Origin: an uncultured bacterium
GTDB taxonomy: Bacteria > Chlamydiota > Chlamydiia > Chlamydiales > JAJFMA01
Length of the DNA: 60,612 bases
Reading direction: 5' to 3'
Assembly (NCBI GenBank): GCA_964436955.1
Contig: CAYTFC010000006.1
Coordinates: 4,390-65,001 of the forward strand
Both the position numbers and the translations under genes were made by a program. The notes under the pieces were generated by a model. It did not search any database, was not told the origin of the DNA, and worked only from the letters and a program-made list of their open reading frames with translations. How positions within the stretch are numbered: position 1 is the stretch's first letter; every line of letters starts with the position of its first letter. Positions 1-60,612 of this stretch are shown one piece after another.

Positions 1-189
1 TAAGACTCAATCCCCATTAGTAGAAGAGCAGGTCGCGCCTATTGTCCCATCGATTAATATTGATAAGACTCAATCCCCATTAGTAGAAGAGCAGGTCGCG
101 CCTATTGTCCCATCGATTGATATTGATAAGACTCAATCCCCATTAGTAGAAGAGCAGGTCGCGCCTGTTGTTCTATCGATTGCTATTGA
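1..189 (+). repeat. Coding tandem repeat, 63-bp unit (21 aa KTQSPLVEEQVAPIVPSINID), at least 3 copies, runs off the window edge
   Basis: Units start at 1, 64 and 127 (taagactcaatccccattagtagaagagcaggtcgcgcct...); third copy diverges at its 3' end; in frame with the 224..1747 ORF. Confidence 0.95.
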
Positions 190-1747
190 AGAAAAAAATA
201 TTGAGAAAGAATGGAACGAACTATTGAATGATCTTAGCCTTATGATCCATGAACTAATGGATTTGGATAATTATTTAAGAATTTCTACCGACGAAATGGA
301 AAGCATAGTTTCTAGATGTATGGAAGCGTTGAAAAGAGATTCTAGTGAAGTTGACCAAGAACTTATTGAGGATTTGCAGTCACTTGCTCATGAAGTTAAG
401 AATGCTCTTAACTCTGCTATTCCACCTGACCCGTTTGACAAGACGCTATGCGAGCTACTAAATCAAGCAGCCAAGGCGCGACCCAAACTATCGAAGTTAG
501 CTTTGGTAATGAAAGCTAATGAAGAGGATTTGAGAATTGCTTGTCTAAAACTTTGCAAAGATTATCCTAGAGAACTTTTAGACAGTTTTGGATTTTTAGG
601 TATTGCGAAATCAAACGGAATGTTTGTGTTTGATTTACCGCGAATATGTGCGTTTCGGGGGTTCTTTAAGGTATTAAAGTTGCTCATTGATGAAAAAATT
701 ATAGATCCAAATACACAAGATGAAGATGGATGGACATTAGCACATTTCGCATGTATGCATGTCGATGCCGCCAATCGATTGGTTGACCTTAATTCTTTAG
801 GTATTTCAACAAACATTAAAAATTCCTGGGGCGCCACTGCTGAAGATTTTGCGTTGGCAGTATCTCTTCCGAATTCTGACATACAGATTGAAGTAAATGA
901 GGAGATAATTAACACAGAAGAGTTTAAGAGCAGGTTTAATGCGGAATATAGCCGACGTACTGTATGGAATGCTAGGGGATTGATTGGATTGATGTTAGGG
1001 AATTATAAACCCAATCCAGGTCATCCCATTGTTCAAAAGGCTTATAGCACGTTCTGCAAAGAGCAAACGAGTGCAGTAGGCTTGCGTACTATTTTAGGGC
1101 TGGTTCCGATGTTTGGACAGTGGGAGGGCGTTGCGTCTAGAGACGTCAAAGCTGGAGAAGTACTTGCTGAATATGTGGGAAATCCTAGATCTCTCATGAG
1201 GGTTGGGTCAGTGGATTTAGATGCGCCCATAGCGGCGGGTGATAGATATATGAGTTTAAGCCCCGAGATTATGTTGGATGCATCAGAGATAACAAGTGAA
1301 GCTGCATTTCTAAATCACAGCTGTCCCAATTGCTTTTTAGCTCGGGTTGTAAATGAGGCCGGATTACCCGCTTTGGTGCTGGTTGCTGGGCAGAACTTGC
1401 AAAAGGGTGAGCAATTACACTTCAGTTACGGCCCTTTTTATAAGGAGACGGTTAAAGGTATGAGAGAAATCGGTGATGGAGCGAACAACTTTTTTGCTAG
1501 AACTAGAAATTTAACGGATTTACAAATCACTCGTATTCATGAACAGCCTCTGTATTCTTACACCCTGTTGTCAACAGGCGATTTTAGGCGTGGAGCGAAG
1601 ATTTCCGATCCTAAAAAAATTATTGAGCTAGCGCATAATGAAGCATGTCTAACATATATGATATTCCATCAAGATGCTGCTCCAGAGGCATGTAAGCCAT
1701 TATTATGCCAAATGGAACGCCGGTCCCCAGCAAAGCGACCCTACTAG
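2..1747 (+). CDS. 5'-partial ankyrin-repeat + SET-domain protein (putative lysine methyltransferase effector)
   Basis: Frame is open from base 2, so TTG 224 is probably not the start; ankyrin-like DPNTQDEDGWTLAHFAC and NIKNSWGATAEDFA; SET motifs RDVKAGEVLAEYVG, FLNHSCPN, GEQLHFSYG. Confidence 0.85.
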   Translation, partial: KTQSPLVEEQVAPIVPSINIDKTQSPLVEEQVAPIVPSIDIDKTQSPLVEEQVAPVVLSIAIEEKNIEKEWNELLNDLSLMIHELMDLDNYLRISTDEMESIVSRCMEALKRDSSEVDQELIEDLQSLAHEVKNALNSAIPPDPFDKTLCELLNQAAKARPKLSKLALVMKANEEDLRIACLKLCKDYPRELLDSFGFLGIAKSNGMFVFDLPRICAFRGFFKVLKLLIDEKIIDPNTQDEDGWTLAHFACMHVDAANRLVDLNSLGISTNIKNSWGATAEDFALAVSLPNSDIQIEVNEEIINTEEFKSRFNAEYSRRTVWNARGLIGLMLGNYKPNPGHPIVQKAYSTFCKEQTSAVGLRTILGLVPMFGQWEGVASRDVKAGEVLAEYVGNPRSLMRVGSVDLDAPIAAGDRYMSLSPEIMLDASEITSEAAFLNHSCPNCFLARVVNEAGLPALVLVAGQNLQKGEQLHFSYGPFYKETVKGMREIGDGANNFFARTRNLTDLQITRIHEQPLYSYTLLSTGDFRRGAKISDPKKIIELAHNEACLTYMIFHQDAAPEACKPLLCQMERRSPAKRPY

Positions 1748-1818
1748 CGGTTAAATCTTGAAGGTAATTGTATAAGACAGGGACTTAATAAGCACTACGC
1801 AAATTGGTCAATGGATAG

Positions 1819-1851
1819 GCCATGGGTATGGATATACTCATGGCTATTTTT
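1819..1851 (+). terminator. Putative Rho-independent terminator
   Basis: gccatgggtat-ggat-atactcatggc stem followed by tattttt, between convergent genes. Confidence 0.55.
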
Positions 1852-1900
1852 ATATTACCACTTCGTGCTTTCTATTACCGGCTAGTATCCAAAGACCAAA

Positions 1901-2938
1901 TTAATGATTGCGCATCATTCTTAGAAGAGTTTCGTAACCTTCGCAGACCTTTTTGAAGATGGTATCCCGACGAACTTCCCGTTGACCCTTTTTATCGAGG
2001 CCGGGAATATTAGCGATTTCCTTCATTTTAAGTTCTTCACCGAAGGCTAGCCCAATAGGAGTGTAGTTGAAAGTGCGATCTTCACCAAGCTCCTTTTCCA
2101 CTACTGGAGGAGGAGGTAGCAAATCGTGAGTGACCAAACTTAAGGGATAGAAGTGTGTGGGTGTTTTGGCTTCCTGGGCCATCAACACAAACAGTTCAAT
2201 AGCATCTCTATCGAATGGCGCAACAGGCACATGGCCAGCATCGTTCACGCGGTCGCGTCCACCACTTGGCGCCATGTAAACACATAATCCACCAGCGGTC
2301 AGCTGTCGAACGAGCTCGTGCATGGCTCGTCGATTGTGCATGAGCTTGTCAGCTTTGTTCTCAGGCTCATGATCCATATGCTTTCGCGAATAGATACATA
2401 GCATATTGCGTCCCTGACTAAAGGGCACGGCAATGGGATCAGAAATCACGCGATGGCCAGCCACAAACAGCATGTTTGCACCGATATCGGGGTAATCTTT
2501 CTCCAACATCAGATTAATAGCTTGCGGGTCGGGCTCTGTCTGGTGATTTGCATAAAAAACGCAGTTTTCACCTTGCTTAATCTGTTGAGCTATCCGAGCC
2601 AAATTGTCTTGTCCCAACAACACTGATTTTTCAAAGTTGATTAAGGGACGCACGAGATCCAAGCCAAATGTGAAATAGTTATCAGGCTTAATTGTGCGCT
2701 GGTGATAGAACTGAAACGGATAGGGAGTTTGAATCTGCTTAATAATAAGCTTTAAAAACTGCAGAGTAATCGGTGGTGCATCATCAAAGAAGTGTCCTCC
2801 TTGACGTAAGCCTTCCGTGTAACTTTCGTAGAATTGACGCAGGATTTTACCTTGACGCGGAGTCAAGACCTGCTGCTCTTCATACTTTTCTAGGCGGCTA
2901 TGAAATTCTGTCATTACGTGCAAAAAATTATGTTTCAA
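1901..2938 (-). CDS. plsB: Glycerol-3-phosphate 1-O-acyltransferase, soluble plastid/chlamydial type
   Basis: NHQTEPDP (HxxxxD), APSGGRDR, HFYPLSL, LLPPP motifs typical of plastid GPAT; start uncertain. Confidence 0.9.
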   Translation of the reverse strand: MKHNFLHVMTEFHSRLEKYEEQQVLTPRQGKILRQFYESYTEGLRQGGHFFDDAPPITLQFLKLIIKQIQTPYPFQFYHQRTIKPDNYFTFGLDLVRPLINFEKSVLLGQDNLARIAQQIKQGENCVFYANHQTEPDPQAINLMLEKDYPDIGANMLFVAGHRVISDPIAVPFSQGRNMLCIYSRKHMDHEPENKADKLMHNRRAMHELVRQLTAGGLCVYMAPSGGRDRVNDAGHVPVAPFDRDAIELFVLMAQEAKTPTHFYPLSLVTHDLLPPPPVVEKELGEDRTFNYTPIGLAFGEELKMKEIANIPGLDKKGQREVRRDTIFKKVCEGYETLLRMMRNH

Positions 2939-4466
2939 TTAGCTTCTGACTTGTTGTCGAGTAAAAGTGGAATTCATTGAGGTGCAACGTATCATCTTTT
3001 TCGAAATCAAGATGTGCATTCATGCTTTCTGCCAACTTGCGCAGGTAGGGCTTGTCGATGACTTCCAGATATTGATCAAGCTCTGGGTGCAATCTTAAGC
3101 GGACGGCAAATTGTTGCTGGCAACGAATGAGTTTGCGCAAACTGCGCTCGATTTCAATGGAAACTGTTTCGTGATTTTTGATTAGTCCGCTGCCTGCACA
3201 ATAGGGGCAAGCTGTGAATACTGTTTGCATGAGGGATCCGCGATGGCGCTGGCGTGTCATTTCGACCAATCCGAATTCGCTCATACCCAAAATCGTGCAT
3301 TTTGCCGAGTCGTCGCGCATGCAGTCCTTAATTTTGTCCAATACACGTCGCTGATTTCGGCGCAGGCGCATATCAATAAAGTCGCAAATGACTAGGCCAC
3401 CAATGTTGCGAAGGCGCAATTGGCGCGCAATCTCTTCCGCGGCTTCCAGGTTGATGTGTACTAAAGATTCTTCAACATCAGAATCGTTGTTGGAGCTGCG
3501 GCCGGAGTTGACGTCAACGGTTTGCATGGCTTCTGTGCGGTCGAAGTATAGATAGCCACCTGATGGTAACCAGACTTTACGGCGCAAGGCTTTCTCAATT
3601 TCGCGTTCGACGTTGAAGCGTTCAAACATAGGTGTTTTATCGCGATAAAATTCGATGCGCAAGGGATGTTCACTCGCATACTTGCTATACAGATTCTTGA
3701 CCGTTTGGAATGTGGGATAGTCATCAATCAAGAGGCGCTCAAATCGGCGGTCTATCGCTGTGACAAGGGCGCGCTTAATGAGGTCAGACTCTGCGTAAAG
3801 CATTCCGGGATCAGGACTTTTTTGGAATGTATCGATGGTAATTTGCCAGTTCTCCAGCAGTTCATGTGCTTCGGCAATCAGTTGCTGAGGCGTTGCTAGG
3901 CGACTGGCGGTACGACAGATGAGTCCCATGTCCCTTGGCATTTCAAAGGATCGGATGAGCTTCTTCAAGCGATCCCGCACGGCGCGGTCTTCGATCTTGC
4001 GCGAAACGCCACGATGTGGGGAGTTGGGTAGCAAAACTAGGTATCGACCTGCAATGCTCACGTTTGAAGTAAGCCTTGCACCTTTGGTTCCGATGGGTTC
4101 CTTAACAACCTGCACCAATACTGGCTGGTCAATCTTGAGAACTTCATCGATTTTCAAGTTCTTCTGCTGGCGCATATCGACTTCACCGATGTCGTAATCG
4201 AGGTCGAAGTCCATGTCGAAGATCTGTTCGAACTTACGGGTATTCTCAATGATGTCGGAGATGTGGATAAATCCATTCTCCCCTTCATTAATGTCGATAA
4301 AGGCCGATTGAATGTTGTGAAGGATATTGGTCACTCGTCCGCGGTAGATATTTCCGGCGAGCTGTCTCTCTTTCTTTCGTTCAATGATTAAATCGTAGAG
4401 GAGTCCATTGCGAAGATGCGCATAACGGCGCTCTTTTGACTCGATATTCAGTAGTATTTCATCCAT
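2928..4466 (-). CDS. rng: Rne/Rng family ribonuclease (RNase G-sized)
   Basis: S1 domain GNIYRGRV..QSAFIDI, KEPIGTKGARLT, DVNSG, LRNIGGLVICDFIDM, CPYC zinc link. Confidence 0.95.
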   Translation of the reverse strand: MDEILLNIESKERRYAHLRNGLLYDLIIERKKERQLAGNIYRGRVTNILHNIQSAFIDINEGENGFIHISDIIENTRKFEQIFDMDFDLDYDIGEVDMRQQKNLKIDEVLKIDQPVLVQVVKEPIGTKGARLTSNVSIAGRYLVLLPNSPHRGVSRKIEDRAVRDRLKKLIRSFEMPRDMGLICRTASRLATPQQLIAEAHELLENWQITIDTFQKSPDPGMLYAESDLIKRALVTAIDRRFERLLIDDYPTFQTVKNLYSKYASEHPLRIEFYRDKTPMFERFNVEREIEKALRRKVWLPSGGYLYFDRTEAMQTVDVNSGRSSNNDSDVEESLVHINLEAAEEIARQLRLRNIGGLVICDFIDMRLRRNQRRVLDKIKDCMRDDSAKCTILGMSEFGLVEMTRQRHRGSLMQTVFTACPYCAGSGLIKNHETVSIEIERSLRKLIRCQQQFAVRLRLHPELDQYLEVIDKPYLRKLAESMNAHLDFEKDDTLHLNEFHFYSTTSQKLIET

Positions 4467-4919
4467 GGCGCTATCTCATCAGCTGTGATGAAAAGCGGGG
4501 TCGGGCGAAGGTGGGGGCGGTGATCAAAAAGACCTGTTACAACGTTTCCACGCTAAGGACAAAAATTGGAAAGATCAAAGGGGTGGAAACAACCATCAAT
4601 TCCTTAATCGGAACCGGTGCGGTCGTAGTCCTTGATCTTATAACTCATTGCAATGTCCCGTTAATAATCCGTACTGAAAACGCTAAATACGCCTTTTAAA
4701 GGCGGAATAATTGTAACTTGTCTTTGATCAACTCAGCATCACACATTGACGCACGAGCGGTCGCTTTTCTCGTTTGTGGTCTAGATGAAAAGTGGTAACT
4801 AGTTGGGTGTTTTGCGCATCCTAGCTAAAAACTTTCATCGTTAATCTTTACGCTTACCGCCATGTTAGCCCATTCATTGGATCTTTTCCAGAAAAAAGCC
4901 GATGAGCCAGGAAAAACAA

Positions 4920-4948
4920 TAGACAATAAGATGAAAGTCGCCTACACT
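4920..4948 (+). promoter_or_regulatory. Putative sigma66/70 promoter of yceD-rpmF-plsX
   Basis: TAGACA-N17-TACACT, about 50 nt upstream of ATG 4997. Confidence 0.55.
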
Positions 4949-4996
4949 CAATTCTTTGAATTCAACTCCTTCATCGTTCAACCGAAATTCATCACT

Positions 4997-5506
4997 ATGT
5001 CAGTAATTGATCCAGCACTTAAAATCTATGTTGAGCAGTTGCGTGGAGGAAAAACCCAGCAGTTGTCCGAGGCGATTTCGCCTGAATTTTTGGGTGTGCA
5101 AGAGCCTGAGTTGGCGTTTCATTCTCCTGTAGTGATTGAGGGCGAAGCCTATCTTGCTCAGGATGATTTAGTCATTCAGGTCGATTTGCAAACGCAAGCG
5201 CAGATTCCTTGCCGCGTGTGCAACGAACTATTTCAGTATGATATCAGTATTCAGAAGCTCATGCATATTGAGCCAATTACAGATTTAAAGCGTGGCTATT
5301 TCGACATTAGCGAAGTTCTACGAGAAGCTATTCTTTTAGAGATTCCTGTAATTGCGGAATGCCACGATGGCCACTGTCCGGCCCGAAAGGACATGGAAGG
5401 TTACTTGAAACAATCAGTCGAAGAAGAAGAAGTCGAAGAGGGATATCATCCCTTTGAAGGACTTTCCTTGGATGATCAAGACAAAGAAAAACGACGTAAG
5501 AAATAG
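4997..5506 (+). CDS. yceD: DUF177/YceD family protein
   Basis: CRVC, DISEVLREAILLEIP, HPF motifs; directly upstream of rpmF-plsX; start moved to ATG 4997. Confidence 0.85.
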   Translation: MSVIDPALKIYVEQLRGGKTQQLSEAISPEFLGVQEPELAFHSPVVIEGEAYLAQDDLVIQVDLQTQAQIPCRVCNELFQYDISIQKLMHIEPITDLKRGYFDISEVLREAILLEIPVIAECHDGHCPARKDMEGYLKQSVEEEEVEEGYHPFEGLSLDDQDKEKRRKK

Positions 5507-5573
5507 AGTTGGCTTTTCTCAAAACTTGATTTCGGCTATGATGATTGCGCAAACCATTTAAGAGGTCATAACA

Positions 5574-5756
5574 ATGGCAGTTCCACGTAATAGAACGTCC
5601 AATGCGAGAAAGAATTCGAGACGCTCACACCATGCGAAGCGTCCTAAGTCTATTATGCGCTGCGGCAATTGCGACAGCCCGAAGCTACCACACACGCTTT
5701 GTAAGTCCTGCGGACAATATGCAGGCCGAGCGCAAGTGGCTGCTCGTGAGGCATAA
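5574..5756 (+). CDS. rpmF: 50S ribosomal protein L32
   Basis: MAVPRNRTS...CGNC...PHTLCKSCGQY zinc-ribbon; GAGG RBS. Confidence 0.97.
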   Translation: MAVPRNRTSNARKNSRRSHHAKRPKSIMRCGNCDSPKLPHTLCKSCGQYAGRAQVAAREA

Positions 5757-6761
5757 TTGAGCAAGCCGGGATTTCGGGTAGGCGTCGATTTGATGGGGAG
5801 CGATAAAGCCCCCCAGCACTTCTTCGATGCCGTTGCCGAAACCACCCAGGAGTTTGGAGATGACGATCTACTTGTGGCCTTTGGCACCGAGAGCGTCATC
5901 TCTGAGCTCCAAAAAATCGTAAATTCAAGCCGATTGCGGTTTGAAGTCTGTACACAAGTCATCGAAATGGATGATGCGCCTCTAACGGCCATTCGCCAGA
6001 AGAAAGAATCCTCCATGATTTTAGGAATGCGACAATTGCGCGATGGCGCGATTGATGCATTGGTGTCTGCGGGAAATACCGGAGCATTGATAGCTAGCGG
6101 AGCCATTCTCTTGCCGATGTTGCCTGGGGTGGAGAGACCCGCATTGTTGGCAATGTTACCCACGCGAAAAGGCTTTGTTGTTGTGATTGATGTAGGCGGC
6201 AATGTTTCGTGTAAGCCGACACATCTTGTTCAGTTTGCACGTATGGCCGCAGGTTATCTTCGCAGTTATGGAGTAACAAACACGCCCACTGTGGGGTTGC
6301 TCAATATTGGTGAGGAGTCCCAAAAGGGCACACCGGAGGCGCGTCAAGCCTATGAAATGCTGCAAGGTGCCTGTACCGATAGTGAGGGAATGGCATTTTT
6401 GGGCAATATTGAAGGACGCGAAGTCTTTCAGGGTAAGGTCGACATCTTAGTGACGGATGGATTTACCGGTAATATTTTCTTAAAAGCATCGGAAGGTGTT
6501 TCGTTTTTTATTCTTGATTATTTGCACGATGCATTTAAAGAGGATCCTGATCCACGATTGGATAATGTGATACGCACGCTGCATAGCATTGTGGATTACA
6601 ATGAGTATCCTGGAGCTATTGTGAGTGGAGTGGATCGCATTTTGATTAAGTGTCATGGCAGTTCATCATCGAGTGCAATGCGGCGCGGATTGTTGGGAGC
6701 TCGCGACTTATTGCAAGCCGGTTGGCTCGATTCCATGCGTCATCAGCTAGAAGTTACCTAA
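5757..6761 (+). CDS. plsX: Phosphate acyltransferase PlsX
   Basis: VDLMGSDKAP, SAGNTGAL, GLLNIGEE, TDGFTGNIFLK, IKCHGSS. Confidence 0.96.
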   Translation: MSKPGFRVGVDLMGSDKAPQHFFDAVAETTQEFGDDDLLVAFGTESVISELQKIVNSSRLRFEVCTQVIEMDDAPLTAIRQKKESSMILGMRQLRDGAIDALVSAGNTGALIASGAILLPMLPGVERPALLAMLPTRKGFVVVIDVGGNVSCKPTHLVQFARMAAGYLRSYGVTNTPTVGLLNIGEESQKGTPEARQAYEMLQGACTDSEGMAFLGNIEGREVFQGKVDILVTDGFTGNIFLKASEGVSFFILDYLHDAFKEDPDPRLDNVIRTLHSIVDYNEYPGAIVSGVDRILIKCHGSSSSSAMRRGLLGARDLLQAGWLDSMRHQLEVT

Positions 6762-6785
6762 GATCTACATGTTCTGTTACACGTT

Positions 6786-6809
6786 GTAGCGCCGCTTCGC
6801 CGAAGCGGC
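6786..6809 (+). repeat. REP-like palindrome (GTAG + hairpin); may double as a terminator
   Basis: GTAG-C-GCCGCTTC-GCC-GAAGCGGC; tcgccgaagcggca recurs at 39952-39965. Confidence 0.55.
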
Positions 6810-6841
6810 ATTAACAAAGCGCGATTGGAAGCGTGGTTTAC

Positions 6842-7561
6842 TCAGTCGGGGATGAGCCATTCTAATGGAATTGAAATGGTGAAGAAGTCTTTCCAACGCT
6901 GAATTCTTTGGTCCCTCAAATCAGCTTTGGCAGCTAATTGCGGGTTTTGTATCCATAACAGGTGTCTATGAAGATCTTTTACCGATGAAAGATAGTTAGG
7001 CATAATCAAATGATAAACTGTGGCAATAGCCCAAAGCCCGCCAGCGCTAATCCCTATAGAGGTTCCCACAGCAACAGATAGAGTTTGTGTTGCTAAAAGA
7101 GATGGCGCAAAGAACAAAGTGCTAGCAGCACCAATCCCGATAAGAGTGCTTATGAAAACAGGCCACTTAAGGGCCGTTCCTATCATACATAGCGCCTCGT
7201 ATCCACCGTCAGGTAACATACCTAATCCTGTGACGATAAACAGGGTTGCTGGACCTCCTAGAATTAGTGTCATACCCTTTCCCAGCACTTCCAATGCTAT
7301 TTTTGGTATCGTCGCCACAGCGCTAACGCCATGAAGTACCATCATACCAGCATGATCTACGGGACCGTACTTTCCCGCGCTATATTGTTTTAAAAGCGGC
7401 TGAGAATGGCCGAATAGTGATACGAACATTGCAAATCCTCTTCGAAGTACATACACGATAGCATGCATATGTAAAGTGTCGGTAAATGATGCGATGCCTG
7501 CGGCAAAAATACCGGCTTTATTGCCGCAGGCCAATACGAGGGGTGAGTTAAATAAATCCAT
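6842..7561 (-). CDS. Hypothetical membrane protein with Inc-like long hydrophobic region, possibly 5'-truncated
   Basis: 239-aa ORF with extended hydrophobic hairpin (WPVFISTLIGIG...GGLWAIATVYHLI); no clear RBS, start abuts the intron remnant. Confidence 0.6.
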   Translation of the reverse strand: MDLFNSPLVLACGNKAGIFAAGIASFTDTLHMHAIVYVLRRGFAMFVSLFGHSQPLLKQYSAGKYGPVDHAGMMVLHGVSAVATIPKIALEVLGKGMTLILGGPATLFIVTGLGMLPDGGYEALCMIGTALKWPVFISTLIGIGAASTLFFAPSLLATQTLSVAVGTSIGISAGGLWAIATVYHLIMPNYLSSVKDLHRHLLWIQNPQLAAKADLRDQRIQRWKDFFTISIPLEWLIPD

Positions 7562-7579
7562 ATCGCGGAAGCGATAAAA

Positions 7580-8390
7580 GTGAGTAGCCCCGCATGTAGT
7601 GGGGAGAGAGCAACATCAAAATTTTGAGTCGCGGAAGCGACGAGAGGTGCGCCTGTGAAGGCGCAGAATCAGTTTGATGAAAGTTCAAACCATAGGAGAC
7701 GACAACTATGTAGCAGAAAGTAACTGCGTCACCGTGAGGTGGGGTGGAGAGCAACTGGATGCGAAGAACCAGTCCGCAGGATGGCGAACTCGATTCGGCG
7801 GGATACCGTAGCGAGCCTCACTGTCGACGGCGAAGCTTGGAAAACACTTCTTGCGCTAGGACGTTAATAAGCGACAAGAGGACGGGTCACGTGTTTGGAG
7901 GTGGAATGGTTCGAAGGTTCTGCGATTAAGCAGGGATCACTTTAGGTGGATTGAGACACCTAAAGTTGACAGAACTCTCATAGTACCGATGACCGTAGGT
8001 CGAAACACGCGCATAACACAAGGCGCGTTTAGGGAAGGGGGGTAGGAAGATAGATGCCGAAAGGACATATAAACGTACCTTGAAAGACAGGAAGATTAGC
8101 CGCGAGCTAATCACACACGCGCAGGGAGCAACGCTAGTGAAAGAGATTTCTAAACAAGTTGCAGAGGCTACAGCCACTGAGACGAATGAGTCAGAAAAAG
8201 ACCTTCGAGCAAGATGGCACTGGGTTGAAACGAGTGTATGGACAATTAGCATGCTGACAGCCCTGGAAAACGGGGTGAAAGGAGGCAAGTGGTTTAGCCT
8301 TATAGATAAAGTCCACAAACCTAGCAATCTACAAGCAGCCTGAGTGCGAGTGCAGGCAAATAGTGGAGCAGCAGGGGTGGATAATATCTC
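7580..8390 (+). mobile_element. Truncated group II intron (5' ribozyme domains plus start of the RT ORF; DV/DVI absent)
   Basis: GTGCG at 7647 followed by gatgaaagttc and gcagaaagtaac domain I-like motifs; DIII-like catagtaccgatga...agggaagggg at ~7979-8040; downstream ORF has intron RT N-terminus; 5' boundary uncertain (7580 or 7647). Confidence 0.85.
8080..8390 (+). pseudogene. ltrA: Group II intron reverse transcriptase/maturase N-terminal fragment
   Basis: WVETSVWTISMLTALENGVKGGKWFSLIDKV...NLQAA*VRVQANSGAAGVDNIS = RT0 motif AWxxVxxNxGAAGVD with W codon mutated to TGA at 8341; homology ends ~8390. Confidence 0.85.
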
Positions 8391-8393
8391 GGA

Positions 8394-8637
8394 ACGTGAG
8401 TGATGTTACCCATTGCATCGCTATGCGCTGTGGGACGTCCTTGCGAGTTGTATTGGGTTTGGGTTACGGCAAAGGTAGATTCTGAGTCATATTTTGTGGT
8501 GAGGGTTTGGTTTCCCAGACGATCGTAGACATACGTTTCTTTGCTAAAAACTGTGCCGTACGCATCTTCGCTGCGCAGTTCTATAAGGCGATTAAGTGAA
8601 TCATGGCACTGGATTTGGGCGATATAGTCACTCTCCC
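8394..8637 (-). pseudogene. Rhs core (YD-repeat) fragment
   Basis: Ungapped homology to 12623-12866 of the Rhs gene; 62 of 81 aa identical by hand count. Confidence 0.9.
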
Positions 8638-8710
8638 TATGCTTCCGACTTGCCATTAGGGTTTGGAGCTTTTGAAAGCCTTTGCTCTTTGCCCAGCTGC
8701 GTAAATTCGG
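8634..8710 (-). pseudogene. Degenerate orphan toxin C-terminal fragment (copy 2)
   Basis: LRSWAKSKGFQKL(P)NPNGKSEA*GE with a 1-nt deletion and TGG>TAG, homologous to AKSKGFDKLPNPNGKPEAWGE at 9691-9753. Confidence 0.7.
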
Positions 8711-8763
8711 GCATTGTTTTGGATGGCTACGGATGAGTTTAGCATATTTTGATGAACAGTATT

Positions 8764-8988
8764 TCACAAAATTTCTATCCCATATATGACCCCATTGTCG
8801 TCGTGATCCATTACCAGTTCTCCACCGTCTTTTAATTCATAAACTTCCGATGTTAAATTTTGAGGACTTTCATCATAAAAATTTATGTACAATGCTGTCT
8901 CAGCGTCTACGCCCATCTGCCAATACTTCGCATAATCAGGATGATTCTTGATAATCTCAATTAGGGTTTTTATGTTAATTTGCGCCAT
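8764..8988 (-). CDS. Small acidic putative immunity/antitoxin protein, DUF2283-like
   Basis: ALYINF...GELVMDHDDNGVIYGIEIL resembles DUF2283; lies in the post-Rhs array. Confidence 0.6.
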   Translation of the reverse strand: MAQINIKTLIEIIKNHPDYAKYWQMGVDAETALYINFYDESPQNLTSEVYELKDGGELVMDHDDNGVIYGIEIL

Positions 8989-9021
8989 TTTCAACCATCC
9001 GGTGACATGATTTTTGGAACA

Positions 9022-9504
9022 CTAGGAACTATTGAAAATATCGCTGCTATTAGAACCAAGCATTATGGGACGAAGCCAAATACCAATCAATTCTTTATCC
9101 TTAAGAGTCGCAACACAGTTTGGCGCAAATTCAACCATTCTCATGCCCACAATAGAAGGGTCACCAAGGCAAATCCAATGGTGTTCTTTATTCAGAAAAA
9201 TAGGCCAATTCCTGTTTAGTTCTAAGGATATCCCAGGAATGAGTTCCTTATCAAAACAAGCCTTTACAGCATTTGATGAGAAACTCTTGGGATATTCTCT
9301 AACCTCTTTATAGTGGATGAGAGGGCAATACCCAATTACTCCAAGCAGAGTCCCCTCAAAGTCGATGGTGAGCTCTAAAAAATTAATCAGAATCGAAGAG
9401 TACGCATATTCTGAAAAAGGTTCGGGACGAAAGGAGTATTCATCCGTATCATATACGAGAGTAAACTGTTCATTATTTTTGTTTTGTTGAATAATAAATT
9501 CCAT
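9022..9504 (-). CDS. Putative orphan immunity protein
   Basis: 160 aa, AT-rich, starts 5 nt after the stop of a toxin-tip remnant (9510); WICLGDP...VEF...GIWLRP. Confidence 0.7.
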   Translation of the reverse strand: MEFIIQQNKNNEQFTLVYDTDEYSFRPEPFSEYAYSSILINFLELTIDFEGTLLGVIGYCPLIHYKEVREYPKSFSSNAVKACFDKELIPGISLELNRNWPIFLNKEHHWICLGDPSIVGMRMVEFAPNCVATLKDKELIGIWLRPIMLGSNSSDIFNSS

Positions 9505-9509
9505 AAAAC

Positions 9510-9770
9510 CTATCTAAAGTTAAAGTAAAGAATAGTTTTAGTTTTGGGGTTAATTAACAGCTCATACGATCCATGAGAACCACGAAAGGTTCCGGGCACT
9601 TGCCAGTACATTAAGTTGGGTATTCGTTGAGGCTCAGGAATTGCCTTCGGACTTTATCTTCAATCTCCACTCAAATTTGCCGTTAATATATTCACCCCAT
9701 GCTTCTGGCTTTCCATTAGGATTAGGTAGCTTATCAAAGCCTTTGCTTTTTGCCGCAGGTCTCTGAGTTT
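9510..9770 (-). pseudogene. Two orphan toxin C-terminal remnants fused out of frame
   Basis: 9653-9510 reads SPKAIPEPQRIPNLMYWQVPGTFRGSHGSYELLINPKTKTILYFNFR*; 9753-9634 reads AKSKGFDKLPNPNGKPEAWGEYINGKFEWRLKIKSEGNS*; neither has a proper start. Confidence 0.65.
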
Positions 9771-9775
9771 TCTTC

Positions 9776-10159
9776 TCATGCTTTTGTCTCGAATTCAGCG
9801 CGCATATTTGTGTTTTCAATGGTCCAGCGAGTCCACTCACCGTCGATTTTGCTAAAACCACAGATAGAGACCGAAGAATTTGAAAATGATATGTCACAAA
9901 TATCCATTAAACTTTCTATGTTCAAATCGCTAACTTTAACCCAGTTGTTGAGCGCGTAAATGAATTTATTTACGGAGAGGTTTTGCCATTTGTCAAAGTG
10001 CATGGATCCCCTTCCCAATTCAATGCCCTTTTCAGCAGCCAACCAAGCCCCGTCAACAACAATGGTAAGTGATTTATGTTCAGTAGATAAATCCATCTTT
10101 TCCACATCAAAATCTGGAAAAGATAAATCCTTCATCTCGCTCGCTGTTAGGGATATCAT
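9776..10159 (-). CDS. Putative cognate immunity protein of the Rhs toxin
   Basis: 127-aa acidic ORF whose ATG overlaps the Rhs stop (ATGA). Confidence 0.8.
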   Translation of the reverse strand: MISLTASEMKDLSFPDFDVEKMDLSTEHKSLTIVVDGAWLAAEKGIELGRGSMHFDKWQNLSVNKFIYALNNWVKVSDLNIESLMDICDISFSNSSVSICGFSKIDGEWTRWTIENTNMRAEFETKA

Positions 10160-13100
10160 TTGTTATACTCTCCGTAAGGAATATGAGCTTGAGGGGATCG
10201 TCGTGATACGGGCTTTAAGCCTTTATTTAACGATTTTCCAGACTTATCATACAAATGTATGTGATGATATTTTGTAATAGCATCAGGTGGATGGATTTTC
10301 ACTCGAATATTACCAAACCTATCAAAGAAGGTTAAAAATTGAGCCTCGCTAGTTTGACCCGTGGCTTGTAGTCCAATGAATTCTAAATCCGCCACAATCT
10401 GCTGCTTAGATACTAACTCAATATTATTTAAATACTCATGAACTTTTGCTCTTGTCAAACACCTTGATGTACTCTTTGGAATTCTGCTGACATAATATAT
10501 GCCACGACCAAGGGAGTAGACTCCACTTGCTATGGCGGCCACTTGAAGTTCTGTGTGGAAATGTCCTGCTGACATATATCCGATTGAACCATCCTCGATT
10601 CCAAGCAGGTTTGCCATCCGACTATTAGCTTTTTCACATTGTTGCGCGTGGTAGTTGTCGACGGTATTTGCGATATCCCATCGCTCCGTTAGCGAATAAT
10701 CCGCATCAAAGCTGTGACTTTCGATATAGCTGGCTGAGCAGGCTAGCCCGTGTGTCATATCCATGGCAAACGAGCAGCCCCCAAGCGAAACACCTTTAGC
10801 AGCCTCAACAACATAGTGATTTTGCGGCCATATGTTAGCACGCCGGCAGCCAGATCTCTGACCTACATAAGAATCTTCTGTTTTTGCTCTGACACCAGCT
10901 TTTCCCCTATCCCTTCCCACGCTCAAACCAGCTCTATTGCGGTCGTGTAGTGATTGTTCAGATAGCCCCCAAGGATCTACCAAGGTCAGGGGATTGTTGT
11001 GGACATAGGCATAGAGGTTGGGGCCGTCTGTGAAGCCAATAGGGTCGGGAGTAATCCAGCGTCCTAAAGAAGGGCTGTAATAGCGTTTACCAAAATAGAT
11101 AAAGCCAGTCTCTGCATCGAGTCGCTTGCTAGCAAAGCCCCATGGGCATGCGATGCCTTCGGTTGCGGCTAACTCTCCAAAGGCGCTATAGCGATAGGTG
11201 GCCGCTACCTGGCCGGAATGAGCATCCAAGAGTGTGCAGATATTGCCTCGATGGTCATGCAAGGGCGCATATACGATGCCATTTAGTTCTATTGCGATGG
11301 CTGCTCCTAGTTCTGCTCCTTTACCACGTCCTAACACGCGCAGTTGCGTCATTACGCCTTTAGTCATGGCTCCAATTTCACGTTGGCCTTGATAAAGATA
11401 GGTTTCAAACAAGTCGGGTGTTTGTTTACTGAGTCGGCGTCCGAAGGAATCGTAGGTATAGGTGACGGAGAGGGTAGGTGATTCTACAGCAGTCAAGCGG
11501 TTTAAAGCATCGTATGTATAACGCGTGACTTGATCTCCGGCGGTTTTTTGCAGGAGGTTGCCATTCAAGTCGTATCGGTAGATGGCTTCGGAGTCATCCA
11601 GCACTTGATTCAATCGGCTGATGCGATAGGTTGCGTTGTCCTTCACGACTCGGTTGTCAATAGAATCATATCGATAGGTATGGGTTGTACTTCCGGTTTC
11701 CGAGATAAGTTGATTGAGGTCGCTATAGCGATACTGTTCTGTAGTGGCACCAAGGCTATCTCGCACTGTTGCAGATAAGAGATTGCCGACAGAGTCATAG
11801 CCCCCAATGGGTATTTCTTCGGTAAATGCAGTCGTCTGACTTAGGGATAGGCGTCCGAGTGCATCATAATTGCAATGTCGTGTGCCGGCATTGCCGATTA
11901 GCTGGGATTGGAGTTCACATCCGCGCCAATCATGTTGTGTATAAGTGTGTGTGTAGTCTGATCGAGAAACGCTTTTTAAATGAGGACCTTCATAAGCGTA
12001 GGTGATGGGGGTGTTGTCGGGTAAGTAGACTTGTTCGATGCGTCCAAGAGAATCGTAGAGATAGGTCGATGTTAGTCCTGTGGCTAATGTTTCTCCGACC
12101 AAATGATTCAGTGCATCATACTGGCGTGTGGTGGTGTGACCAGCCACGAGGTCATCACTTTGTAGCAGGTTGCTATTTAGGTCATAGACATACCTATAGG
12201 ATATTGTCCCATCTGAAGATGCGAGTGTTTGTAAGTGTCCCCATGAGTCGTATGTATGTCGAAAGGTGATTCCATCAGGTTTGGTGATTGTGAGGAGTCG
12301 TCCAAAGCGGTCATAACATTGAAGCGTGGTTTTGGTAAGTTCGTCTCCACCGGATTCGCAGGTATACACAACACGTCCCATGCTGTCATGTTCCCAACGG
12401 ATGATGTAATCATGTGTGGCTGCGCCATTTACAAAGACGGTTTCGCGCTGCACGTTTTTGTTACCTACAACATCATACCCAAAGGTTTGTCGAGCTGTGG
12501 TGATGCCAAAAGGGTTACGCTTTTCGATTTTTATCACGCGATGTAAGGCATCGTAAGTTTCGTGCTGAATATTCCCTAAGGGATCAGTGATGTTTTTTTC
12601 GTACAACCTGTCGCTATACGTGATGTGAGTGACGTTACCTAAAGCATCAACTTGCTCTGTGGGTTGGCTCTGCGAATTGAAGTGCGTTTTTGTTACAGCA
12701 TATGTCGACTCTGAGTCATATGTAGCTGTGAGGGTTTGGTTTCCGAGCCGATCATAGGCGTAGGTTTCTTTGCTAAAAACTGTGCCATACGCATCTTCGC
12801 TGCGCAGTTCCACAACTCGATTAAGCGAGTCGTAGCATTGGATTTGGGCAATGAAGTCGCTTTCACCACTCCATTGCTTGGTGATGGAAAGGCGTCCCAA
12901 GGAATCGTACGCATAGGTAGTTTTCTGGTTTCCCTTGACTTCAAGAATTTTGCGTCCTGCTGCATCATAAGCATATTGGGTTTCAGCGCCCATGGGGTCG
13001 GTTTCGCTGATGAGTTGAGCTCCGCGATAGCGTCTAAACGTGCGGTATTGCAGCTTTCCGTTGGTATCTGAGGTTTGCGTTTCCACAACGCGGTTGCAAC

Positions 13101-15525
13101 CATCATAGATATAGTGATGGCATAGCCCTTCTTTTTCCCATTTCTTTTCGACTGTGCCGTTCAGATGATACTGATTACGTTCTTCGCTGCCATCGGGATA
13201 ACAAATGCAAACGGGTTGCCCACGCACGTTATAGGTGGTTGTGGTGCGATTTCCGTTTTGATCTATTACGGCAGTGAGCTGATCGAGCTGATTATATTCT
13301 TTGCGTACGGTGCGCTGTTGTTCGGCGCGTCCTTCGGTTTCTGGATAGATGACCGCGATTTGATTGCCGAGTGTGTCGTATTGAAAGCGTGTGAGGTTGC
13401 CATAGCGGTCTGTTTCGGAAATCTTATTTCCAACAAGATCGTAAGCGTAGTGTATGGCTAGGTGAGTGCCGTCTGAATGGTGTTCTTCGGTTTTGATCAG
13501 TCGATTAACCGCATCGTAAGTGAATGTGGTGCGGAATCCGCTATTGAGATGTTCTTCTTCGATTTTGTTGCTGTAGATGTCGTAACGCATTCTAACGACT
13601 TGGCCTAAGGCATCTGTTTGCTCAATGAGATTGCGTCTTGCGTCGTAGGCATATTCTAAACTATAAGCAAAGACATCCTGCGCATCGTAGACAGTTTGAC
13701 GTGTCAGAAGGTTTTGGTTGTTGTATTCGTGTTCGATACGTTTGAGTTGCTTGCGATCGCCGGTTTGAAGGTCAATGTATCCTTCGATGGTGGTTTTAGG
13801 GAAACCAATGGCAGGGCCTTCTAGACGGGGTATGATGGTAGTAAAAGTGCGGCTAGTTACCCCGGTTAAGTCATTAGGATTGGCTGAGATGCCATCATCG
13901 ACGATGGTTTCAGTTAGGAGGTGATCACTGCTATAAGAACGAAATTCACGGTGATAATAACCGGTGGAATTTCCATTTAAGATTGAAGTGACCAGGTTTG
14001 TATTGGGTAAATAGCTGTAATCGGTCAGCAGACCGTCAGATGTTTGCTCACGCGAGGCCAAGTTAAAGCCATCTGTGGAATAGGTGATGTAACGCGAAAA
14101 ACATTCTGTCGGTTCATTTGGACGATGATTACCATTCAGTTTAAAACTAGGAGGTGCATTGCCGGTGAGGTTGCCATAAAGGTCATCTTGCACAATGTTG
14201 CCGCGATCATATGTAGCGACACTGCAATAGAGAAAGCGATCATCGGCGGTTGCGACGCCTTTGGCGAGTAAGTACCCTTGATGAGGTTCGTTGGTTTCCC
14301 AGAAAAAGCAGGTTTTAGAAAGCACTTGATGCTTGATCATACGCCATATGGCTGTGATGCGCTTTTCAGGGGTAAAATGGTATGTGGTGCGCGCGCCTAA
14401 TGCATCATAAACATCGGTGTGTGCTGGGGCATATGCGAATGAAGCGATGGGTACTAGAGCATTTCCTTGACCGGCAGGCGCCAGCAACTGGCTCACTTTA
14501 ATTTCTCCGTAGTTGATCTGAAGGCGTGTTCTGTCAGGATCGTCAATTCTGAGAAGTTTGCGCCACCGCCCTTTGCCTCCCTTCTTTTCAACGTAGTTAT
14601 AATGAAGATGGCATGTCACTCCGTCAGGGGAGGTGATACTCTTCACAAATAATGTCGAGGGGTTTTGGTCTTTATAATGACACTTTAGGATATGCATGTC
14701 GTATTGAAGGGTTTGCCCATCGCTAGAGGTGATTCTTCCGTTGTTGATGTCGATGGTAGAAAACGTGAGCGTTCCAGAGGGATTTGTGGCGCGCATCCGA
14801 CTAAGATCGCCGTGTTGGTCATACTCATAGAAAATACGATGACCGTTTGGTAGTCGTTCTTCATTTAGACGCCATGATTGTTGATAGCCTGGTTTGTTAT
14901 AATAGGTACGAAGTCCTCCAGAGCCCAGCTTTAGTTGGCACGTGCCACCTAAAATTTCGTTTGCCCTGTAGAGTTCGCCATTTTGGTCGTAGCGATGGCC
15001 ATTGAAAACATAGCCGGTGAAATCGATTGTCCTTTTCTTGATGCAGTCGCATCCTGGAATACCAGCGGTTGCGTAGTTGGTGTAGCCATGTTTATTAAGA
15101 GAGGTGGATTCGGCAACAGCTTGAGTAAATCCCGAGCCCATGCGACCCTTATAGATAACGCTAGCACCCTCTTGCTCTTCGATGGAAATTTTGCACTCGG
15201 ATACGTTTTGAACAGTTTTATAGGGAACGATACCGTGAATTTTGAGGGGCAATTCCGTTCCAAAGCCCCGTCCTTGTGGAGGGTTTTCACGTCCATCTCC
15301 AGTGTCATAAGAGCGGTTGTAGCGCAAAGGGACGACAGCGTTTACTTGCAAGGCGTTGTCTGAAAGAAAGAAGTCTCCTGTGACGACGTTCACACAGTTG
15401 TAAACAGATGTTAATGGTTCGGAATTGGCCCCCAAGCGCATATCTGGAAGGGTTTGATTATCCTCGGCAAAGCAAATACAGGGGAGAAGTAGAAGTAAGA
15501 TCAGTGATGAGATTGTTTTGTGCAT
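10156..15525 (-). CDS. rhs: Rhs/YD-repeat polymorphic toxin with N-terminal signal peptide and putative Ntox30-like RNase tip
   Basis: Many YD repeats; RYYSPSLGRWITPDPIG...NLYAYVHNNPLTLVDPWGL core end (~10963); ~268-aa C-terminal region ending KIH...HHIH...SPQAHIP; N-terminus MHKTISSLILLLLLPCICFA. Confidence 0.95.
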   Translation of the reverse strand: MHKTISSLILLLLLPCICFAEDNQTLPDMRLGANSEPLTSVYNCVNVVTGDFFLSDNALQVNAVVPLRYNRSYDTGDGRENPPQGRGFGTELPLKIHGIVPYKTVQNVSECKISIEEQEGASVIYKGRMGSGFTQAVAESTSLNKHGYTNYATAGIPGCDCIKKRTIDFTGYVFNGHRYDQNGELYRANEILGGTCQLKLGSGGLRTYYNKPGYQQSWRLNEERLPNGHRIFYEYDQHGDLSRMRATNPSGTLTFSTIDINNGRITSSDGQTLQYDMHILKCHYKDQNPSTLFVKSITSPDGVTCHLHYNYVEKKGGKGRWRKLLRIDDPDRTRLQINYGEIKVSQLLAPAGQGNALVPIASFAYAPAHTDVYDALGARTTYHFTPEKRITAIWRMIKHQVLSKTCFFWETNEPHQGYLLAKGVATADDRFLYCSVATYDRGNIVQDDLYGNLTGNAPPSFKLNGNHRPNEPTECFSRYITYSTDGFNLASREQTSDGLLTDYSYLPNTNLVTSILNGNSTGYYHREFRSYSSDHLLTETIVDDGISANPNDLTGVTSRTFTTIIPRLEGPAIGFPKTTIEGYIDLQTGDRKQLKRIEHEYNNQNLLTRQTVYDAQDVFAYSLEYAYDARRNLIEQTDALGQVVRMRYDIYSNKIEEEHLNSGFRTTFTYDAVNRLIKTEEHHSDGTHLAIHYAYDLVGNKISETDRYGNLTRFQYDTLGNQIAVIYPETEGRAEQQRTVRKEYNQLDQLTAVIDQNGNRTTTTYNVRGQPVCICYPDGSEERNQYHLNGTVEKKWEKEGLCHHYIYDGCNRVVETQTSDTNGKLQYRTFRRYRGAQLISETDPMGAETQYAYDAAGRKILEVKGNQKTTYAYDSLGRLSITKQWSGESDFIAQIQCYDSLNRVVELRSEDAYGTVFSKETYAYDRLGNQTLTATYDSESTYAVTKTHFNSQSQPTEQVDALGNVTHITYSDRLYEKNITDPLGNIQHETYDALHRVIKIEKRNPFGITTARQTFGYDVVGNKNVQRETVFVNGAATHDYIIRWEHDSMGRVVYTCESGGDELTKTTLQCYDRFGRLLTITKPDGITFRHTYDSWGHLQTLASSDGTISYRYVYDLNSNLLQSDDLVAGHTTTRQYDALNHLVGETLATGLTSTYLYDSLGRIEQVYLPDNTPITYAYEGPHLKSVSRSDYTHTYTQHDWRGCELQSQLIGNAGTRHCNYDALGRLSLSQTTAFTEEIPIGGYDSVGNLLSATVRDSLGATTEQYRYSDLNQLISETGSTTHTYRYDSIDNRVVKDNATYRISRLNQVLDDSEAIYRYDLNGNLLQKTAGDQVTRYTYDALNRLTAVESPTLSVTYTYDSFGRRLSKQTPDLFETYLYQGQREIGAMTKGVMTQLRVLGRGKGAELGAAIAIELNGIVYAPLHDHRGNICTLLDAHSGQVAATYRYSAFGELAATEGIACPWGFASKRLDAETGFIYFGKRYYSPSLGRWITPDPIGFTDGPNLYAYVHNNPLTLVDPWGLSEQSLHDRNRAGLSVGRDRGKAGVRAKTEDSYVGQRSGCRRANIWPQNHYVVEAAKGVSLGGCSFAMDMTHGLACSASYIESHSFDADYSLTERWDIANTVDNYHAQQCEKANSRMANLLGIEDGSIGYMSAGHFHTELQVAAIASGVYSLGRGIYYVSRIPKSTSRCLTRAKVHEYLNNIELVSKQQIVADLEFIGLQATGQTSEAQFLTFFDRFGNIRVKIHPPDAITKYHHIHLYDKSGKSLNKGLKPVSRRSPQAHIPYGEYNK

Positions 15526-15608
15526 ACGAGATGACTCCTGCCGAATATCGGTAAAACAATAATTTACCGTCGTTCAATTAGCAAGAAATATTTAAAGTTT
15601 GGCGGTGA

Positions 15609-16319
15609 TTATTTGGGCCAATGTGCGGGATTGGGGCTAATAGCTGAACAAATGGCCCTATCATGCTCTCTTAGCAATTCATCTAGTTTAGCTGTACGCT
15701 CTTCTAGTGTACCTTCTGTGCCGACGTCTAGCGGTTCGCTTAACGAAATAATGACTTTTGAAAATGGCAAGGGTATCAGCATCTTATCCCATGATCCTAA
15801 CTGAAAAAATCGACTTGCAGACCATGTTACGGCCATGACCTTCGCTCCTGTCATCTCTGCAGCCATAAGCGCTCCTGGCTTACACTGATAGCGAGGGCCT
15901 CGAGGGCCATCGGGAGTGACCAATAGTAGCCTTTTTTCGGTCTTTACAGTGCGTGTGATTTCTCTCAAGGCTTTCAGGCGAGCGTCGTGTGCGACGCGTA
16001 TGAATTGCACATTCTTTTGCCGTTGAATGATGGCTCCCAGCATATCGGCATCGCCACTTTTACTGATAAGGGCTGTAACGGGCAGCGTGTTCAACACTGT
16101 TTTACGGAGCGCATAGGAAAATAGGGGGATGCGATTATGCCATGCTACAGCTACTGTTGGCCCTAGAAGGGCATTTAGCATGAATTTTTCAAGTCCACGA
16201 ATTTCCACACGACAGGTAAATAATACGAAGCGAAGCAGAACGCCATCCAGATAATAGCAGACAAACTTAGGGATAAACCAGCGTTTAAACCGAGTCAGTT
16301 GCTCCTTCAGCCAGGTCAT
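15609..16319 (-). CDS. DUF374 / lysophospholipid acyltransferase-like protein
   Basis: WHNRI, ISKSGDAD, TPDGPRGP, SWDKMLIPLPFS; ATGA overlap with lpxB. Confidence 0.85.
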   Translation of the reverse strand: MTWLKEQLTRFKRWFIPKFVCYYLDGVLLRFVLFTCRVEIRGLEKFMLNALLGPTVAVAWHNRIPLFSYALRKTVLNTLPVTALISKSGDADMLGAIIQRQKNVQFIRVAHDARLKALREITRTVKTEKRLLLVTPDGPRGPRYQCKPGALMAAEMTGAKVMAVTWSASRFFQLGSWDKMLIPLPFSKVIISLSEPLDVGTEGTLEERTAKLDELLREHDRAICSAISPNPAHWPK

Positions 16320-17485
16320 ACACATACCGCTTGTATGGCTGAAGCTGCATTGTAACTGGCTCGCTGTGTTTCGGATGTTAGCAGGCTGTGCTCAGCTTCT
16401 TTACACCCTTCAATACACGTTTCACGTTCTTGTCCATCGCGATGCAGTGGTAGCAGGGTTTCATAAAGCTGCTCGGCTGTAAAGGGATCGGAGATGAGCT
16501 CTGGGTATACGGTTCTATTACACAAGATGTTTACAATGCTGTAATAATCGAGATGGAGTCTCACAACATACCACAAGATGAGGTAATTGATAGTGGAGAT
16601 TTCATACACAACCACTGTGGGCTTGTGGTGCAGTGCTAACTCTAGGTTGATGGTACCCGATTTAGCGATTGCTGTGCGGCAATCTTTCATGAGGTCATAG
16701 GTGTACTCTCGAGGTACCAAAAAGGCATCGGTTCCAATTTTGACATCACATTCTTGCGCAATTTTGGTAATTAACGTTTTCAGCGAAGCGTCGGTGCAAG
16801 AGATACCTATCACTATCTCAGGATCTTCTTGGCGCAACTTCATGGCTGCTTGCAACTGTCGCTTTAAAAGACGTGTGACTTCTCCAGCGCGACTGCCAGG
16901 AAATAGCGCTATCACATTGCCTTGCGCTGGCATTTCGATCTTATACTTCCAATTTGCATCGTATTGATGTTGTTGCATCTTTTCGATGAGGGGATGCCCT
17001 ACGAATATTGTTTTTAGTCCTGTAGAGGTAAATAGTGGAGGTTCAAAGGGAAAGATTGTCAGGAGTAAATCAAGATTTTCACTGAGCGTTTTGATGCGTC
17101 CTTTTCCCCAAGCCCAAACTGTAGGGCAGACATAATGCACCAGCTTTCCTTGATATCCTTTCTTACGCAATGCTTTGGCGAGTCTGAGATTAAAACCTGG
17201 ATAATCGATGAGTATTGTGACATCAGGTTTGGTCTCCAGGATGTGATCTCGGAGGGTATAGAACTGCTTGTACAAGGAAGGAAACTTACGCACAATATCC
17301 ACGAAGCCCATCACCTGGAAATCTTCCATGGGCATGAGACAATCTAATCCTTGGGCGCGCATGAGTGGGCCTCCCACTCCAGTAGCTTTCAAGGAAGGGA
17401 ATTTGTGGTTAAGGGCTTCTAAAAGCTTGCCTCCGTAGACGTCTCCACTGTGTTCTCCAGCAAAAAGAAAGAGGTTTGATGTCAA
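16316..17485 (-). CDS. lpxB: Lipid-A-disaccharide synthase
   Basis: AGEHSGD, IDYPGFN, PTVWAW, FVGHPL, FPGSR, KSGTINLE. Confidence 0.96.
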   Translation of the reverse strand: MTSNLFLFAGEHSGDVYGGKLLEALNHKFPSLKATGVGGPLMRAQGLDCLMPMEDFQVMGFVDIVRKFPSLYKQFYTLRDHILETKPDVTILIDYPGFNLRLAKALRKKGYQGKLVHYVCPTVWAWGKGRIKTLSENLDLLLTIFPFEPPLFTSTGLKTIFVGHPLIEKMQQHQYDANWKYKIEMPAQGNVIALFPGSRAGEVTRLLKRQLQAAMKLRQEDPEIVIGISCTDASLKTLITKIAQECDVKIGTDAFLVPREYTYDLMKDCRTAIAKSGTINLELALHHKPTVVVYEISTINYLILWYVVRLHLDYYSIVNILCNRTVYPELISDPFTAEQLYETLLPLHRDGQERETCIEGCKEAEHSLLTSETQRASYNAASAIQAVCV

Positions 17486-18201
17486 GATGGGAACTCCTCG
17501 ATTTCATAACGAATACTGCGCTTGCGCATCCAGACAACTGCTAGAAGGTCTAAAATGGTATTAGCTCCGCGATTGAGCATGTTGTATTTGCTTTTGCCCT
17601 GTACGCGTTCACGGTGGTTAACGGGGATTTCTTTAACGCGAAAACCTTCCATTTTAAAGAGCGCGGGGAGAAAGCGATGCATGCCTTCGAACATTTTGAT
17701 TTTTCTTAGGCAGGATGCTCGATAGATTTTTAGGGAACAATTGTTATCGACCATGCCATCTCGGCAGGCCCAACGTCTAACGGAGTTAGCGGATTTAGAG
17801 ACGAAGCGCCGCCACCAGGAGTCGCGCCGTTTGCGTCTACTTCCACAAATCATGTCGCAGTCAGCAGTTTCACCAAGTAGTTTAGGGATATCGGTGGGGT
17901 CATTTTGACGGTCTCCATCGAGAGTGATGACAAACTCTCCCTTGGCTAGATCGAACCCGGCGGCAAAGGCGCTGGACTGTCCAAAATTACGTCTAAAGGG
18001 GATAACTCGTAGGTGGGGTCGGTTGATTGCTAGCTCTTGCAAAATGGAACGTGTGCGATCTTTAGAGCCATCATCGATGCAAATCAATTCCCAAGGCTTG
18101 CCTAAGCCATGCATGACAGGTTCAATCTCGGCCACGAGATCCCGGATGTTGCCTTCCTCATCCTTTAGCGGAATAAGTATACTGTAGGCGATGTGAGTCA
18201 T
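17482..18201 (-). CDS. Family 2 glycosyltransferase (ArnC/polyprenol-phosphate mannosyltransferase-like)
   Basis: DDGSKD, RNFGQSSA, LDGDRQND, MHRFLP, VNHRER..GKSKY; start set at ATG 18201 (ATGA overlap). Confidence 0.9.
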   Translation of the reverse strand: MTHIAYSILIPLKDEEGNIRDLVAEIEPVMHGLGKPWELICIDDGSKDRTRSILQELAINRPHLRVIPFRRNFGQSSAFAAGFDLAKGEFVITLDGDRQNDPTDIPKLLGETADCDMICGSRRKRRDSWWRRFVSKSANSVRRWACRDGMVDNNCSLKIYRASCLRKIKMFEGMHRFLPALFKMEGFRVKEIPVNHRERVQGKSKYNMLNRGANTILDLLAVVWMRKRSIRYEIEEFPS

Positions 18202-18989
18202 GATCCCTGTTTCTCCTTTAGAGTGTTGGCGATCCACTGTGCGCCCGCCGAAAATGTTTTGGGCGCGGTGCCGTGGCCCAAGTGCCCAATCGAGGGGCTA
18301 AGTATTAATTCCACCTGCGGCGACCGTTTACCCTTTTGAAATGATAGCTGTGTCAGATGTCGAATGAAGTGATAGCAAGCGTCGGTGGATATCCGTTGGT
18401 CGTGGTTGCCCATGTAGAAGCGAAGTGGCTTGCCAACGATCAAACCTGCAACTTCGCGTAATGTCGTAGCGGTTACCAAAGGATTGTCGCGCATGGGCGC
18501 AAATTCTTCAAGGCAAAAGAGATCTGTTAAGGGAGCAAATCCTAAAATAGCTCCTACATGAGAGCTGCGCGCCGCGATGTGCGTGGCGATAAATGCGCCT
18601 CGAGATAAGCCGGCTACACCGATAGAGGTGGCTACCTTTTGTGTAACAAGATGTTGAATGATGGCGGTGGCTTCGTTAAGAAATGCTTCTAGGGGATTGT
18701 GTTGTTTTAAAAATTCCTCTCGCCAGTGTGAAACTGCATTACGATTGTCCAATCCCAGAGTGTGCCCTGGCAGGGTCATGGAGAAGATACGAATGGGTTC
18801 GTTATTTAGAAATACCACGGGCTGATTGTAAGGATCTGTACCAAGACTTTCTTGAGCTGTTGCGCAAAAATAAAATAGTGCTGGAAGGGGTCCTACAGAG
18901 AGCGGGGGGCCCGCAAAAAAGACCGATGTTCCGAAGGGAGTTGTTAACTGTTCGTAGAAAACAGGGGCTAATTTAGGAGTTAGGGGCAT
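18198..18989 (-). CDS. Alpha/beta hydrolase
   Basis: GLSRG nucleophile elbow, GNHD, GHGT; start set at ATG 18989. Confidence 0.8.
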   Translation of the reverse strand: MPLTPKLAPVFYEQLTTPFGTSVFFAGPPLSVGPLPALFYFCATAQESLGTDPYNQPVVFLNNEPIRIFSMTLPGHTLGLDNRNAVSHWREEFLKQHNPLEAFLNEATAIIQHLVTQKVATSIGVAGLSRGAFIATHIAARSSHVGAILGFAPLTDLFCLEEFAPMRDNPLVTATTLREVAGLIVGKPLRFYMGNHDQRISTDACYHFIRHLTQLSFQKGKRSPQVELILSPSIGHLGHGTAPKTFSAGAQWIANTLKEKQGS

Positions 18990-20271
18990 GATAGGGTCTT
19001 CCTCGTCCTCTAGGTCGACGACGACGATGCGGACCTCGCTGGTCCTCGCCATCATAATCACCGCTTGAACCGCCGCCCGAATAATCTTCTCCGGCGCTTG
19101 CATCGCGCCAGCCTTCATAGGCCGCGACCAGACTCTCATCTATCATGGCACGTAGGCGCAAAAATACGAGCGCTAGCGGAAAATCAGGATGTTTCGTGAT
19201 TTTAGTGCGATAATTGATTTTATGATTTAAGGGCGTTAGACGGTACTGTGATGTCATGATAAAATGTGCGAGAACACGTAAGCGCCTGGGGAAATGTGAG
19301 AATGATGAGCTGGATACAGCGCGCCCTAACGCAGATGCCAATACGGATATGTCGCCAATATGAGGTGTGTGCGTGCGGTTGATTTGCTGATCAGCGATCT
19401 CTAAATGGAGTATGGGATATTGCAGGCATGTAGCTAGAACAGATCGATCTAGAGGGTCTGTTGTTTCCGGGTCTTTGTGAAGTGCATCCACGGCGCCGAG
19501 CAACTTGTACACAGCTTCAGCATGTTCACGACGCAGGAACTCTGCTAACCAAGGGAAAAGTAGTTCTAGGAAATGATGCTCTTGTAACAATCGAAAGAAT
19601 GGTTCTGCTGACCCGGATTCTAGCATGCGGAAGATCTCTTCCATTACACGAGCGGGCGAGCTCTTAGCGATATCTTCGCGGCAGTACTTTAAGGCGCTCG
19701 CGGTCTTTTCTTCGATTTTGTAACCAAAGCGTGCCTGGAATTTAAGTAAGCGAATCATACGGACAGGATCTTGTCTAAAGCGTACGATAGGATCGCCAAT
19801 GGTTTGCAATACGTGCTCGTGAATATCGTTCCAACCACCGACGAAGTCGATCACGTGATGTTCGGTAGGGTCGTAAAAGAGGCCGTTGATGGTAAAATCG
19901 CGACGTAACGAATCTTCTTCGGGCGTGCCCCATTGATTGTCACGCACAATCAGGTCATCTGCGCTTTCGCCAGATCGGAAGGTGGAGACTTCAATTACAT
20001 TTTTGCCAAAACGGACGTGTGCTAAGCGAAAGCGTCGCCCAATTAACAGGCAATTCTTCTTAAAGAGATGCTTGATGTCTTCCGGTTGCGCTGAGGTTGA
20101 GACATCGAAATCTTTGGGCTTCTTCTTTGCAAGTAAGTCGCGGACACCACCACCCACTAAATAGGAAGTGTATCCTGCTTCTTGAAGGCGCTGAATGACA
20201 AAAAGCGCATCGCGATCGAGTTGCGAGGAGTCAATATCATGCTCATCGGCCAGATAAATTTTTGGTTGCAC
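18973..20271 (-). CDS. pcnB: Poly(A) polymerase
   Basis: VGGGVRD, DFDV, PAP signature LIGRRFRLAHV, RRDFTINGL, DPVRMIR; Arg-rich tail; GTG 20271 with AGGAG RBS. Confidence 0.93.
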   Translation of the reverse strand: MQPKIYLADEHDIDSSQLDRDALFVIQRLQEAGYTSYLVGGGVRDLLAKKKPKDFDVSTSAQPEDIKHLFKKNCLLIGRRFRLAHVRFGKNVIEVSTFRSGESADDLIVRDNQWGTPEEDSLRRDFTINGLFYDPTEHHVIDFVGGWNDIHEHVLQTIGDPIVRFRQDPVRMIRLLKFQARFGYKIEEKTASALKYCREDIAKSSPARVMEEIFRMLESGSAEPFFRLLQEHHFLELLFPWLAEFLRREHAEAVYKLLGAVDALHKDPETTDPLDRSVLATCLQYPILHLEIADQQINRTHTPHIGDISVLASALGRAVSSSSFSHFPRRLRVLAHFIMTSQYRLTPLNHKINYRTKITKHPDFPLALVFLRLRAMIDESLVAAYEGWRDASAGEDYSGGGSSGDYDGEDQRGPHRRRRPRGRGRPYHAPNS

Positions 20272-20547
20272 AGAGTCGAAACTCTCCTGAGTAGAGCAAT
20301 AGGCGCCGCTGCTAAAAGCAGGGTGCTCGAGCACGAACGTTTGGGGGAAAAGTGTTGCCGCCAAACGTGCGCGCTGGAGCAGTCCCTATTAGGGTTAAGG
20401 AATCCTTAAAATAGGTAATAACTCCTAAATAGTCAAGGACAAGGAGTGTTTTATGGCAAGATTATGCGATGGAAGGATAGGGAAACCACCTACAATTGGC
20501 GAGAAAACTCTGCATATCGTGGAAAACGTTAGTGTTTGGAATATTCA

Positions 20548-20655
20548 AAACCCGACTTGTTACCTACACCGCGCTCGAACATAGTCGGTCTTCGCAACTT
20601 ATCAATTGCGAAGAGTATACCTGTTCGAGCGCGATGTAGGTAGCAAGTCGGGTTT
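20548..20655. repeat. 108-bp palindromic element (MITE/REPIN-like)
   Basis: aaacccgacttgttacctacaccgcgctcgaaca ... tgttcgagcgcgatgtaggtagcaagtcgggttt with inner tcttcgcaa/ttgcgaaga stem. Confidence 0.75.
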
Positions 20656-20725
20656 CAAGAGTTGTTCTTTCATTTCTCAATCACATTTGATAGGGTGACG
20701 AGCATCAACCCAAGATGGGGGCGCC

Positions 20726-22540
20726 ATGCGCACGACATTGCTTTGGCCCATATTTTTTCTACTTTTGACAGCGCCTTTGCATGCTGTTGAAAAACCGCAA
20801 GGTATCTCCAAATTTAAGACAGAGGTTCGCGTTGAGCTAGAGAATGGACCTGCAACCCTTGCAGACCTTCCGCAGACGACGCCTGATACTGACGCGTTCA
20901 TTGCGCAGTTAAAAGGTTTATCCCATGGAAGCATACAACTGGAGCAAAGCCGTACCGGGGTCTCTCAACACTTTGTAGTGAGGGACGTCACGGGCAAACG
21001 CCTCGGCGTCTTTCGCACGGTAAGCGCTGGGGGAGCAATTGAGGCTGAGGTTATGCTTATGGATCCAGATCACTTCTTTAATCTTGCTCCGGCAATTAAG
21101 GTCGTTATAAAACAGGGAAAGAAGAAAGTCGAAGGGTATCTACAGCAATTTGAAGGCTCCCAGCCAGGAAAGGTGCCTAGGCCAGATTCTTCATTTGTTC
21201 AACAAATTCAAAAAATCGGCATTTTAGACATTCTGCTTGCAGACGAAGATCGTGCCACAGGCAATATTGTGATTCGCGAAGGCATTCTAGTACCGATTGA
21301 CCATAACAATACATTGCTTACCGTGGACGCCGATCACTTTGGGTTAGACATTACTAAACGTTTAATTGAACCCCCATTTTGGCGTCGTGCTTACCCACGA
21401 GCTGCCAATCGTCCTGTATGGTTGAATCGATTGCAGTTTTTGTCCTGGGCGCAAAAACCGTGGACTGTGGATAGCATCGCGTTTGTTAAAAACTGGGATG
21501 CCAAGCACGTTGCACAAGATCTTAAGCAAAAATTTGCGGTGAGTGAGGGGGCTATTGGGTTAATGATTTCGCTGGATACTTGGCTAAAGAAGGGAGTCGA
21601 GGCGGGTCTTACTTTGGAGCAGATTGGAGCTCCCATCTATAACACCAAGGGAATCTTTCAAGATGTTTTTCACCTTGCTCGTACAGCACGTTTAGAAGAC
21701 GCCTTAGAGTATGCCGGTGTGGAGTATGATCTGTTGCAGGCAGTTGAACTTACCCGGCAACAGTTATTAAATAAGTCCGCAGATGACCGTTCTCTATCGC
21801 ATATTCAGACGATGTTTGCGGCCAATCTAAATACGCTATATGACCGTCGTATCGCGTTGATAAAAAACGCCCTAAATGCCGACCAGGTCGATGAATATTA
21901 TAGCGAAGTCTGGCTAAATTTACTTTTTCAAGATGAAATTCACGAGTGGTTGCGCACCCATCAAGAAATTCCAAAAGAAAAGCTACGTATGATGCCATGC
22001 AGCCGAACAAAGCGGCAAGCGCCTGATTTAGAGGTAGAAACACCGCTTCCTTGCGTTGTAGATGCGTTACAATTGGCCAAAAAATTGACCGCTGCTAGGC
22101 TGGAGAGAGACTCTACTAGCGTGGCTGCCGCCTTACGAGAGGATCTTCATCAGGCTTTTCTCGTGCATTTCTACTATGTGAGCAGTTTGTTGGGTGCTAA
22201 GCCTGGGACGGAAGAGTATCTACGGATGGCTCAGTTTCTTAGAGTACAAATTGAGCGTTCCAATGAGCTCTTGATTCCGGGAGTGGTATGGAATGCGGAT
22301 CAAAACCTTCAGATGTCTAAAATGAACTTATCTGATGTGATCATGGCCCTAAGTTTGGCCCGAAAACGAGCGTTGCAAGAAGGAGAATACTATAAGGAAA
22401 GGCTGGGGACGCCTTGGATTGCTTTTGCTGCACCCAAATACGTAGGCGACTATCTCGATCGCTTTCAGCAATTGCGTCGGCAGTTAGAGAAGGGACAGAT
22501 AGATCAAGCACAATTTAATGACCTGTCAACTCAGATGTAA
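20726..22540 (+). CDS. Signal-peptide protein with type II PI4-kinase-like (PI3/PI4 kinase superfamily) domain
   Basis: GYLQQF, QKIGILDILLADEDRATGNI, LVPIDHN, LKKGVEAGLTLEQIG; N-terminus MRTTLLWPIFFLLLTAPLHA. Confidence 0.7.
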   Translation: MRTTLLWPIFFLLLTAPLHAVEKPQGISKFKTEVRVELENGPATLADLPQTTPDTDAFIAQLKGLSHGSIQLEQSRTGVSQHFVVRDVTGKRLGVFRTVSAGGAIEAEVMLMDPDHFFNLAPAIKVVIKQGKKKVEGYLQQFEGSQPGKVPRPDSSFVQQIQKIGILDILLADEDRATGNIVIREGILVPIDHNNTLLTVDADHFGLDITKRLIEPPFWRRAYPRAANRPVWLNRLQFLSWAQKPWTVDSIAFVKNWDAKHVAQDLKQKFAVSEGAIGLMISLDTWLKKGVEAGLTLEQIGAPIYNTKGIFQDVFHLARTARLEDALEYAGVEYDLLQAVELTRQQLLNKSADDRSLSHIQTMFAANLNTLYDRRIALIKNALNADQVDEYYSEVWLNLLFQDEIHEWLRTHQEIPKEKLRMMPCSRTKRQAPDLEVETPLPCVVDALQLAKKLTAARLERDSTSVAAALREDLHQAFLVHFYYVSSLLGAKPGTEEYLRMAQFLRVQIERSNELLIPGVVWNADQNLQMSKMNLSDVIMALSLARKRALQEGEYYKERLGTPWIAFAAPKYVGDYLDRFQQLRRQLEKGQIDQAQFNDLSTQM

Positions 22541-22544
22541 CACC

Positions 22545-22573
22545 TTGAAATTTAATCGGACTAAGGGTATACC
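22545..22573 (+). promoter_or_regulatory. Putative sigma66/70 promoter of glmM-glmS
   Basis: TTGAAA-N17-TATACC upstream of GAGGAGG RBS. Confidence 0.5.
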
Positions 22574-22607
22574 GATCATGCTTTTTTAGGCCGAGGAGGG
22601 CAAATCG

Positions 22608-23978
22608 ATGGGACAGACATTACAAAGAAAACTTTTTGGAACTGATGGTGTGCGTGGACACGCTAACCGCAGTCCCATGACCGTCGAGACAGCGCTCGCC
22701 CTTGGCCGAGCTGTTGGTAAACTGCTATCCCGTCTGGACGGACGCCATCGCGTTATCATCGGCAAGGATACGCGACTTTCCTGCTATATGTATGAAAACG
22801 CGTTGATTGCTGGATTGTGCAGCATGGGTATTGATACGCTCATGGTGGGGCCTTTGCCAACGCCCGCTGTAGCGTTTTTAACCAGGGCTTATCGCGCATC
22901 AGCCGGAATTGTTATCTCCGCTAGCCATAACCCTTACTATGATAATGGCATCAAATTCTTTTCCTCCGACGGTTTCAAGCTGCCCGATAGCTGGGAGCAT
23001 GAAATCGAGGGTATGATTGAAACGAATGATTTTTCTGACGCCTTACCAGCTGATGATGCGATCGGTCGCAACACCAAGGTGGTGGGTGCTGACGGACGGT
23101 ATGTTGAGTTTGTGAAAGCGACCTTGCCGAAAGGAAGAACGCTTAAAAACCTAAAGATCGTTCTTGATTGCTCTCACGGAGCAGCCTATCGCGTGGCTCC
23201 TTTGGTATTTCGTGAATTAGATGCTGATGTTTCAGTCTATGGTGTTGAACCCAACGGCTTAAATATTAACGTTGATTGTGGATCATTACATCCACAGAAG
23301 ATTCAACGAGCTGTACTTCAACACGGAGCCGATGTAGGAATTGCCTTTGATGGCGATGCGGACCGCGTGGTGATGATCGATGAAAATAGTCAGATTGTTG
23401 ATGGCGACGCTATTCTAGCTATATGTGCCAAGGCCATGCAGCGTAAAGGGCTTCTGCAAAACAATAAAATTGTTGGTACCGTTATGGCCAACTTTGGCTT
23501 TATGCAAGCCATGGAGCGGTTGGGCATTGAAGTGATCCGCTCTCAAGTAGGCGATCGTTATGTCATTCAGGAAATGATTAAACATGGCGCTAATCTTGGT
23601 GGTGAGCAAAGTGGTCACATCATCTTTCTAGATCACAATACCACTGGCGACGGTTTAGTTAGCGCGATGCAGGTACTTAGTGTAATGGTCGAGACCGGGT
23701 CCAGACTTTCTGAGCTAGCTGCGATTATTGAACGTTATCCCCAAGCAATTGTCAACGTACCGGTAAAGACAAAACCAGCTTTGGAGTCCATGGAAGGCCT
23801 GCAGCAGATCCTGCAAAGAGTGGAAAAGTTGCTAGAGAAAAAAGGTCGCGTGCTTGTGCGGTATTCTGGGACAGAAAATATTTGTCGCGTTATGGTCGAG
23901 GGTTCTAAATTAGAGATTGTGGAAGAGCAAGCGCACGAGATCGCAAACGTGATTCGTAACGAAATCGGACAACGATGA
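22608..23978 (+). CDS. glmM: Phosphoglucosamine mutase
   Basis: LFGTDGVRG, SASHNP, FDGDADR, GGEQSGH, RYSGTE. Confidence 0.97.
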   Translation: MGQTLQRKLFGTDGVRGHANRSPMTVETALALGRAVGKLLSRLDGRHRVIIGKDTRLSCYMYENALIAGLCSMGIDTLMVGPLPTPAVAFLTRAYRASAGIVISASHNPYYDNGIKFFSSDGFKLPDSWEHEIEGMIETNDFSDALPADDAIGRNTKVVGADGRYVEFVKATLPKGRTLKNLKIVLDCSHGAAYRVAPLVFRELDADVSVYGVEPNGLNINVDCGSLHPQKIQRAVLQHGADVGIAFDGDADRVVMIDENSQIVDGDAILAICAKAMQRKGLLQNNKIVGTVMANFGFMQAMERLGIEVIRSQVGDRYVIQEMIKHGANLGGEQSGHIIFLDHNTTGDGLVSAMQVLSVMVETGSRLSELAAIIERYPQAIVNVPVKTKPALESMEGLQQILQRVEKLLEKKGRVLVRYSGTENICRVMVEGSKLEIVEEQAHEIANVIRNEIGQR

Positions 23979-23985
23979 GGCAGTT

Positions 23986-25812
23986 ATGTGTGGGATTTTT
24001 GGCTATGTTGGCGAGCGAGAAGCTGTAGGGATTACCTTAGCAGGATTGAAGCGCCTGGAATACCGGGGCTATGATTCTGCAGGTATTGCAGGCTTTGACC
24101 GAGGAGAGATTGCCCACTTAAAGGTAGTCGGGAAGATTTCAGCGCTTGAAGACGAAGTCAAAAAACACGATTTAAAGCTTACCACAGCCATCGCTCAGAC
24201 GCGCTGGGCAACTCATGGCAAGCCTAATCAAGTTAATGCCCACCCACACTTCGATCACTCCGGATCCCTTGCACTAGTTCACAACGGTATCATTGAAAAT
24301 CATGATGCACTACGCAAGATGTTGGAAGCAGAGGGTTGTGTGTTCAAATCGGATACCGATACAGAAGTTGCGGCTCAACTGATTGGACATCTTTATCAAG
24401 GAGACTTGCTAGCTGCTCTACAACAAGCATTGCCTATGTTTAAGGGCGCTTATGCCTTGGTAATGATTCACAAGAACCATCCTAAGCAGATTTTAGCTGT
24501 AGCTTCAGAAACACCGCTCGTGATTGGTGTAGGCGACAACGAAGCATTTATTTCTTCCGATGTAATGGCGTTGAAATCCATTGCTAAAGAGATGTTTCAT
24601 TTGGGCAGCAATGAAATCGCAATTGTTCAGGCGGATCAGATTGAAACATTTGACGCATCCATGTCTAAAATTACCAAGAGTCGTGAATCCGTTTCCTCGA
24701 CTGCTGATGAGATTAGTAAGGGAGACTTCGAACATTACACCATTAAAGAAATTTTCGAACAGCCTAAGTCATTGGCAACTGCCATCGCTGGCCGTTTTTC
24801 TGAGGAATATGGTACAGCGGTTTTGGACGGCCTTAATATGGAAGTTCATGAGCTGCTTAATTGTCAACGCATACTCATATTGGCGTGTGGCACATCCTGG
24901 CACGCGGGATTTATCGGCGCCTACATGATGGAAGATCTTGCTCGCATACCAGTGCAAGTGGAAATTTCATCTGAATACCGCTACAAGAACCCTATTGTCC
25001 TTCCTGGAACCTACGTTATTGCGATGAGCCAGTCGGGGGAAACGGCAGACACCATCGCCGCTGTGAGAGAATTACGAGCGAAAGGTGCGAAGATTTTAGC
25101 TGTGTGTAACGTCCATGGCTCGACACTTACACGAGAAGCGGATGGATGCCTTTATTTGCGAGCCGGCCCTGAAATCGGGGTATGTTCTACAAAAGCATTT
25201 ACGAGCCAAGTGGCCGTGTTGTACTTGTTTACACTGCTGATGGCGCGTATTCGTCACGTTGGTAAGGCTGAAGGCCAAGCGCTTATCGAAGCTTTAAAAT
25301 TGATACCGGACCAAGTGCAGCAAGTGCTTGAAACGGCTAATCATATCGAAGCGCTAGCTAAAAAGTATGCGCGCTACAACAACTTTTTCTATCTTGGCCG
25401 TCGACACATGTATCCAGCCGCTCTTGAAGGTGCTCTTAAGCTAAAGGAGATCTCTTACGTCAACGCGAACGGTTATCCGGCTGGCGAAATGAAGCACGGA
25501 CCCATTGCTTTGATAAATGAAGACTGTCCCACAGTGGCCCTTTGTGCCAATAAGGCCACTTATCCTAAGCTCCTAAGCAACTTAATGGAAGTCAAAGCAC
25601 GTAATGGATTAGTATTAGCCGTTGCTCCAATCGGTGCTGAGGGACTCGATAAAATTGCTGACGATATCATTTGGGTGCCCGATACCATTGACGAACTGGC
25701 AACAGTGTCTTCTTCGGTAGCCTTACAGCTTTTTGCATATTTCTTGGCTAAGGAGCGAGGTTGCGATATCGACCAGCCCCGAAACCTCGCTAAGTCTGTA
25801 ACCGTGGAGTAA
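23986..25812 (+). CDS. glmS: Glutamine--fructose-6-phosphate transaminase
   Basis: MCGIFG, RGYDSAG, TRWATHG, SQSGETAD, PRNLAKSVTVE. Confidence 0.98.
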   Translation: MCGIFGYVGEREAVGITLAGLKRLEYRGYDSAGIAGFDRGEIAHLKVVGKISALEDEVKKHDLKLTTAIAQTRWATHGKPNQVNAHPHFDHSGSLALVHNGIIENHDALRKMLEAEGCVFKSDTDTEVAAQLIGHLYQGDLLAALQQALPMFKGAYALVMIHKNHPKQILAVASETPLVIGVGDNEAFISSDVMALKSIAKEMFHLGSNEIAIVQADQIETFDASMSKITKSRESVSSTADEISKGDFEHYTIKEIFEQPKSLATAIAGRFSEEYGTAVLDGLNMEVHELLNCQRILILACGTSWHAGFIGAYMMEDLARIPVQVEISSEYRYKNPIVLPGTYVIAMSQSGETADTIAAVRELRAKGAKILAVCNVHGSTLTREADGCLYLRAGPEIGVCSTKAFTSQVAVLYLFTLLMARIRHVGKAEGQALIEALKLIPDQVQQVLETANHIEALAKKYARYNNFFYLGRRHMYPAALEGALKLKEISYVNANGYPAGEMKHGPIALINEDCPTVALCANKATYPKLLSNLMEVKARNGLVLAVAPIGAEGLDKIADDIIWVPDTIDELATVSSSVALQLFAYFLAKERGCDIDQPRNLAKSVTVE

Positions 25813-25830
25813 AGAGAGAGAGAGAGAGAG
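25813..25830 (+). repeat. (AG)9 microsatellite
   Basis: Directly follows the glmS stop codon. Confidence 0.85.
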
Positions 25831-25947
25831 TTTATATCCTACGCCGTACACATATAAAGACTTATTTAGGTTCTCTAAAATTGATCTCGAATGTTTTTCA
25901 ATTTGGCACTTTGCATAACATATAAGCACTTAATAATTTGACTCTTG

Positions 25948-27222
25948 TTAGAGCTGTCCTACGCCCTTGCTCAATTTAACCTCGGGTTGAATTCGCTCTA
26001 AGTTTTTAAGCTGAGTACCTATATCTCCTATATCTTTATGTTTCTTTTGGAAATCTTTTTTTAAATCAGATGGTAAATCGTTGACAATGCTTCTCAATAA
26101 TGTGCCACTACTAATCAGCGCTTTTGTTAGTTCATTTTTTTCTTCGCCCTGCGAATTTTCATATTTCACCAAATTAGTTTTAAAGCTATTGTAATGACTG
26201 TCCGCTGCTTTAAATAATAATGCATTTACTTTAGATATAGAGTTATCATCAAAGTTGTTTCTGATGTAAGAAGTCGCCATCTGGTCTGGAGACGTCTTTT
26301 GATCTATAGCTAATGCAGCTTTTTCTTTTTCATATTGCGACTTAATAATTGTTCTTACCAAAACTTGTTCGGAAGGTGGAAGAATTGTTTTTTTATTCAC
26401 AATCATTTCATATTCTATAATTTTCTGAGTATCAATTTTTACTTTTTCTAGATGTTCTTGGTAACCTGGTCTTTTTGTATACTCTTTTTCAGCTGCTGTT
26501 AATGGTGCTTCATTTTTTATTTTTTTAAATTCCTCTGGTGGAAAGGCAGGATCAGGTATTTCAGGATCACCATATAATTCATTTTCCTTTCTCAAGTCTT
26601 CAATTTTCTTTGAGTTTACACTGATAATTCTAAATGTATTAATTATGGCTTTATCTAATGGAGCTTTTACTACTTCTCGCATTTGCTTATTTAATTTTGG
26701 ATCGGGCACAAGGGTGTCAATTTGTGACATGAATTTGCCTTCAAATGCTTGCATTTTTTCTTGTAAATCTATTCCTCTCTGAGTATTACCTATTCTTTCT
26801 GATGAATTACTATGCACAAGAGCATTTCTAATTTTTGAAATTCCATATGAATTATTTTTAAGATCTGAGTTAATTTTATTCATAGAATTTCCTAAGCATA
26901 ATAAACGTACATTTTTTTTGGAAATATCTATATTTGAATGGATTAAATTATCTGGTACTAATTTTGAGATATTACTTTCTTTATGACTAACTGCAAATTG
27001 ATTGGATTCGTGTTTGCTATCTACATTAACTGACTTTGGAATATTAGATGAGGTCGAAATTTTATTTTGTGCAAACTCGTGCGTTTTTTCGGATATTTCG
27101 TGCATAGATAAAGGCGGTGTTTCAATTTGCGTTGTTTGATGTTCTGAAATAGCTTCATTTTTTGTTTCAGATCCAATATGAGATAATTCAATAGATAAAT
27201 TTCTTCCTGGCAAGCTTTCCAT
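25948..27222 (-). CDS. Hypothetical AT-rich protein, candidate T3SS effector
   Basis: 424 aa, Ser/Asn/Lys-rich low-complexity N-terminus, markedly lower GC than flanking core genes. Confidence 0.7.
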   Translation of the reverse strand: MESLPGRNLSIELSHIGSETKNEAISEHQTTQIETPPLSMHEISEKTHEFAQNKISTSSNIPKSVNVDSKHESNQFAVSHKESNISKLVPDNLIHSNIDISKKNVRLLCLGNSMNKINSDLKNNSYGISKIRNALVHSNSSERIGNTQRGIDLQEKMQAFEGKFMSQIDTLVPDPKLNKQMREVVKAPLDKAIINTFRIISVNSKKIEDLRKENELYGDPEIPDPAFPPEEFKKIKNEAPLTAAEKEYTKRPGYQEHLEKVKIDTQKIIEYEMIVNKKTILPPSEQVLVRTIIKSQYEKEKAALAIDQKTSPDQMATSYIRNNFDDNSISKVNALLFKAADSHYNSFKTNLVKYENSQGEEKNELTKALISSGTLLRSIVNDLPSDLKKDFQKKHKDIGDIGTQLKNLERIQPEVKLSKGVGQL

Positions 27223-27409
27223 AAATATTGCCCTTATAAAATTGGTATCTCATCGAGCAGGCTTATCCCTATATAAAATATTATATAATATAAATTTTTA
27301 TGATGAAACACATATATATATCATATATGAGTCATATATGTAGATTATTTCTTAATAATAAGTATAGTCATGATTATAATGCAGTAATATTATCAAATAT
27401 AATAATGGT

Positions 27410-27472
27410 TTGATCGATAGATGCTTGCTGTTAGTAGAAGGCTTGAGTGTATGAGAGTTCGTGAGCACGTAC
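27410..27472 (+). repeat. 63-bp direct repeat, copy 1
   Basis: 59/63 identical to 28722-28784. Confidence 0.9.
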
Positions 27473-27608
27473 AAAGTTTCCGCGGTTGGTTCATCGTAAG
27501 TCGTTTAATATTAGAAATATGAACCTATTTAAGATGACCCAATTCCCGAACTTTCTATCTTGGGGAAAATCGGAACTTTCTAAATTGCGCGTACAACGCT
27601 CAAAGTAA

Positions 27609-27637
27609 TAGACAAACAATAGTATATGCATTAGAAT
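27609..27637 (+). promoter_or_regulatory. Putative sigma66/70 promoter
   Basis: TAGACA-N17-TAGAAT upstream of AAGGA RBS and ATG 27660. Confidence 0.55.
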
Positions 27638-27659
27638 TTATGAAAAAAAAGGATGTTAT

Positions 27660-28523
27660 ATGGAGCCTTATAAAATAAATAGAACTCACTCAAATCAGTG
27701 GTGGTCTTTTCAAGGATTCATGGAAGATCCCCACCATAAGCTTGAATATCCAGACAGGTCTAACTGTGTTGCAGCGTGTCAGCTATATCAATCTTTGCAC
27801 ATTCAAAAGGACGGCATTACTGGTATAATTGCCATGCTTCCGTTTTTCATTGTATATAGAAAAAGTGCTGCCTTCGACGCTTACACAAAAATATTTTGTA
27901 TAAAAGTGATTAAGGATCTTATGATTACAAAAGGTATCAATAAGGGAAGCCCTAGCTGGATGTTCATGGAAGGTCTTGCGAGCCCCCTTATCGATCAGGT
28001 TTTGGCCTGCCACCATAACGAACTTAAGATTGGGGGATGTTCTAGTGATGCTAATAGCCGTGAACTAGAAGAAAATGAAATTCCCCAATGGATTGAAGAT
28101 GAAGCTGGAAAGTTTTTGAATGAAGATTTTTTTCCGGAACAAGCTGTCAGGATTTCAAAAAAAATCATGACGATGCTTCCATTAGTGATTCGTAGGGTTG
28201 AGACGGTTAGAAACTGGTCTCATCAGGACAGGAGGAATCGCATTTGTCAATTAGTGGATAGGCTTTTAGTTAACGATGAGATTGACCCGGAATTTAAAAA
28301 TGATGTCATTTTGCCAGCAGTAGCGGAGATCGTGGATCTTTTATGGAAAACATGCAATCGGGGAGTAGATCTTGAGAGGGCATTTATTAAGCCTGAGCAT
28401 CCTACTCATACGGCACATGATTTAAGTGGTTATTATACGGATGAGGGGGAATGGAAATTTTATGAAACCAAGAAAAATTGGGCACAGAAAATAGCAGGCT
28501 TTTTTCGTATAGGCAGGCGATAG
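27660..28523 (+). CDS. Hypothetical protein
   Basis: 287-aa ORF with promoter and RBS; no recognised domain. Confidence 0.75.
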   Translation: MEPYKINRTHSNQWWSFQGFMEDPHHKLEYPDRSNCVAACQLYQSLHIQKDGITGIIAMLPFFIVYRKSAAFDAYTKIFCIKVIKDLMITKGINKGSPSWMFMEGLASPLIDQVLACHHNELKIGGCSSDANSRELEENEIPQWIEDEAGKFLNEDFFPEQAVRISKKIMTMLPLVIRRVETVRNWSHQDRRNRICQLVDRLLVNDEIDPEFKNDVILPAVAEIVDLLWKTCNRGVDLERAFIKPEHPTHTAHDLSGYYTDEGEWKFYETKKNWAQKIAGFFRIGRR

Positions 28524-28721
28524 ACATTGTCTGCAGGGCAATCGCATTTTATGAAAAATTCTTATCACACTCACCATACCTTGATATTCAGCATTTCTCC
28601 ATAAAGTTTCGTCGACATAAGAACTTGGTTTGGTAGCAATCAGGGTCTTAGGCTACGGCAACGATTGTCATTTTCTGCTTACCCCTACTCAAGTTTATCT
28701 GTTCTAACATCATTGGAGGGG

Positions 28722-28784
28722 TTGATCGATAGATGCTTGCTGTTAGTAGAAGACCTGAGTGTATAAGAGGTCGTGAGCACGTAC
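28722..28784 (+). repeat. 63-bp direct repeat, copy 2
   Basis: ttgatcgatagatgcttgctgttagtagaag...tcgtgagcacgtac. Confidence 0.9.
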
Positions 28785-28922
28785 GGGATGTAACTTTACC
28801 TTGTCCACTCAGTCCATTTCGTTCACCCAGTCCATTCTAATTACGTTTTGTTGGACCATCTTTCTTTTTATCGGAGAGCAGGGTATTCTATGGGGCAAAA
28901 TACTTAGAATTCAGGAATTTTC

Positions 28923-30119
28923 ATGACAGAACATCGCGCCTCTATTTTTAACGGGACACTACTCGTAGCTGGCACCACAATCGGTGCAGGTATGCTCGGT
29001 CTACCCGTTGCGACTGCTCAAGCAGGCTTTCTTCCTTCGATTCTCATCTACATTGTTTGCTGGGCTTTTATGGCTTGCACGGGTCTACTTCTTCTCGAAA
29101 CCTGTCTATGGTGGAAAGAGGACAAAAATATCGTTTCCATTGCGGGCCATACCCTGGGTACTCCGGGGCGCGCCTTCGCATGGGTCTGGTACCTTTTCCT
29201 CTTTTATTGCCTTACATTGGCCTACGTTGTTGGAGGCGGTAACTTTGTGAGGGATGCTTTTTGCGACTGCCTGACTTCTCGCCAATCTACCTTAATATTC
29301 GTAGCGATATTTGGAACCATGGTCTACATCGGACCGGCGATTGTTGCCCGTCTTAATATCCTGTTGATGTTTGGCCTACTCGCTGCCTATTTTGCGTTTG
29401 TTGTATTAGGAGCTGGGAATGTCGACACAACTTTACTCGCTCGCACTGATTGGTCCGCTCTAGCGAGCTCCCTGCCTATAGTGTTTGTCGCGTTTGCTTA
29501 TCAGGGATTGGTCCCAACTCTGACACGCCATATGGGATATGATCTCAAAAGGACCAGAGCCGCCATTTTGATCGGTAGTTTTATTCCTTTGGTGGGATAT
29601 GTCATTTGGCAAGGATTGATCTTGGGCATCGTACCCCTAGAAGGCGCCGGTGGTTTGCTAGCGGCTAAAGCCGCTGGACAAAGCGCTGTGCCACCTCTAA
29701 AACAATTCATTCAGAATCCTTTTGTCTACTATTTGGGACAGTTTTTTGCCTTTTTTGCCTTGGCAACTTCGTTTTTGGGAGTCACCCTTGGCTTGGTAGA
29801 CTTTATTGCCGATGGTCTCAACATTAAGAAGACGGCTATAGGAAAACTGGGTTTATGTTTGATAGTGTTTATCCCACCACTCATACTGGCGGAAATCTAC
29901 CCCACCGTCTTCCTATCTGCCCTAGATCTCGCTGGGGGCCTTGGCGTTGCACTCCTACTAGGCCTATTGCCTATTGTTATGGTTGCCGTGGGGCGCTATT
30001 ATTTACGCATCCCAGGTCCTCAGCTTTTGCCGGGAGGGGTTTGGACCCTCTTGCTACTGGTGGTGTTCGTGATTATCGAATTGATTATTGAGGTCGTCCA
30101 CCTGGTAGCAAGAGTATAG
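28923..30119 (+). CDS. tyrP: Aromatic amino acid (tyrosine) permease
   Basis: LLVAGTTIGAGMLGLP, ATSFLGVTLGL; multi-pass membrane; follows glmS as in Chlamydia. Confidence 0.92.
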   Translation: MTEHRASIFNGTLLVAGTTIGAGMLGLPVATAQAGFLPSILIYIVCWAFMACTGLLLLETCLWWKEDKNIVSIAGHTLGTPGRAFAWVWYLFLFYCLTLAYVVGGGNFVRDAFCDCLTSRQSTLIFVAIFGTMVYIGPAIVARLNILLMFGLLAAYFAFVVLGAGNVDTTLLARTDWSALASSLPIVFVAFAYQGLVPTLTRHMGYDLKRTRAAILIGSFIPLVGYVIWQGLILGIVPLEGAGGLLAAKAAGQSAVPPLKQFIQNPFVYYLGQFFAFFALATSFLGVTLGLVDFIADGLNIKKTAIGKLGLCLIVFIPPLILAEIYPTVFLSALDLAGGLGVALLLGLLPIVMVAVGRYYLRIPGPQLLPGGVWTLLLLVVFVIIELIIEVVHLVARV

Positions 30120-30128
30120 AAGTATCAA

Positions 30129-30551
30129 CTAATCATTAGTTTCCCAAGGCACTGGAGGATGATCCGGTGTCTCTGTTGGAAAGTAATGCTGTCTATGGTT
30201 TGGAGAAAGCATCAGTAATCCCTTACCTGGCAATCTCCAATAACTGTATCCAGGTGTAGATAGACGCCCTGGGCTACGCAATTGACCGAAGCTATAGGGG
30301 TTATTTCCATATCTTATGGCGCTGCCATACATATAGTTATGGCCAAGGCCTGGCCAACCCGCGCTTCCCCACCCTCCCCAGCCAGGAATCCCGACAGTAA
30401 CAAAACGGGTCGCGGCGAGAAATGAGGTTTGATCTTGGTGGGAACTGGCAATTTGGGTGTCTTTTCCGGAATTTTGACGCATTGGCTCCAACGTCCAGCA
30501 TAGTAGGAGCGTAACCACTACAGATGTGAATATTAATAAATATAGTTTCAT
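30129..30551 (-). CDS. Hypothetical Gly/Trp/Tyr-rich protein with N-terminal hydrophobic anchor
   Basis: MKLYLLIFTSVVVTLLLCW; GIPGWGGWGSAGWPG low-complexity segment. Confidence 0.65.
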   Translation of the reverse strand: MKLYLLIFTSVVVTLLLCWTLEPMRQNSGKDTQIASSHQDQTSFLAATRFVTVGIPGWGGWGSAGWPGLGHNYMYGSAIRYGNNPYSFGQLRSPGRLSTPGYSYWRLPGKGLLMLSPNHRQHYFPTETPDHPPVPWETND

Positions 30552-30673
30552 ATTAAAGTCTCGAGTTATGTTTACTTATTTCGGGACAGTTTCCAATTAT
30601 CATTATAAAATTTACAAATTATGATGTAAATACTTTATTTAAAAATAATAAAAGCAATATATTTATTAGTAAT

Positions 30674-30715
30674 AAAAAAAATGACAATTTTGTTGTATTA
30701 AGCAACAAAATTGTC
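30674..30715 (-). terminator. Putative Rho-independent terminator
   Basis: gacaattttgttg/caacaaaattgtc 13-bp stem with adjacent A8 (U-tract on minus strand). Confidence 0.65.
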
Positions 30716-30742
30716 GGTCCTGGTCGATCGTGGTAAATTTAT

Positions 30743-31102
30743 TTATCTGCGATAATAAAAATGAGATCCTCTATTTGGGTAAGTGTAGTAGTAGCTATTG
30801 TAAGGGAAGTAGTAATTGTCAATTGGTTCGTAAGAGTATGGATAACCAGTGGAGTATTTAAACGAATAGCTTCTGTTATATGGGTTCTGTACGTAATAAG
30901 ATCGGTAGGGAGTGTAATTAGAATAGTAATAGGACCGTGAATATTGTTTTTGAGGATAATTATTGTGTCTGAATTGATGATGCCCAGGGCCAAAACCTAC
31001 TGAAAATTGGAGATTGGCTACTAATGAATCAGCCTGTAGAATAGAGGAGCCTCCCAAGAACGTCATACTAATGATAGGTAATAGAATCCATTTTGTGTAC
31101 AT
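30743..31102 (-). CDS. Hypothetical secreted Tyr-rich protein
   Basis: Signal peptide MYTKWILLPIISMTFLGGSSILQA; mature part very Tyr-rich; GGGA RBS. Confidence 0.7.
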   Translation of the reverse strand: MYTKWILLPIISMTFLGGSSILQADSLVANLQFSVGFGPGHHQFRHNNYPQKQYSRSYYYSNYTPYRSYYVQNPYNRSYSFKYSTGYPYSYEPIDNYYFPYNSYYYTYPNRGSHFYYRR

Positions 31103-31304
31103 AATAGATCCCTTTGTTATGCGAATTAAATGTTATGTACTTATCCATTTATATAATACATCTAAATAATAGAATTGTCAAATCGCTGATTTTGAATAAG
31201 ATAAGAATAAACAGAAGCGTCATTGCTTTGGGCTGTTCTTCCTCTAACGTCTTTAAATGCAGGATTTTTGGCCATTTGCAAGACGCAGATGCGATTGAGT
31301 CTCT

Positions 31305-32237
31305 TTATTTATCGAAGAGGGCGTCAATATAGGAACGAGCATCGAAGGGCATTAAATCGTCTGCCCCTTCGCCAACGCCGATGAATTTAACAGGAATGCC
31401 CAGTTTTCGCTGAATTGCGACGACGATTCCGCCTCGGGCAGAACCATCTAGTTTAGTCAGAATTAAACCCGTAACTGGGGTGAATTGGTTGAAGATTTTG
31501 GCCTGTTCAATGGCATTTTGGCCTGTGGTTGCATCAAGAACGAGTAGCGTTTCATGTGGGCTATTGGCGATGACTTTACTGCAAGACCGTCTAATTTTTT
31601 GGAGCTCTTGCATAAGAGGTGTTTTGGTATGAAGTCGCCCGGCTGTATCCAGTAGTACAATATCAATGGCGCGTGCCTTGGCGGCCGTAACGGTATCAAA
31701 GGCGACCGCAGCGGGATCGGCCTTAGGTTGTCCTTTAACGATGTCGATATCAAGTCGATGAGCCCAAGTCTCTAATTGCTCGATTGCGGCAGCGCGAAAA
31801 GTATCTGCAGCTCCTACCAGTACTTTTTTCCCAATACCAGAAAAGCGCTTAGCTAGTTTTGCAACTGAAGTTGTCTTACCATTTCCATTCACACCCACAA
31901 TCAGGATAACAGTGGGTTCGCCTGGAAGATCGTTTTCATTGATGCCTGATCCGCTTTGGTTGAGGATGGAAAAAATCTCATCCTTAAGAATTTGGATAAA
32001 GGCGTCGCCATTAAGGGAAGGCTCTTTTGCATGAACTTCTCGGATTTTTTTGGTGAGTTCTGTGGCAGTCTCTACTCCCAAATCTGCTTCATAAAGCAAT
32101 TGCTCGAGTCGATCCAAGGTGGCTTCGTCCAGCCGCCCCCCGAATAGCGCGTGCAAACGACTGCTTAAAGCAGCGCTAGTTTTAGCTAGCGCTTGTTTCA
32201 CTTTATTGTACCCAGATTTCAGAAAATTCAGTACCAT
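31305..32237 (-). CDS. ftsY: Signal recognition particle receptor FtsY
   Basis: GVNGNGKTT, DTFRAAA, DTAGR, TKLDGSARGG, GVGE; start set at ATG 32237. Confidence 0.96.
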   Translation of the reverse strand: MVLNFLKSGYNKVKQALAKTSAALSSRLHALFGGRLDEATLDRLEQLLYEADLGVETATELTKKIREVHAKEPSLNGDAFIQILKDEIFSILNQSGSGINENDLPGEPTVILIVGVNGNGKTTSVAKLAKRFSGIGKKVLVGAADTFRAAAIEQLETWAHRLDIDIVKGQPKADPAAVAFDTVTAAKARAIDIVLLDTAGRLHTKTPLMQELQKIRRSCSKVIANSPHETLLVLDATTGQNAIEQAKIFNQFTPVTGLILTKLDGSARGGIVVAIQRKLGIPVKFIGVGEGADDLMPFDARSYIDALFDK

Positions 32238-32336
32238 CCGGCTGAAGCCCTTCCTTGCGTTGTTTCCTGTGAAATCTAGCAGAGTTACAATTATATCGAA
32301 ACAGCAAAGGGGAGCGAACCATGGGAAGTATGCCTC

Positions 32337-33494
32337 ATGAATACACACGAATATCAGGCCAAGGAAATCCTTAAAAAATATGATGTGCCCGTTCCGGAAG
32401 GGGCGGTTGTGTCGACATTAGAGGAAGCACGCCAGGCTGTTGTGCGTTTAAATCTACACGAAGCCTTGGTTAAGGTGCAGGTTCATACTGGGGGCAGAGG
32501 AAAGGCTGGCGGCGTAAAATTTGCCAAAAGTCGAGAAGAGACTCTGCAGTTGGTCGAAAAGATGCTTGGCATGCATGTCGTCACTAATCAGACGGGCAAA
32601 GAGGGTGTGATTGCGCATAAGCTTCTTCTGTATGCACCGGAGCAAATTGCTAAGGAATACTATGTTGGAGCAGTGATAGATCGTCAGAAGGGGCGTGCAG
32701 TAATTATCGCCTCGCCAGAAGGCGGTATGGATATTGAGGAGATTGCGGCAACGCATCCTGACAAGATTTTGACTCTTCCCATTCGGTTTGATGGACAGCT
32801 TCGTACGTATCATAAAGTGGCTTTAGCAAAATTCATGGGATGGAAAGGAGACCTTGCTAAGCAAGGAATCGCCATCACCAGTGCTGTGGCGAGGGCTTTT
32901 ATCGACACAGACGCCTCTTTGCTTGAAATCAATCCACTTGTAGAAACACCTGAAGGCAAGTTAGTCGCGGTCGATGCCAAGCTGAGCATTGATGAAAATG
33001 CTCTGTTTCGTCAGCCGGAACTTGCGAAGCTTTTTGATGCCACTCAAGTCCCTGCCGCGGAAGTGCGAGCTAAAGCATTTGACCTCGCTTATGTTGCCTT
33101 GGATGGTAATATTGGCTGTATGGTCAATGGCGCTGGCCTTGCCATGGCAACCATGGACATTATTCATCATTACGGTGGCAAACCCGCCAACTTTCTTGAT
33201 GTCGGCGGTAGTGCTACCGAAGAAAAAGTTGCAGAGGGTTTTAAAATCATCCTGTCCGATCCGCATGTGAAAGCCATACTCGTCAATATCTTTGGCGGTA
33301 TTATGAACTGTGTCACATTGGCGGGAGGTATTGTAATGGCAGCAGGACAACTCAAGCTGGCGGTTCCTCTCATTGTGCGTATGGAAGGCACTAATGTGCA
33401 TAACGGTAAGAAGATGTTGGCCGATTCAGGACTCAATATCATCATCGCCGATAGCCTTGAAGAAGCTGCCAAGAAAGCTGTCGCAGCGGCATAG
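32337..33494 (+). CDS. sucC: Succinyl-CoA synthetase beta subunit
   Basis: [36 protein letters not shown]. Confidence 0.97.
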
Positions 33495-33516
33495 ACATAG
33501 AAGAGGAAGTGCACTT

Positions 33517-34410
33517 ATGGCAATTTTGGTAGACGAAACCACCCGCGTGATTACACAAGGGATCACGGGTAAAGCTGGGCGCTTTCATACAGAGCAGTGT
33601 TTGCAGTATGGAACGCAAATGGTAGGGGGGGTGACTCCCGGACGCGGTGGGGAGGAGGTTTTTGGATTACCCGTATTTGATACCGTTTTGGAAGCCAAGC
33701 ACACCACCAATTGCAATGCCAGTCTTATTTTTGTTCCGGCACCAGTGGCTGCTGAAGCTATTTTAGAGGCTGAAGAAGCTGCAATTCCGCTGATCATCTG
33801 CATTACAGAAGGCATCCCGGTGCGCGACATGCTGGAAGTGAGTCAAGTGATGCGGCGCAGCAAAACCAGTCGGCTTATCGGCCCCAACTGCCCGGGAATC
33901 ATCACACCTCCGCGATGCAAAATTGGCATTATGCCAGGATATATTCATAAGGTCGGAAAAGTGGGTATTGTCTCACGTTCGGGAACATTGACTTACGAGG
34001 CAGTCTGGCAGACGACTCAGCTAGGACTAGGTCAATCCACTTGTGTTGGCATTGGAGGGGACCCTCTTAATGGCACTGACTTTGTCGATATTTTAGAGTT
34101 GTTTGAAAAGGATTCTGAAACCGACGCCATCTTAATGATAGGCGAAATCGGTGGAGACGCTGAAGAGCGCGCAGCCGCCTGGATCAAGGAGCATTGCACA
34201 AAGCCTGTAGCAGCATTTATTGCTGGATTAACAGCTCCACCAGGACGTCGTATGGGGCACGCCGGAGCGATCGTTTCGGGCGGACAGGGCACAGCCATAG
34301 GCAAGATAGAAGCCTTGCGTGCCGCGAATGTAATCGTAGCGGAAACGCCTGCAACCATGGGTGCAGCCATCAAAAAAGCCCTTCAGACCCCGGTTAAGAG
34401 AAAGATATGA
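33517..34410 (+). CDS. sucD: Succinyl-CoA synthetase alpha subunit
   Basis: [26 protein letters not shown]; start ATG 33517 after GAGG. Confidence 0.97.
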
Positions 34411-35546
34411 TTGCTGTAGGACGTATCCCCATTCGCATTAATCCCTTATTTTGGGTGACATCCGGAGCAATTGGATTGCTGGCCTCTGGTGGTGAGTGGT
34501 CAGTTGCTTTTATTTGGTTGGCGGTCATTTTCGTTTCTATTCTTTTTCATGAATTTGGTCATGCGCTAACCGCACTTGCCTATGGACAACGCGTGTCGAT
34601 AGAACTCATGGCACTTGGTGGACTGACATTTCGTCAAGGACCAGCGCTCTCACCATTTCGTGAATTCATGGTGGTGTTAAATGGGCCTCTAGCTGGGTTT
34701 CTGCTAGCTGGCATCACAGTGATTCTGCAGTACATGTTTGAGCATACACATTTCTTGGTGGATAGGGCTTTAGATGCTAGCTTCGCGGTAAATCTCGGTT
34801 GGACCTGCTTAAATTTGCTTCCCATTCAGCCTCTGGATGGCGGAAAATTACTGATTATAGTGATGGAAGCTATGTTTGGCTTGCGCGGGGTCAAAATAGC
34901 TCTGTTTGCCGGACTCGTTCTATCCACTTTTTTGGGACTGTTTCTTTTCACTGTTGGAAACATGTTGGGAGGAGCTATCCTCTTCATGTTTGCCTTTGAA
35001 GGTTATCGTACATGGAAAGGTTCTCTCGTGATGACTGACAAGGATCGCGATCAGCAGCTTTTGGAACTGCTTAAGTCTGCAGAGGATCTTTATCACATGG
35101 GTAAAATTGATCAATCGGAAAAAGTGCTTCAGCAGATACGTGCTGAGGTTAAAACCGGATTTCTATTTTTAGCGAGCACGCAATTGTTAGCTCAAATCGC
35201 TACAAAACGCGGAGAATACCCTCAAGCCTATCAGTTGTTGCGCAGCATTGAGGATCATTTGGAGGATAATGACCTTGTGTTGCTCCATCAATTGGCCTAT
35301 CGCAATCAGCAATGGAAACATGTGTCTGCGCTGGGCGATAGGATTCACCAAAATGTTCCATCATACGAAACAGCAATTTTGAATGCCCTAGCGCATGCTG
35401 TTTTGGGAGAAGTCGAACCGGCTATTGGTTGGCTGCGCTGCGCTGTGGAAGAAGGGTTGCCCAATCCGAAACATGTCGCACAGCAGAAAGAATTCGATTC
35501 TCTTCGATCAAATCCCGACTTTCAACAATTTGTTTCAACTTTGTAA
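34407..35546 (+). CDS. Site-2 (M50) intramembrane metalloprotease with C-terminal TPR-like region
   Basis: HEFGH and [11 protein letters not shown]; helical repeats ending [10 protein letters not shown]. Confidence 0.9.
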
Positions 35547-35571
35547 ACTATACCACGCGTGCTATAGAGCC

Positions 35572-37005
35572 TCATCGAGATTCGTTTATTTTGTAGAGCT
35601 CGGCATACGAGACGGGATTCTCGGCTAAGCGTGTGTTCCAATCTTTGCTGCCGTTGCTATCTAAGTGAGTTATCATTTTGCAGTCGTTCACATCGGCACG
35701 CACTGTTTCTGAGGGAAATTGAAGGTTGTTAGGTTCCTCTACATTATAGAGTAAGCAGTGGTTACAGGTGGCATCACGAAAGGATGAGTGGATAATAACG
35801 CTGCTGTGAGTATTCAATTGTTCTGCATTAACATCAACAATTACGCTATTGTGTAGATGTGGCTGGTTTATGTGGGAACCGATGACGATAGAGTTGGTTT
35901 CATCGAGTTCGGCTCCAAAGAAGGTTCGGATTGCCATCCCTTCAGGTGTATCAAGAGTCATTTTCATGCAACTATCGTAGTAGCTACGTATGGTGCCAAA
36001 GTCCCACCAATAGAGTTCCTGCCCCACATCTAGAGCTGTTAGGATAGGTTGTTCGATATCTAATGCCTGCATGCGGTTATGGTGTCTTTCGGCCGACATT
36101 CGATCCACACCTTTCGCTTCCATGACATGGACATACGTTTCTTTGTCTAGAGTAAGTGCCATCCACCAATGAGGGTCACTATCCAGTTTCCCTTTTTTGC
36201 TGGTTAGTTCGGAAGAAAACTCGTCTAGGAAAGTTTTCAAGAGATCATAGGAGATGCTAAAGCTTCCCAAGCTAGTACCAAAATGATCTTCGTTGGACAA
36301 TATTCCATCGTCAACTAGTTTCAGAAGTGTATCATAGTCTAGTTTTTCGAGCTGTTTGGCTGAACCATCCTTGGCGATGGCAACGAGTCCGTAGCGGCTT
36401 AATCCCTTAGCTATCCATTGTTCTCTGGTAGGCATAGGGGCTACACTGGCGAGAATACTAGCTGGTGAAAAGCTATCCTTTGGCGTGAGGGATGGGACGA
36501 AGATTTGGTCTCCCCAGAATACGGATAGTCTTCCACCTCGTGTCGGTGCGAATATGGCTGTTTGCTGTATTACGGCTTCTAGTATGGTTACAAGTTCACT
36601 GGAATTACGATGTTGGCATGGAAGCTTTACTGCAGACTTGTTGTTTGATTCGCTACCGGGTAGTGGGGCAAGGCGGGTTCCTTGTCCGGCAGTGTGATAC
36701 ATGGCAACTGCGGCGCCGGCTTTTTGCTGCTCTAGTAGATTGATGCCGTAGCGCTTCTTCGCGTCGACGCAAGCTTTTTGATAGGCATACAGGGTTCCAA
36801 GGGCATTTCCAGCTCCACCTGGCCAATCCTCTTCCACAACAATGACCTTGCTGTTGGAAAAGGATAGACGCCCCTGCCAATAGCGTTGTTGCTGCTTGTT
36901 GTTGGTGACGACAATGAGGATATCCATACCAATGCCAGGATTGCTCGCAAGGCTGATTGCTTCCACGTGTTTTTGCAATAGCTGCTGGACATTGGTATGA
37001 AGCAT
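35572..37005 (-). CDS. Putative nucleotidyltransferase-fold protein
   Basis: HTAGQGTRLAPL and WGDQIF resemble sugar-phosphate nucleotidyltransferase motifs; WWDFGT; beta-helix-like tail. Confidence 0.6.
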   Translation of the reverse strand: MLHTNVQQLLQKHVEAISLASNPGIGMDILIVVTNNKQQQRYWQGRLSFSNSKVIVVEEDWPGGAGNALGTLYAYQKACVDAKKRYGINLLEQQKAGAAVAMYHTAGQGTRLAPLPGSESNNKSAVKLPCQHRNSSELVTILEAVIQQTAIFAPTRGGRLSVFWGDQIFVPSLTPKDSFSPASILASVAPMPTREQWIAKGLSRYGLVAIAKDGSAKQLEKLDYDTLLKLVDDGILSNEDHFGTSLGSFSISYDLLKTFLDEFSSELTSKKGKLDSDPHWWMALTLDKETYVHVMEAKGVDRMSAERHHNRMQALDIEQPILTALDVGQELYWWDFGTIRSYYDSCMKMTLDTPEGMAIRTFFGAELDETNSIVIGSHINQPHLHNSVIVDVNAEQLNTHSSVIIHSSFRDATCNHCLLYNVEEPNNLQFPSETVRADVNDCKMITHLDSNGSKDWNTRLAENPVSYAELYKINESR

Positions 37006-37013
37006 GGGTCTTC

Positions 37014-38441
37014 CTATTTAAGTGTCAGAACTAAGTAGCCGATATTTTCTCCCTGCCTAATTAGCAGAAGAACGCGTGAGCCTTTAGGGATATTATTCAC
37101 TGCCTTGTGGAATTGTTCAGCGGAATTGATCTTCTGTCGGTTGACTTCGAAGATAATTGAGTCCTTTTTTAGACCAGCCAAGGCAGCAATGCTGTTGGGG
37201 TCAATATCAGTAATTACCACTCCAGCTTGACCCTGCGGAAAGCCTAAGCGGCGCGCATTATTAGCGGTGAGGTCTTCAACCTTAATGCCGAGAATAGTTG
37301 TATCTTCTGCGGCTTTGGATTGCTTGTTATCAGCTTTGGACCCGACATTGACGGTGATGGTTAGAGGTTCTCCATCGCGCAAAACCTTCAATGTAACCGA
37401 TTGTCCTGGTTTTGTTAGCGATATGGTATTGCGTAAGCTTGCTACAGTATCCACGCGCCGTCCATTTCGTTCGATGATAATGTCGCCACGTCTAAGACCG
37501 GCTTTGGCTGCAGGAGAACCATCTTGCACTTCGGCAACCAGCGCTCCTTCAACCTTATCAAGCCCAAACACCATGGCCAGGTCATAGTCGACGGGTTGTA
37601 GAACGACGCCCAGAAAACCACGCGTGACAGTGCCAGTTTGTGTCAGCTCATCCAGGACGTACTTTATCATCTCGCTAGGGATAGCAAAGCCGATCCCCAT
37701 GTAGCCCCCGGTGCTACTGGCTATCGCAGTATTCATTCCAACCACCTCGCCATCGATGTTAAGCAAAGGCCCGCCTGAATTACCTCGGTTGATGGCAGCA
37801 TCGGTTTGGATGAAATCCTCCATGTCCGCGACATCGAGGTTAGCGCGGCCTTTAGCACTAATGACGCCCACAGTGAGAGTCTCTTGGAGGCCGAACGGAT
37901 TGCCAACGGCAATGGCCCATTGTCCCACTTCGATGTCTGCGGAACTACCCAGCTTCAGATAGGGAAGATTTTTAGCATCTACCTTCAACACAGCGATGTC
38001 AGTATTGGCGTCTTGTCCCAGCAGTTTTGCGCTGAATTCACGTCCATCATTTAACTTAATGAGAATTTCCTGTGAATCCCTCACCACGTGGCTATTAGTG
38101 AGAATGAGGCCATCCGGGGATACAATAAAGCCGGAGCCCTGAGCCATTCTTATAGGCATTTCGCGAGGAGCTATATTGCGCTTAGGAGTACCAAAGAAGA
38201 ATTCAAAAATGTCTGAACCAGATGGATCTATCTGTTGAGCACCCGAAGAACTTCCTAGGCTAGCTTTAGTGCGAATGCTAACGACAGCGGGGATGGCTTG
38301 TTGGGCTACCCCAGTAAAGTCAAATACCACTTGTTTGGTGGCTCCAAAGCTATGTGTGGGTTTTGCGCAGCAAAACAGGATAGCTGAGGTTATGAAGACG
38401 GTGAAGGTTGTTACTCGACTTGCAAGTTGTATGTTTTTCAT
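37014..38441 (-). CDS. htrA: HtrA/DegP serine protease with two PDZ domains
   Basis: GSGFIVS, LTNSHVV, DIAV, GNSGGPL; signal peptide. Confidence 0.95.
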   Translation of the reverse strand: MKNIQLASRVTTFTVFITSAILFCCAKPTHSFGATKQVVFDFTGVAQQAIPAVVSIRTKASLGSSSGAQQIDPSGSDIFEFFFGTPKRNIAPREMPIRMAQGSGFIVSPDGLILTNSHVVRDSQEILIKLNDGREFSAKLLGQDANTDIAVLKVDAKNLPYLKLGSSADIEVGQWAIAVGNPFGLQETLTVGVISAKGRANLDVADMEDFIQTDAAINRGNSGGPLLNIDGEVVGMNTAIASSTGGYMGIGFAIPSEMIKYVLDELTQTGTVTRGFLGVVLQPVDYDLAMVFGLDKVEGALVAEVQDGSPAAKAGLRRGDIIIERNGRRVDTVASLRNTISLTKPGQSVTLKVLRDGEPLTITVNVGSKADNKQSKAAEDTTILGIKVEDLTANNARRLGFPQGQAGVVITDIDPNSIAALAGLKKDSIIFEVNRQKINSAEQFHKAVNNIPKGSRVLLLIRQGENIGYLVLTLK

Positions 38442-38455
38442 ATTGATTGCTCCAT

Positions 38456-39838
38456 TTACGTTTGGGTCCCGAGGATTTCGAGCGATCTTGCAATGATTAA
38501 ATAGCCTTGACGTAGACGATCAAGCCCAAAATGTTCATTTGGGGCATGAATGCAGTCTGTTGGCAATCCGAGTCCTAAAAGGACTACTTCGCTACCACTG
38601 ACCTTTTGCAGTGATGCGACGATGGGAATCGATGCACCTTCCAAGATATAGCTACAGGGTTTATCAAATACTTCCGTAAAGGCTTGAGCTACAGCATTGA
38701 CCCCTGTTGAATCAGGTGTTGTTGAAATTGCAGGACCGCCACCTTCGTGAATGTGCGTGGATACTTTAATACCCGGAGGCGACTGCTTTTCTAGAAATGA
38801 TGCCACGCTTTTAGCAATGGTCTGAGGGTCTTGATTGGCAACAAGACGACACGAAATCTTGGCTGAAGCTATTGCGGGAATAACGGTCTTCATCCCAACG
38901 CCTTGGAAGCCTCCGCCGATGCCGTTGATTTCTAGAGTTGGTCTGAGCCAGTTACGTTCAAGAGGAAGTAGGTTTTTCTCACCGCCAGTGGCATCCACGC
39001 CGAATTCTTTTTTATATTCGGCAGAATTGAACTGAAAGTCAAAAGACTGCTTTTGAGCTTCTGTGAGGGGAGTAATGGCGTCGTAAAAGCCAGGAACTGT
39101 GATGCGTCCTGAGGGATCGCGCAGCTTTGAGAGAATTTCTACTAAAGCGTGATTGGGGTTGTAGGCTAAACCTCCATGAGATCCAGAGTGTAAGTCGGTG
39201 GTCGTACCTGTACAGGTGACTTCTAGGGCTACAAGACCCCTTAATCCCAAGGTGACGCTAGGGGATTGAGCATTTTTGATGCCCACATCAACTATAAATA
39301 GATAATCAGCCGCAAGCTCTTTTGCTTTGTCTATGAGGATTGCACCAAGACCAGCGCTTCCCACTTCTTCATCCCCCTCAATGATCAATTTTAAGTTGAC
39401 CGGTAGCTTTCCAAATTTTTGACGCAGTGTTTTGATGGCGTGGAATACATAAAAGCATTGGCCTTTGTTGTCTTGAGCCCCTCTTGCAAAAACCTGATTG
39501 CCTTCGATGCGTGGTTCAAAAGGAGGAGTTGTCCATAGATCCAGGGGATCCACCGGCTGAACGTCATAGTGGTTGTAGATAAGAACGGTAGGTTTGTCTG
39601 GGCCAGCACTTAGGTCATGGGCGAAAATAACAGGATGTTGTTTAGTTTCCCAAGTTTCGACGACTAGAGGGATATCTACAAGGTACTTCTTAACCCAATT
39701 TGCGCAGGCCAGTACGTCTGGTTTGTGTTCGGGATTGCTGCTGATGCTGGGTATACTGAGGTATTGTTTGAATTCTTCAATGATGGCGTTTTGATTCGTG
39801 TAGAAATCGGTCTTTAGCATTGTCAGTAGATCGTTCAT
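38456..39838 (-). CDS. M20 family dipeptidase
   Basis: HYDVQP, RGAQDNKG, EGDEEVGS, DLHSG, HAPNE; start set at ATG 39838. Confidence 0.92.
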   Translation of the reverse strand: MNDLLTMLKTDFYTNQNAIIEEFKQYLSIPSISSNPEHKPDVLACANWVKKYLVDIPLVVETWETKQHPVIFAHDLSAGPDKPTVLIYNHYDVQPVDPLDLWTTPPFEPRIEGNQVFARGAQDNKGQCFYVFHAIKTLRQKFGKLPVNLKLIIEGDEEVGSAGLGAILIDKAKELAADYLFIVDVGIKNAQSPSVTLGLRGLVALEVTCTGTTTDLHSGSHGGLAYNPNHALVEILSKLRDPSGRITVPGFYDAITPLTEAQKQSFDFQFNSAEYKKEFGVDATGGEKNLLPLERNWLRPTLEINGIGGGFQGVGMKTVIPAIASAKISCRLVANQDPQTIAKSVASFLEKQSPPGIKVSTHIHEGGGPAISTTPDSTGVNAVAQAFTEVFDKPCSYILEGASIPIVASLQKVSGSEVVLLGLGLPTDCIHAPNEHFGLDRLRQGYLIIARSLEILGTQT

Positions 39839-39914
39839 GGTGCCCTCGTTTAAGCAATGAGGGCGCATTATATTCAAGAGTCATAATGCATTGCAATGGT
39901 GTAAAGCAAAAGTT

Positions 39915-40080
39915 TGTAGGGATAGCCTTGTTCTTTTCTCTTGGTGCTGCGTCGCCGAAGCGGCAGTCCCTTTTTGGGCGAACTTGTCTGCCTCGGCGAG
40001 GCAGACCCACAAGGAAAAGGCAGCTTTGGTAGGGGGAATCGCTAAGCGTGTAGGGATAGGGTTGTCTGCCTCTGAGTGGC
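39915..40080. repeat. BIME-like mosaic of REP-like palindromes
   Basis: Minus-strand GTGG-GTCTGCCTC-GCC-GAGGCAGAC (39986-40010); degenerate copy of the 6786 hairpin; tgtagggatag repeated at 39915 and 40049; 43 bp (39983-40025) identical to 45600-45642. Confidence 0.75.
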
Positions 40081-40611
40081 CTATTCTGCTTGATTTTCGG
40101 GACTACGTTGGAAGCTTTCCAGCAGATCTTTAGTAGTAATCACACCCATTGAAACGTCGTCTATTATTGAAACATATGTGCTTAGAATATCCTGGAGTAA
40201 CACAAAAAGTGCTCCTACTTCTGTATACCGGGCATCTTTGCTATTTAATGGAAGCGAGTAGCGGTAGAAACAGCCGTTTACTTGTTCATCATACCCAAAG
40301 GCTCCTAGAGTTATCACTTTATTCAATAAATTAATGAGTTTAACAAGTTCCGGAATGCTCTCGGGGTTAACTTCATAGGGAAGAGAGTAGAGAATAGAAA
40401 CAATATCAACCTCGGAGGTGGTTGCGAAAGTGGCTGCAAGTACTTCGCCGCTGATTATCGATAGAATAATGGTATAGACTTCTGTCTCACTTACTTCTGA
40501 ATGCAGAGTAACCAATAGATGAGGAAAAGGAATACTCTCTGTTGGCTCAAATAGCTCTGCTTCTAAGTCTTGTGAGATGAGTTTTTCGGCAATTTTTGTT
40601 AGGTGTTCCAC
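40081..40611 (-). CDS. CesT/YbjN-like type III secretion chaperone
   Basis: 176 aa, acidic, LINLLN..ITLGAFGYD....CFYRYSL pattern; start overlaps the upstream gene's stop. Confidence 0.7.
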   Translation of the reverse strand: MEHLTKIAEKLISQDLEAELFEPTESIPFPHLLVTLHSEVSETEVYTIILSIISGEVLAATFATTSEVDIVSILYSLPYEVNPESIPELVKLINLLNKVITLGAFGYDEQVNGCFYRYSLPLNSKDARYTEVGALFVLLQDILSTYVSIIDDVSMGVITTKDLLESFQRSPENQAE

Positions 40612-42374
40612 TAAGCTGAATCCTCCTTCGGCTCGTTGCGGCCTGCGGCTTGAGCAGCGAGGTTTTTGTAATATTCTCCTACGATGGTGTTATAGTCAGT
40701 GATGTGCCCCAGCCCTTTTTTATACTCTTGCTTTTCACCTAGGTGGCGGGTAACATCCATGACAAATTTAACAAAACCAGTTTCATCAACGATACCGTGA
40801 TGTTTTATCATGCTTTTCGGGGCTAATCCGTTTAGAATCATGTGTGCCAATCGAATTTCTACTCCAAGTTGCGATTTGGACATCCCCTTGACATGAGTGC
40901 GTATTTCTTCTGGCCCGAAATCGCGGCGGTTGTGCAGTTTTTCCTCATGTTTTTCTTCTTTAATCTCTATCCCAATCTCATATCCCCATTCAGTTAACAT
41001 CAACACAAATTTTACTCCAGTAGTTCCAAGTGATAAGCCATACATGGTCGCTGAAGTGACGGGTTCTGGAATTAACGTGAGCAAAGAAAAAGTGCAGGCA
41101 GTCACGAGCGCTGCATTCTCGGCGAGCCCGATGCCATTTGAAACCATCTTTCTATTAGCCATTGTCTTGTGAATGTGCACATAATCTTTGATCAAAACGG
41201 ATCGCTCCATTTCAATATCGGCCATTGCTTTACTGACTTCTCGAGTTTCAGGCGCAACTGTTGCGTCGTTTGCGATCGCGTTATGGTACCAAGCTCGTGC
41301 TTCGCAAGCGACTGCTTCATACGACATTGCTTTAAGTAGCTCTTTAGAAGTCTTTGCCTTTACAATATTACGAACATGAAGTGTCCCTCCTACTCCACCC
41401 GCGAGCAAGCCCACCCCGGCTGTGACTGGGGTCAAAGCTGAACTTGCAGTTCCTACGTCTACTCCCATGGTAACGATCTTACCTGCCGATAAGGTATTAT
41501 AAGCTATTAGCGTGGTACCTCGGGAGCCGTGACCGTATCCTTTACGCTCATGCTGCTGTTGTTCCTTCACTTTTTGGTCCATTTCTCCTAACCTATCATC
41601 TAATTCAGAGGGGGAGAGGTCGGAAGAATAGAGAGTTCTACGCGTGGCCTGTATGTCTTGATCTAATATAAATACGCTGGCCATTAGACCTTCGCGTTCG
41701 TTAATATGAGCCGCCATTTGATGTTGGTCAGGGGGTTGCCCACTTTTGACTAAGGTCTTAAATTCCTTTGCCATGTTTCTATCTAGTTTGACGATTTTAT
41801 CAAAAAGCTCTTTCTTCTCATTCTTCATGTTTTTCAGATTCTTTCCGATATCCTTTCTTTCTCTTTTGGATAGGGTGGGATTATGTAATTCTTTTTCAAT
41901 ACTTTTAGCTTCTTTTTTGCATGCTGAAGCTTCCTTGTGTTCCATCACGCTCTCGATAGTAAATCCCGGACCAAGAGGTATCTCTTTGGCGATGTTTTCC
42001 TTATTGTCTTTTATTTTTTTAAAGAATTTTTTTGCGGCAGTGAGCGGTGCACTCAGCTTGGGAGGAGGTTTATCTACGCCTTTCCCCATCTTTTGTAACG
42101 TTGCTATCAGTTTCTCTTCCTTAGTGACCTCTGCATTTTCTTGCTTGCGGGATGCGAACTCTTCGGGCGAACGCTGAGAGAGTGTGATCACTATAGGTTG
42201 CGCCTGGAGCTCTGGAAGATCATAATGCTCGGGAAGCTCAGATTTCATTGGGTTTTGAGGAGACGATAGCAGTGTCTGGTGCTCCTCGGGGGTTTCCAAT
42301 TTTTTAGCTTCTGGTTGTGAAATGCTATTATCGGGAATGTTTGAATATGATTGACTAGAGTGAATGCCATCCAT
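40611..42374 (-). CDS. Candidate T3SS effector / Inc- or translocator-like protein
   Basis: Ser/Pro-rich N-terminus, Lys/Glu coiled coil, two Gly/Ala hydrophobic segments; coupled to a chaperone-like gene. Confidence 0.65.
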   Translation of the reverse strand: MDGIHSSQSYSNIPDNSISQPEAKKLETPEEHQTLLSSPQNPMKSELPEHYDLPELQAQPIVITLSQRSPEEFASRKQENAEVTKEEKLIATLQKMGKGVDKPPPKLSAPLTAAKKFFKKIKDNKENIAKEIPLGPGFTIESVMEHKEASACKKEAKSIEKELHNPTLSKRERKDIGKNLKNMKNEKKELFDKIVKLDRNMAKEFKTLVKSGQPPDQHQMAAHINEREGLMASVFILDQDIQATRRTLYSSDLSPSELDDRLGEMDQKVKEQQQHERKGYGHGSRGTTLIAYNTLSAGKIVTMGVDVGTASSALTPVTAGVGLLAGGVGGTLHVRNIVKAKTSKELLKAMSYEAVACEARAWYHNAIANDATVAPETREVSKAMADIEMERSVLIKDYVHIHKTMANRKMVSNGIGLAENAALVTACTFSLLTLIPEPVTSATMYGLSLGTTGVKFVLMLTEWGYEIGIEIKEEKHEEKLHNRRDFGPEEIRTHVKGMSKSQLGVEIRLAHMILNGLAPKSMIKHHGIVDETGFVKFVMDVTRHLGEKQEYKKGLGHITDYNTIVGEYYKNLAAQAAGRNEPKEDSA

Positions 42375-42483
42375 AACATTTATTATAATAAATAAATAAT
42401 TTAAATTTATAGATTATCATAATAAAATAAGGTTTTTTATTTTCGTTACATGACAGTTGCAGTAAATAGTTACTTATAAAAAG

Positions 42484-44223
42484 CTATTGGGATTGTTGAA
42501 AAGCCTGGTTGAGTTCCGTTCGCTGTTCGGAATGGGAGTGCAGTTCGGTAAGCAATTGTTTTGTGAGAGTGCTGATGTCTTTATGAGCCACCGGCTGTAA
42601 AACTTTGAAATCAAGCACCTTCCAAGCGTGAGTGAGAAGTTGTGCGCTGGGGATAAACTGACCCACGTGATACAGCTGGCGTGCGGCATACACTTCCAAC
42701 AGCCCCGGAATATTCACTGCCCCAGGCATTTGTAGCGCGTTTTCAAGAGCTGCTACATTAAGGATGAGGTCTCCTTGTAATGCTTCACGAGCAGCGATTT
42801 CTCTAGCGATTTGTCTACGTTTTGGCTCGTTTAAGTGGCTATCAAGATAGGTAGTCACTGAGTTGGGCTGTCCTTGTGATACACCTATAAGCACGCCAAT
42901 AGCGAAAACCAAAAGAGTAAAATAGATCAGCAAGCTTTTGCGCACAAATCGATGATGTCGGGTCACTAAGTCTGGGTTGTCCTCGGCTTTTTGTAAGAAC
43001 TGCATGCGTTGACGAATGCTGTAGTGATGCCAGCTGGGGTGGTCATGAATATTTCCGGAGAGGTATCCCACTTCATTAAGAGCTTCCTTCATATGGCTTG
43101 GAGGCATTTCGACATCGAAGCAAGCAAGATCGGCTTGACGTTCAAACATGCGTGAGAAGAAGCCAAACACCAAGCGAAAATAGATTGATAGGATCACTAC
43201 ATAAATCAGACACAATAGAACGGGTTTTAGTGACAGCCATGGGCCAGTAGGATCGTGAAAGTGCTGCAGGTCAAGATAGCCATTTAATGACGGTAGAAAG
43301 AGCTCTGTGACAAGGCCTACCAAAATCATTGCCCCTAAAATAATGAAAGGATAGATGATCAAATGGCGGTGGCGGGTGTGTCCAATTTCATGCACAAGAA
43401 CAGCTTCTAGGGACTCAGGAGACAATTGGTGTAGCAGAGCTGGAGTAAACATCACATAGCGAAAGCGGGGAATGACGCCAATAATGGCTGCAGTGAGGTG
43501 CTGTCCCATTACCGGCCAGGTGAGCATGCCTGCATGTTGAAACTGTGCCTTGCGGCACCATGTGTTAAGACGTTCACGCGTTGGACCGGCTGGAAGAGGT
43601 TGGCAGTTCCAGCAATATGTTAGAAGGGGAGGAAAGAAGATGAGCATAGCTGTTACAAAAAAGGTGGAGATTCCCAAGCTAATGATCCATCCCATTGGAC
43701 CATTAATGGAAAGCCATGCGACACCATCTTCAGGAAACAGCATCAGTAGGTCGCCCAGTACAGAAAAGGCCACAAATGGTATGGCAAACGGCATGAGAAA
43801 TCTTAATGGACGTAGAACATAGTGAAAACGGGAAGGCGCTGCAGAGAAGGATTGTCTCCGTAGCGTGGAAAAAAGACTCCAGTGAAAGATGAAGAGACCT
43901 ATGAAATAAAGTGTTAATGACAGCAATATCACTGGGGTAAGCACTTGGTTAAAGGTCACTATGCGCTGCCCGGCAAAGTAAAAGAAGAAAAGCGCTAAGG
44001 CGCTCAGAAGCTCAATGTTGGCAATAAAAAGAAGGGAGCCACTGCGCTCACGTCGATTTCTTATTATTAATTGGTTCTGCCCAATAATAAGGATACAAAC
44101 CAATGCATAGAGAGCGAGACCCCATAAAAAACCTCCAATTATAGAAAAGCTTTCAGCGGGTATTGGAGGGGCCATTGTGGCGATTAACAGCACCATGGCT
44201 AAAAAAAGAAGATTGGAAAACAA
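42484..44223 (-). CDS. M48 family membrane metalloprotease
   Basis: HEIGH, FERQAD, HYSIRQR; many TM helices. Confidence 0.9.
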   Translation of the reverse strand: MFSNLLFLAMVLLIATMAPPIPAESFSIIGGFLWGLALYALVCILIIGQNQLIIRNRRERSGSLLFIANIELLSALALFFFYFAGQRIVTFNQVLTPVILLSLTLYFIGLFIFHWSLFSTLRRQSFSAAPSRFHYVLRPLRFLMPFAIPFVAFSVLGDLLMLFPEDGVAWLSINGPMGWIISLGISTFFVTAMLIFFPPLLTYCWNCQPLPAGPTRERLNTWCRKAQFQHAGMLTWPVMGQHLTAAIIGVIPRFRYVMFTPALLHQLSPESLEAVLVHEIGHTRHRHLIIYPFIILGAMILVGLVTELFLPSLNGYLDLQHFHDPTGPWLSLKPVLLCLIYVVILSIYFRLVFGFFSRMFERQADLACFDVEMPPSHMKEALNEVGYLSGNIHDHPSWHHYSIRQRMQFLQKAEDNPDLVTRHHRFVRKSLLIYFTLLVFAIGVLIGVSQGQPNSVTTYLDSHLNEPKRRQIAREIAAREALQGDLILNVAALENALQMPGAVNIPGLLEVYAARQLYHVGQFIPSAQLLTHAWKVLDFKVLQPVAHKDISTLTKQLLTELHSHSEQRTELNQAFQQSQ

Positions 44224-44277
44224 ACTTCACCCCGTTTTAATATGCGACGGATGCGATTGTATCTTAAGAGGGCCATA

Positions 44278-45264
44278 ATGAGCTATCCCGTTATCGATCT
44301 ACATTGCGATCTGCTCTCATATCTTGCTGGACATCCATCAGCAACTCCCTTGGATCCGCAAGCGCGCTGTTCGATTCCTCAAATGCAAGCAGGCCGTGTG
44401 CGCTTACAAACGCTGGCCATCGGTTATGAAACGAAGCCAGGATCGGCCGCACTTGGGTTGCGCCAGGCTGAATGTTTTGCAGCTATTGTACGTGACTATG
44501 CTGACTCTGTGCAGAAATTGAAATCTTCCAATTTTCTTCATGAAGATAAAATAAGCTTAGTTACTGCCATCGAAAATGCCTCCGCCTTTTGTGAGGAAGG
44601 TGAAAATTTGGTATCCAGCCTCGAGAGATTTGAGGAAATTGTGCAACTTTCCGGCAATCCATTATACATCAGTTTAACTTGGAATCATGAAAACCGTTTT
44701 GGTGGCGGTGCGCTAACAAGTGTTGGCCTTAAGCCGGATGGAAAGACTCTTCTTGAGTTCTTGGATGGACGCCATATTGCTGTTGATTTAAGCCACACAT
44801 CTGATCAGCTAGCGCATGATATATTGGATTATATAAGAGCTAAGAATTTAGCAATTTCTATTCTAGCAAGCCATTCGAATGCGCGAGCAGTCACCCATTT
44901 ACCGCGCAATTTGCCCAATGAACTTATTCAAGAAGTGTTTATATGTGGCGGGATTATCGGTCTTAATTTTGTGCGAAAATTTGTAGGTTCCGATTCCAGT
45001 TACTTTGTTAAACACATAGAGACATTTTTTGAATTAGGTGGAATAGATTCGCTTTGTTTAGGAGCCGATTATTTCGTTGGCGATGACTGGTTCTTTCCGG
45101 AATTTCAGGACTCGTCTTGCTATCCGCGGCTATTTGAAATTCTTGGTTTATCTCATGAAACCCTTTTAAAGTTGGCGAATGTCAATGCAAAGAAGTTTTT
45201 AGAAAGACTATGGGGACCAGCTTTTCAAGAGCGATTGTTAGTAAGCGCTCCCTCTTCTCTCTGA
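44278..45264 (+). CDS. M19 membrane dipeptidase family protein
   Basis: DLHCD, IENA, VDLSH, ASHSNAR, RNL, GAD; start set at ATG 44278. Confidence 0.9.
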   Translation: MSYPVIDLHCDLLSYLAGHPSATPLDPQARCSIPQMQAGRVRLQTLAIGYETKPGSAALGLRQAECFAAIVRDYADSVQKLKSSNFLHEDKISLVTAIENASAFCEEGENLVSSLERFEEIVQLSGNPLYISLTWNHENRFGGGALTSVGLKPDGKTLLEFLDGRHIAVDLSHTSDQLAHDILDYIRAKNLAISILASHSNARAVTHLPRNLPNELIQEVFICGGIIGLNFVRKFVGSDSSYFVKHIETFFELGGIDSLCLGADYFVGDDWFFPEFQDSSCYPRLFEILGLSHETLLKLANVNAKKFLERLWGPAFQERLLVSAPSSL

Positions 45265-45280
45265 TTTACCGGTTCCTTGA

Positions 45281-45475
45281 TTACTCTCCAGGGGAGAGGT
45301 TGGTCTGTTCTTGGGAGGTTTCATCGTCGGCTATCGGCTGTAGAAGAGCCAGGCCATGGTCTATGGCAAGCTCGGCTGCCGTGGTCGCTTCGCAGGAGAT
45401 CCAATGACCGGAATGGCCTGTCTGAACGAAGCAGTTCACCGCGATTAATGCCAAGATCATAAGGGGATTTCGCAT
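45281..45475 (-). CDS. Small hypothetical protein with signal-like N-terminus
   Basis: MRNPLMILALIAVNCF, GGAGG upstream; 64 aa. Confidence 0.45.
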   Translation of the reverse strand: MRNPLMILALIAVNCFVQTGHSGHWISCEATTAAELAIDHGLALLQPIADDETSQEQTNLSPGE

Positions 45476-45573
45476 CCATCCTCCATCTAAGTTACTGATA
45501 GGCACGCCATTATATAGGGACCTTACTTTATGGGCAACGGGTCGATTTTTTTTGAAAAATGACCGCGGAATCA

Positions 45574-45647
45574 CGAAGCCGCCACTTCTTTTAGGCGAGC
45601 TTGTCTGCCTCGGCGAGGCAGACCCACAAGGAAAAGGCAGCTCTGGT
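45574..45647. repeat. REP-like element, second copy
   Basis: cttgtctgcctcggcgaggcagacccacaaggaaaaggcagct identical to 39983-40025; flanks also similar. Confidence 0.8.
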
Positions 45648-45656
45648 TGGGATGTT

Positions 45657-48632
45657 CTACAAGACCAACCTTTTCAACTCTGGCATCCCCAACGTTGCTA
45701 ATGTCGGCGCTTCTTTATCTAGCAATTCCTTGCCGGCGAATACAATAGGAGGGGCCTGCGTGACGTTCCCAACTAAATGCCGCTTTACAGCATTTTGAAT
45801 ATCTTCCTTCGTGGCGCCTAAAATGCGATCGCGAAACTTTTGGCGTATTTCAGGAGTCTTGCCTGCGCGCCACCATCCGTATCCGACGCCAGACCGACTG
45901 CCAGGAGCTACTGGTGAATCTGCATCCTGGATAATCTCTAATTTGGCCTCTTCAAGATCATCATCATCAAAATCGCCTTCAGCGATGGCTTTTACGGCCT
46001 CTTCAAATGCGTTGAAGGTCGCCGCAATATTGGGATCGCGGTAGGAATAGAAATAGAAATGGCCATACATCGTATTATTGCCAGCGCCACTTCCATACGC
46101 GCCGCCCTCCTCACGAATCTTTTGATGCAACACGGTGTTGTCTAGAATATTCCCTGCTAAGCTTAGGTATGCTGCGTCGGGTTCTAGATAGGTGGGTGTG
46201 GCAAAAGTTTTACCATTAAAGGAAACAGCGGAGGAAATTACGCATGCCTGCGGTTCAACGCTTCGCACCTCATACTTTGGCTTCCAAGGTTGCATTTGAT
46301 GTTTGCCAAGACTAGCTAGACCATAGAACTTTTCAGCCGCAAGCTTTTGGTAGTATTCTTCGTCACAGGAAATGATCAGGTGTGCATCGCTGCGATCTAA
46401 CAACTGCTCGCGTAAGCTCATTAACTTTTTGGTAAGTTCTGGCAAGCGGGCTGGGAGATTTTTCACCAAATCGCGAATCATTTGATAATACTCAAGTCCG
46501 AACCATGCGTAATGAATGCGAGCGGATACATCGAGATAACTGGCCGAAAGGCTTAGTGCATAGCGCATCGCATGGTTATTAAAAGAGGCTTCTAAACCTG
46601 TGTAGTGCTTTTGAAGAATCTCTGTAATACGCTCGGCATCGGTGAAATCGACAGCGGTAATCATATCATGCATGAGTGAGAAGAGTTGTTCTCCCTTGCG
46701 ATAAAGCGCTTTTCCTTTGACTACAAAGGAAGGTGTGCATTCCTTAGGTCGATCGATATGTGGATTTAGGCTTAATGAGGTGCCCACACCGCCAGTATTT
46801 TCATGCATGAATTCCAAGACTTCGCGGTAATTGCGGTTGCCGCAAGCGACTTGTGACATCAGATTACCGAAGAGTCTTACATAAGGAAGGTCAGCCTCGA
46901 CAATTTCCGACATGTTGAAGGTCATTTCCGCGTAGACAATCCCATTCGTAAAGCATGAGTGACGGAAAGTTGTGATATTTCCAATCTTTTCAATGATGAT
47001 GGGAAAATCGCGTACATTTTTAGGAACATCATCTAAAGTGAGTTTTGGAAGGCAGTCGATGTCCTGATCTTCTTGATTTTTTTGGAATTTATACAGAGCT
47101 TTGGCTTGATCCACGAGTTTTTGGGTGTCTTCTGGAGTCAGTGAATCTTTGATGGCTGCTAGTGTGGCGCGCTCTTCAGCGTCTTCTCGACGTGTCAGAT
47201 CTTTGTCAGGAGTCATCACCACGGTCACGCGATGTGTGTTATTGATCAGATGTTTCTCAATGAGTTTGGAGAGATATTGAGGATCTTCTTTGATCAATTG
47301 ACGTAAGCGTGCAAATAGGGAATGAATGAGCAGACCATGCTCGGCGCTGCCTGCATGCTGTTTTAAGAGGGCTGAACGCCAGAACAGATTTAAGCCGAAG
47401 GGACTGCTATCACCAGTAATTTCACTGCGATAGAGCTCCATTTGGTGCATGGCACTGTCTACAAGTTTTTCAGGAATGCCTTCTTTTGCGATGCGTTTAA
47501 GCTCGTCTAAAATAAATTTTTCGATGGCATCGGCATTGGATGCCTCGCAGCCCCGTAGTGTAATGGTGAACGGTACTTCGCTGATTTCATCTTCTAAACT
47601 TGAACCAGCCTGTTTGCATAGACCGGACTTAAGTAGCGCTAAACGCAAGGGGGAGGCATCGGTATCCATTAGGGCGCTGTCGATTACCTCTAGTGCCAAC
47701 ACCTCATCTAAATCTAGTATGTGGCAAGTGAGCCATCCCAACGTCACATAAGCTTTGTCGCTATCGTCGACATCAGGACCTGCGGGATAAGTTCCCGAGC
47801 GTTTTATCGGCTGTGTATAACGCGGTTGGCGAGGAATAGGGGGTAATGGCTCGGCACCTTTAGCCTTATCCAACGTTTTATCAGCGATAAAGTCTAGATG
47901 ATCTGTGAGCGGAAGATTGCCATAGAAATAAAATAGGCAGCGAGTGGGATGGTAATACGTATCGTAAAAGGTTTTAAACTCCTCGTAGGTAAGCTGAGGA
48001 ATAACTTTAGGGTCTCCGCCGCTATTGAATCCGTATGTAAGGTCAGGGCACAGTGCTTCACTAAGAATATCGTCTAAACGAGCTGAAGGAGATGCTAAAA
48101 CACCCTTCATTTCATTGTAGACAATGCCTTTATACTCTAGAGGTGTTGTGGGATCTTCGGGTTTAGCGAACTCAAGTCGGCAGCCCTCTTGCTTAAAGCT
48201 CAGCTCCTCGATTTTCGGTGCAAAAACCGCATCAAGATAGACTTCTAATAGGTTGTAGAAGTCCTTTGGTACTTGTGAGGCAGCAGGGTAGCAAGTAAAG
48301 TCGGCACCGGTCATGGCATTCATGAAGGTGTTTAAGCTGCGGCGTGTCATCGCGAAGAAGGGGTCTTTAATTGGATATTTCTCAGATCCGCAGAGCACTG
48401 TGTGTTCAAGAATGTGGGCAACACCATTGGAACTCGTAGGCGTTGTTCTAAAAGATAGGCAAAAGAGGTTTTCCGGGTCGTCATTGGCGAGATGCAAAAC
48501 GTGTGCACCAGTGGGCTCATGGACTAGCTCTCGAAGGGTGCATCGAATTTCAGGAATTTCTTTTAGATATGTGAGTCGAAAGTTTCGATAGGTGTCGCCG
48601 TGCTTTGTGAGTTCTTGTTCTTGAGTCTTCAT
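45657..48632 (-). CDS. M16C insulinase-family (presequence protease-like) zinc metalloprotease
   Basis: HILEH inverted zinc motif, FMNAMT, VYNEMKG, IREEGGAYG, SYRDP. Confidence 0.95.
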   Translation of the reverse strand: MKTQEQELTKHGDTYRNFRLTYLKEIPEIRCTLRELVHEPTGAHVLHLANDDPENLFCLSFRTTPTSSNGVAHILEHTVLCGSEKYPIKDPFFAMTRRSLNTFMNAMTGADFTCYPAASQVPKDFYNLLEVYLDAVFAPKIEELSFKQEGCRLEFAKPEDPTTPLEYKGIVYNEMKGVLASPSARLDDILSEALCPDLTYGFNSGGDPKVIPQLTYEEFKTFYDTYYHPTRCLFYFYGNLPLTDHLDFIADKTLDKAKGAEPLPPIPRQPRYTQPIKRSGTYPAGPDVDDSDKAYVTLGWLTCHILDLDEVLALEVIDSALMDTDASPLRLALLKSGLCKQAGSSLEDEISEVPFTITLRGCEASNADAIEKFILDELKRIAKEGIPEKLVDSAMHQMELYRSEITGDSSPFGLNLFWRSALLKQHAGSAEHGLLIHSLFARLRQLIKEDPQYLSKLIEKHLINNTHRVTVVMTPDKDLTRREDAEERATLAAIKDSLTPEDTQKLVDQAKALYKFQKNQEDQDIDCLPKLTLDDVPKNVRDFPIIIEKIGNITTFRHSCFTNGIVYAEMTFNMSEIVEADLPYVRLFGNLMSQVACGNRNYREVLEFMHENTGGVGTSLSLNPHIDRPKECTPSFVVKGKALYRKGEQLFSLMHDMITAVDFTDAERITEILQKHYTGLEASFNNHAMRYALSLSASYLDVSARIHYAWFGLEYYQMIRDLVKNLPARLPELTKKLMSLREQLLDRSDAHLIISCDEEYYQKLAAEKFYGLASLGKHQMQPWKPKYEVRSVEPQACVISSAVSFNGKTFATPTYLEPDAAYLSLAGNILDNTVLHQKIREEGGAYGSGAGNNTMYGHFYFYSYRDPNIAATFNAFEEAVKAIAEGDFDDDDLEEAKLEIIQDADSPVAPGSRSGVGYGWWRAGKTPEIRQKFRDRILGATKEDIQNAVKRHLVGNVTQAPPIVFAGKELLDKEAPTLATLGMPELKRLVL

Positions 48633-48783
48633 AATCCCTGCCTTTGCTATGTAGTGAAATAGTCTAACTGTTTGTTAGATTTATTTCACTACACTCAAAG
48701 ACCCGACGCAAGTAGCTACAGGGCTTGACCAATAAAGGAGTGTTGTACAGAATCACGGCCGAATTCACTAGATACGAGCTATT

Positions 48784-49635
48784 ATGAAAAAGATACCTCT
48801 GCTTCCAAACGTGATCACAGCCTTTGGCTTAAGTTGCGGGCTTTTTGTGATCTTTCGCGCTTCGATGATGCCGGCTGGGACGGCGACTTATCACGACTTT
48901 GTGGCGTTAGTAATGATTTTATTATTGGCGGCTTTCGCAGATGTTCTGGATGGAGCTGTGGCACGAGCTTTGAAGGTTCAGAGTGCCTTTGGTGGATTGT
49001 TTGATTCACTTGCCGATGCCATCAGTTTTGGTGTAGCGCCTTCGGTATTGATATTAAAAAGTTTGTCGATTTCGGCTGGAACGGAGTTGTCCTATCTTAT
49101 TACCACAGCCGCCATGGTCTTTTCGGTTTGTGGAGTCTTGCGTTTAGTACGTTTTAGCGTGGCCATCTATGAAGATACAGTTGTCGAGGATCTGCCGGGA
49201 ACTAAAAAGAATTTCATTGGTTTGCCTATTCCAGCCGCCGCTGCGGCTGCGATTTCATCGAATTTGTTTTTGGTTTCTCCGGACTTTGAAAGCTTGATTC
49301 ACCTCAGTCGCGAAGGGCGTGCCTTTTTGATGTTTGGTGTATTGATTGGTCTTGGCTATTTAATGGTCAGCCGCTGGCGGTTTCCAGCTTTCAATGCTTT
49401 ACGGGTGCGGGTTTCTTCGTTTCAGATCGTGTTTCCCACAGCGATGAGTGCGGTCTTTATTTTCTATGGGGTGTTATATCACTTCGCAACGGCTTTGCTG
49501 ATTATTTCTTGGGCTTATGTCTTGGTATCGTTTAGCCTTTCTATGACGCGCTATTTTATGGGTGCTAGAGCGCAGACTCTTGCTGGATTCGAACCAGAGC
49601 CAGAGCCTCCAGAAGACTTTGAGGACGAGCATTAG
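48784..49635 (+). CDS. pssA: CDP-diacylglycerol--serine O-phosphatidyltransferase
   Basis: DVLDGAVAR...FGGLFDSLADAISFGVAP, FIGLPIPAAA. Confidence 0.93.
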   Translation: MKKIPLLPNVITAFGLSCGLFVIFRASMMPAGTATYHDFVALVMILLLAAFADVLDGAVARALKVQSAFGGLFDSLADAISFGVAPSVLILKSLSISAGTELSYLITTAAMVFSVCGVLRLVRFSVAIYEDTVVEDLPGTKKNFIGLPIPAAAAAAISSNLFLVSPDFESLIHLSREGRAFLMFGVLIGLGYLMVSRWRFPAFNALRVRVSSFQIVFPTAMSAVFIFYGVLYHFATALLIISWAYVLVSFSLSMTRYFMGARAQTLAGFEPEPEPPEDFEDEH

Positions 49636-49663
49636 ATAGCCTGAAGACCTTACGCATTCGCGG

Positions 49664-50341
49664 CTACATGGCGTACTTACTCTCGTGGCTAGGGCCATAG
49701 ACCACCCTGACGCTGAATAGAGCCACAAACCACATGAGCACCGCGGCAAGGATGGTATCGCTAAGAAAATGCCCTCCCTGCGCAATACGTGTCATCGCCA
49801 GTAAAACGCCAAGCCCTACAGCAAAAATCACACTTCCCCAACAAAGGGTGTCATAGCCTTCTCGCCGAGCAACCAATGCGAGCACGAGGAAAAAAAAGCC
49901 CATGGTGACGTGACCACTGGGAAAGGATTTGTGATTATCGTCAGATTCGATGAAACTTGGTTTATAGAACGGCTGAAAGGCTTCTTTACCACCAAATTGT
50001 TCGATCTGTCGTGGACGAGGGCGTCCCCAATGATCCTTCAAAACTACGTTAACGAGAAGGCCAGGCCCAAGAATAAAAGCTAAGGCAATCGCTGCAGCTG
50101 GCATACGCCATCGGCGCCACCGTTCTAGGACATAGCTGCCGCACCAAACGATGATGGATAGGGCCCCTAAAGCTAGACCTGGGAGCTCACCTACTTTGTA
50201 GATGTATTGATCTAGCGTGCTTGGAGTGAAGTGATCTTCGTGAAAGAAGTAGGAACTGACAGATAGGTCCCATGCTGCGGAATACGGGGTATACAAAACG
50301 ACCGCTAAAAGCGGAAAAAGCCAATACCAATGGCGCGCCAT
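49664..50341 (-). CDS. PAP2 family phosphatase (possible lipid A phosphatase)
   Basis: KDHWGRPRP, SFPSGH, TRIAQGGHFLSD. Confidence 0.9.
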   Translation of the reverse strand: MARHWYWLFPLLAVVLYTPYSAAWDLSVSSYFFHEDHFTPSTLDQYIYKVGELPGLALGALSIIVWCGSYVLERWRRWRMPAAAIALAFILGPGLLVNVVLKDHWGRPRPRQIEQFGGKEAFQPFYKPSFIESDDNHKSFPSGHVTMGFFFLVLALVARREGYDTLCWGSVIFAVGLGVLLAMTRIAQGGHFLSDTILAAVLMWFVALFSVRVVYGPSHESKYAM

Positions 50342-50365
50342 TGCTGCTCCTTTATTGATTTCTTC

Positions 50366-51475
50366 TTATAAACCGCATTCTAACGAAGAGGTGCTTTTCC
50401 GTGAACGACGCAACTGCTGCGGCGAAATAGATAGTTCTCCAGATCTTTTAGCGGCTAGCTGTCCGCAGGCGGCACTGACGTCTTGCCCTCGGCTATAGCG
50501 AATAGGGGCTGGGATTGAGCGATCGCTTAGATATTGCTGAAACGATTGAATGCGTTGCTGTTCCGACGTGGTTAGGGTACTGCCAGGAAAGTGGTTCATG
50601 GGAATCAAATTAACCTTAGCTTTCATGCCATGGAGGAACTTTACGAGTCTTTTAGCGTCTAATATAGAATCGTTTTCGTTTTGAATCATGACATATTCAA
50701 AGGTGATACCGTAACGCGGCGGAGCGGGATACTCCATCAGAACTTTTTTTAACTCTTCCAAGGGATAGCGTCGATTGATGGGCATTAAACTACCGCGTCG
50801 TTCGTTATCAGCCGAATGGAGGCTAATTGCGAGTCGTACGGGTAGATCCTGCGCGAGTCGACGAATTTCCGGGACGAGACCCGAGGTGGAAATGGTAACT
50901 TTATGCTTTGACAATCCAAAGAATTGAGGGTCGATCATCATTCTACAGGCTTTGACGACTTCATCGTAATTATCCAGGGGCTCGCCCATTCCCATAAAGA
51001 CGATATTAGTGATTTGACGTGAATCTCCCATCAGATGCAGGCGTTGGTTTCCGATGATGATTTGGCAAAGAATTTCTCCGCTGGAAAGATTGCGTTTAAA
51101 GCCTATTTTACCTGTTTGGCAGAAAGTACAGCCCATTTTGCATCCCACTTGGCTGCTGACGCATAATGTGACGCGCTTTTCGGAGGGCATGACCACTGCC
51201 TCGGTAAGCAGATCGTCGTGGGTGACTAAGAGCAGTTTTTCGCTTCCATCAATAGATTTTAGGCCTTGATCAATGGTGTATGAGGTCCAACGAAAGTTTT
51301 CTGTGAGTTGTTGGCGCAAAGCAAGTGAAAGATTGGAAAACTGTTGTGGGTCAGTGACTTGCTTGTTGAATAACCAGTTAAGAATTTGTTTGGCTACAAA
51401 GGTTGGAGTTCCTTGAATCTTTAGCCAGTCTTTCCACTGCTGCTCAGAGAAATCAAGAGCAAAAGGTTTTTCCAT
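50366..51475 (-). CDS. rlmN: 23S rRNA (adenine2503-C2)-methyltransferase
   Basis: CVSSQVGCKMGCTFC, MGMGEP, SAACGQL. Confidence 0.95.
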   Translation of the reverse strand: MEKPFALDFSEQQWKDWLKIQGTPTFVAKQILNWLFNKQVTDPQQFSNLSLALRQQLTENFRWTSYTIDQGLKSIDGSEKLLLVTHDDLLTEAVVMPSEKRVTLCVSSQVGCKMGCTFCQTGKIGFKRNLSSGEILCQIIIGNQRLHLMGDSRQITNIVFMGMGEPLDNYDEVVKACRMMIDPQFFGLSKHKVTISTSGLVPEIRRLAQDLPVRLAISLHSADNERRGSLMPINRRYPLEELKKVLMEYPAPPRYGITFEYVMIQNENDSILDAKRLVKFLHGMKAKVNLIPMNHFPGSTLTTSEQQRIQSFQQYLSDRSIPAPIRYSRGQDVSAACGQLAAKRSGELSISPQQLRRSRKSTSSLECGL

Positions 51476-51478
51476 GTG

Positions 51479-52129
51479 TTACTCCAGATTGAGAATGATA
51501 TAGCCACGGAAATGGTTACTCTCATCCGAGTAGGTGTGCATTCCTGAGAAAAGCTTATCAAAAGGAACCCAATGGGGACCATTGGTCCAGCCTTCTAGCT
51601 CTTCAAGTTCTCGATCGACATCCATGACCAGAACGCAATTTGTTTCAGGATTGTAAGTTCCCAGGGGGCTGAAATGACCCATGTGATAATCAACGGGAAG
51701 GGTATGATAAATGTCAAAATTTGCAATGACGAAGCATGTAGAGGAGTTTACGTGATCAAGAAGTTGCCTAAACTCGTCTTTCTGACCTGCGGTGGTGACA
51801 TGAACCGTCTCGACACTTGAATAAGGGAGGGAAAAAGCATCAAGTGTCATTTCTAGATAATGACCGAGTTGGTCCAAACCGATACCATCGCCATCTTGGG
51901 CAACGGCTTTGTTCCATTCTGGAATGGAAACGGTCGCTAAGATTTCTTCCTCGGTATAGAAAGTTGTGCAGCCCTGAAAATCGAGCATTGCGTTCACTAC
52001 CATGGTAACGGAGGCGGCGCTGCAGGATGCATCGGTATGTTGGATCGCAAAATGGTGTTCGAGGAGTTCGTGGTGACTTGTGGTGAATGGAGCAATAGCG
52101 AGCGATGCTATAAGGGCGAGATGAAACAT
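51479..52129 (-). CDS. Phytochelatin synthase-like papain-fold protein with hydrophobic N-terminus
   Basis: Q....SCSAAS (Cys), GHFSPLG (His), LVMDVD (Asp), RGY near C-terminus. Confidence 0.8.
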   Translation of the reverse strand: MFHLALIASLAIAPFTTSHHELLEHHFAIQHTDASCSAASVTMVVNAMLDFQGCTTFYTEEEILATVSIPEWNKAVAQDGDGIGLDQLGHYLEMTLDAFSLPYSSVETVHVTTAGQKDEFRQLLDHVNSSTCFVIANFDIYHTLPVDYHMGHFSPLGTYNPETNCVLVMDVDRELEELEGWTNGPHWVPFDKLFSGMHTYSDESNHFRGYIILNLE

Positions 52130-52213
52130 TATATGTCATTATGTTCGTTAGGTTTAAACCAATAATTTTACGTCAAAATGCTGTTAAAATCAACATAAAT
52201 GGAAAGAGTAACG

Positions 52214-52305
52214 AAAAAGGAAGTGCCTCCATCTGAAGACCCTGATTGCTACCAAAACTTGCCGCACAAGTCATTGAATTTGAATTCAGGGTCTGAGGCA
52301 CTCCC
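52214..52305 (-). terminator. Rho-independent terminator interrupted by a mini-element
   Basis: A5 then ggaagtgcctc ... gaggcactccc arms; removing 52237-52294 restores a compact hairpin. Confidence 0.55.
52237..52294. mobile_element. ~58-bp MITE-like element with AGACCCTGA/TCAGGGTCT terminal inverted repeats
   Basis: 9-bp perfect TIRs, (T)GA duplicated at the junctions; 52236-52256 matches 28629-28649 exactly in reverse complement. Confidence 0.6.
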
Positions 52306-52329
52306 AAAGCTAAGCGGACAAGGGCTAAA

Positions 52330-52809
52330 TTAGCCAAACATATAGATCACTTTGTCGATATGCTGATCAATGGTCCAGTCCCATGCTATCTGATGTTCTG
52401 CGCAAAACTCGCGAATTTTGGCCTTAATCTGGGGCATTGCGATCTCCCAAAATTTGTCACGCGTAGGGTGATCAGCCTCGTGACCGAGCGAGATTGAATT
52501 GATAATAGCCGCTGCCAAGGAGCCGGCGCATAGTTGACACTCTCGCTGGTAACGGTCGTTACCGTACCTTTCAAGGGCTATTTCGATCAGCTTGTCATAG
52601 CTACTCTTTTTGGTTAGGTAAAGATCGTCAATGGTTTTTGTGATGGCTTCATAGAGCTCTTGCGTAGAGGTGGCAGAATTTACGATCTCATCTAACAAAG
52701 AGGGGATAATTTCATTGGGGTTTTCTACATTATATTTTCCAGCGTCGGCATTTGAAAATAAACTAATTGCTGTGAAGCAGCACATGATAAAAATGGACAG
52801 TTGTTTCAT
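52330..52809 (-). CDS. Hypothetical secreted protein
   Basis: Signal peptide MKQLSIFIMCCFTAISLFSNADA; AAGGA RBS. Confidence 0.75.
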   Translation of the reverse strand: MKQLSIFIMCCFTAISLFSNADAGKYNVENPNEIIPSLLDEIVNSATSTQELYEAITKTIDDLYLTKKSSYDKLIEIALERYGNDRYQRECQLCAGSLAAAIINSISLGHEADHPTRDKFWEIAMPQIKAKIREFCAEHQIAWDWTIDQHIDKVIYMFG

Positions 52810-52942
52810 CTTAAATATCCTTATTTTGATTTGCATATAGTTGATCTTAAATAGGATATAACCTTTCGATATCTTTGTCGATTATCAATTATTTATTTAA
52901 AAATTGAGTGTGGTATCATTTTTATAAGAGGCGAGTGGGTGT

Positions 52943-53329
52943 ATGACCTCGGCAGAGGAAATTTTATCTAAAATGGAAAAAGCTCTAGATGACCTTTTGG
53001 CGAATGCTCGCCAAATTGTCGAGGTCTCTCTACGCCCATTTTCTCAGTCAGATTTGCAATCCCTGCAGCAGCGCCAGCAGGAGCTCTCTCAACAGCTTCA
53101 AGAGCTAGATACGCGTCTCAACCAAGAGTATCCCAATGCAGCTTCTGAGAGCAATTTTGCTGCTGTCCAACACATGGAAGAGGGTTTGCAGGAATTTCAA
53201 AAGTTAAATAATGTGTTTATGGATAATATGCGAAAGCAGCATACCATTATTCAATTCGAACAAGAGAAAGCACATTCATCCCATCCAGACGGTAGCCTTC
53301 CCGCAGTAAACTCCGAGTCCGATCATTAG
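52943..53329 (+). CDS. Hypothetical coiled-coil protein
   Basis: 128 aa, Gln/Leu heptads; GAGG upstream. Confidence 0.7.
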   Translation: MTSAEEILSKMEKALDDLLANARQIVEVSLRPFSQSDLQSLQQRQQELSQQLQELDTRLNQEYPNAASESNFAAVQHMEEGLQEFQKLNNVFMDNMRKQHTIIQFEQEKAHSSHPDGSLPAVNSESDH

Positions 53330-53461
53330 GGCGCCTAAGGTGTAACACGCTTCAACGTCAAGCCAGCCGAAATAGGGTAGAGAAACAGATACCAAGCCTA
53401 GGACGATAAGAACGCATGCAAGCCAGATAAGACGCTTGCTAGTCGTTGAACGCTCATTCAT
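53276..53461 (-). CDS. Possible small two-TM membrane protein
   Basis: ATG overlaps the ftsK end; two hydrophobic helices; overlaps a convergent gene by 54 nt. Confidence 0.35.
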   Translation of the reverse strand: MNERSTTSKRLIWLACVLIVLGLVSVSLPYFGWLDVEACYTLGALMIGLGVYCGKATVWMG

Positions 53462-55859
53462 CGGGATCCTCCTCAAAATCATCTATGTGATGTCCTACCG
53501 CAGCAAGGCTGGGAATTTCTTGCTCTCCATCACCTGGAGCGGCATGAAGCACTCGGCGTCCCTTGCCATTTTCGTTTGGACTGATGATCTCATTGTTCTC
53601 AAGTTGATCAATGAGGCTAGCGGCGCGAGCATAACCAATCTTAAGCTTGCGCTGGAGAAAGGTTGTGGATGCATTCTGGCTTTTAATGACGAGTTCTCTG
53701 GCTTGGCTATAGAGACTGTCGATTTTATCGCCATCATCACTCTCACCGTTTAGGTCATCAAGAGAGTTCATGTTATCAAAAGACGCGATGGCATAATTGG
53801 GAGGTGCTTGCTCACAGACGAAGTCGACTACGCGGCGGATATCTTCATCCCGTATGAAGGCGCCTTGCGCACGAATGAGCTGCGAGCTGCCTGGAGGTAG
53901 GAAGAGCATGTCACCATTACCAAGCAGTGATTCTGCACCCGTTTCATCCAAAATGATCTGGCTGTTCACGCGGCTGGCTACTTTGAAAGAGATGCGCGTG
54001 GGGAAGTTAGCTTTGATTAGGCCAGTGATTACTTCACGTGAAGGTCGTTGCGTGGCTAAAATAAGGTGAATACCCACCGCACGGGCCATCTGAGCGATGC
54101 GAGCGATGGGTGTTTCAATGTCGTGGCTGGAGACCATCATCAGATCTGCCAATTCGTCAATGATTGCCACGATGTAAAACATTTTATCAGGGACTTCACG
54201 ATCCAGCGAGGCCTCAAAATCCTTATCGATTTTGCGGGTATTGAAGCCATCGATGTTACGTACTCCAAACAGTTTGAGGAGTTCGTAGCGGTTTTCCATT
54301 TCCTTCACAAGCCATTGCAGGGCTGTGCAAGCACCACCAGGTTCGGTAATAACCGGTGCTAGCATGTGCGGAAGGCGTGTGTAAGGGGTAAGTTCTACCT
54401 TTTTGGGGTCTACCATCAACAGACGGATTTGATCGGGGCGTGCATTAAACACTATCGACATGACGATGGTATTGATACAAACGGACTTCCCAGAGCCTGT
54501 GGCGCCGGCGATGATGCAGTGCGGCATTTTAGCTAAATCGCTGATGACATAATCGCCGTTAACGGCTTTTCCAAGTAAAACGGGTACGCGGCTTTTCTGT
54601 TTTGAGCTCTGATATTGGAGGAGCATTTCCTTAAAGCCAACCTCTTGTGGCTTGGGATTAGGAACTTCTATTCCAACAGCTGCCTTGCCTGGTATGGGCG
54701 CGATAATACGGATGGAGCGCGCTTCCATGTTAAGTGCGATATCATTCTCAAGAGCTTTGATCTTTTGGACCTTAACACCAATGGCGGGATGTACTTCAAA
54801 CGATACGATACTGGGACCGCAGTTGATTTGTCCCACTTTGGCTTCAATCCCAAAGCTATGTAGTGTTTCTTCTAAAACCTCTGCTTGACGTCGTAAATCC
54901 GCCCGAAGAGAGGATTGGTCTACTGTTTTAGCGTCAGTGATGAGGTCCAGGGGGGGTAAACGATAACCTTCGTAATCGCCGTTGTGAACTTTTTGGGCCA
55001 TCAGGGCTAATTCACGTTTGGATGGCTGTATGACCTTTTCTTTTTTAGCGGGTTTTAGGCCTTCAGATATGGCGCCGGAAACGGGTATCTCGGTTTGATC
55101 AGTGCTTTTTTGCTTATGTGAAAGCGATGGACGCGTTTGCGGGTCTTTATCAGGACGAATTGCCAACATGTCGGGTTTGGCGGTTTCTGCTTTTGCTGCA
55201 ACCGATGATAATTGCAACTTTACATAGCGCCAGAGGCTGTCACTCGAGGTTGTTGATTCTTCACGGCTAGGCCACAGCTTTTTTAGCAACGGTCCCAGTT
55301 GCAGATGCGTTAAGGCTAAAAAGCTAGCCAGCAGCGTACTCGAGAACACAACGGCGATGCCTGCTGTATTAAGGATGCGCTTCAGACTGAACGCTGGTAA
55401 GTCAGTATAGAGGTAATAAAGCGGGGTGCCCCCTAGGTGTAGCTGAATTCCGCGCGGAGCGTGAGGGCTATGCAATATTTCCTTTAGCCAGAAGGCGGAG
55501 GTAGGGCTAAGGTCTTCGACTAAATTGAGTAGAATTCCAGCAGAGATAATTCCTAGCAAAAGCCATCCAGATGTGCGGGCCAAATTTTCCAGAGACTTCC
55601 CTAGCAGGAGGCACATGCCGATCCATCCACAGTAGCCAGCGACTAGGTAGCTGCCGATCCCAAAAATATAGTACATGAAGGCGCCCAAAACATAGCCAAG
55701 TAGTCCGAGCCAATTACTGGAAGCGTGACCAAGACTAAAGCTGTGCAGGCTAAGTAGTTGCAAGATGGCTGTTGTGACAACCAGTAATCCTAGTAGCTCG
55801 TGATGGGGTCTTTTGTCGGAAGTATTAAGGGATTTCCCTTTTCCTGGTTCCCTGCCCAT
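53454..55859 (-). CDS. ftsK: DNA translocase FtsK
   Basis: N-terminal TMs, AGATGSGKS, IDELADLMM, ATQRPS, gamma domain IGYARAA; start set at ATG 55859 after GGAG. Confidence 0.96.
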   Translation of the reverse strand: MGREPGKGKSLNTSDKRPHHELLGLLVVTTAILQLLSLHSFSLGHASSNWLGLLGYVLGAFMYYIFGIGSYLVAGYCGWIGMCLLLGKSLENLARTSGWLLLGIISAGILLNLVEDLSPTSAFWLKEILHSPHAPRGIQLHLGGTPLYYLYTDLPAFSLKRILNTAGIAVVFSSTLLASFLALTHLQLGPLLKKLWPSREESTTSSDSLWRYVKLQLSSVAAKAETAKPDMLAIRPDKDPQTRPSLSHKQKSTDQTEIPVSGAISEGLKPAKKEKVIQPSKRELALMAQKVHNGDYEGYRLPPLDLITDAKTVDQSSLRADLRRQAEVLEETLHSFGIEAKVGQINCGPSIVSFEVHPAIGVKVQKIKALENDIALNMEARSIRIIAPIPGKAAVGIEVPNPKPQEVGFKEMLLQYQSSKQKSRVPVLLGKAVNGDYVISDLAKMPHCIIAGATGSGKSVCINTIVMSIVFNARPDQIRLLMVDPKKVELTPYTRLPHMLAPVITEPGGACTALQWLVKEMENRYELLKLFGVRNIDGFNTRKIDKDFEASLDREVPDKMFYIVAIIDELADLMMVSSHDIETPIARIAQMARAVGIHLILATQRPSREVITGLIKANFPTRISFKVASRVNSQIILDETGAESLLGNGDMLFLPPGSSQLIRAQGAFIRDEDIRRVVDFVCEQAPPNYAIASFDNMNSLDDLNGESDDGDKIDSLYSQARELVIKSQNASTTFLQRKLKIGYARAASLIDQLENNEIISPNENGKGRRVLHAAPGDGEQEIPSLAAVGHHIDDFEEDPDE

Positions 55860-55885
55860 TACTCCACCCCGAAAGAAGAAAGAAG

Positions 55886-55960
55886 GGCGATCGACGGGAT
55901 TCGAACCCGCGACATTTGGAACCACAATCCAACGCTCTAACCAACTGAGCTACGACCGCC
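55886..55960 (-). tRNA. tRNA-His (GTG), CCA not encoded
   Basis: GGCGGTCGTAGCTCAGTTGGTTAGAGCGTTGGATTGTGGTTCCAAATGTCGCGGGTTCGAATCCCGTCGATCGCC; cloverleaf, G-1:C73 His identity. Confidence 0.96.
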
Positions 55961-55972
55961 ATGAACCCTAAT

Positions 55973-56001
55973 TTTGTACTCAAACTCCAGTTTTACGTCA
56001 A
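55973..56001 (-). promoter_or_regulatory. Putative promoter of tRNA-His (possibly also ftsK)
   Basis: TTGACG-N17-TACAAA on the minus strand. Confidence 0.5.
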
Positions 56002-56084
56002 CTCTCAATTTCCTATCGATGATAAGTAATGTTTTTTAAATAAATAATTATAATATAATAATTAATATCAAGTAATGGAGGGTT

Positions 56085-57899
56085 ATGGATAATCTAAATA
56101 ATTCCTTTAGTTCTAATACTGATAGTTATAATCAACAGCCACCTTCAGTGCCTTCCAAAATGATGGGTGAGAATGTTCCCGTTGTTGAGCATCTTCCTGT
56201 TATTGAAGATCTGCCGCCTGTTGAGTCTTTAGATTTTTTGCTTGGGCCCGATTTGGCAGTAGCAGCTTTACCCCCGGGTACACAGGAAGTCGCGGCATTT
56301 TCTGCTCGTTTAAATAGTGACGTAAAGTTATTTCAGTCAGTTTTTGAACCAGTCATGGAGAACGCCACCGCAGATATATCACGCGATACTATTGCGACCA
56401 TTTCAGATACGTTTGATGGGTTTGGTACTATTTCGTCAATAGCAACAGCAGCACATATGGTGAATATTAATGATCAAGTTAGTGGTGCGCTATCGACTGC
56501 CTCTAATATCGGAGTCGCGGGTTCACTGGGCATTATGGTTGGGCTTGAAATATTGGTTAGCCTCCAAGAAGTGGAAAAGTATAAGGGGTTGCGACAAGAA
56601 CTTGCTGAACTACAAGGGCAATTAGCTACAACCACGGACCCTAAGACTGCTGAATGGTTAACGAAACGCATAGTTGCTGTAGAAGACAACTGTAAAGAGG
56701 TGGTGAACGGGGCGATCCTTCAAGGACTTAGAGCTGCGATATCGACCTCGGGTACAAGCGCTAATCTTCTTTCAAGTGGTGCTGGTGCTATGGGATTTAC
56801 ACAGGCGTCTACAGCTTTATCAATTGCAGGTGGCTCTTTAGGAGTTGCTGGTGCGGCTGTTGCGGTAGTGTATTCTGGGCATAGCATGTATGCTGAAATC
56901 AATACTTTGAAGGAAATTAACGAAGAAATGCAGACTCTTGTATCGAAACTTTCGGACAAGTCATTGGACCCCTCTGTGGTGCAGATAATAGAGTTAAGAT
57001 TGAATCGTTTAGAGCAACAAAAGCACGATGCTATGGTGAGCATTGTACAAAATGGAGTGACTGTAGGGCTTGCAATTACGGGAGGAACTGCTACAGCGAT
57101 AACTCTTGGTGCCGCTATCGCAGGAGCGACTTTAGGAGGTGCAGCTACTGTGTCGGTAGCTTCGTTGGGAATTGGTACTGCGGCAATTGGAGGAATGATC
57201 TTTGTGGGGGGATTGGGATATGCCGCCTATAAAAACAGAAAATTTCTAGAGATATCCGGAAAACAGGCAGTGGTTAGCCTTGAAAAAAGGAACTTAAAGG
57301 TCAAAGAGAAATCTAAGATTAAATCCAAAACCAAGATGGAGAAATTGATTCGAAGAAACGAAGTGGAAATTAGCAATAGCTCCAAACTACTAGCGACTCG
57401 CCGTGCAGGTTTGCAGACCGCTTTGAATAACGTTGAAGTGAGGATAACTGAATTAAGTGAGAGAATGGATCCTAACTTGCCCCAACAACTTCAACCGCTA
57501 TTTCATAGGAGAAACGAACTGCAATTAAAATTGAAGGCGTTAGAGGGGCGAGGTATTCGTGAGATAGGAGAAACGGTGGACCAACATTCAAAGCTAACCA
57601 CTAACATCAATTCTAGTTCCAGGCAGATCCAATCTATTCGGAAACAGACAAAACAGTTAAAAAATAAGCAGCAGAAGCTAGCAGTGGACAAGCAAATAAA
57701 TGCTCTTGCAAAACAGTTTTCCAGTGTGCCGGAGAATGAAGTGCGTTCGATTGCCACAAATTTATATGCGACATTCACAACTCAACCCAAGAGTAAACTT
57801 GCTGTAAAAGAGTATTTAGACGAACAAAGAATGCTTCCACCGGACTTTGACAAAGAACCAGTTGCTAGCGTCTTTCAATACCTAATCAAGGCGGTATAG
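56085..57899 (+). CDS. Candidate inclusion-membrane/T3SS effector protein
   Basis: Ser/Asn/Pro-rich N-terminus, long Gly/Ala hydrophobic hairpins (VGLAITGG...GGLGYAAY), C-terminal coiled coil; GGAGG RBS. Confidence 0.7.
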   Translation: MDNLNNSFSSNTDSYNQQPPSVPSKMMGENVPVVEHLPVIEDLPPVESLDFLLGPDLAVAALPPGTQEVAAFSARLNSDVKLFQSVFEPVMENATADISRDTIATISDTFDGFGTISSIATAAHMVNINDQVSGALSTASNIGVAGSLGIMVGLEILVSLQEVEKYKGLRQELAELQGQLATTTDPKTAEWLTKRIVAVEDNCKEVVNGAILQGLRAAISTSGTSANLLSSGAGAMGFTQASTALSIAGGSLGVAGAAVAVVYSGHSMYAEINTLKEINEEMQTLVSKLSDKSLDPSVVQIIELRLNRLEQQKHDAMVSIVQNGVTVGLAITGGTATAITLGAAIAGATLGGAATVSVASLGIGTAAIGGMIFVGGLGYAAYKNRKFLEISGKQAVVSLEKRNLKVKEKSKIKSKTKMEKLIRRNEVEISNSSKLLATRRAGLQTALNNVEVRITELSERMDPNLPQQLQPLFHRRNELQLKLKALEGRGIREIGETVDQHSKLTTNINSSSRQIQSIRKQTKQLKNKQQKLAVDKQINALAKQFSSVPENEVRSIATNLYATFTTQPKSKLAVKEYLDEQRMLPPDFDKEPVASVFQYLIKAV

Positions 57900-57914
57900 G
57901 GGTTTGCACGCATT

Positions 57915-59345
57915 CTAGATATTGCTGTGGTGCCGACCATAGACAACATAAACTGAAAGACCAATCAATAGCCATACAAACAAACGTAGCCAGTTTGTCC
58001 AATCTAGCGAGAACATCATTAGCAGGCATGTGAGAATGCCTAGCATGGGAACTGTAGGTACCCAGGGGGTGCGAAATTGACGCGGAAACTCTGGGTGACT
58101 TCTTCGCAATACCAGCACAGCAGCACAGACAATGACAAAAGCTAGTAGTGTGCCGATGCTAGTCATTTCTCCAACCCACTTTAGTGGAGCAAAAGCGCCA
58201 AAAAGAGCTACAAAACCCATTAAGATAAGATTGGAGCGCCATGGCGTGTGATACTTCGGATGCAAATCGGAAAATATTTTGGGTAGAAGTCCATCTTTAG
58301 ACATAGCAAAAAGGATTCTGGATTGGCCCAGCAACATCACCAATATCACAGAGGTGAATCCTGCTAAAATGGCGAGCTTTACAAGGTCATTGAGCCATGC
58401 ATAGGGTGTTTTATCGATAGCCAGCGCAACAGGCGCTGCGACATCGAGATCTTTATAATTCACTAGGCCTGTCATGACTATGGCGAATAGCATATAAAGG
58501 ACTGTGCATACGGCTAGGGATCCCATGATGCCAATGGGCATATTGCGTTGCGGATTTTTGGTTTCTTGTGCAGCCGTGGATACAGCGTCGAATCCAATGT
58601 AGGCAAAAAATACTACTCCAGCCGCATGAAGAATACCACTCCAACCAAACTCTCCGAATGTTCCCGTATTTTCAGGAATAAATGGATGGTAGTTGTCGGG
58701 GTTAATGTAGCTAGCACCCAATCCAATAAAGACGATGACTACCGAAACCTTAAGAACTACCACGATCGCATTGAAGAAAGCCGATTGTTTGATTCCCATG
58801 ATCAAAACACAAGATAATACGGCCACTACTAAAACAGCAGGGACGTTGACGTATCCGAAAACCGTGGAGCCGTCAGGTAGATGCACCGGCTGCCATGGTG
58901 ATGCTAGCCACTGCGTTGGAGGGTAGATTCCTAAATCATGCAGCAAAGACACCAGATAGGCTGACCAACTGATGGAAACCGTGGCCGCACCGACGGCATA
59001 TTCTAGAATCAAGTCCCAGCCGATGATCCAAGCCATTAATTCGCCCATGGTCGCGTAAGCATAGGTATAGGCGCTTCCGGAAATCGGAATCATGGTAGCC
59101 ATTTCGCTATAGCACAAGCCAGCGAAAGCTGAGCCAAGGGCTGCAATAGCGAAAGAGATAATGATGGCTGGTCCGGCACTTTCGGCAGCAGCTATGCCCG
59201 TAATAGAGAATAGACCCGCGCCGATGATTGCGCCGATGCCGAGTAGGATAAGCTGCAGGGGACCGAGTGTGCGTCTCAGTTTTTGAGGAGACTCGATTTC
59301 ATTGATTTGCAGCTGCTCTAGGCTTTTTCTTGTCCACATTCCCAT
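57915..59345 (-). CDS. APC-family amino acid permease
   Basis: GIGAIIGAGLF, SGSAYTY, FFAYIGFDAVST, SIGTL. Confidence 0.95.
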   Translation of the reverse strand: MGMWTRKSLEQLQINEIESPQKLRRTLGPLQLILLGIGAIIGAGLFSITGIAAAESAGPAIIISFAIAALGSAFAGLCYSEMATMIPISGSAYTYAYATMGELMAWIIGWDLILEYAVGAATVSISWSAYLVSLLHDLGIYPPTQWLASPWQPVHLPDGSTVFGYVNVPAVLVVAVLSCVLIMGIKQSAFFNAIVVVLKVSVVIVFIGLGASYINPDNYHPFIPENTGTFGEFGWSGILHAAGVVFFAYIGFDAVSTAAQETKNPQRNMPIGIMGSLAVCTVLYMLFAIVMTGLVNYKDLDVAAPVALAIDKTPYAWLNDLVKLAILAGFTSVILVMLLGQSRILFAMSKDGLLPKIFSDLHPKYHTPWRSNLILMGFVALFGAFAPLKWVGEMTSIGTLLAFVIVCAAVLVLRRSHPEFPRQFRTPWVPTVPMLGILTCLLMMFSLDWTNWLRLFVWLLIGLSVYVVYGRHHSNI

Positions 59346-59442
59346 GGCTGACTTCTACCACCAAGGCAAATACGCTGCAAGGCTTAACGGAGTTGACTAT
59401 CGTTCTCTAGGCGTGTATGACAATTCTTTTGGGAGGACGCAA

Positions 59443-60456
59443 ATGATACATCGTATTCTATTAGCCCTACTCTACGTCACGATAGCATCGTTCATATTCA
59501 CCATTTTTTCAACAGATCCAGGGGTGAATGTGGATTCGCGCAACAACATGCCAGCGTTGCTCTCTGGCGATGCGCACCGCCCTTTTGCGTACCGACCTCT
59601 GATGCCACAAGTCATTCATCGATTAGCTGCAATCCTTCCTGATTCCATGTGGAATACTTTTGTACATTACCGCTGGCAGCAGGAGGTTGATCATGAGCTT
59701 TATCGCGCCGATATAGACAAAACCTATGTAAAAGAATGGTACCTTTTTAAGTGGATAACGATTCTTTGTTTTACCGCATTCGGCGCCTGTATATTTATGC
59801 TGATCAGAGAGTTCTATCAGCTTTCGCTTACAGAATCGCACTTTTTAGCACTCTTAGGAATCGCCTTTTTACCACTGTTCTTTGGGCCCGCAAATTTGCT
59901 CTATGATCCCACTACTTTGTTATTCTTTCCTTTGGCGTTTATATGCGCTTATCGCAAGCAATTTGGGTGGTACTACCTTGTGTTCATTCTTGCAGCGTTC
60001 AATAAGGAACTATCGATTTTGCTTATTCCTGCTTTTGCAGTTATTTGCTGGAAAGAGATATCTAGAAAGCACCTTGCGATGCACCTAATCACTCAATGTG
60101 CTTTATTTGGCGCGATTGCGTTAGGGATTCGTTATTATTATTCAGACAATTTGGGAGAGCCCTTTGAACACAAATTTTTCCCCAATATTATTTTCTTAAC
60201 AACACCATCGATTTTTTTGGCGGAATTTATTTTGAAGGTGTTGGTTTTAGGATATTTAGTGTTTCAAGGGTGGCGTGAAAAGAACCTGCTGTTAAGACGG
60301 TCATTTTTGGTGATTTTCGTTCCGCTTGTAATTTTGATGTCCTTTGCAGCGCGTATTTCGGAATTGCGTGATTTGTACGAGATAGTGTTTTTGGTCTACT
60401 TATTGAGCATTCCAACTCTAAGAGAAGAACTTTCAGGCGGGCGACGTACCCATTAG
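59443..60456 (+). CDS. Multi-pass membrane protein, possibly GT-C glycosyltransferase-like
   Basis: About 9 TM segments, HRPFAYRPL, LYD and NKE motifs; GGAGG RBS before ATG 59443. Confidence 0.6.
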   Translation: MIHRILLALLYVTIASFIFTIFSTDPGVNVDSRNNMPALLSGDAHRPFAYRPLMPQVIHRLAAILPDSMWNTFVHYRWQQEVDHELYRADIDKTYVKEWYLFKWITILCFTAFGACIFMLIREFYQLSLTESHFLALLGIAFLPLFFGPANLLYDPTTLLFFPLAFICAYRKQFGWYYLVFILAAFNKELSILLIPAFAVICWKEISRKHLAMHLITQCALFGAIALGIRYYYSDNLGEPFEHKFFPNIIFLTTPSIFLAEFILKVLVLGYLVFQGWREKNLLLRRSFLVIFVPLVILMSFAARISELRDLYEIVFLVYLLSIPTLREELSGGRRTH

Positions 60457-60457
60457 G

Positions 60458-60482
60458 GTGGCGCGGTTTGTCCCCAGACCGC
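60458..60482 (+). repeat. REP-like palindrome
   Basis: GTGG-C-GCGGTTTG-TCCC-CAGACCGC just after a stop codon. Confidence 0.45.
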
Positions 60483-60612
60483 TAGATGAGTAAGCCCCTC
60501 CATAAAATCTAGAAGTGAAACTTTTGAAATAGTGTTTTCTTCAATATTCAAGGTGAACATTGTCTGTAACTCGCTCTAGCTCTGGCTCACTCATTTACCC
60601 GATCTATCTTGT

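Follow-up and report, generated by a model that had tools for sequence, protein, structure and literature searches.

WapA, a Sec-exported Rhs protein of Gram-positive bacteria, combines a signal peptide, a DUF6531 domain, a YD-repeat shell and a variable tip with a downstream immunity gene, and it needs no contractile machine. More than 10 chlamydial toxin domains joined to RHS repeats, with signal-peptide-only trafficking labeled "T2SS," appear in passages of Zhang et al. 2012, and Heinz et al. 2009 placed the RHS family among the predicted chlamydial outer-membrane proteins. The PT7 toxin domain is described in parts of a preprint (10.1101/2021.10.19.465003) as a non-specific, Mg-dependent endo-DNase that is abolished by EDTA, inactive on tRNA and toxic to both E. 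coli and yeast, and it is reported there in Firmicutes and Proteobacteria only. According to the same parts, D37 and H47 were mutated in the study of the Bacillus cereus protein PT7(Bc), and PIM7 did not block the PT7 mutants in vitro. The listings of our literature search, which covered few subscription journals, contained neither an experimental export route for signal-peptide Rhs proteins in diderms nor a functional study of a chlamydial Rhs protein.

The window, i.e., the whole stretch of 60,612 nucleotides analyzed here, comes from an uncultured, environmental member of the Chlamydiales (contig CAYTFC010000006.1) and contains a large Rhs gene whose surroundings are laid out in Table 1. 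The ORF for this protein, P0001, is intact; its ATG is the first start past an upstream in-frame stop and is preceded by AGGAG 9 nt on its 5' side. A scan for promoters and terminators gave no excess over shuffled sequence (4 sites resembling promoters versus 10.7 expected).

Table 1. Features of the rhs locus, with positions counted from the first nucleotide of the window and residue numbers referring to P0001
Feature	Position	Strand	Basis
rhs gene, P0001, 1789 aa	10156..15525	(-)	ORF and domain matches; stop codon included
Putative Sec-type signal peptide, aa 1-20, cleavage after CFA	15466..15525	(-)	Heuristic script and model helix
DUF6531 domain, aa 43-91	15253..15399	(-)	Pfam
Beta-rich N-terminal region and YD-repeat shell, aa ~92-1445	11191..15252	(-)	RHS_repeat, predicted fold
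Rhs-associated core, aa 1446-1521	10963..11190	(-)	TIGR03696 (NCBIfam Rhs_assc_core), E 2.5e-25
Linker/pre-toxin region, 164 aa, aa 1522-1685	10471..10962	(-)	Sequence between core and toxin domain
PT7-family toxin domain, aa 1686-1789	10159..10470	(-)	Profile, fold and conserved-residue evidence
Predicted cognate immunity gene P0002, 127 aa, pI 4.63	9776..10159	(-)	Position and homologues at PT7 loci
Frameshifted remnants of orphan toxin tips	9510..9771	(-)	Sequence comparison
Probable orphan immunity gene, 160-aa ORF	9022..9504	(-)	Copies on contigs C52 (85%) and C59 (79% and 42%)
Duplicated Rhs-shell fragment, similar to P0001 aa ~890-970	8321..8767	(-)	RHS_repeat, 22 bits
Probable group II intron 5' fragment	7600..8340	(+)	37 aa, 59.5% to annotated ltrA reverse transcriptases

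Profile searches recovered the RHS repeats of P0001 with both Pfam (RHS_repeat, PF05593; E 3.4e-62) and NCBIfam (TIGR01643; E 2.3e-40), and its core carries two autoproteolysis motifs, DPIGF at residue 1494 and DPWGL at residue 1517, with cleavage predicted from the sequence; the complete Rhs protein with DPIG/DPWG motifs described by an earlier sequence-only reading of this DNA is thus confirmed. The tip is preceded by the PxxxxDPxGL autoprotease motif by which Rhs toxins are recognized. The DUF6531 match lies close to its cut-off of 24.1 bits, at 23.6 bits with the whole of P0001 and 24.4 bits with the N-terminal 475 aa alone, while the linker gave no Pfam match at E<=10. Structure searches, which the same reading had proposed for both ends of the protein, led to known folds: the predicted model of residues 1-480 matched only Rhs, teneurin and TcB/TcC shells, and the tip matched PT7 (PDB 8owu). 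Against the NCBIfam RHS_core equivalog, the enterobacterial RHS element core protein, P0001 scores 128 bits with a cut-off of 2000, and by this measure it is a distant relative rather than a member of that equivalog. The joining of the lpxB-side N terminus to the PT7 tip rests on metagenome assembly across the repeated Rhs core, and the tip could really belong with the N terminus of another paralogue; because the intact paralogues all share one architecture, conclusions at the family level would survive such a mis-join.

Judged from its sequence and modeled fold, the last ~100 aa of P0001 are a member of the PT7 toxin family. Their sequence family comprises 246 cluster representatives at E<=1e-3, and a profile of the tip retrieved 8owu from the PDB with an E value of 1.8e-30. 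The AlphaFold model of the tip (pLDDT 81.7) matched 8owu_C in Foldseek (E 1.3e-6, TM 0.90), and VIA-align superimposed the two over 76/76 residues, the full length of the solved chain (Z 12.4, rmsd 1.4 Å), with the runner-up at Z 4.4. Identity to PT7(Bc) is 38-40%, and all of the near-invariant PT7 residues are intact; the conserved positions in P0001 are R1741, H1745, P1746, P1747, D1748, H1755, H1757 and H1781. In an alignment read by eye, H47 of PT7(Bc) corresponds to the conserved His1755, and D37 corresponds to His1745 in a column that is H in most of the family rows shown and D in the rest. Given this His at the D37 position, a chemistry identical to that of PT7(Bc) is only assumed; by analogy, we infer that the tip, whose domain has a predicted pI of 9.63, would act as a Mg-dependent DNase. 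None of the 43 members of the family alignment has a Pfam family covering the tip domain, and a locus search with the single tip sequence recovered one locus, in a Lentisphaeria MAG.

The ATG of P0002 overlaps the rhs stop codon (ATGA). Homologues of P0002 (123-129 aa, 27-44% identity, E 9e-16 to 3e-39) lie directly downstream of all five of the other strong chlamydial PT7 tips, where they start 2-4 nt past the toxin stop. This recurrence indicates that P0002 is the cognate immunity protein of the PT7 tip, an assignment drawn from sequence that is a new finding, and the toxin-P0002 pair is conserved across chlamydial families. The homologues were found through genome context and profiles, as a single-sequence word-index search recovered only P0002 itself; the profile search reached 14 clusters, none of them named. 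Neither P0002 alone nor its 7-member profile A3 retrieved any match at E<=10 from the PDB, the 8owu chains (PIM7) included, and on this comparison its family is unrelated to PIM7 in sequence.

The N terminus of P0001, MHKTISSLILLLLLPCICFA followed beyond the putative cleavage site by EDNQ, was assigned with a heuristic script: it has a basic n-region and a core of 16 uncharged hydrophobic residues (mean Kyte-Doolittle 2.67), and positions -3 and -1 hold small residues. In the AlphaFold model, residues 4-18 stand alone as a helix, and the stretch after them is modeled with low confidence. The classical signal peptide noted earlier is a putative one here, with the n-h-c pattern of our own heuristic and the modeled helix in its favor. 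The same script predicted signal-peptide-like N termini in 28 of the 31 Rhs family proteins checked; the three without one (P0004, P0006 and P0021) are two N-terminally truncated calls and one with a long upstream extension. Such an N terminus is present in 9/9 of the paralogues in this genome whose N terminus is intact. A lipoprotein N terminus was considered for P0001 and rejected, since the residues at -1, ahead of its two cysteines, are Pro and Ile.

Lipid A genes adjoining the locus (lpxB) indicate an outer membrane, and its presence calls for a further export step after Sec. PAAR and VgrG families had no matches in P0001, in the 13 neighboring ORFs or in the whole genome, and the Pfam search for a T6SS adaptor found no PAAR, prePAAR or VgrG-binding domain in P0001, in agreement with the sequence-only reading. 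That reading had also called for a genome survey for T6SS and T2SS. In the assembly (149 contigs, 98.75% complete), VipB, PAAR, Phage_GPD, Phage_sheath_1, SpvB and T6SS_HCP had no matches each, so that markers of T6SS, Tc and contractile sheaths are absent; VipB is also absent from two genomes of the same genus (G064 and G166). SpvB and TcdB N-terminal domains were not detected in P0001, nor SpvB in the genome. A T2SS operon (gspD-E-F) is present, with a secretin, T2SSE (8.8e-137), T2SSF (4.3e-49) and a gene resembling T2SSJ. At ~190 kDa, the folded Rhs cocoon would approach or exceed what a T2SS secretin normally lets through. No candidate for the outer-membrane step other than the T2SS was identified, and export by a new route is just as possible. 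A search for a conserved accessory gene upstream of Rhs gave no cross-locus matches among 58 ORFs at nine long paralogues.

P0001 is not singular but belongs to a family with 14 long paralogues in this genome and a wide presence in the phylum. The paralogues are 84-100% identical over the aligned first ~1100 residues and 61-100% up to residue 1500, apart from one 100-aa window of a 1655-aa paralogue that fails to align with P0001. Beyond this, the three full-length paralogues fall to 37-51% in the 1501-1600 window and to 19-25% in the last two windows (~190 residues); a 915-aa fragment on contig C136, which aligns from about residue 800, likewise drops from 85-95% to 36% and then to 25-30%. 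Such near-identical shells with unrelated tips are, at the sequence level, classical tip displacement with orphan cassettes, and the swapping of tips on shells that are 61-100% identical points to selection on the toxin end. In 13 of the 14 long paralogues, the C95 copy being the exception, an ORF with a length of 55 aa or more starts within ~16 nt of the stop, and tandem arrays of related small ORFs follow other Rhs tips. Several paralogues are shortened, and in one the start position holds an Ile codon. Lipase-like tips were considered for the copies on C20, C51 and C109 and set aside: they show a GxSxG-type motif by eye only, and the scan gave one sub-threshold DUF687 match for C20 and nothing for C51. 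Of 200 genomes sampled across the phylum, 151 carry RHS repeats and 8 carry TssC (VipB), and the Rhs family is near-universal outside the Chlamydia-like genus. The sequence-only reading had proposed a polymorphic toxin system with an uncharacterized outer-membrane export route in an intracellular diderm, and a complete Rhs toxin with a putative Sec-type signal in a genome lacking T6SS, Tc and contractile-sheath markers supports it this far. Its ranking as the strongest candidate for an undescribed system in the window is not supported: Zhang et al. 2012 already list chlamydial signal-peptide RHS toxins, and Heinz et al. 2009 list an RHS family among predicted outer-membrane proteins.

The order plsX-DUF374-lpxB is a conserved junction, with plsX and lpxB less than 1.7 kb apart in 12 of 24 relatives. 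The synteny comparison proposed earlier found the junction conserved and the Rhs island missing in all three congeners, which points to a recent insertion. The earlier suggestion that the island occupies the slot of pmpD/pmp21 holds as far as gene order goes in one of five genomes of a small-genome genus (lpxB, two DUF1539/DUF1548 genes, a PMP autotransporter and plsX); it carries no functional meaning, and the junction is empty in the three congeners. Within the island, the tip remnants include a 45-aa stretch (9637-9771) that shares 87% identity with a paralogue's tip from contig C1, and the 160-aa ORF has no family match. Eroded copies of the cassette lie elsewhere in the genome, on contigs C52 and C59. 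The intron fragment, which has no Rfam match at either threshold, probably marks the island as rearranged DNA.

On balance, we consider it probable that this locus encodes a Sec-exported Rhs polymorphic toxin with a PT7 DNase tip and P0002 as its immunity protein, delivered to neighboring cells. The P0001 precursor would cross the inner membrane by Sec, fold around its tip in the periplasm, cleave itself at DPWGL, and then travel, independently of any T6SS, to the cell surface or into the medium by the T2SS or a new route. The released tip would then be delivered as a Mg-dependent DNase into neighbors, most likely other chlamydiae or bacteria sharing the same host cell, with P0002 protecting the producer and its kin. 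Alternatively, the DNase might be destined for the eukaryotic host, such as an amoeba or another protist, with the Rhs cocoon as its carrier and P0002 serving only to prevent self-intoxication before export. The phylum to which the organism belongs consists of obligate intracellular bacteria, passages of Zhang et al. 2012 read the many toxins found in Waddlia and other intracellular bacteria as host directed, and the toxicity of PT7 to yeast as well as E. coli, reported in parts of the preprint cited above, would suit such a role. Moreover, any DNase needs an immunity gene whatever its target, and P0002 alone is therefore no proof of a bacterial one. We nevertheless regard an anti-host effector as unlikely: orphan tip and immunity remnants at the locus, eroded cassettes elsewhere, tandem arrays behind other tips and a toxin-immunity pair kept across families are all usual marks of conflict between bacteria. 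Chlamydiae normally reach the host by type III secretion, and a Sec signal is unusual for chlamydial host delivery.

A structural or adhesive, teneurin-like Rhs protein of the surface or periplasm, with its tip undelivered or the family decaying, would accord with the placement of the RHS family among predicted outer-membrane proteins by Heinz et al. 2009, with the teneurin matches of the fold search and with the truncated paralogues and the Ile start; it is made improbable by the intact near-invariant PT7 residues, by an immunity gene that is intact and translationally coupled and by the swapping of tips on conserved shells. Delivery by a T6SS, an eCIS or a Tc whose genes are missing from the 149-contig draft gains something from the draft state of the genome and from the few VipB-bearing members of the phylum, but six marker families without a match at 98.75% completeness, the lack of VipB in G064 and G166, the excess of RHS-bearing over VipB-bearing genomes and a protein that has a putative Sec signal but neither a PAAR nor an SpvB domain leave it very little room. 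Scarcely credible by now is the sequence-only view of the tip as an Ntox30-like, metal-independent RNase. The motifs behind it are present, KIH at 1743-1745 and AHIP at 1780-1783, and they resemble the Ntox30 signature "RxH, R THIP" in passages of Zhang et al. 2012; however, no Pfam model, Ntox30 or other, matched the tip at E<=10 (HMMER filters drop most matches above ~0.1), both sequence and fold lead to PT7, and in the parts of the preprint consulted PT7 is an EDTA-sensitive DNase with no activity on tRNA.

More broadly, signal-peptide Rhs proteins might be a phylum-wide, T6SS-independent weapon of environmental chlamydiae, exported by the T2SS or an undescribed route and directing tips such as the PT7 DNase at rival chlamydiae or other endosymbionts within one host cell, with dedicated immunity families such as that of P0002 deciding the coexistence of strains; we offer this generalization tentatively, as possible but doubtful. 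If true, it would amount to contact-dependent bacterial warfare inside a eukaryotic cell. The exit of a ~190-kDa Rhs cocoon from a diderm that has no T6SS, and the entry of the tip into a target, are questions for the whole signal-peptide Rhs class, and the prevalence of RHS repeats over TssC in the sampled genomes makes chlamydiae a clean case, as the machine usually invoked is absent. The PT7-P0002 pair is a small toxin/antidote system directly testable in E. coli, and it argues against the published impression that such intracellular bacteria bear toxins without immunity genes; if immunity genes do accompany the toxins, strains would be competing inside hosts.

Among known systems, the TcB-TcC cocoons of Tc toxins, in which a YD-repeat cocoon encloses and cleaves off the tip, are a weaker structural match and differ in the SpvB and TcdB N-terminal domains missing from P0001. 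In structure, the N-terminal 480 aa come closest to the T6SS Rhs effectors RhsA (7q97), Rhs1 (7pq5), Tse5 (8cp6) and Tse15 (8uy4), with E values of 2e-13 to 3e-10; they share with P0001 the Rhs core with its DPxGL motif, whereas P0001 is without their PAAR, prePAAR or VgrG-binding domains. WapA, compared by description, shares with P0001 the DUF6531 domain, the YD shell, the variable tip, the downstream immunity gene and, putatively, the signal peptide; the outer membrane here adds an export step. The toxin domain of the PT7(Bc)-PIM7(Bc) pair of B. cereus (8owu) is homologous to the P0001 tip and shares the motifs R-x-[KR]-I-x-P-P-D, H-x-H-x-Y-D and A-H-I-P with it, but its carrier is an LXG/T7SS protein of a Gram-positive bacterium instead of a signal-peptide Rhs protein of a diderm, its D37 is replaced by His in P0001, and PIM7 has no sequence likeness to P0002. 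With this pair, the reported range of PT7 grows by one phylum, one type of carrier and one immunity family. While PT7 is not among the domains in the passages of Zhang et al. 2012, the signal-peptide-only RHS toxins described there are of the same class and from the same phylum as P0001.

The rhs gene is real and intact, and its product (P0001) is predicted to be a polymorphic toxin of the Rhs type with a signal peptide, a PT7-type DNase tip (the variable C-terminal end of the protein), and, as its partner, a conserved immunity protein from a new family. The gene is a single open frame of 1,789 codons that starts at the first ATG past an in-frame stop, with AGGAG 9 nt 5' of this ATG. Profile searches recovered RHS repeats (Pfam RHS_repeat; E 3.4e-62), the Rhs-associated core at residues 1446 to 1521 (NCBIfam; E 2.5e-25), with DPIGF at 1494 and DPWGL at 1517, and a borderline Pfam DUF6531 domain at residues 43 to 91 (cut-off 24.1 bits; 23.6 bits in the full protein and 24.4 bits in an N-terminal fragment). 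On all points checked, an earlier reading made from the sequence alone described the locus correctly. It had also claimed a signal peptide, in agreement with which a heuristic script finds the n-h-c organization typical of Sec signals in the N terminus (MHKTISSLILLLLLPCICFA, divided before EDNQ), and an AlphaFold model built from a 27-row alignment has residues 4 to 18 as an isolated helix, beyond which come a stretch of low confidence and then beta structure. A lipobox was ruled out for both cysteines of this segment. The same script finds the n-h-c layout in 28 of 31 Rhs family proteins longer than 900 aa, the exceptions being two N-terminally truncated gene calls (P0004 and P0006) and one protein with a long upstream extension (P0021). 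The N-terminal 450 residues contain no concealed delivery domain: the only structural matches of the model of residues 1 to 480 (pLDDT 76.2) are shells of the Rhs, teneurin, and TcB/TcC types, best RhsA (7q97; E 2.1e-13) and then Rhs1 (7pq5), and Pfam detects neither PAAR nor SpvB nor any further trafficking domain in P0001.

The last 274 aa of P0001 have no Pfam match, even at E<=10. HMMER, run exhaustively against 1.84 billion cluster representatives, recovered 246 proteins homologous to the tip at E<=1e-3 (82 at E<=1e-10), in nearly all of which the matched region is the last ~100 residues alone. None of the 45 homologues scanned has a Pfam model over this domain; N terminal to it, they carry RHS repeats, SpvB/TcdB plus RHS, PAAR, Tox-PAAR-like, LXG, PT-TG, PT-HINT, hemagglutinin repeats, or ankyrin repeats, a set that covers the whole spectrum of carriers of polymorphic toxins. 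In a 43-row alignment, the R, PPD, HxH, G, L, and HI positions are near-invariant, and every one of them is kept in P0001 (R1741, P1746, P1747, D1748, H1755, H1757, G1763, L1766, H1781, and I1782). For the AlphaFold model of the tip (pLDDT 81.7), one solved structure is far ahead of all others, namely, chain C of 8owu, the entry for the PT7 toxin family (PT7(Bc) of Bacillus cereus; Foldseek E 1.3e-6, TM 0.90 on the target; VIA-align Z 12.4, rmsd 1.4 Å over 76/76 residues, with the runner-up at Z 4.4), and the tip alignment profile retrieves the same entry with an E of 1.8e-30.

The sequence-only reading had taken this tip for an Ntox30-like RNase. The Ntox30 signature is given as "RxH, R THIP" in Zhang et al. 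2012, and the P0001 tip resembles it in motifs only. This identity is not supported, because the tip matches PT7 by both profile and fold and because of the activities reported for PT7: its description presents PT7 mutants as non-specific endo-DNases whose activity is abolished by EDTA, with tRNA not attacked, and PT7 as toxic to both E. coli and yeast (10.1101/2021.10.19.465003).

The ORF directly downstream (P0002; 127 aa, pI 4.63), whose ATG overlaps the rhs stop codon, has no family match in Pfam, NCBIfam, or PDB sequences, and a single-sequence search returned no homologue besides itself. When 200 genomes from the phylum were searched with a PT7-domain profile, 24 had a match at E<=1e-3, with strong loci (E <= 2.3e-37) in six, i.e., the present genome (G000) and five others, from five families. 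In all five of the latter, a P0002 homologue of 123 to 129 aa begins 2 to 4 nt past the toxin stop codon (27 to 44% identity to P0002; E 9e-16 to 3e-39), and one of these loci has a second P0002-type copy after an orphan tip fragment. Mainly because of this conserved pairing, P0002 is predicted to be the cognate immunity protein of the PT7 tip. A 7-row P0002 profile retrieved 14 clusters among 5.8 billion, none with a name, and does not match PIM7, the immunity protein of 8owu; at the sequence level, P0002 thus belongs to a different immunity family.

G000 (3.05 Mb, 149 contigs, 44.8% GC, 98.75% complete), whose contig C6 contains the window, has RHS repeats spread over 13 contigs and encodes 14 long Rhs ORFs of 769 to 1,848 aa. 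It is assigned to the chlamydial phylum on two grounds: both homologues with a named source come from Chlamydiales/Chlamydiae MAGs, and the genomes sampled from its phylum include a genus with sizes of 1.0 to 1.3 Mb, one member of which encodes a Chlam_PMP autotransporter. Nine have an intact N terminus, always with a hydrophobic signal-like start, and the other five are N-terminally incomplete; 13 of the 14, the exception being the copy on contig C95, are followed, no more than about 16 nt from the stop codon, by the start of an ORF of 55 aa or longer. In aligned windows of 100 aa, the three full-length paralogues on contig C1 share 61 to 100% identity with P0001 as far as residue 1500 (a single window of the 1,655-aa copy fails to align), 37 to 51% in the 1501-to-1600 window, and 19 to 25% in the last two. 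A 915-aa fragment on C136, aligned from about residue 800, declines likewise from 85 to 95% through 36% to 25 to 30%. The pattern is that of classical tip displacement. The 4-kb regions upstream of the nine Rhs ORFs of at least 1,600 aa share no conserved gene (0 cross-locus matches among 58 ORFs). In one of the nine paralogues with an intact N terminus (C1:100825-105790), an Ile codon (…SRIHKTISS…) replaces the start Met of its near-identical copies; this paralogue is also ~140 aa shorter, and it may therefore be inactive. By eye, the tips on C20, C51, and C109 have a GxSxG-like motif, their sole Pfam trace being a sub-threshold DUF687; the ORFs after them open with signal-peptide-like or lipoprotein-like segments, as would fit periplasmic immunity proteins. 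Downstream (3') of a 1,800-aa Rhs gene on C1, at least three related ORFs of ~105 to 130 aa stand in tandem, with a motif (LLD..AREDERDDAAM.LG) common to ORFs after related tips on C1 and C98, and look like a poly-immunity array.

The rhs gene sits in a recently inserted, rearranged island between plsX and lpxB.

Features of the rhs island and its flanks (window coordinates)
Feature	Position	Strand	Remarks
plsX	5757-6761	+	flank of island (Pfam)
palindromic repeat	6765-6820		~55 bp, just after plsX
239-aa ORF	6842-7561		hydrophobic by eye; no Pfam or NCBIfam match
probable group II intron, truncated 5' part	7600-8340	+	opposite strand to rhs
frame with ltrA similarity	8080-8343		37 aa, 59.5% identity to annotated ltrA reverse transcriptases
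duplicated Rhs shell piece	8321-8767		3' of small DUF2283-like ORF
small ORF			3' of 160-aa ORF; sub-threshold DUF2283 match
160-aa ORF			3' of tip remnants; copies on C52 and C59
frameshifted tip remnants	9510-9771		3' of P0002; 45 aa 87% identical to C1 paralogue tip
P0002, predicted immunity gene	9776-10159	-
rhs (P0001)	10156-15525	-
DUF374 gene, lpxB, GT2 glycosyltransferase, poly(A) polymerase		-	flank of rhs gene (Pfam)

For the group II intron fragment, there is neither an Rfam match nor another copy in G000. Contigs C59 and C52 carry eroded copies of the PT7 tip end and of P0002. Elsewhere in the window, positions 26001 to 28000 have a GC fraction of 0.318, against ~0.46 for the rest. 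Among 24 relatives searched, plsX and lpxB share one contig in 14, at a distance of 62 to 4,673 bp (<1.7 kb in 12). In all three other genomes of the genus, each without the Rhs island, the gap is 840, 1,088, and 1,628 bp, and in one congener it holds the DUF374 gene alone; it is 9,560 bp in G000, and the island is therefore an insertion peculiar to this genome. The sequence-only reading had equated this position with the pmpD/pmp21 slot. A PMP does lie between lpxB and plsX in one lineage of a small-genome genus (g4), namely, in G018, where ~7 kb hold two DUF1539/DUF1548 genes and a 1,406-aa PMP autotransporter; lpxB and plsX are 22 to 41 kb apart in three other g4 genomes and ~480 kb apart in G006. 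The positional part of that claim stands for one lineage, where it comes from two independent insertions (Rhs island and PMP) at an ancestral junction and not from a function in common.

Groundwater and freshwater metagenomes were examined for the locus, most of which is contained in one run (X1). Depth in X1 is 26 to 28 over the unique parts (flanks, tip at 10161 to 11101, and immunity gene) and 45 to 130 over the Rhs shell, as expected of collapsed paralogues, and no X1 contig spans the shell. One X1 contig links the first 33 nt of the rhs gene to the DUF374 gene and lpxB. The plsX side is joined via the palindromic repeat, which has 137 blastn matches in G000 and whose depth in X1 is 2,085 where that of the flanks is ~27; many contigs terminate there, with differing continuations. 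Because the shell is unspanned and the plsX side is joined via this multicopy repeat, the assignment of the tip to the N terminus of P0001 is an assembly inference. In a joined form present in X1 (depth 28.3) and in a second run, X5 (depth 3), 12 other letters replace 6815 to 7559, so the 239-aa ORF is variably present.

A survey of G000 for T6SS, sheath, and Tc markers returned 0 matches each for VipB/TssC, PAAR, Phage_GPD/VgrG, Hcp, Phage_sheath_1, and SpvB. The genome has two secretin genes, one of which heads a T2SS-type operon with T2SSE (E 8.8e-137), T2SSF (E 4.3e-49), a T2SSJ-like gene, and pseudopilin-like ORFs. An unusually long secretin of 2,357 aa on C72 (C72:6650-13723; L018:151-7224) has its GspD N0, Secretin_N, and Secretin domains confined to the last ~750 residues, besides a ~1,600-aa N-terminal part. 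Across the phylum (one genome, G005, left unscored in both counts), RHS repeats are found in 151/200 scored genomes and 101/114 genera, in 0/23 genomes of g4 and in 1/28 of its family; VipB is found in 8 of the 200 (E 1e-101 to 1e-113), spread over five families, so that a minority of chlamydiae encode a T6SS-type sheath. The congener G201 has a ~4.0-Mb genome in three contigs, one of 3.9 Mb, which is large for the chlamydial phylum.

The literature searched yielded neither a functional study of any chlamydial Rhs nor an experimentally established way out of a diderm cell for Rhs proteins with a signal peptide; their passage through the outer membrane and their targets are a question common to most of the phylum. 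The earlier reading had named this a candidate for an undescribed system, which it is not: Zhang et al. 2012 already catalog, for chlamydiae, many toxin domains with RHS repeats and "T2SS" trafficking (there denoting a signal peptide alone) and attribute to Waddlia-like intracellular bacteria many toxins and hardly any immunity proteins. The predicted outer-membrane proteins of chlamydiae listed by Heinz et al. 2009 include an RHS family, and Waddlia rhs9 is listed as a validated Euo target (de Barsy et al. 2016). The description of PT7 places it in Firmicutes and Proteobacteria, perhaps among other taxa, on an LXG-linked carrier (10.1101/2021.10.19.465003). PT7(Bc) has D37 where the alignment, read by eye, gives His1745 in P0001 and likewise His in most of the rows shown.
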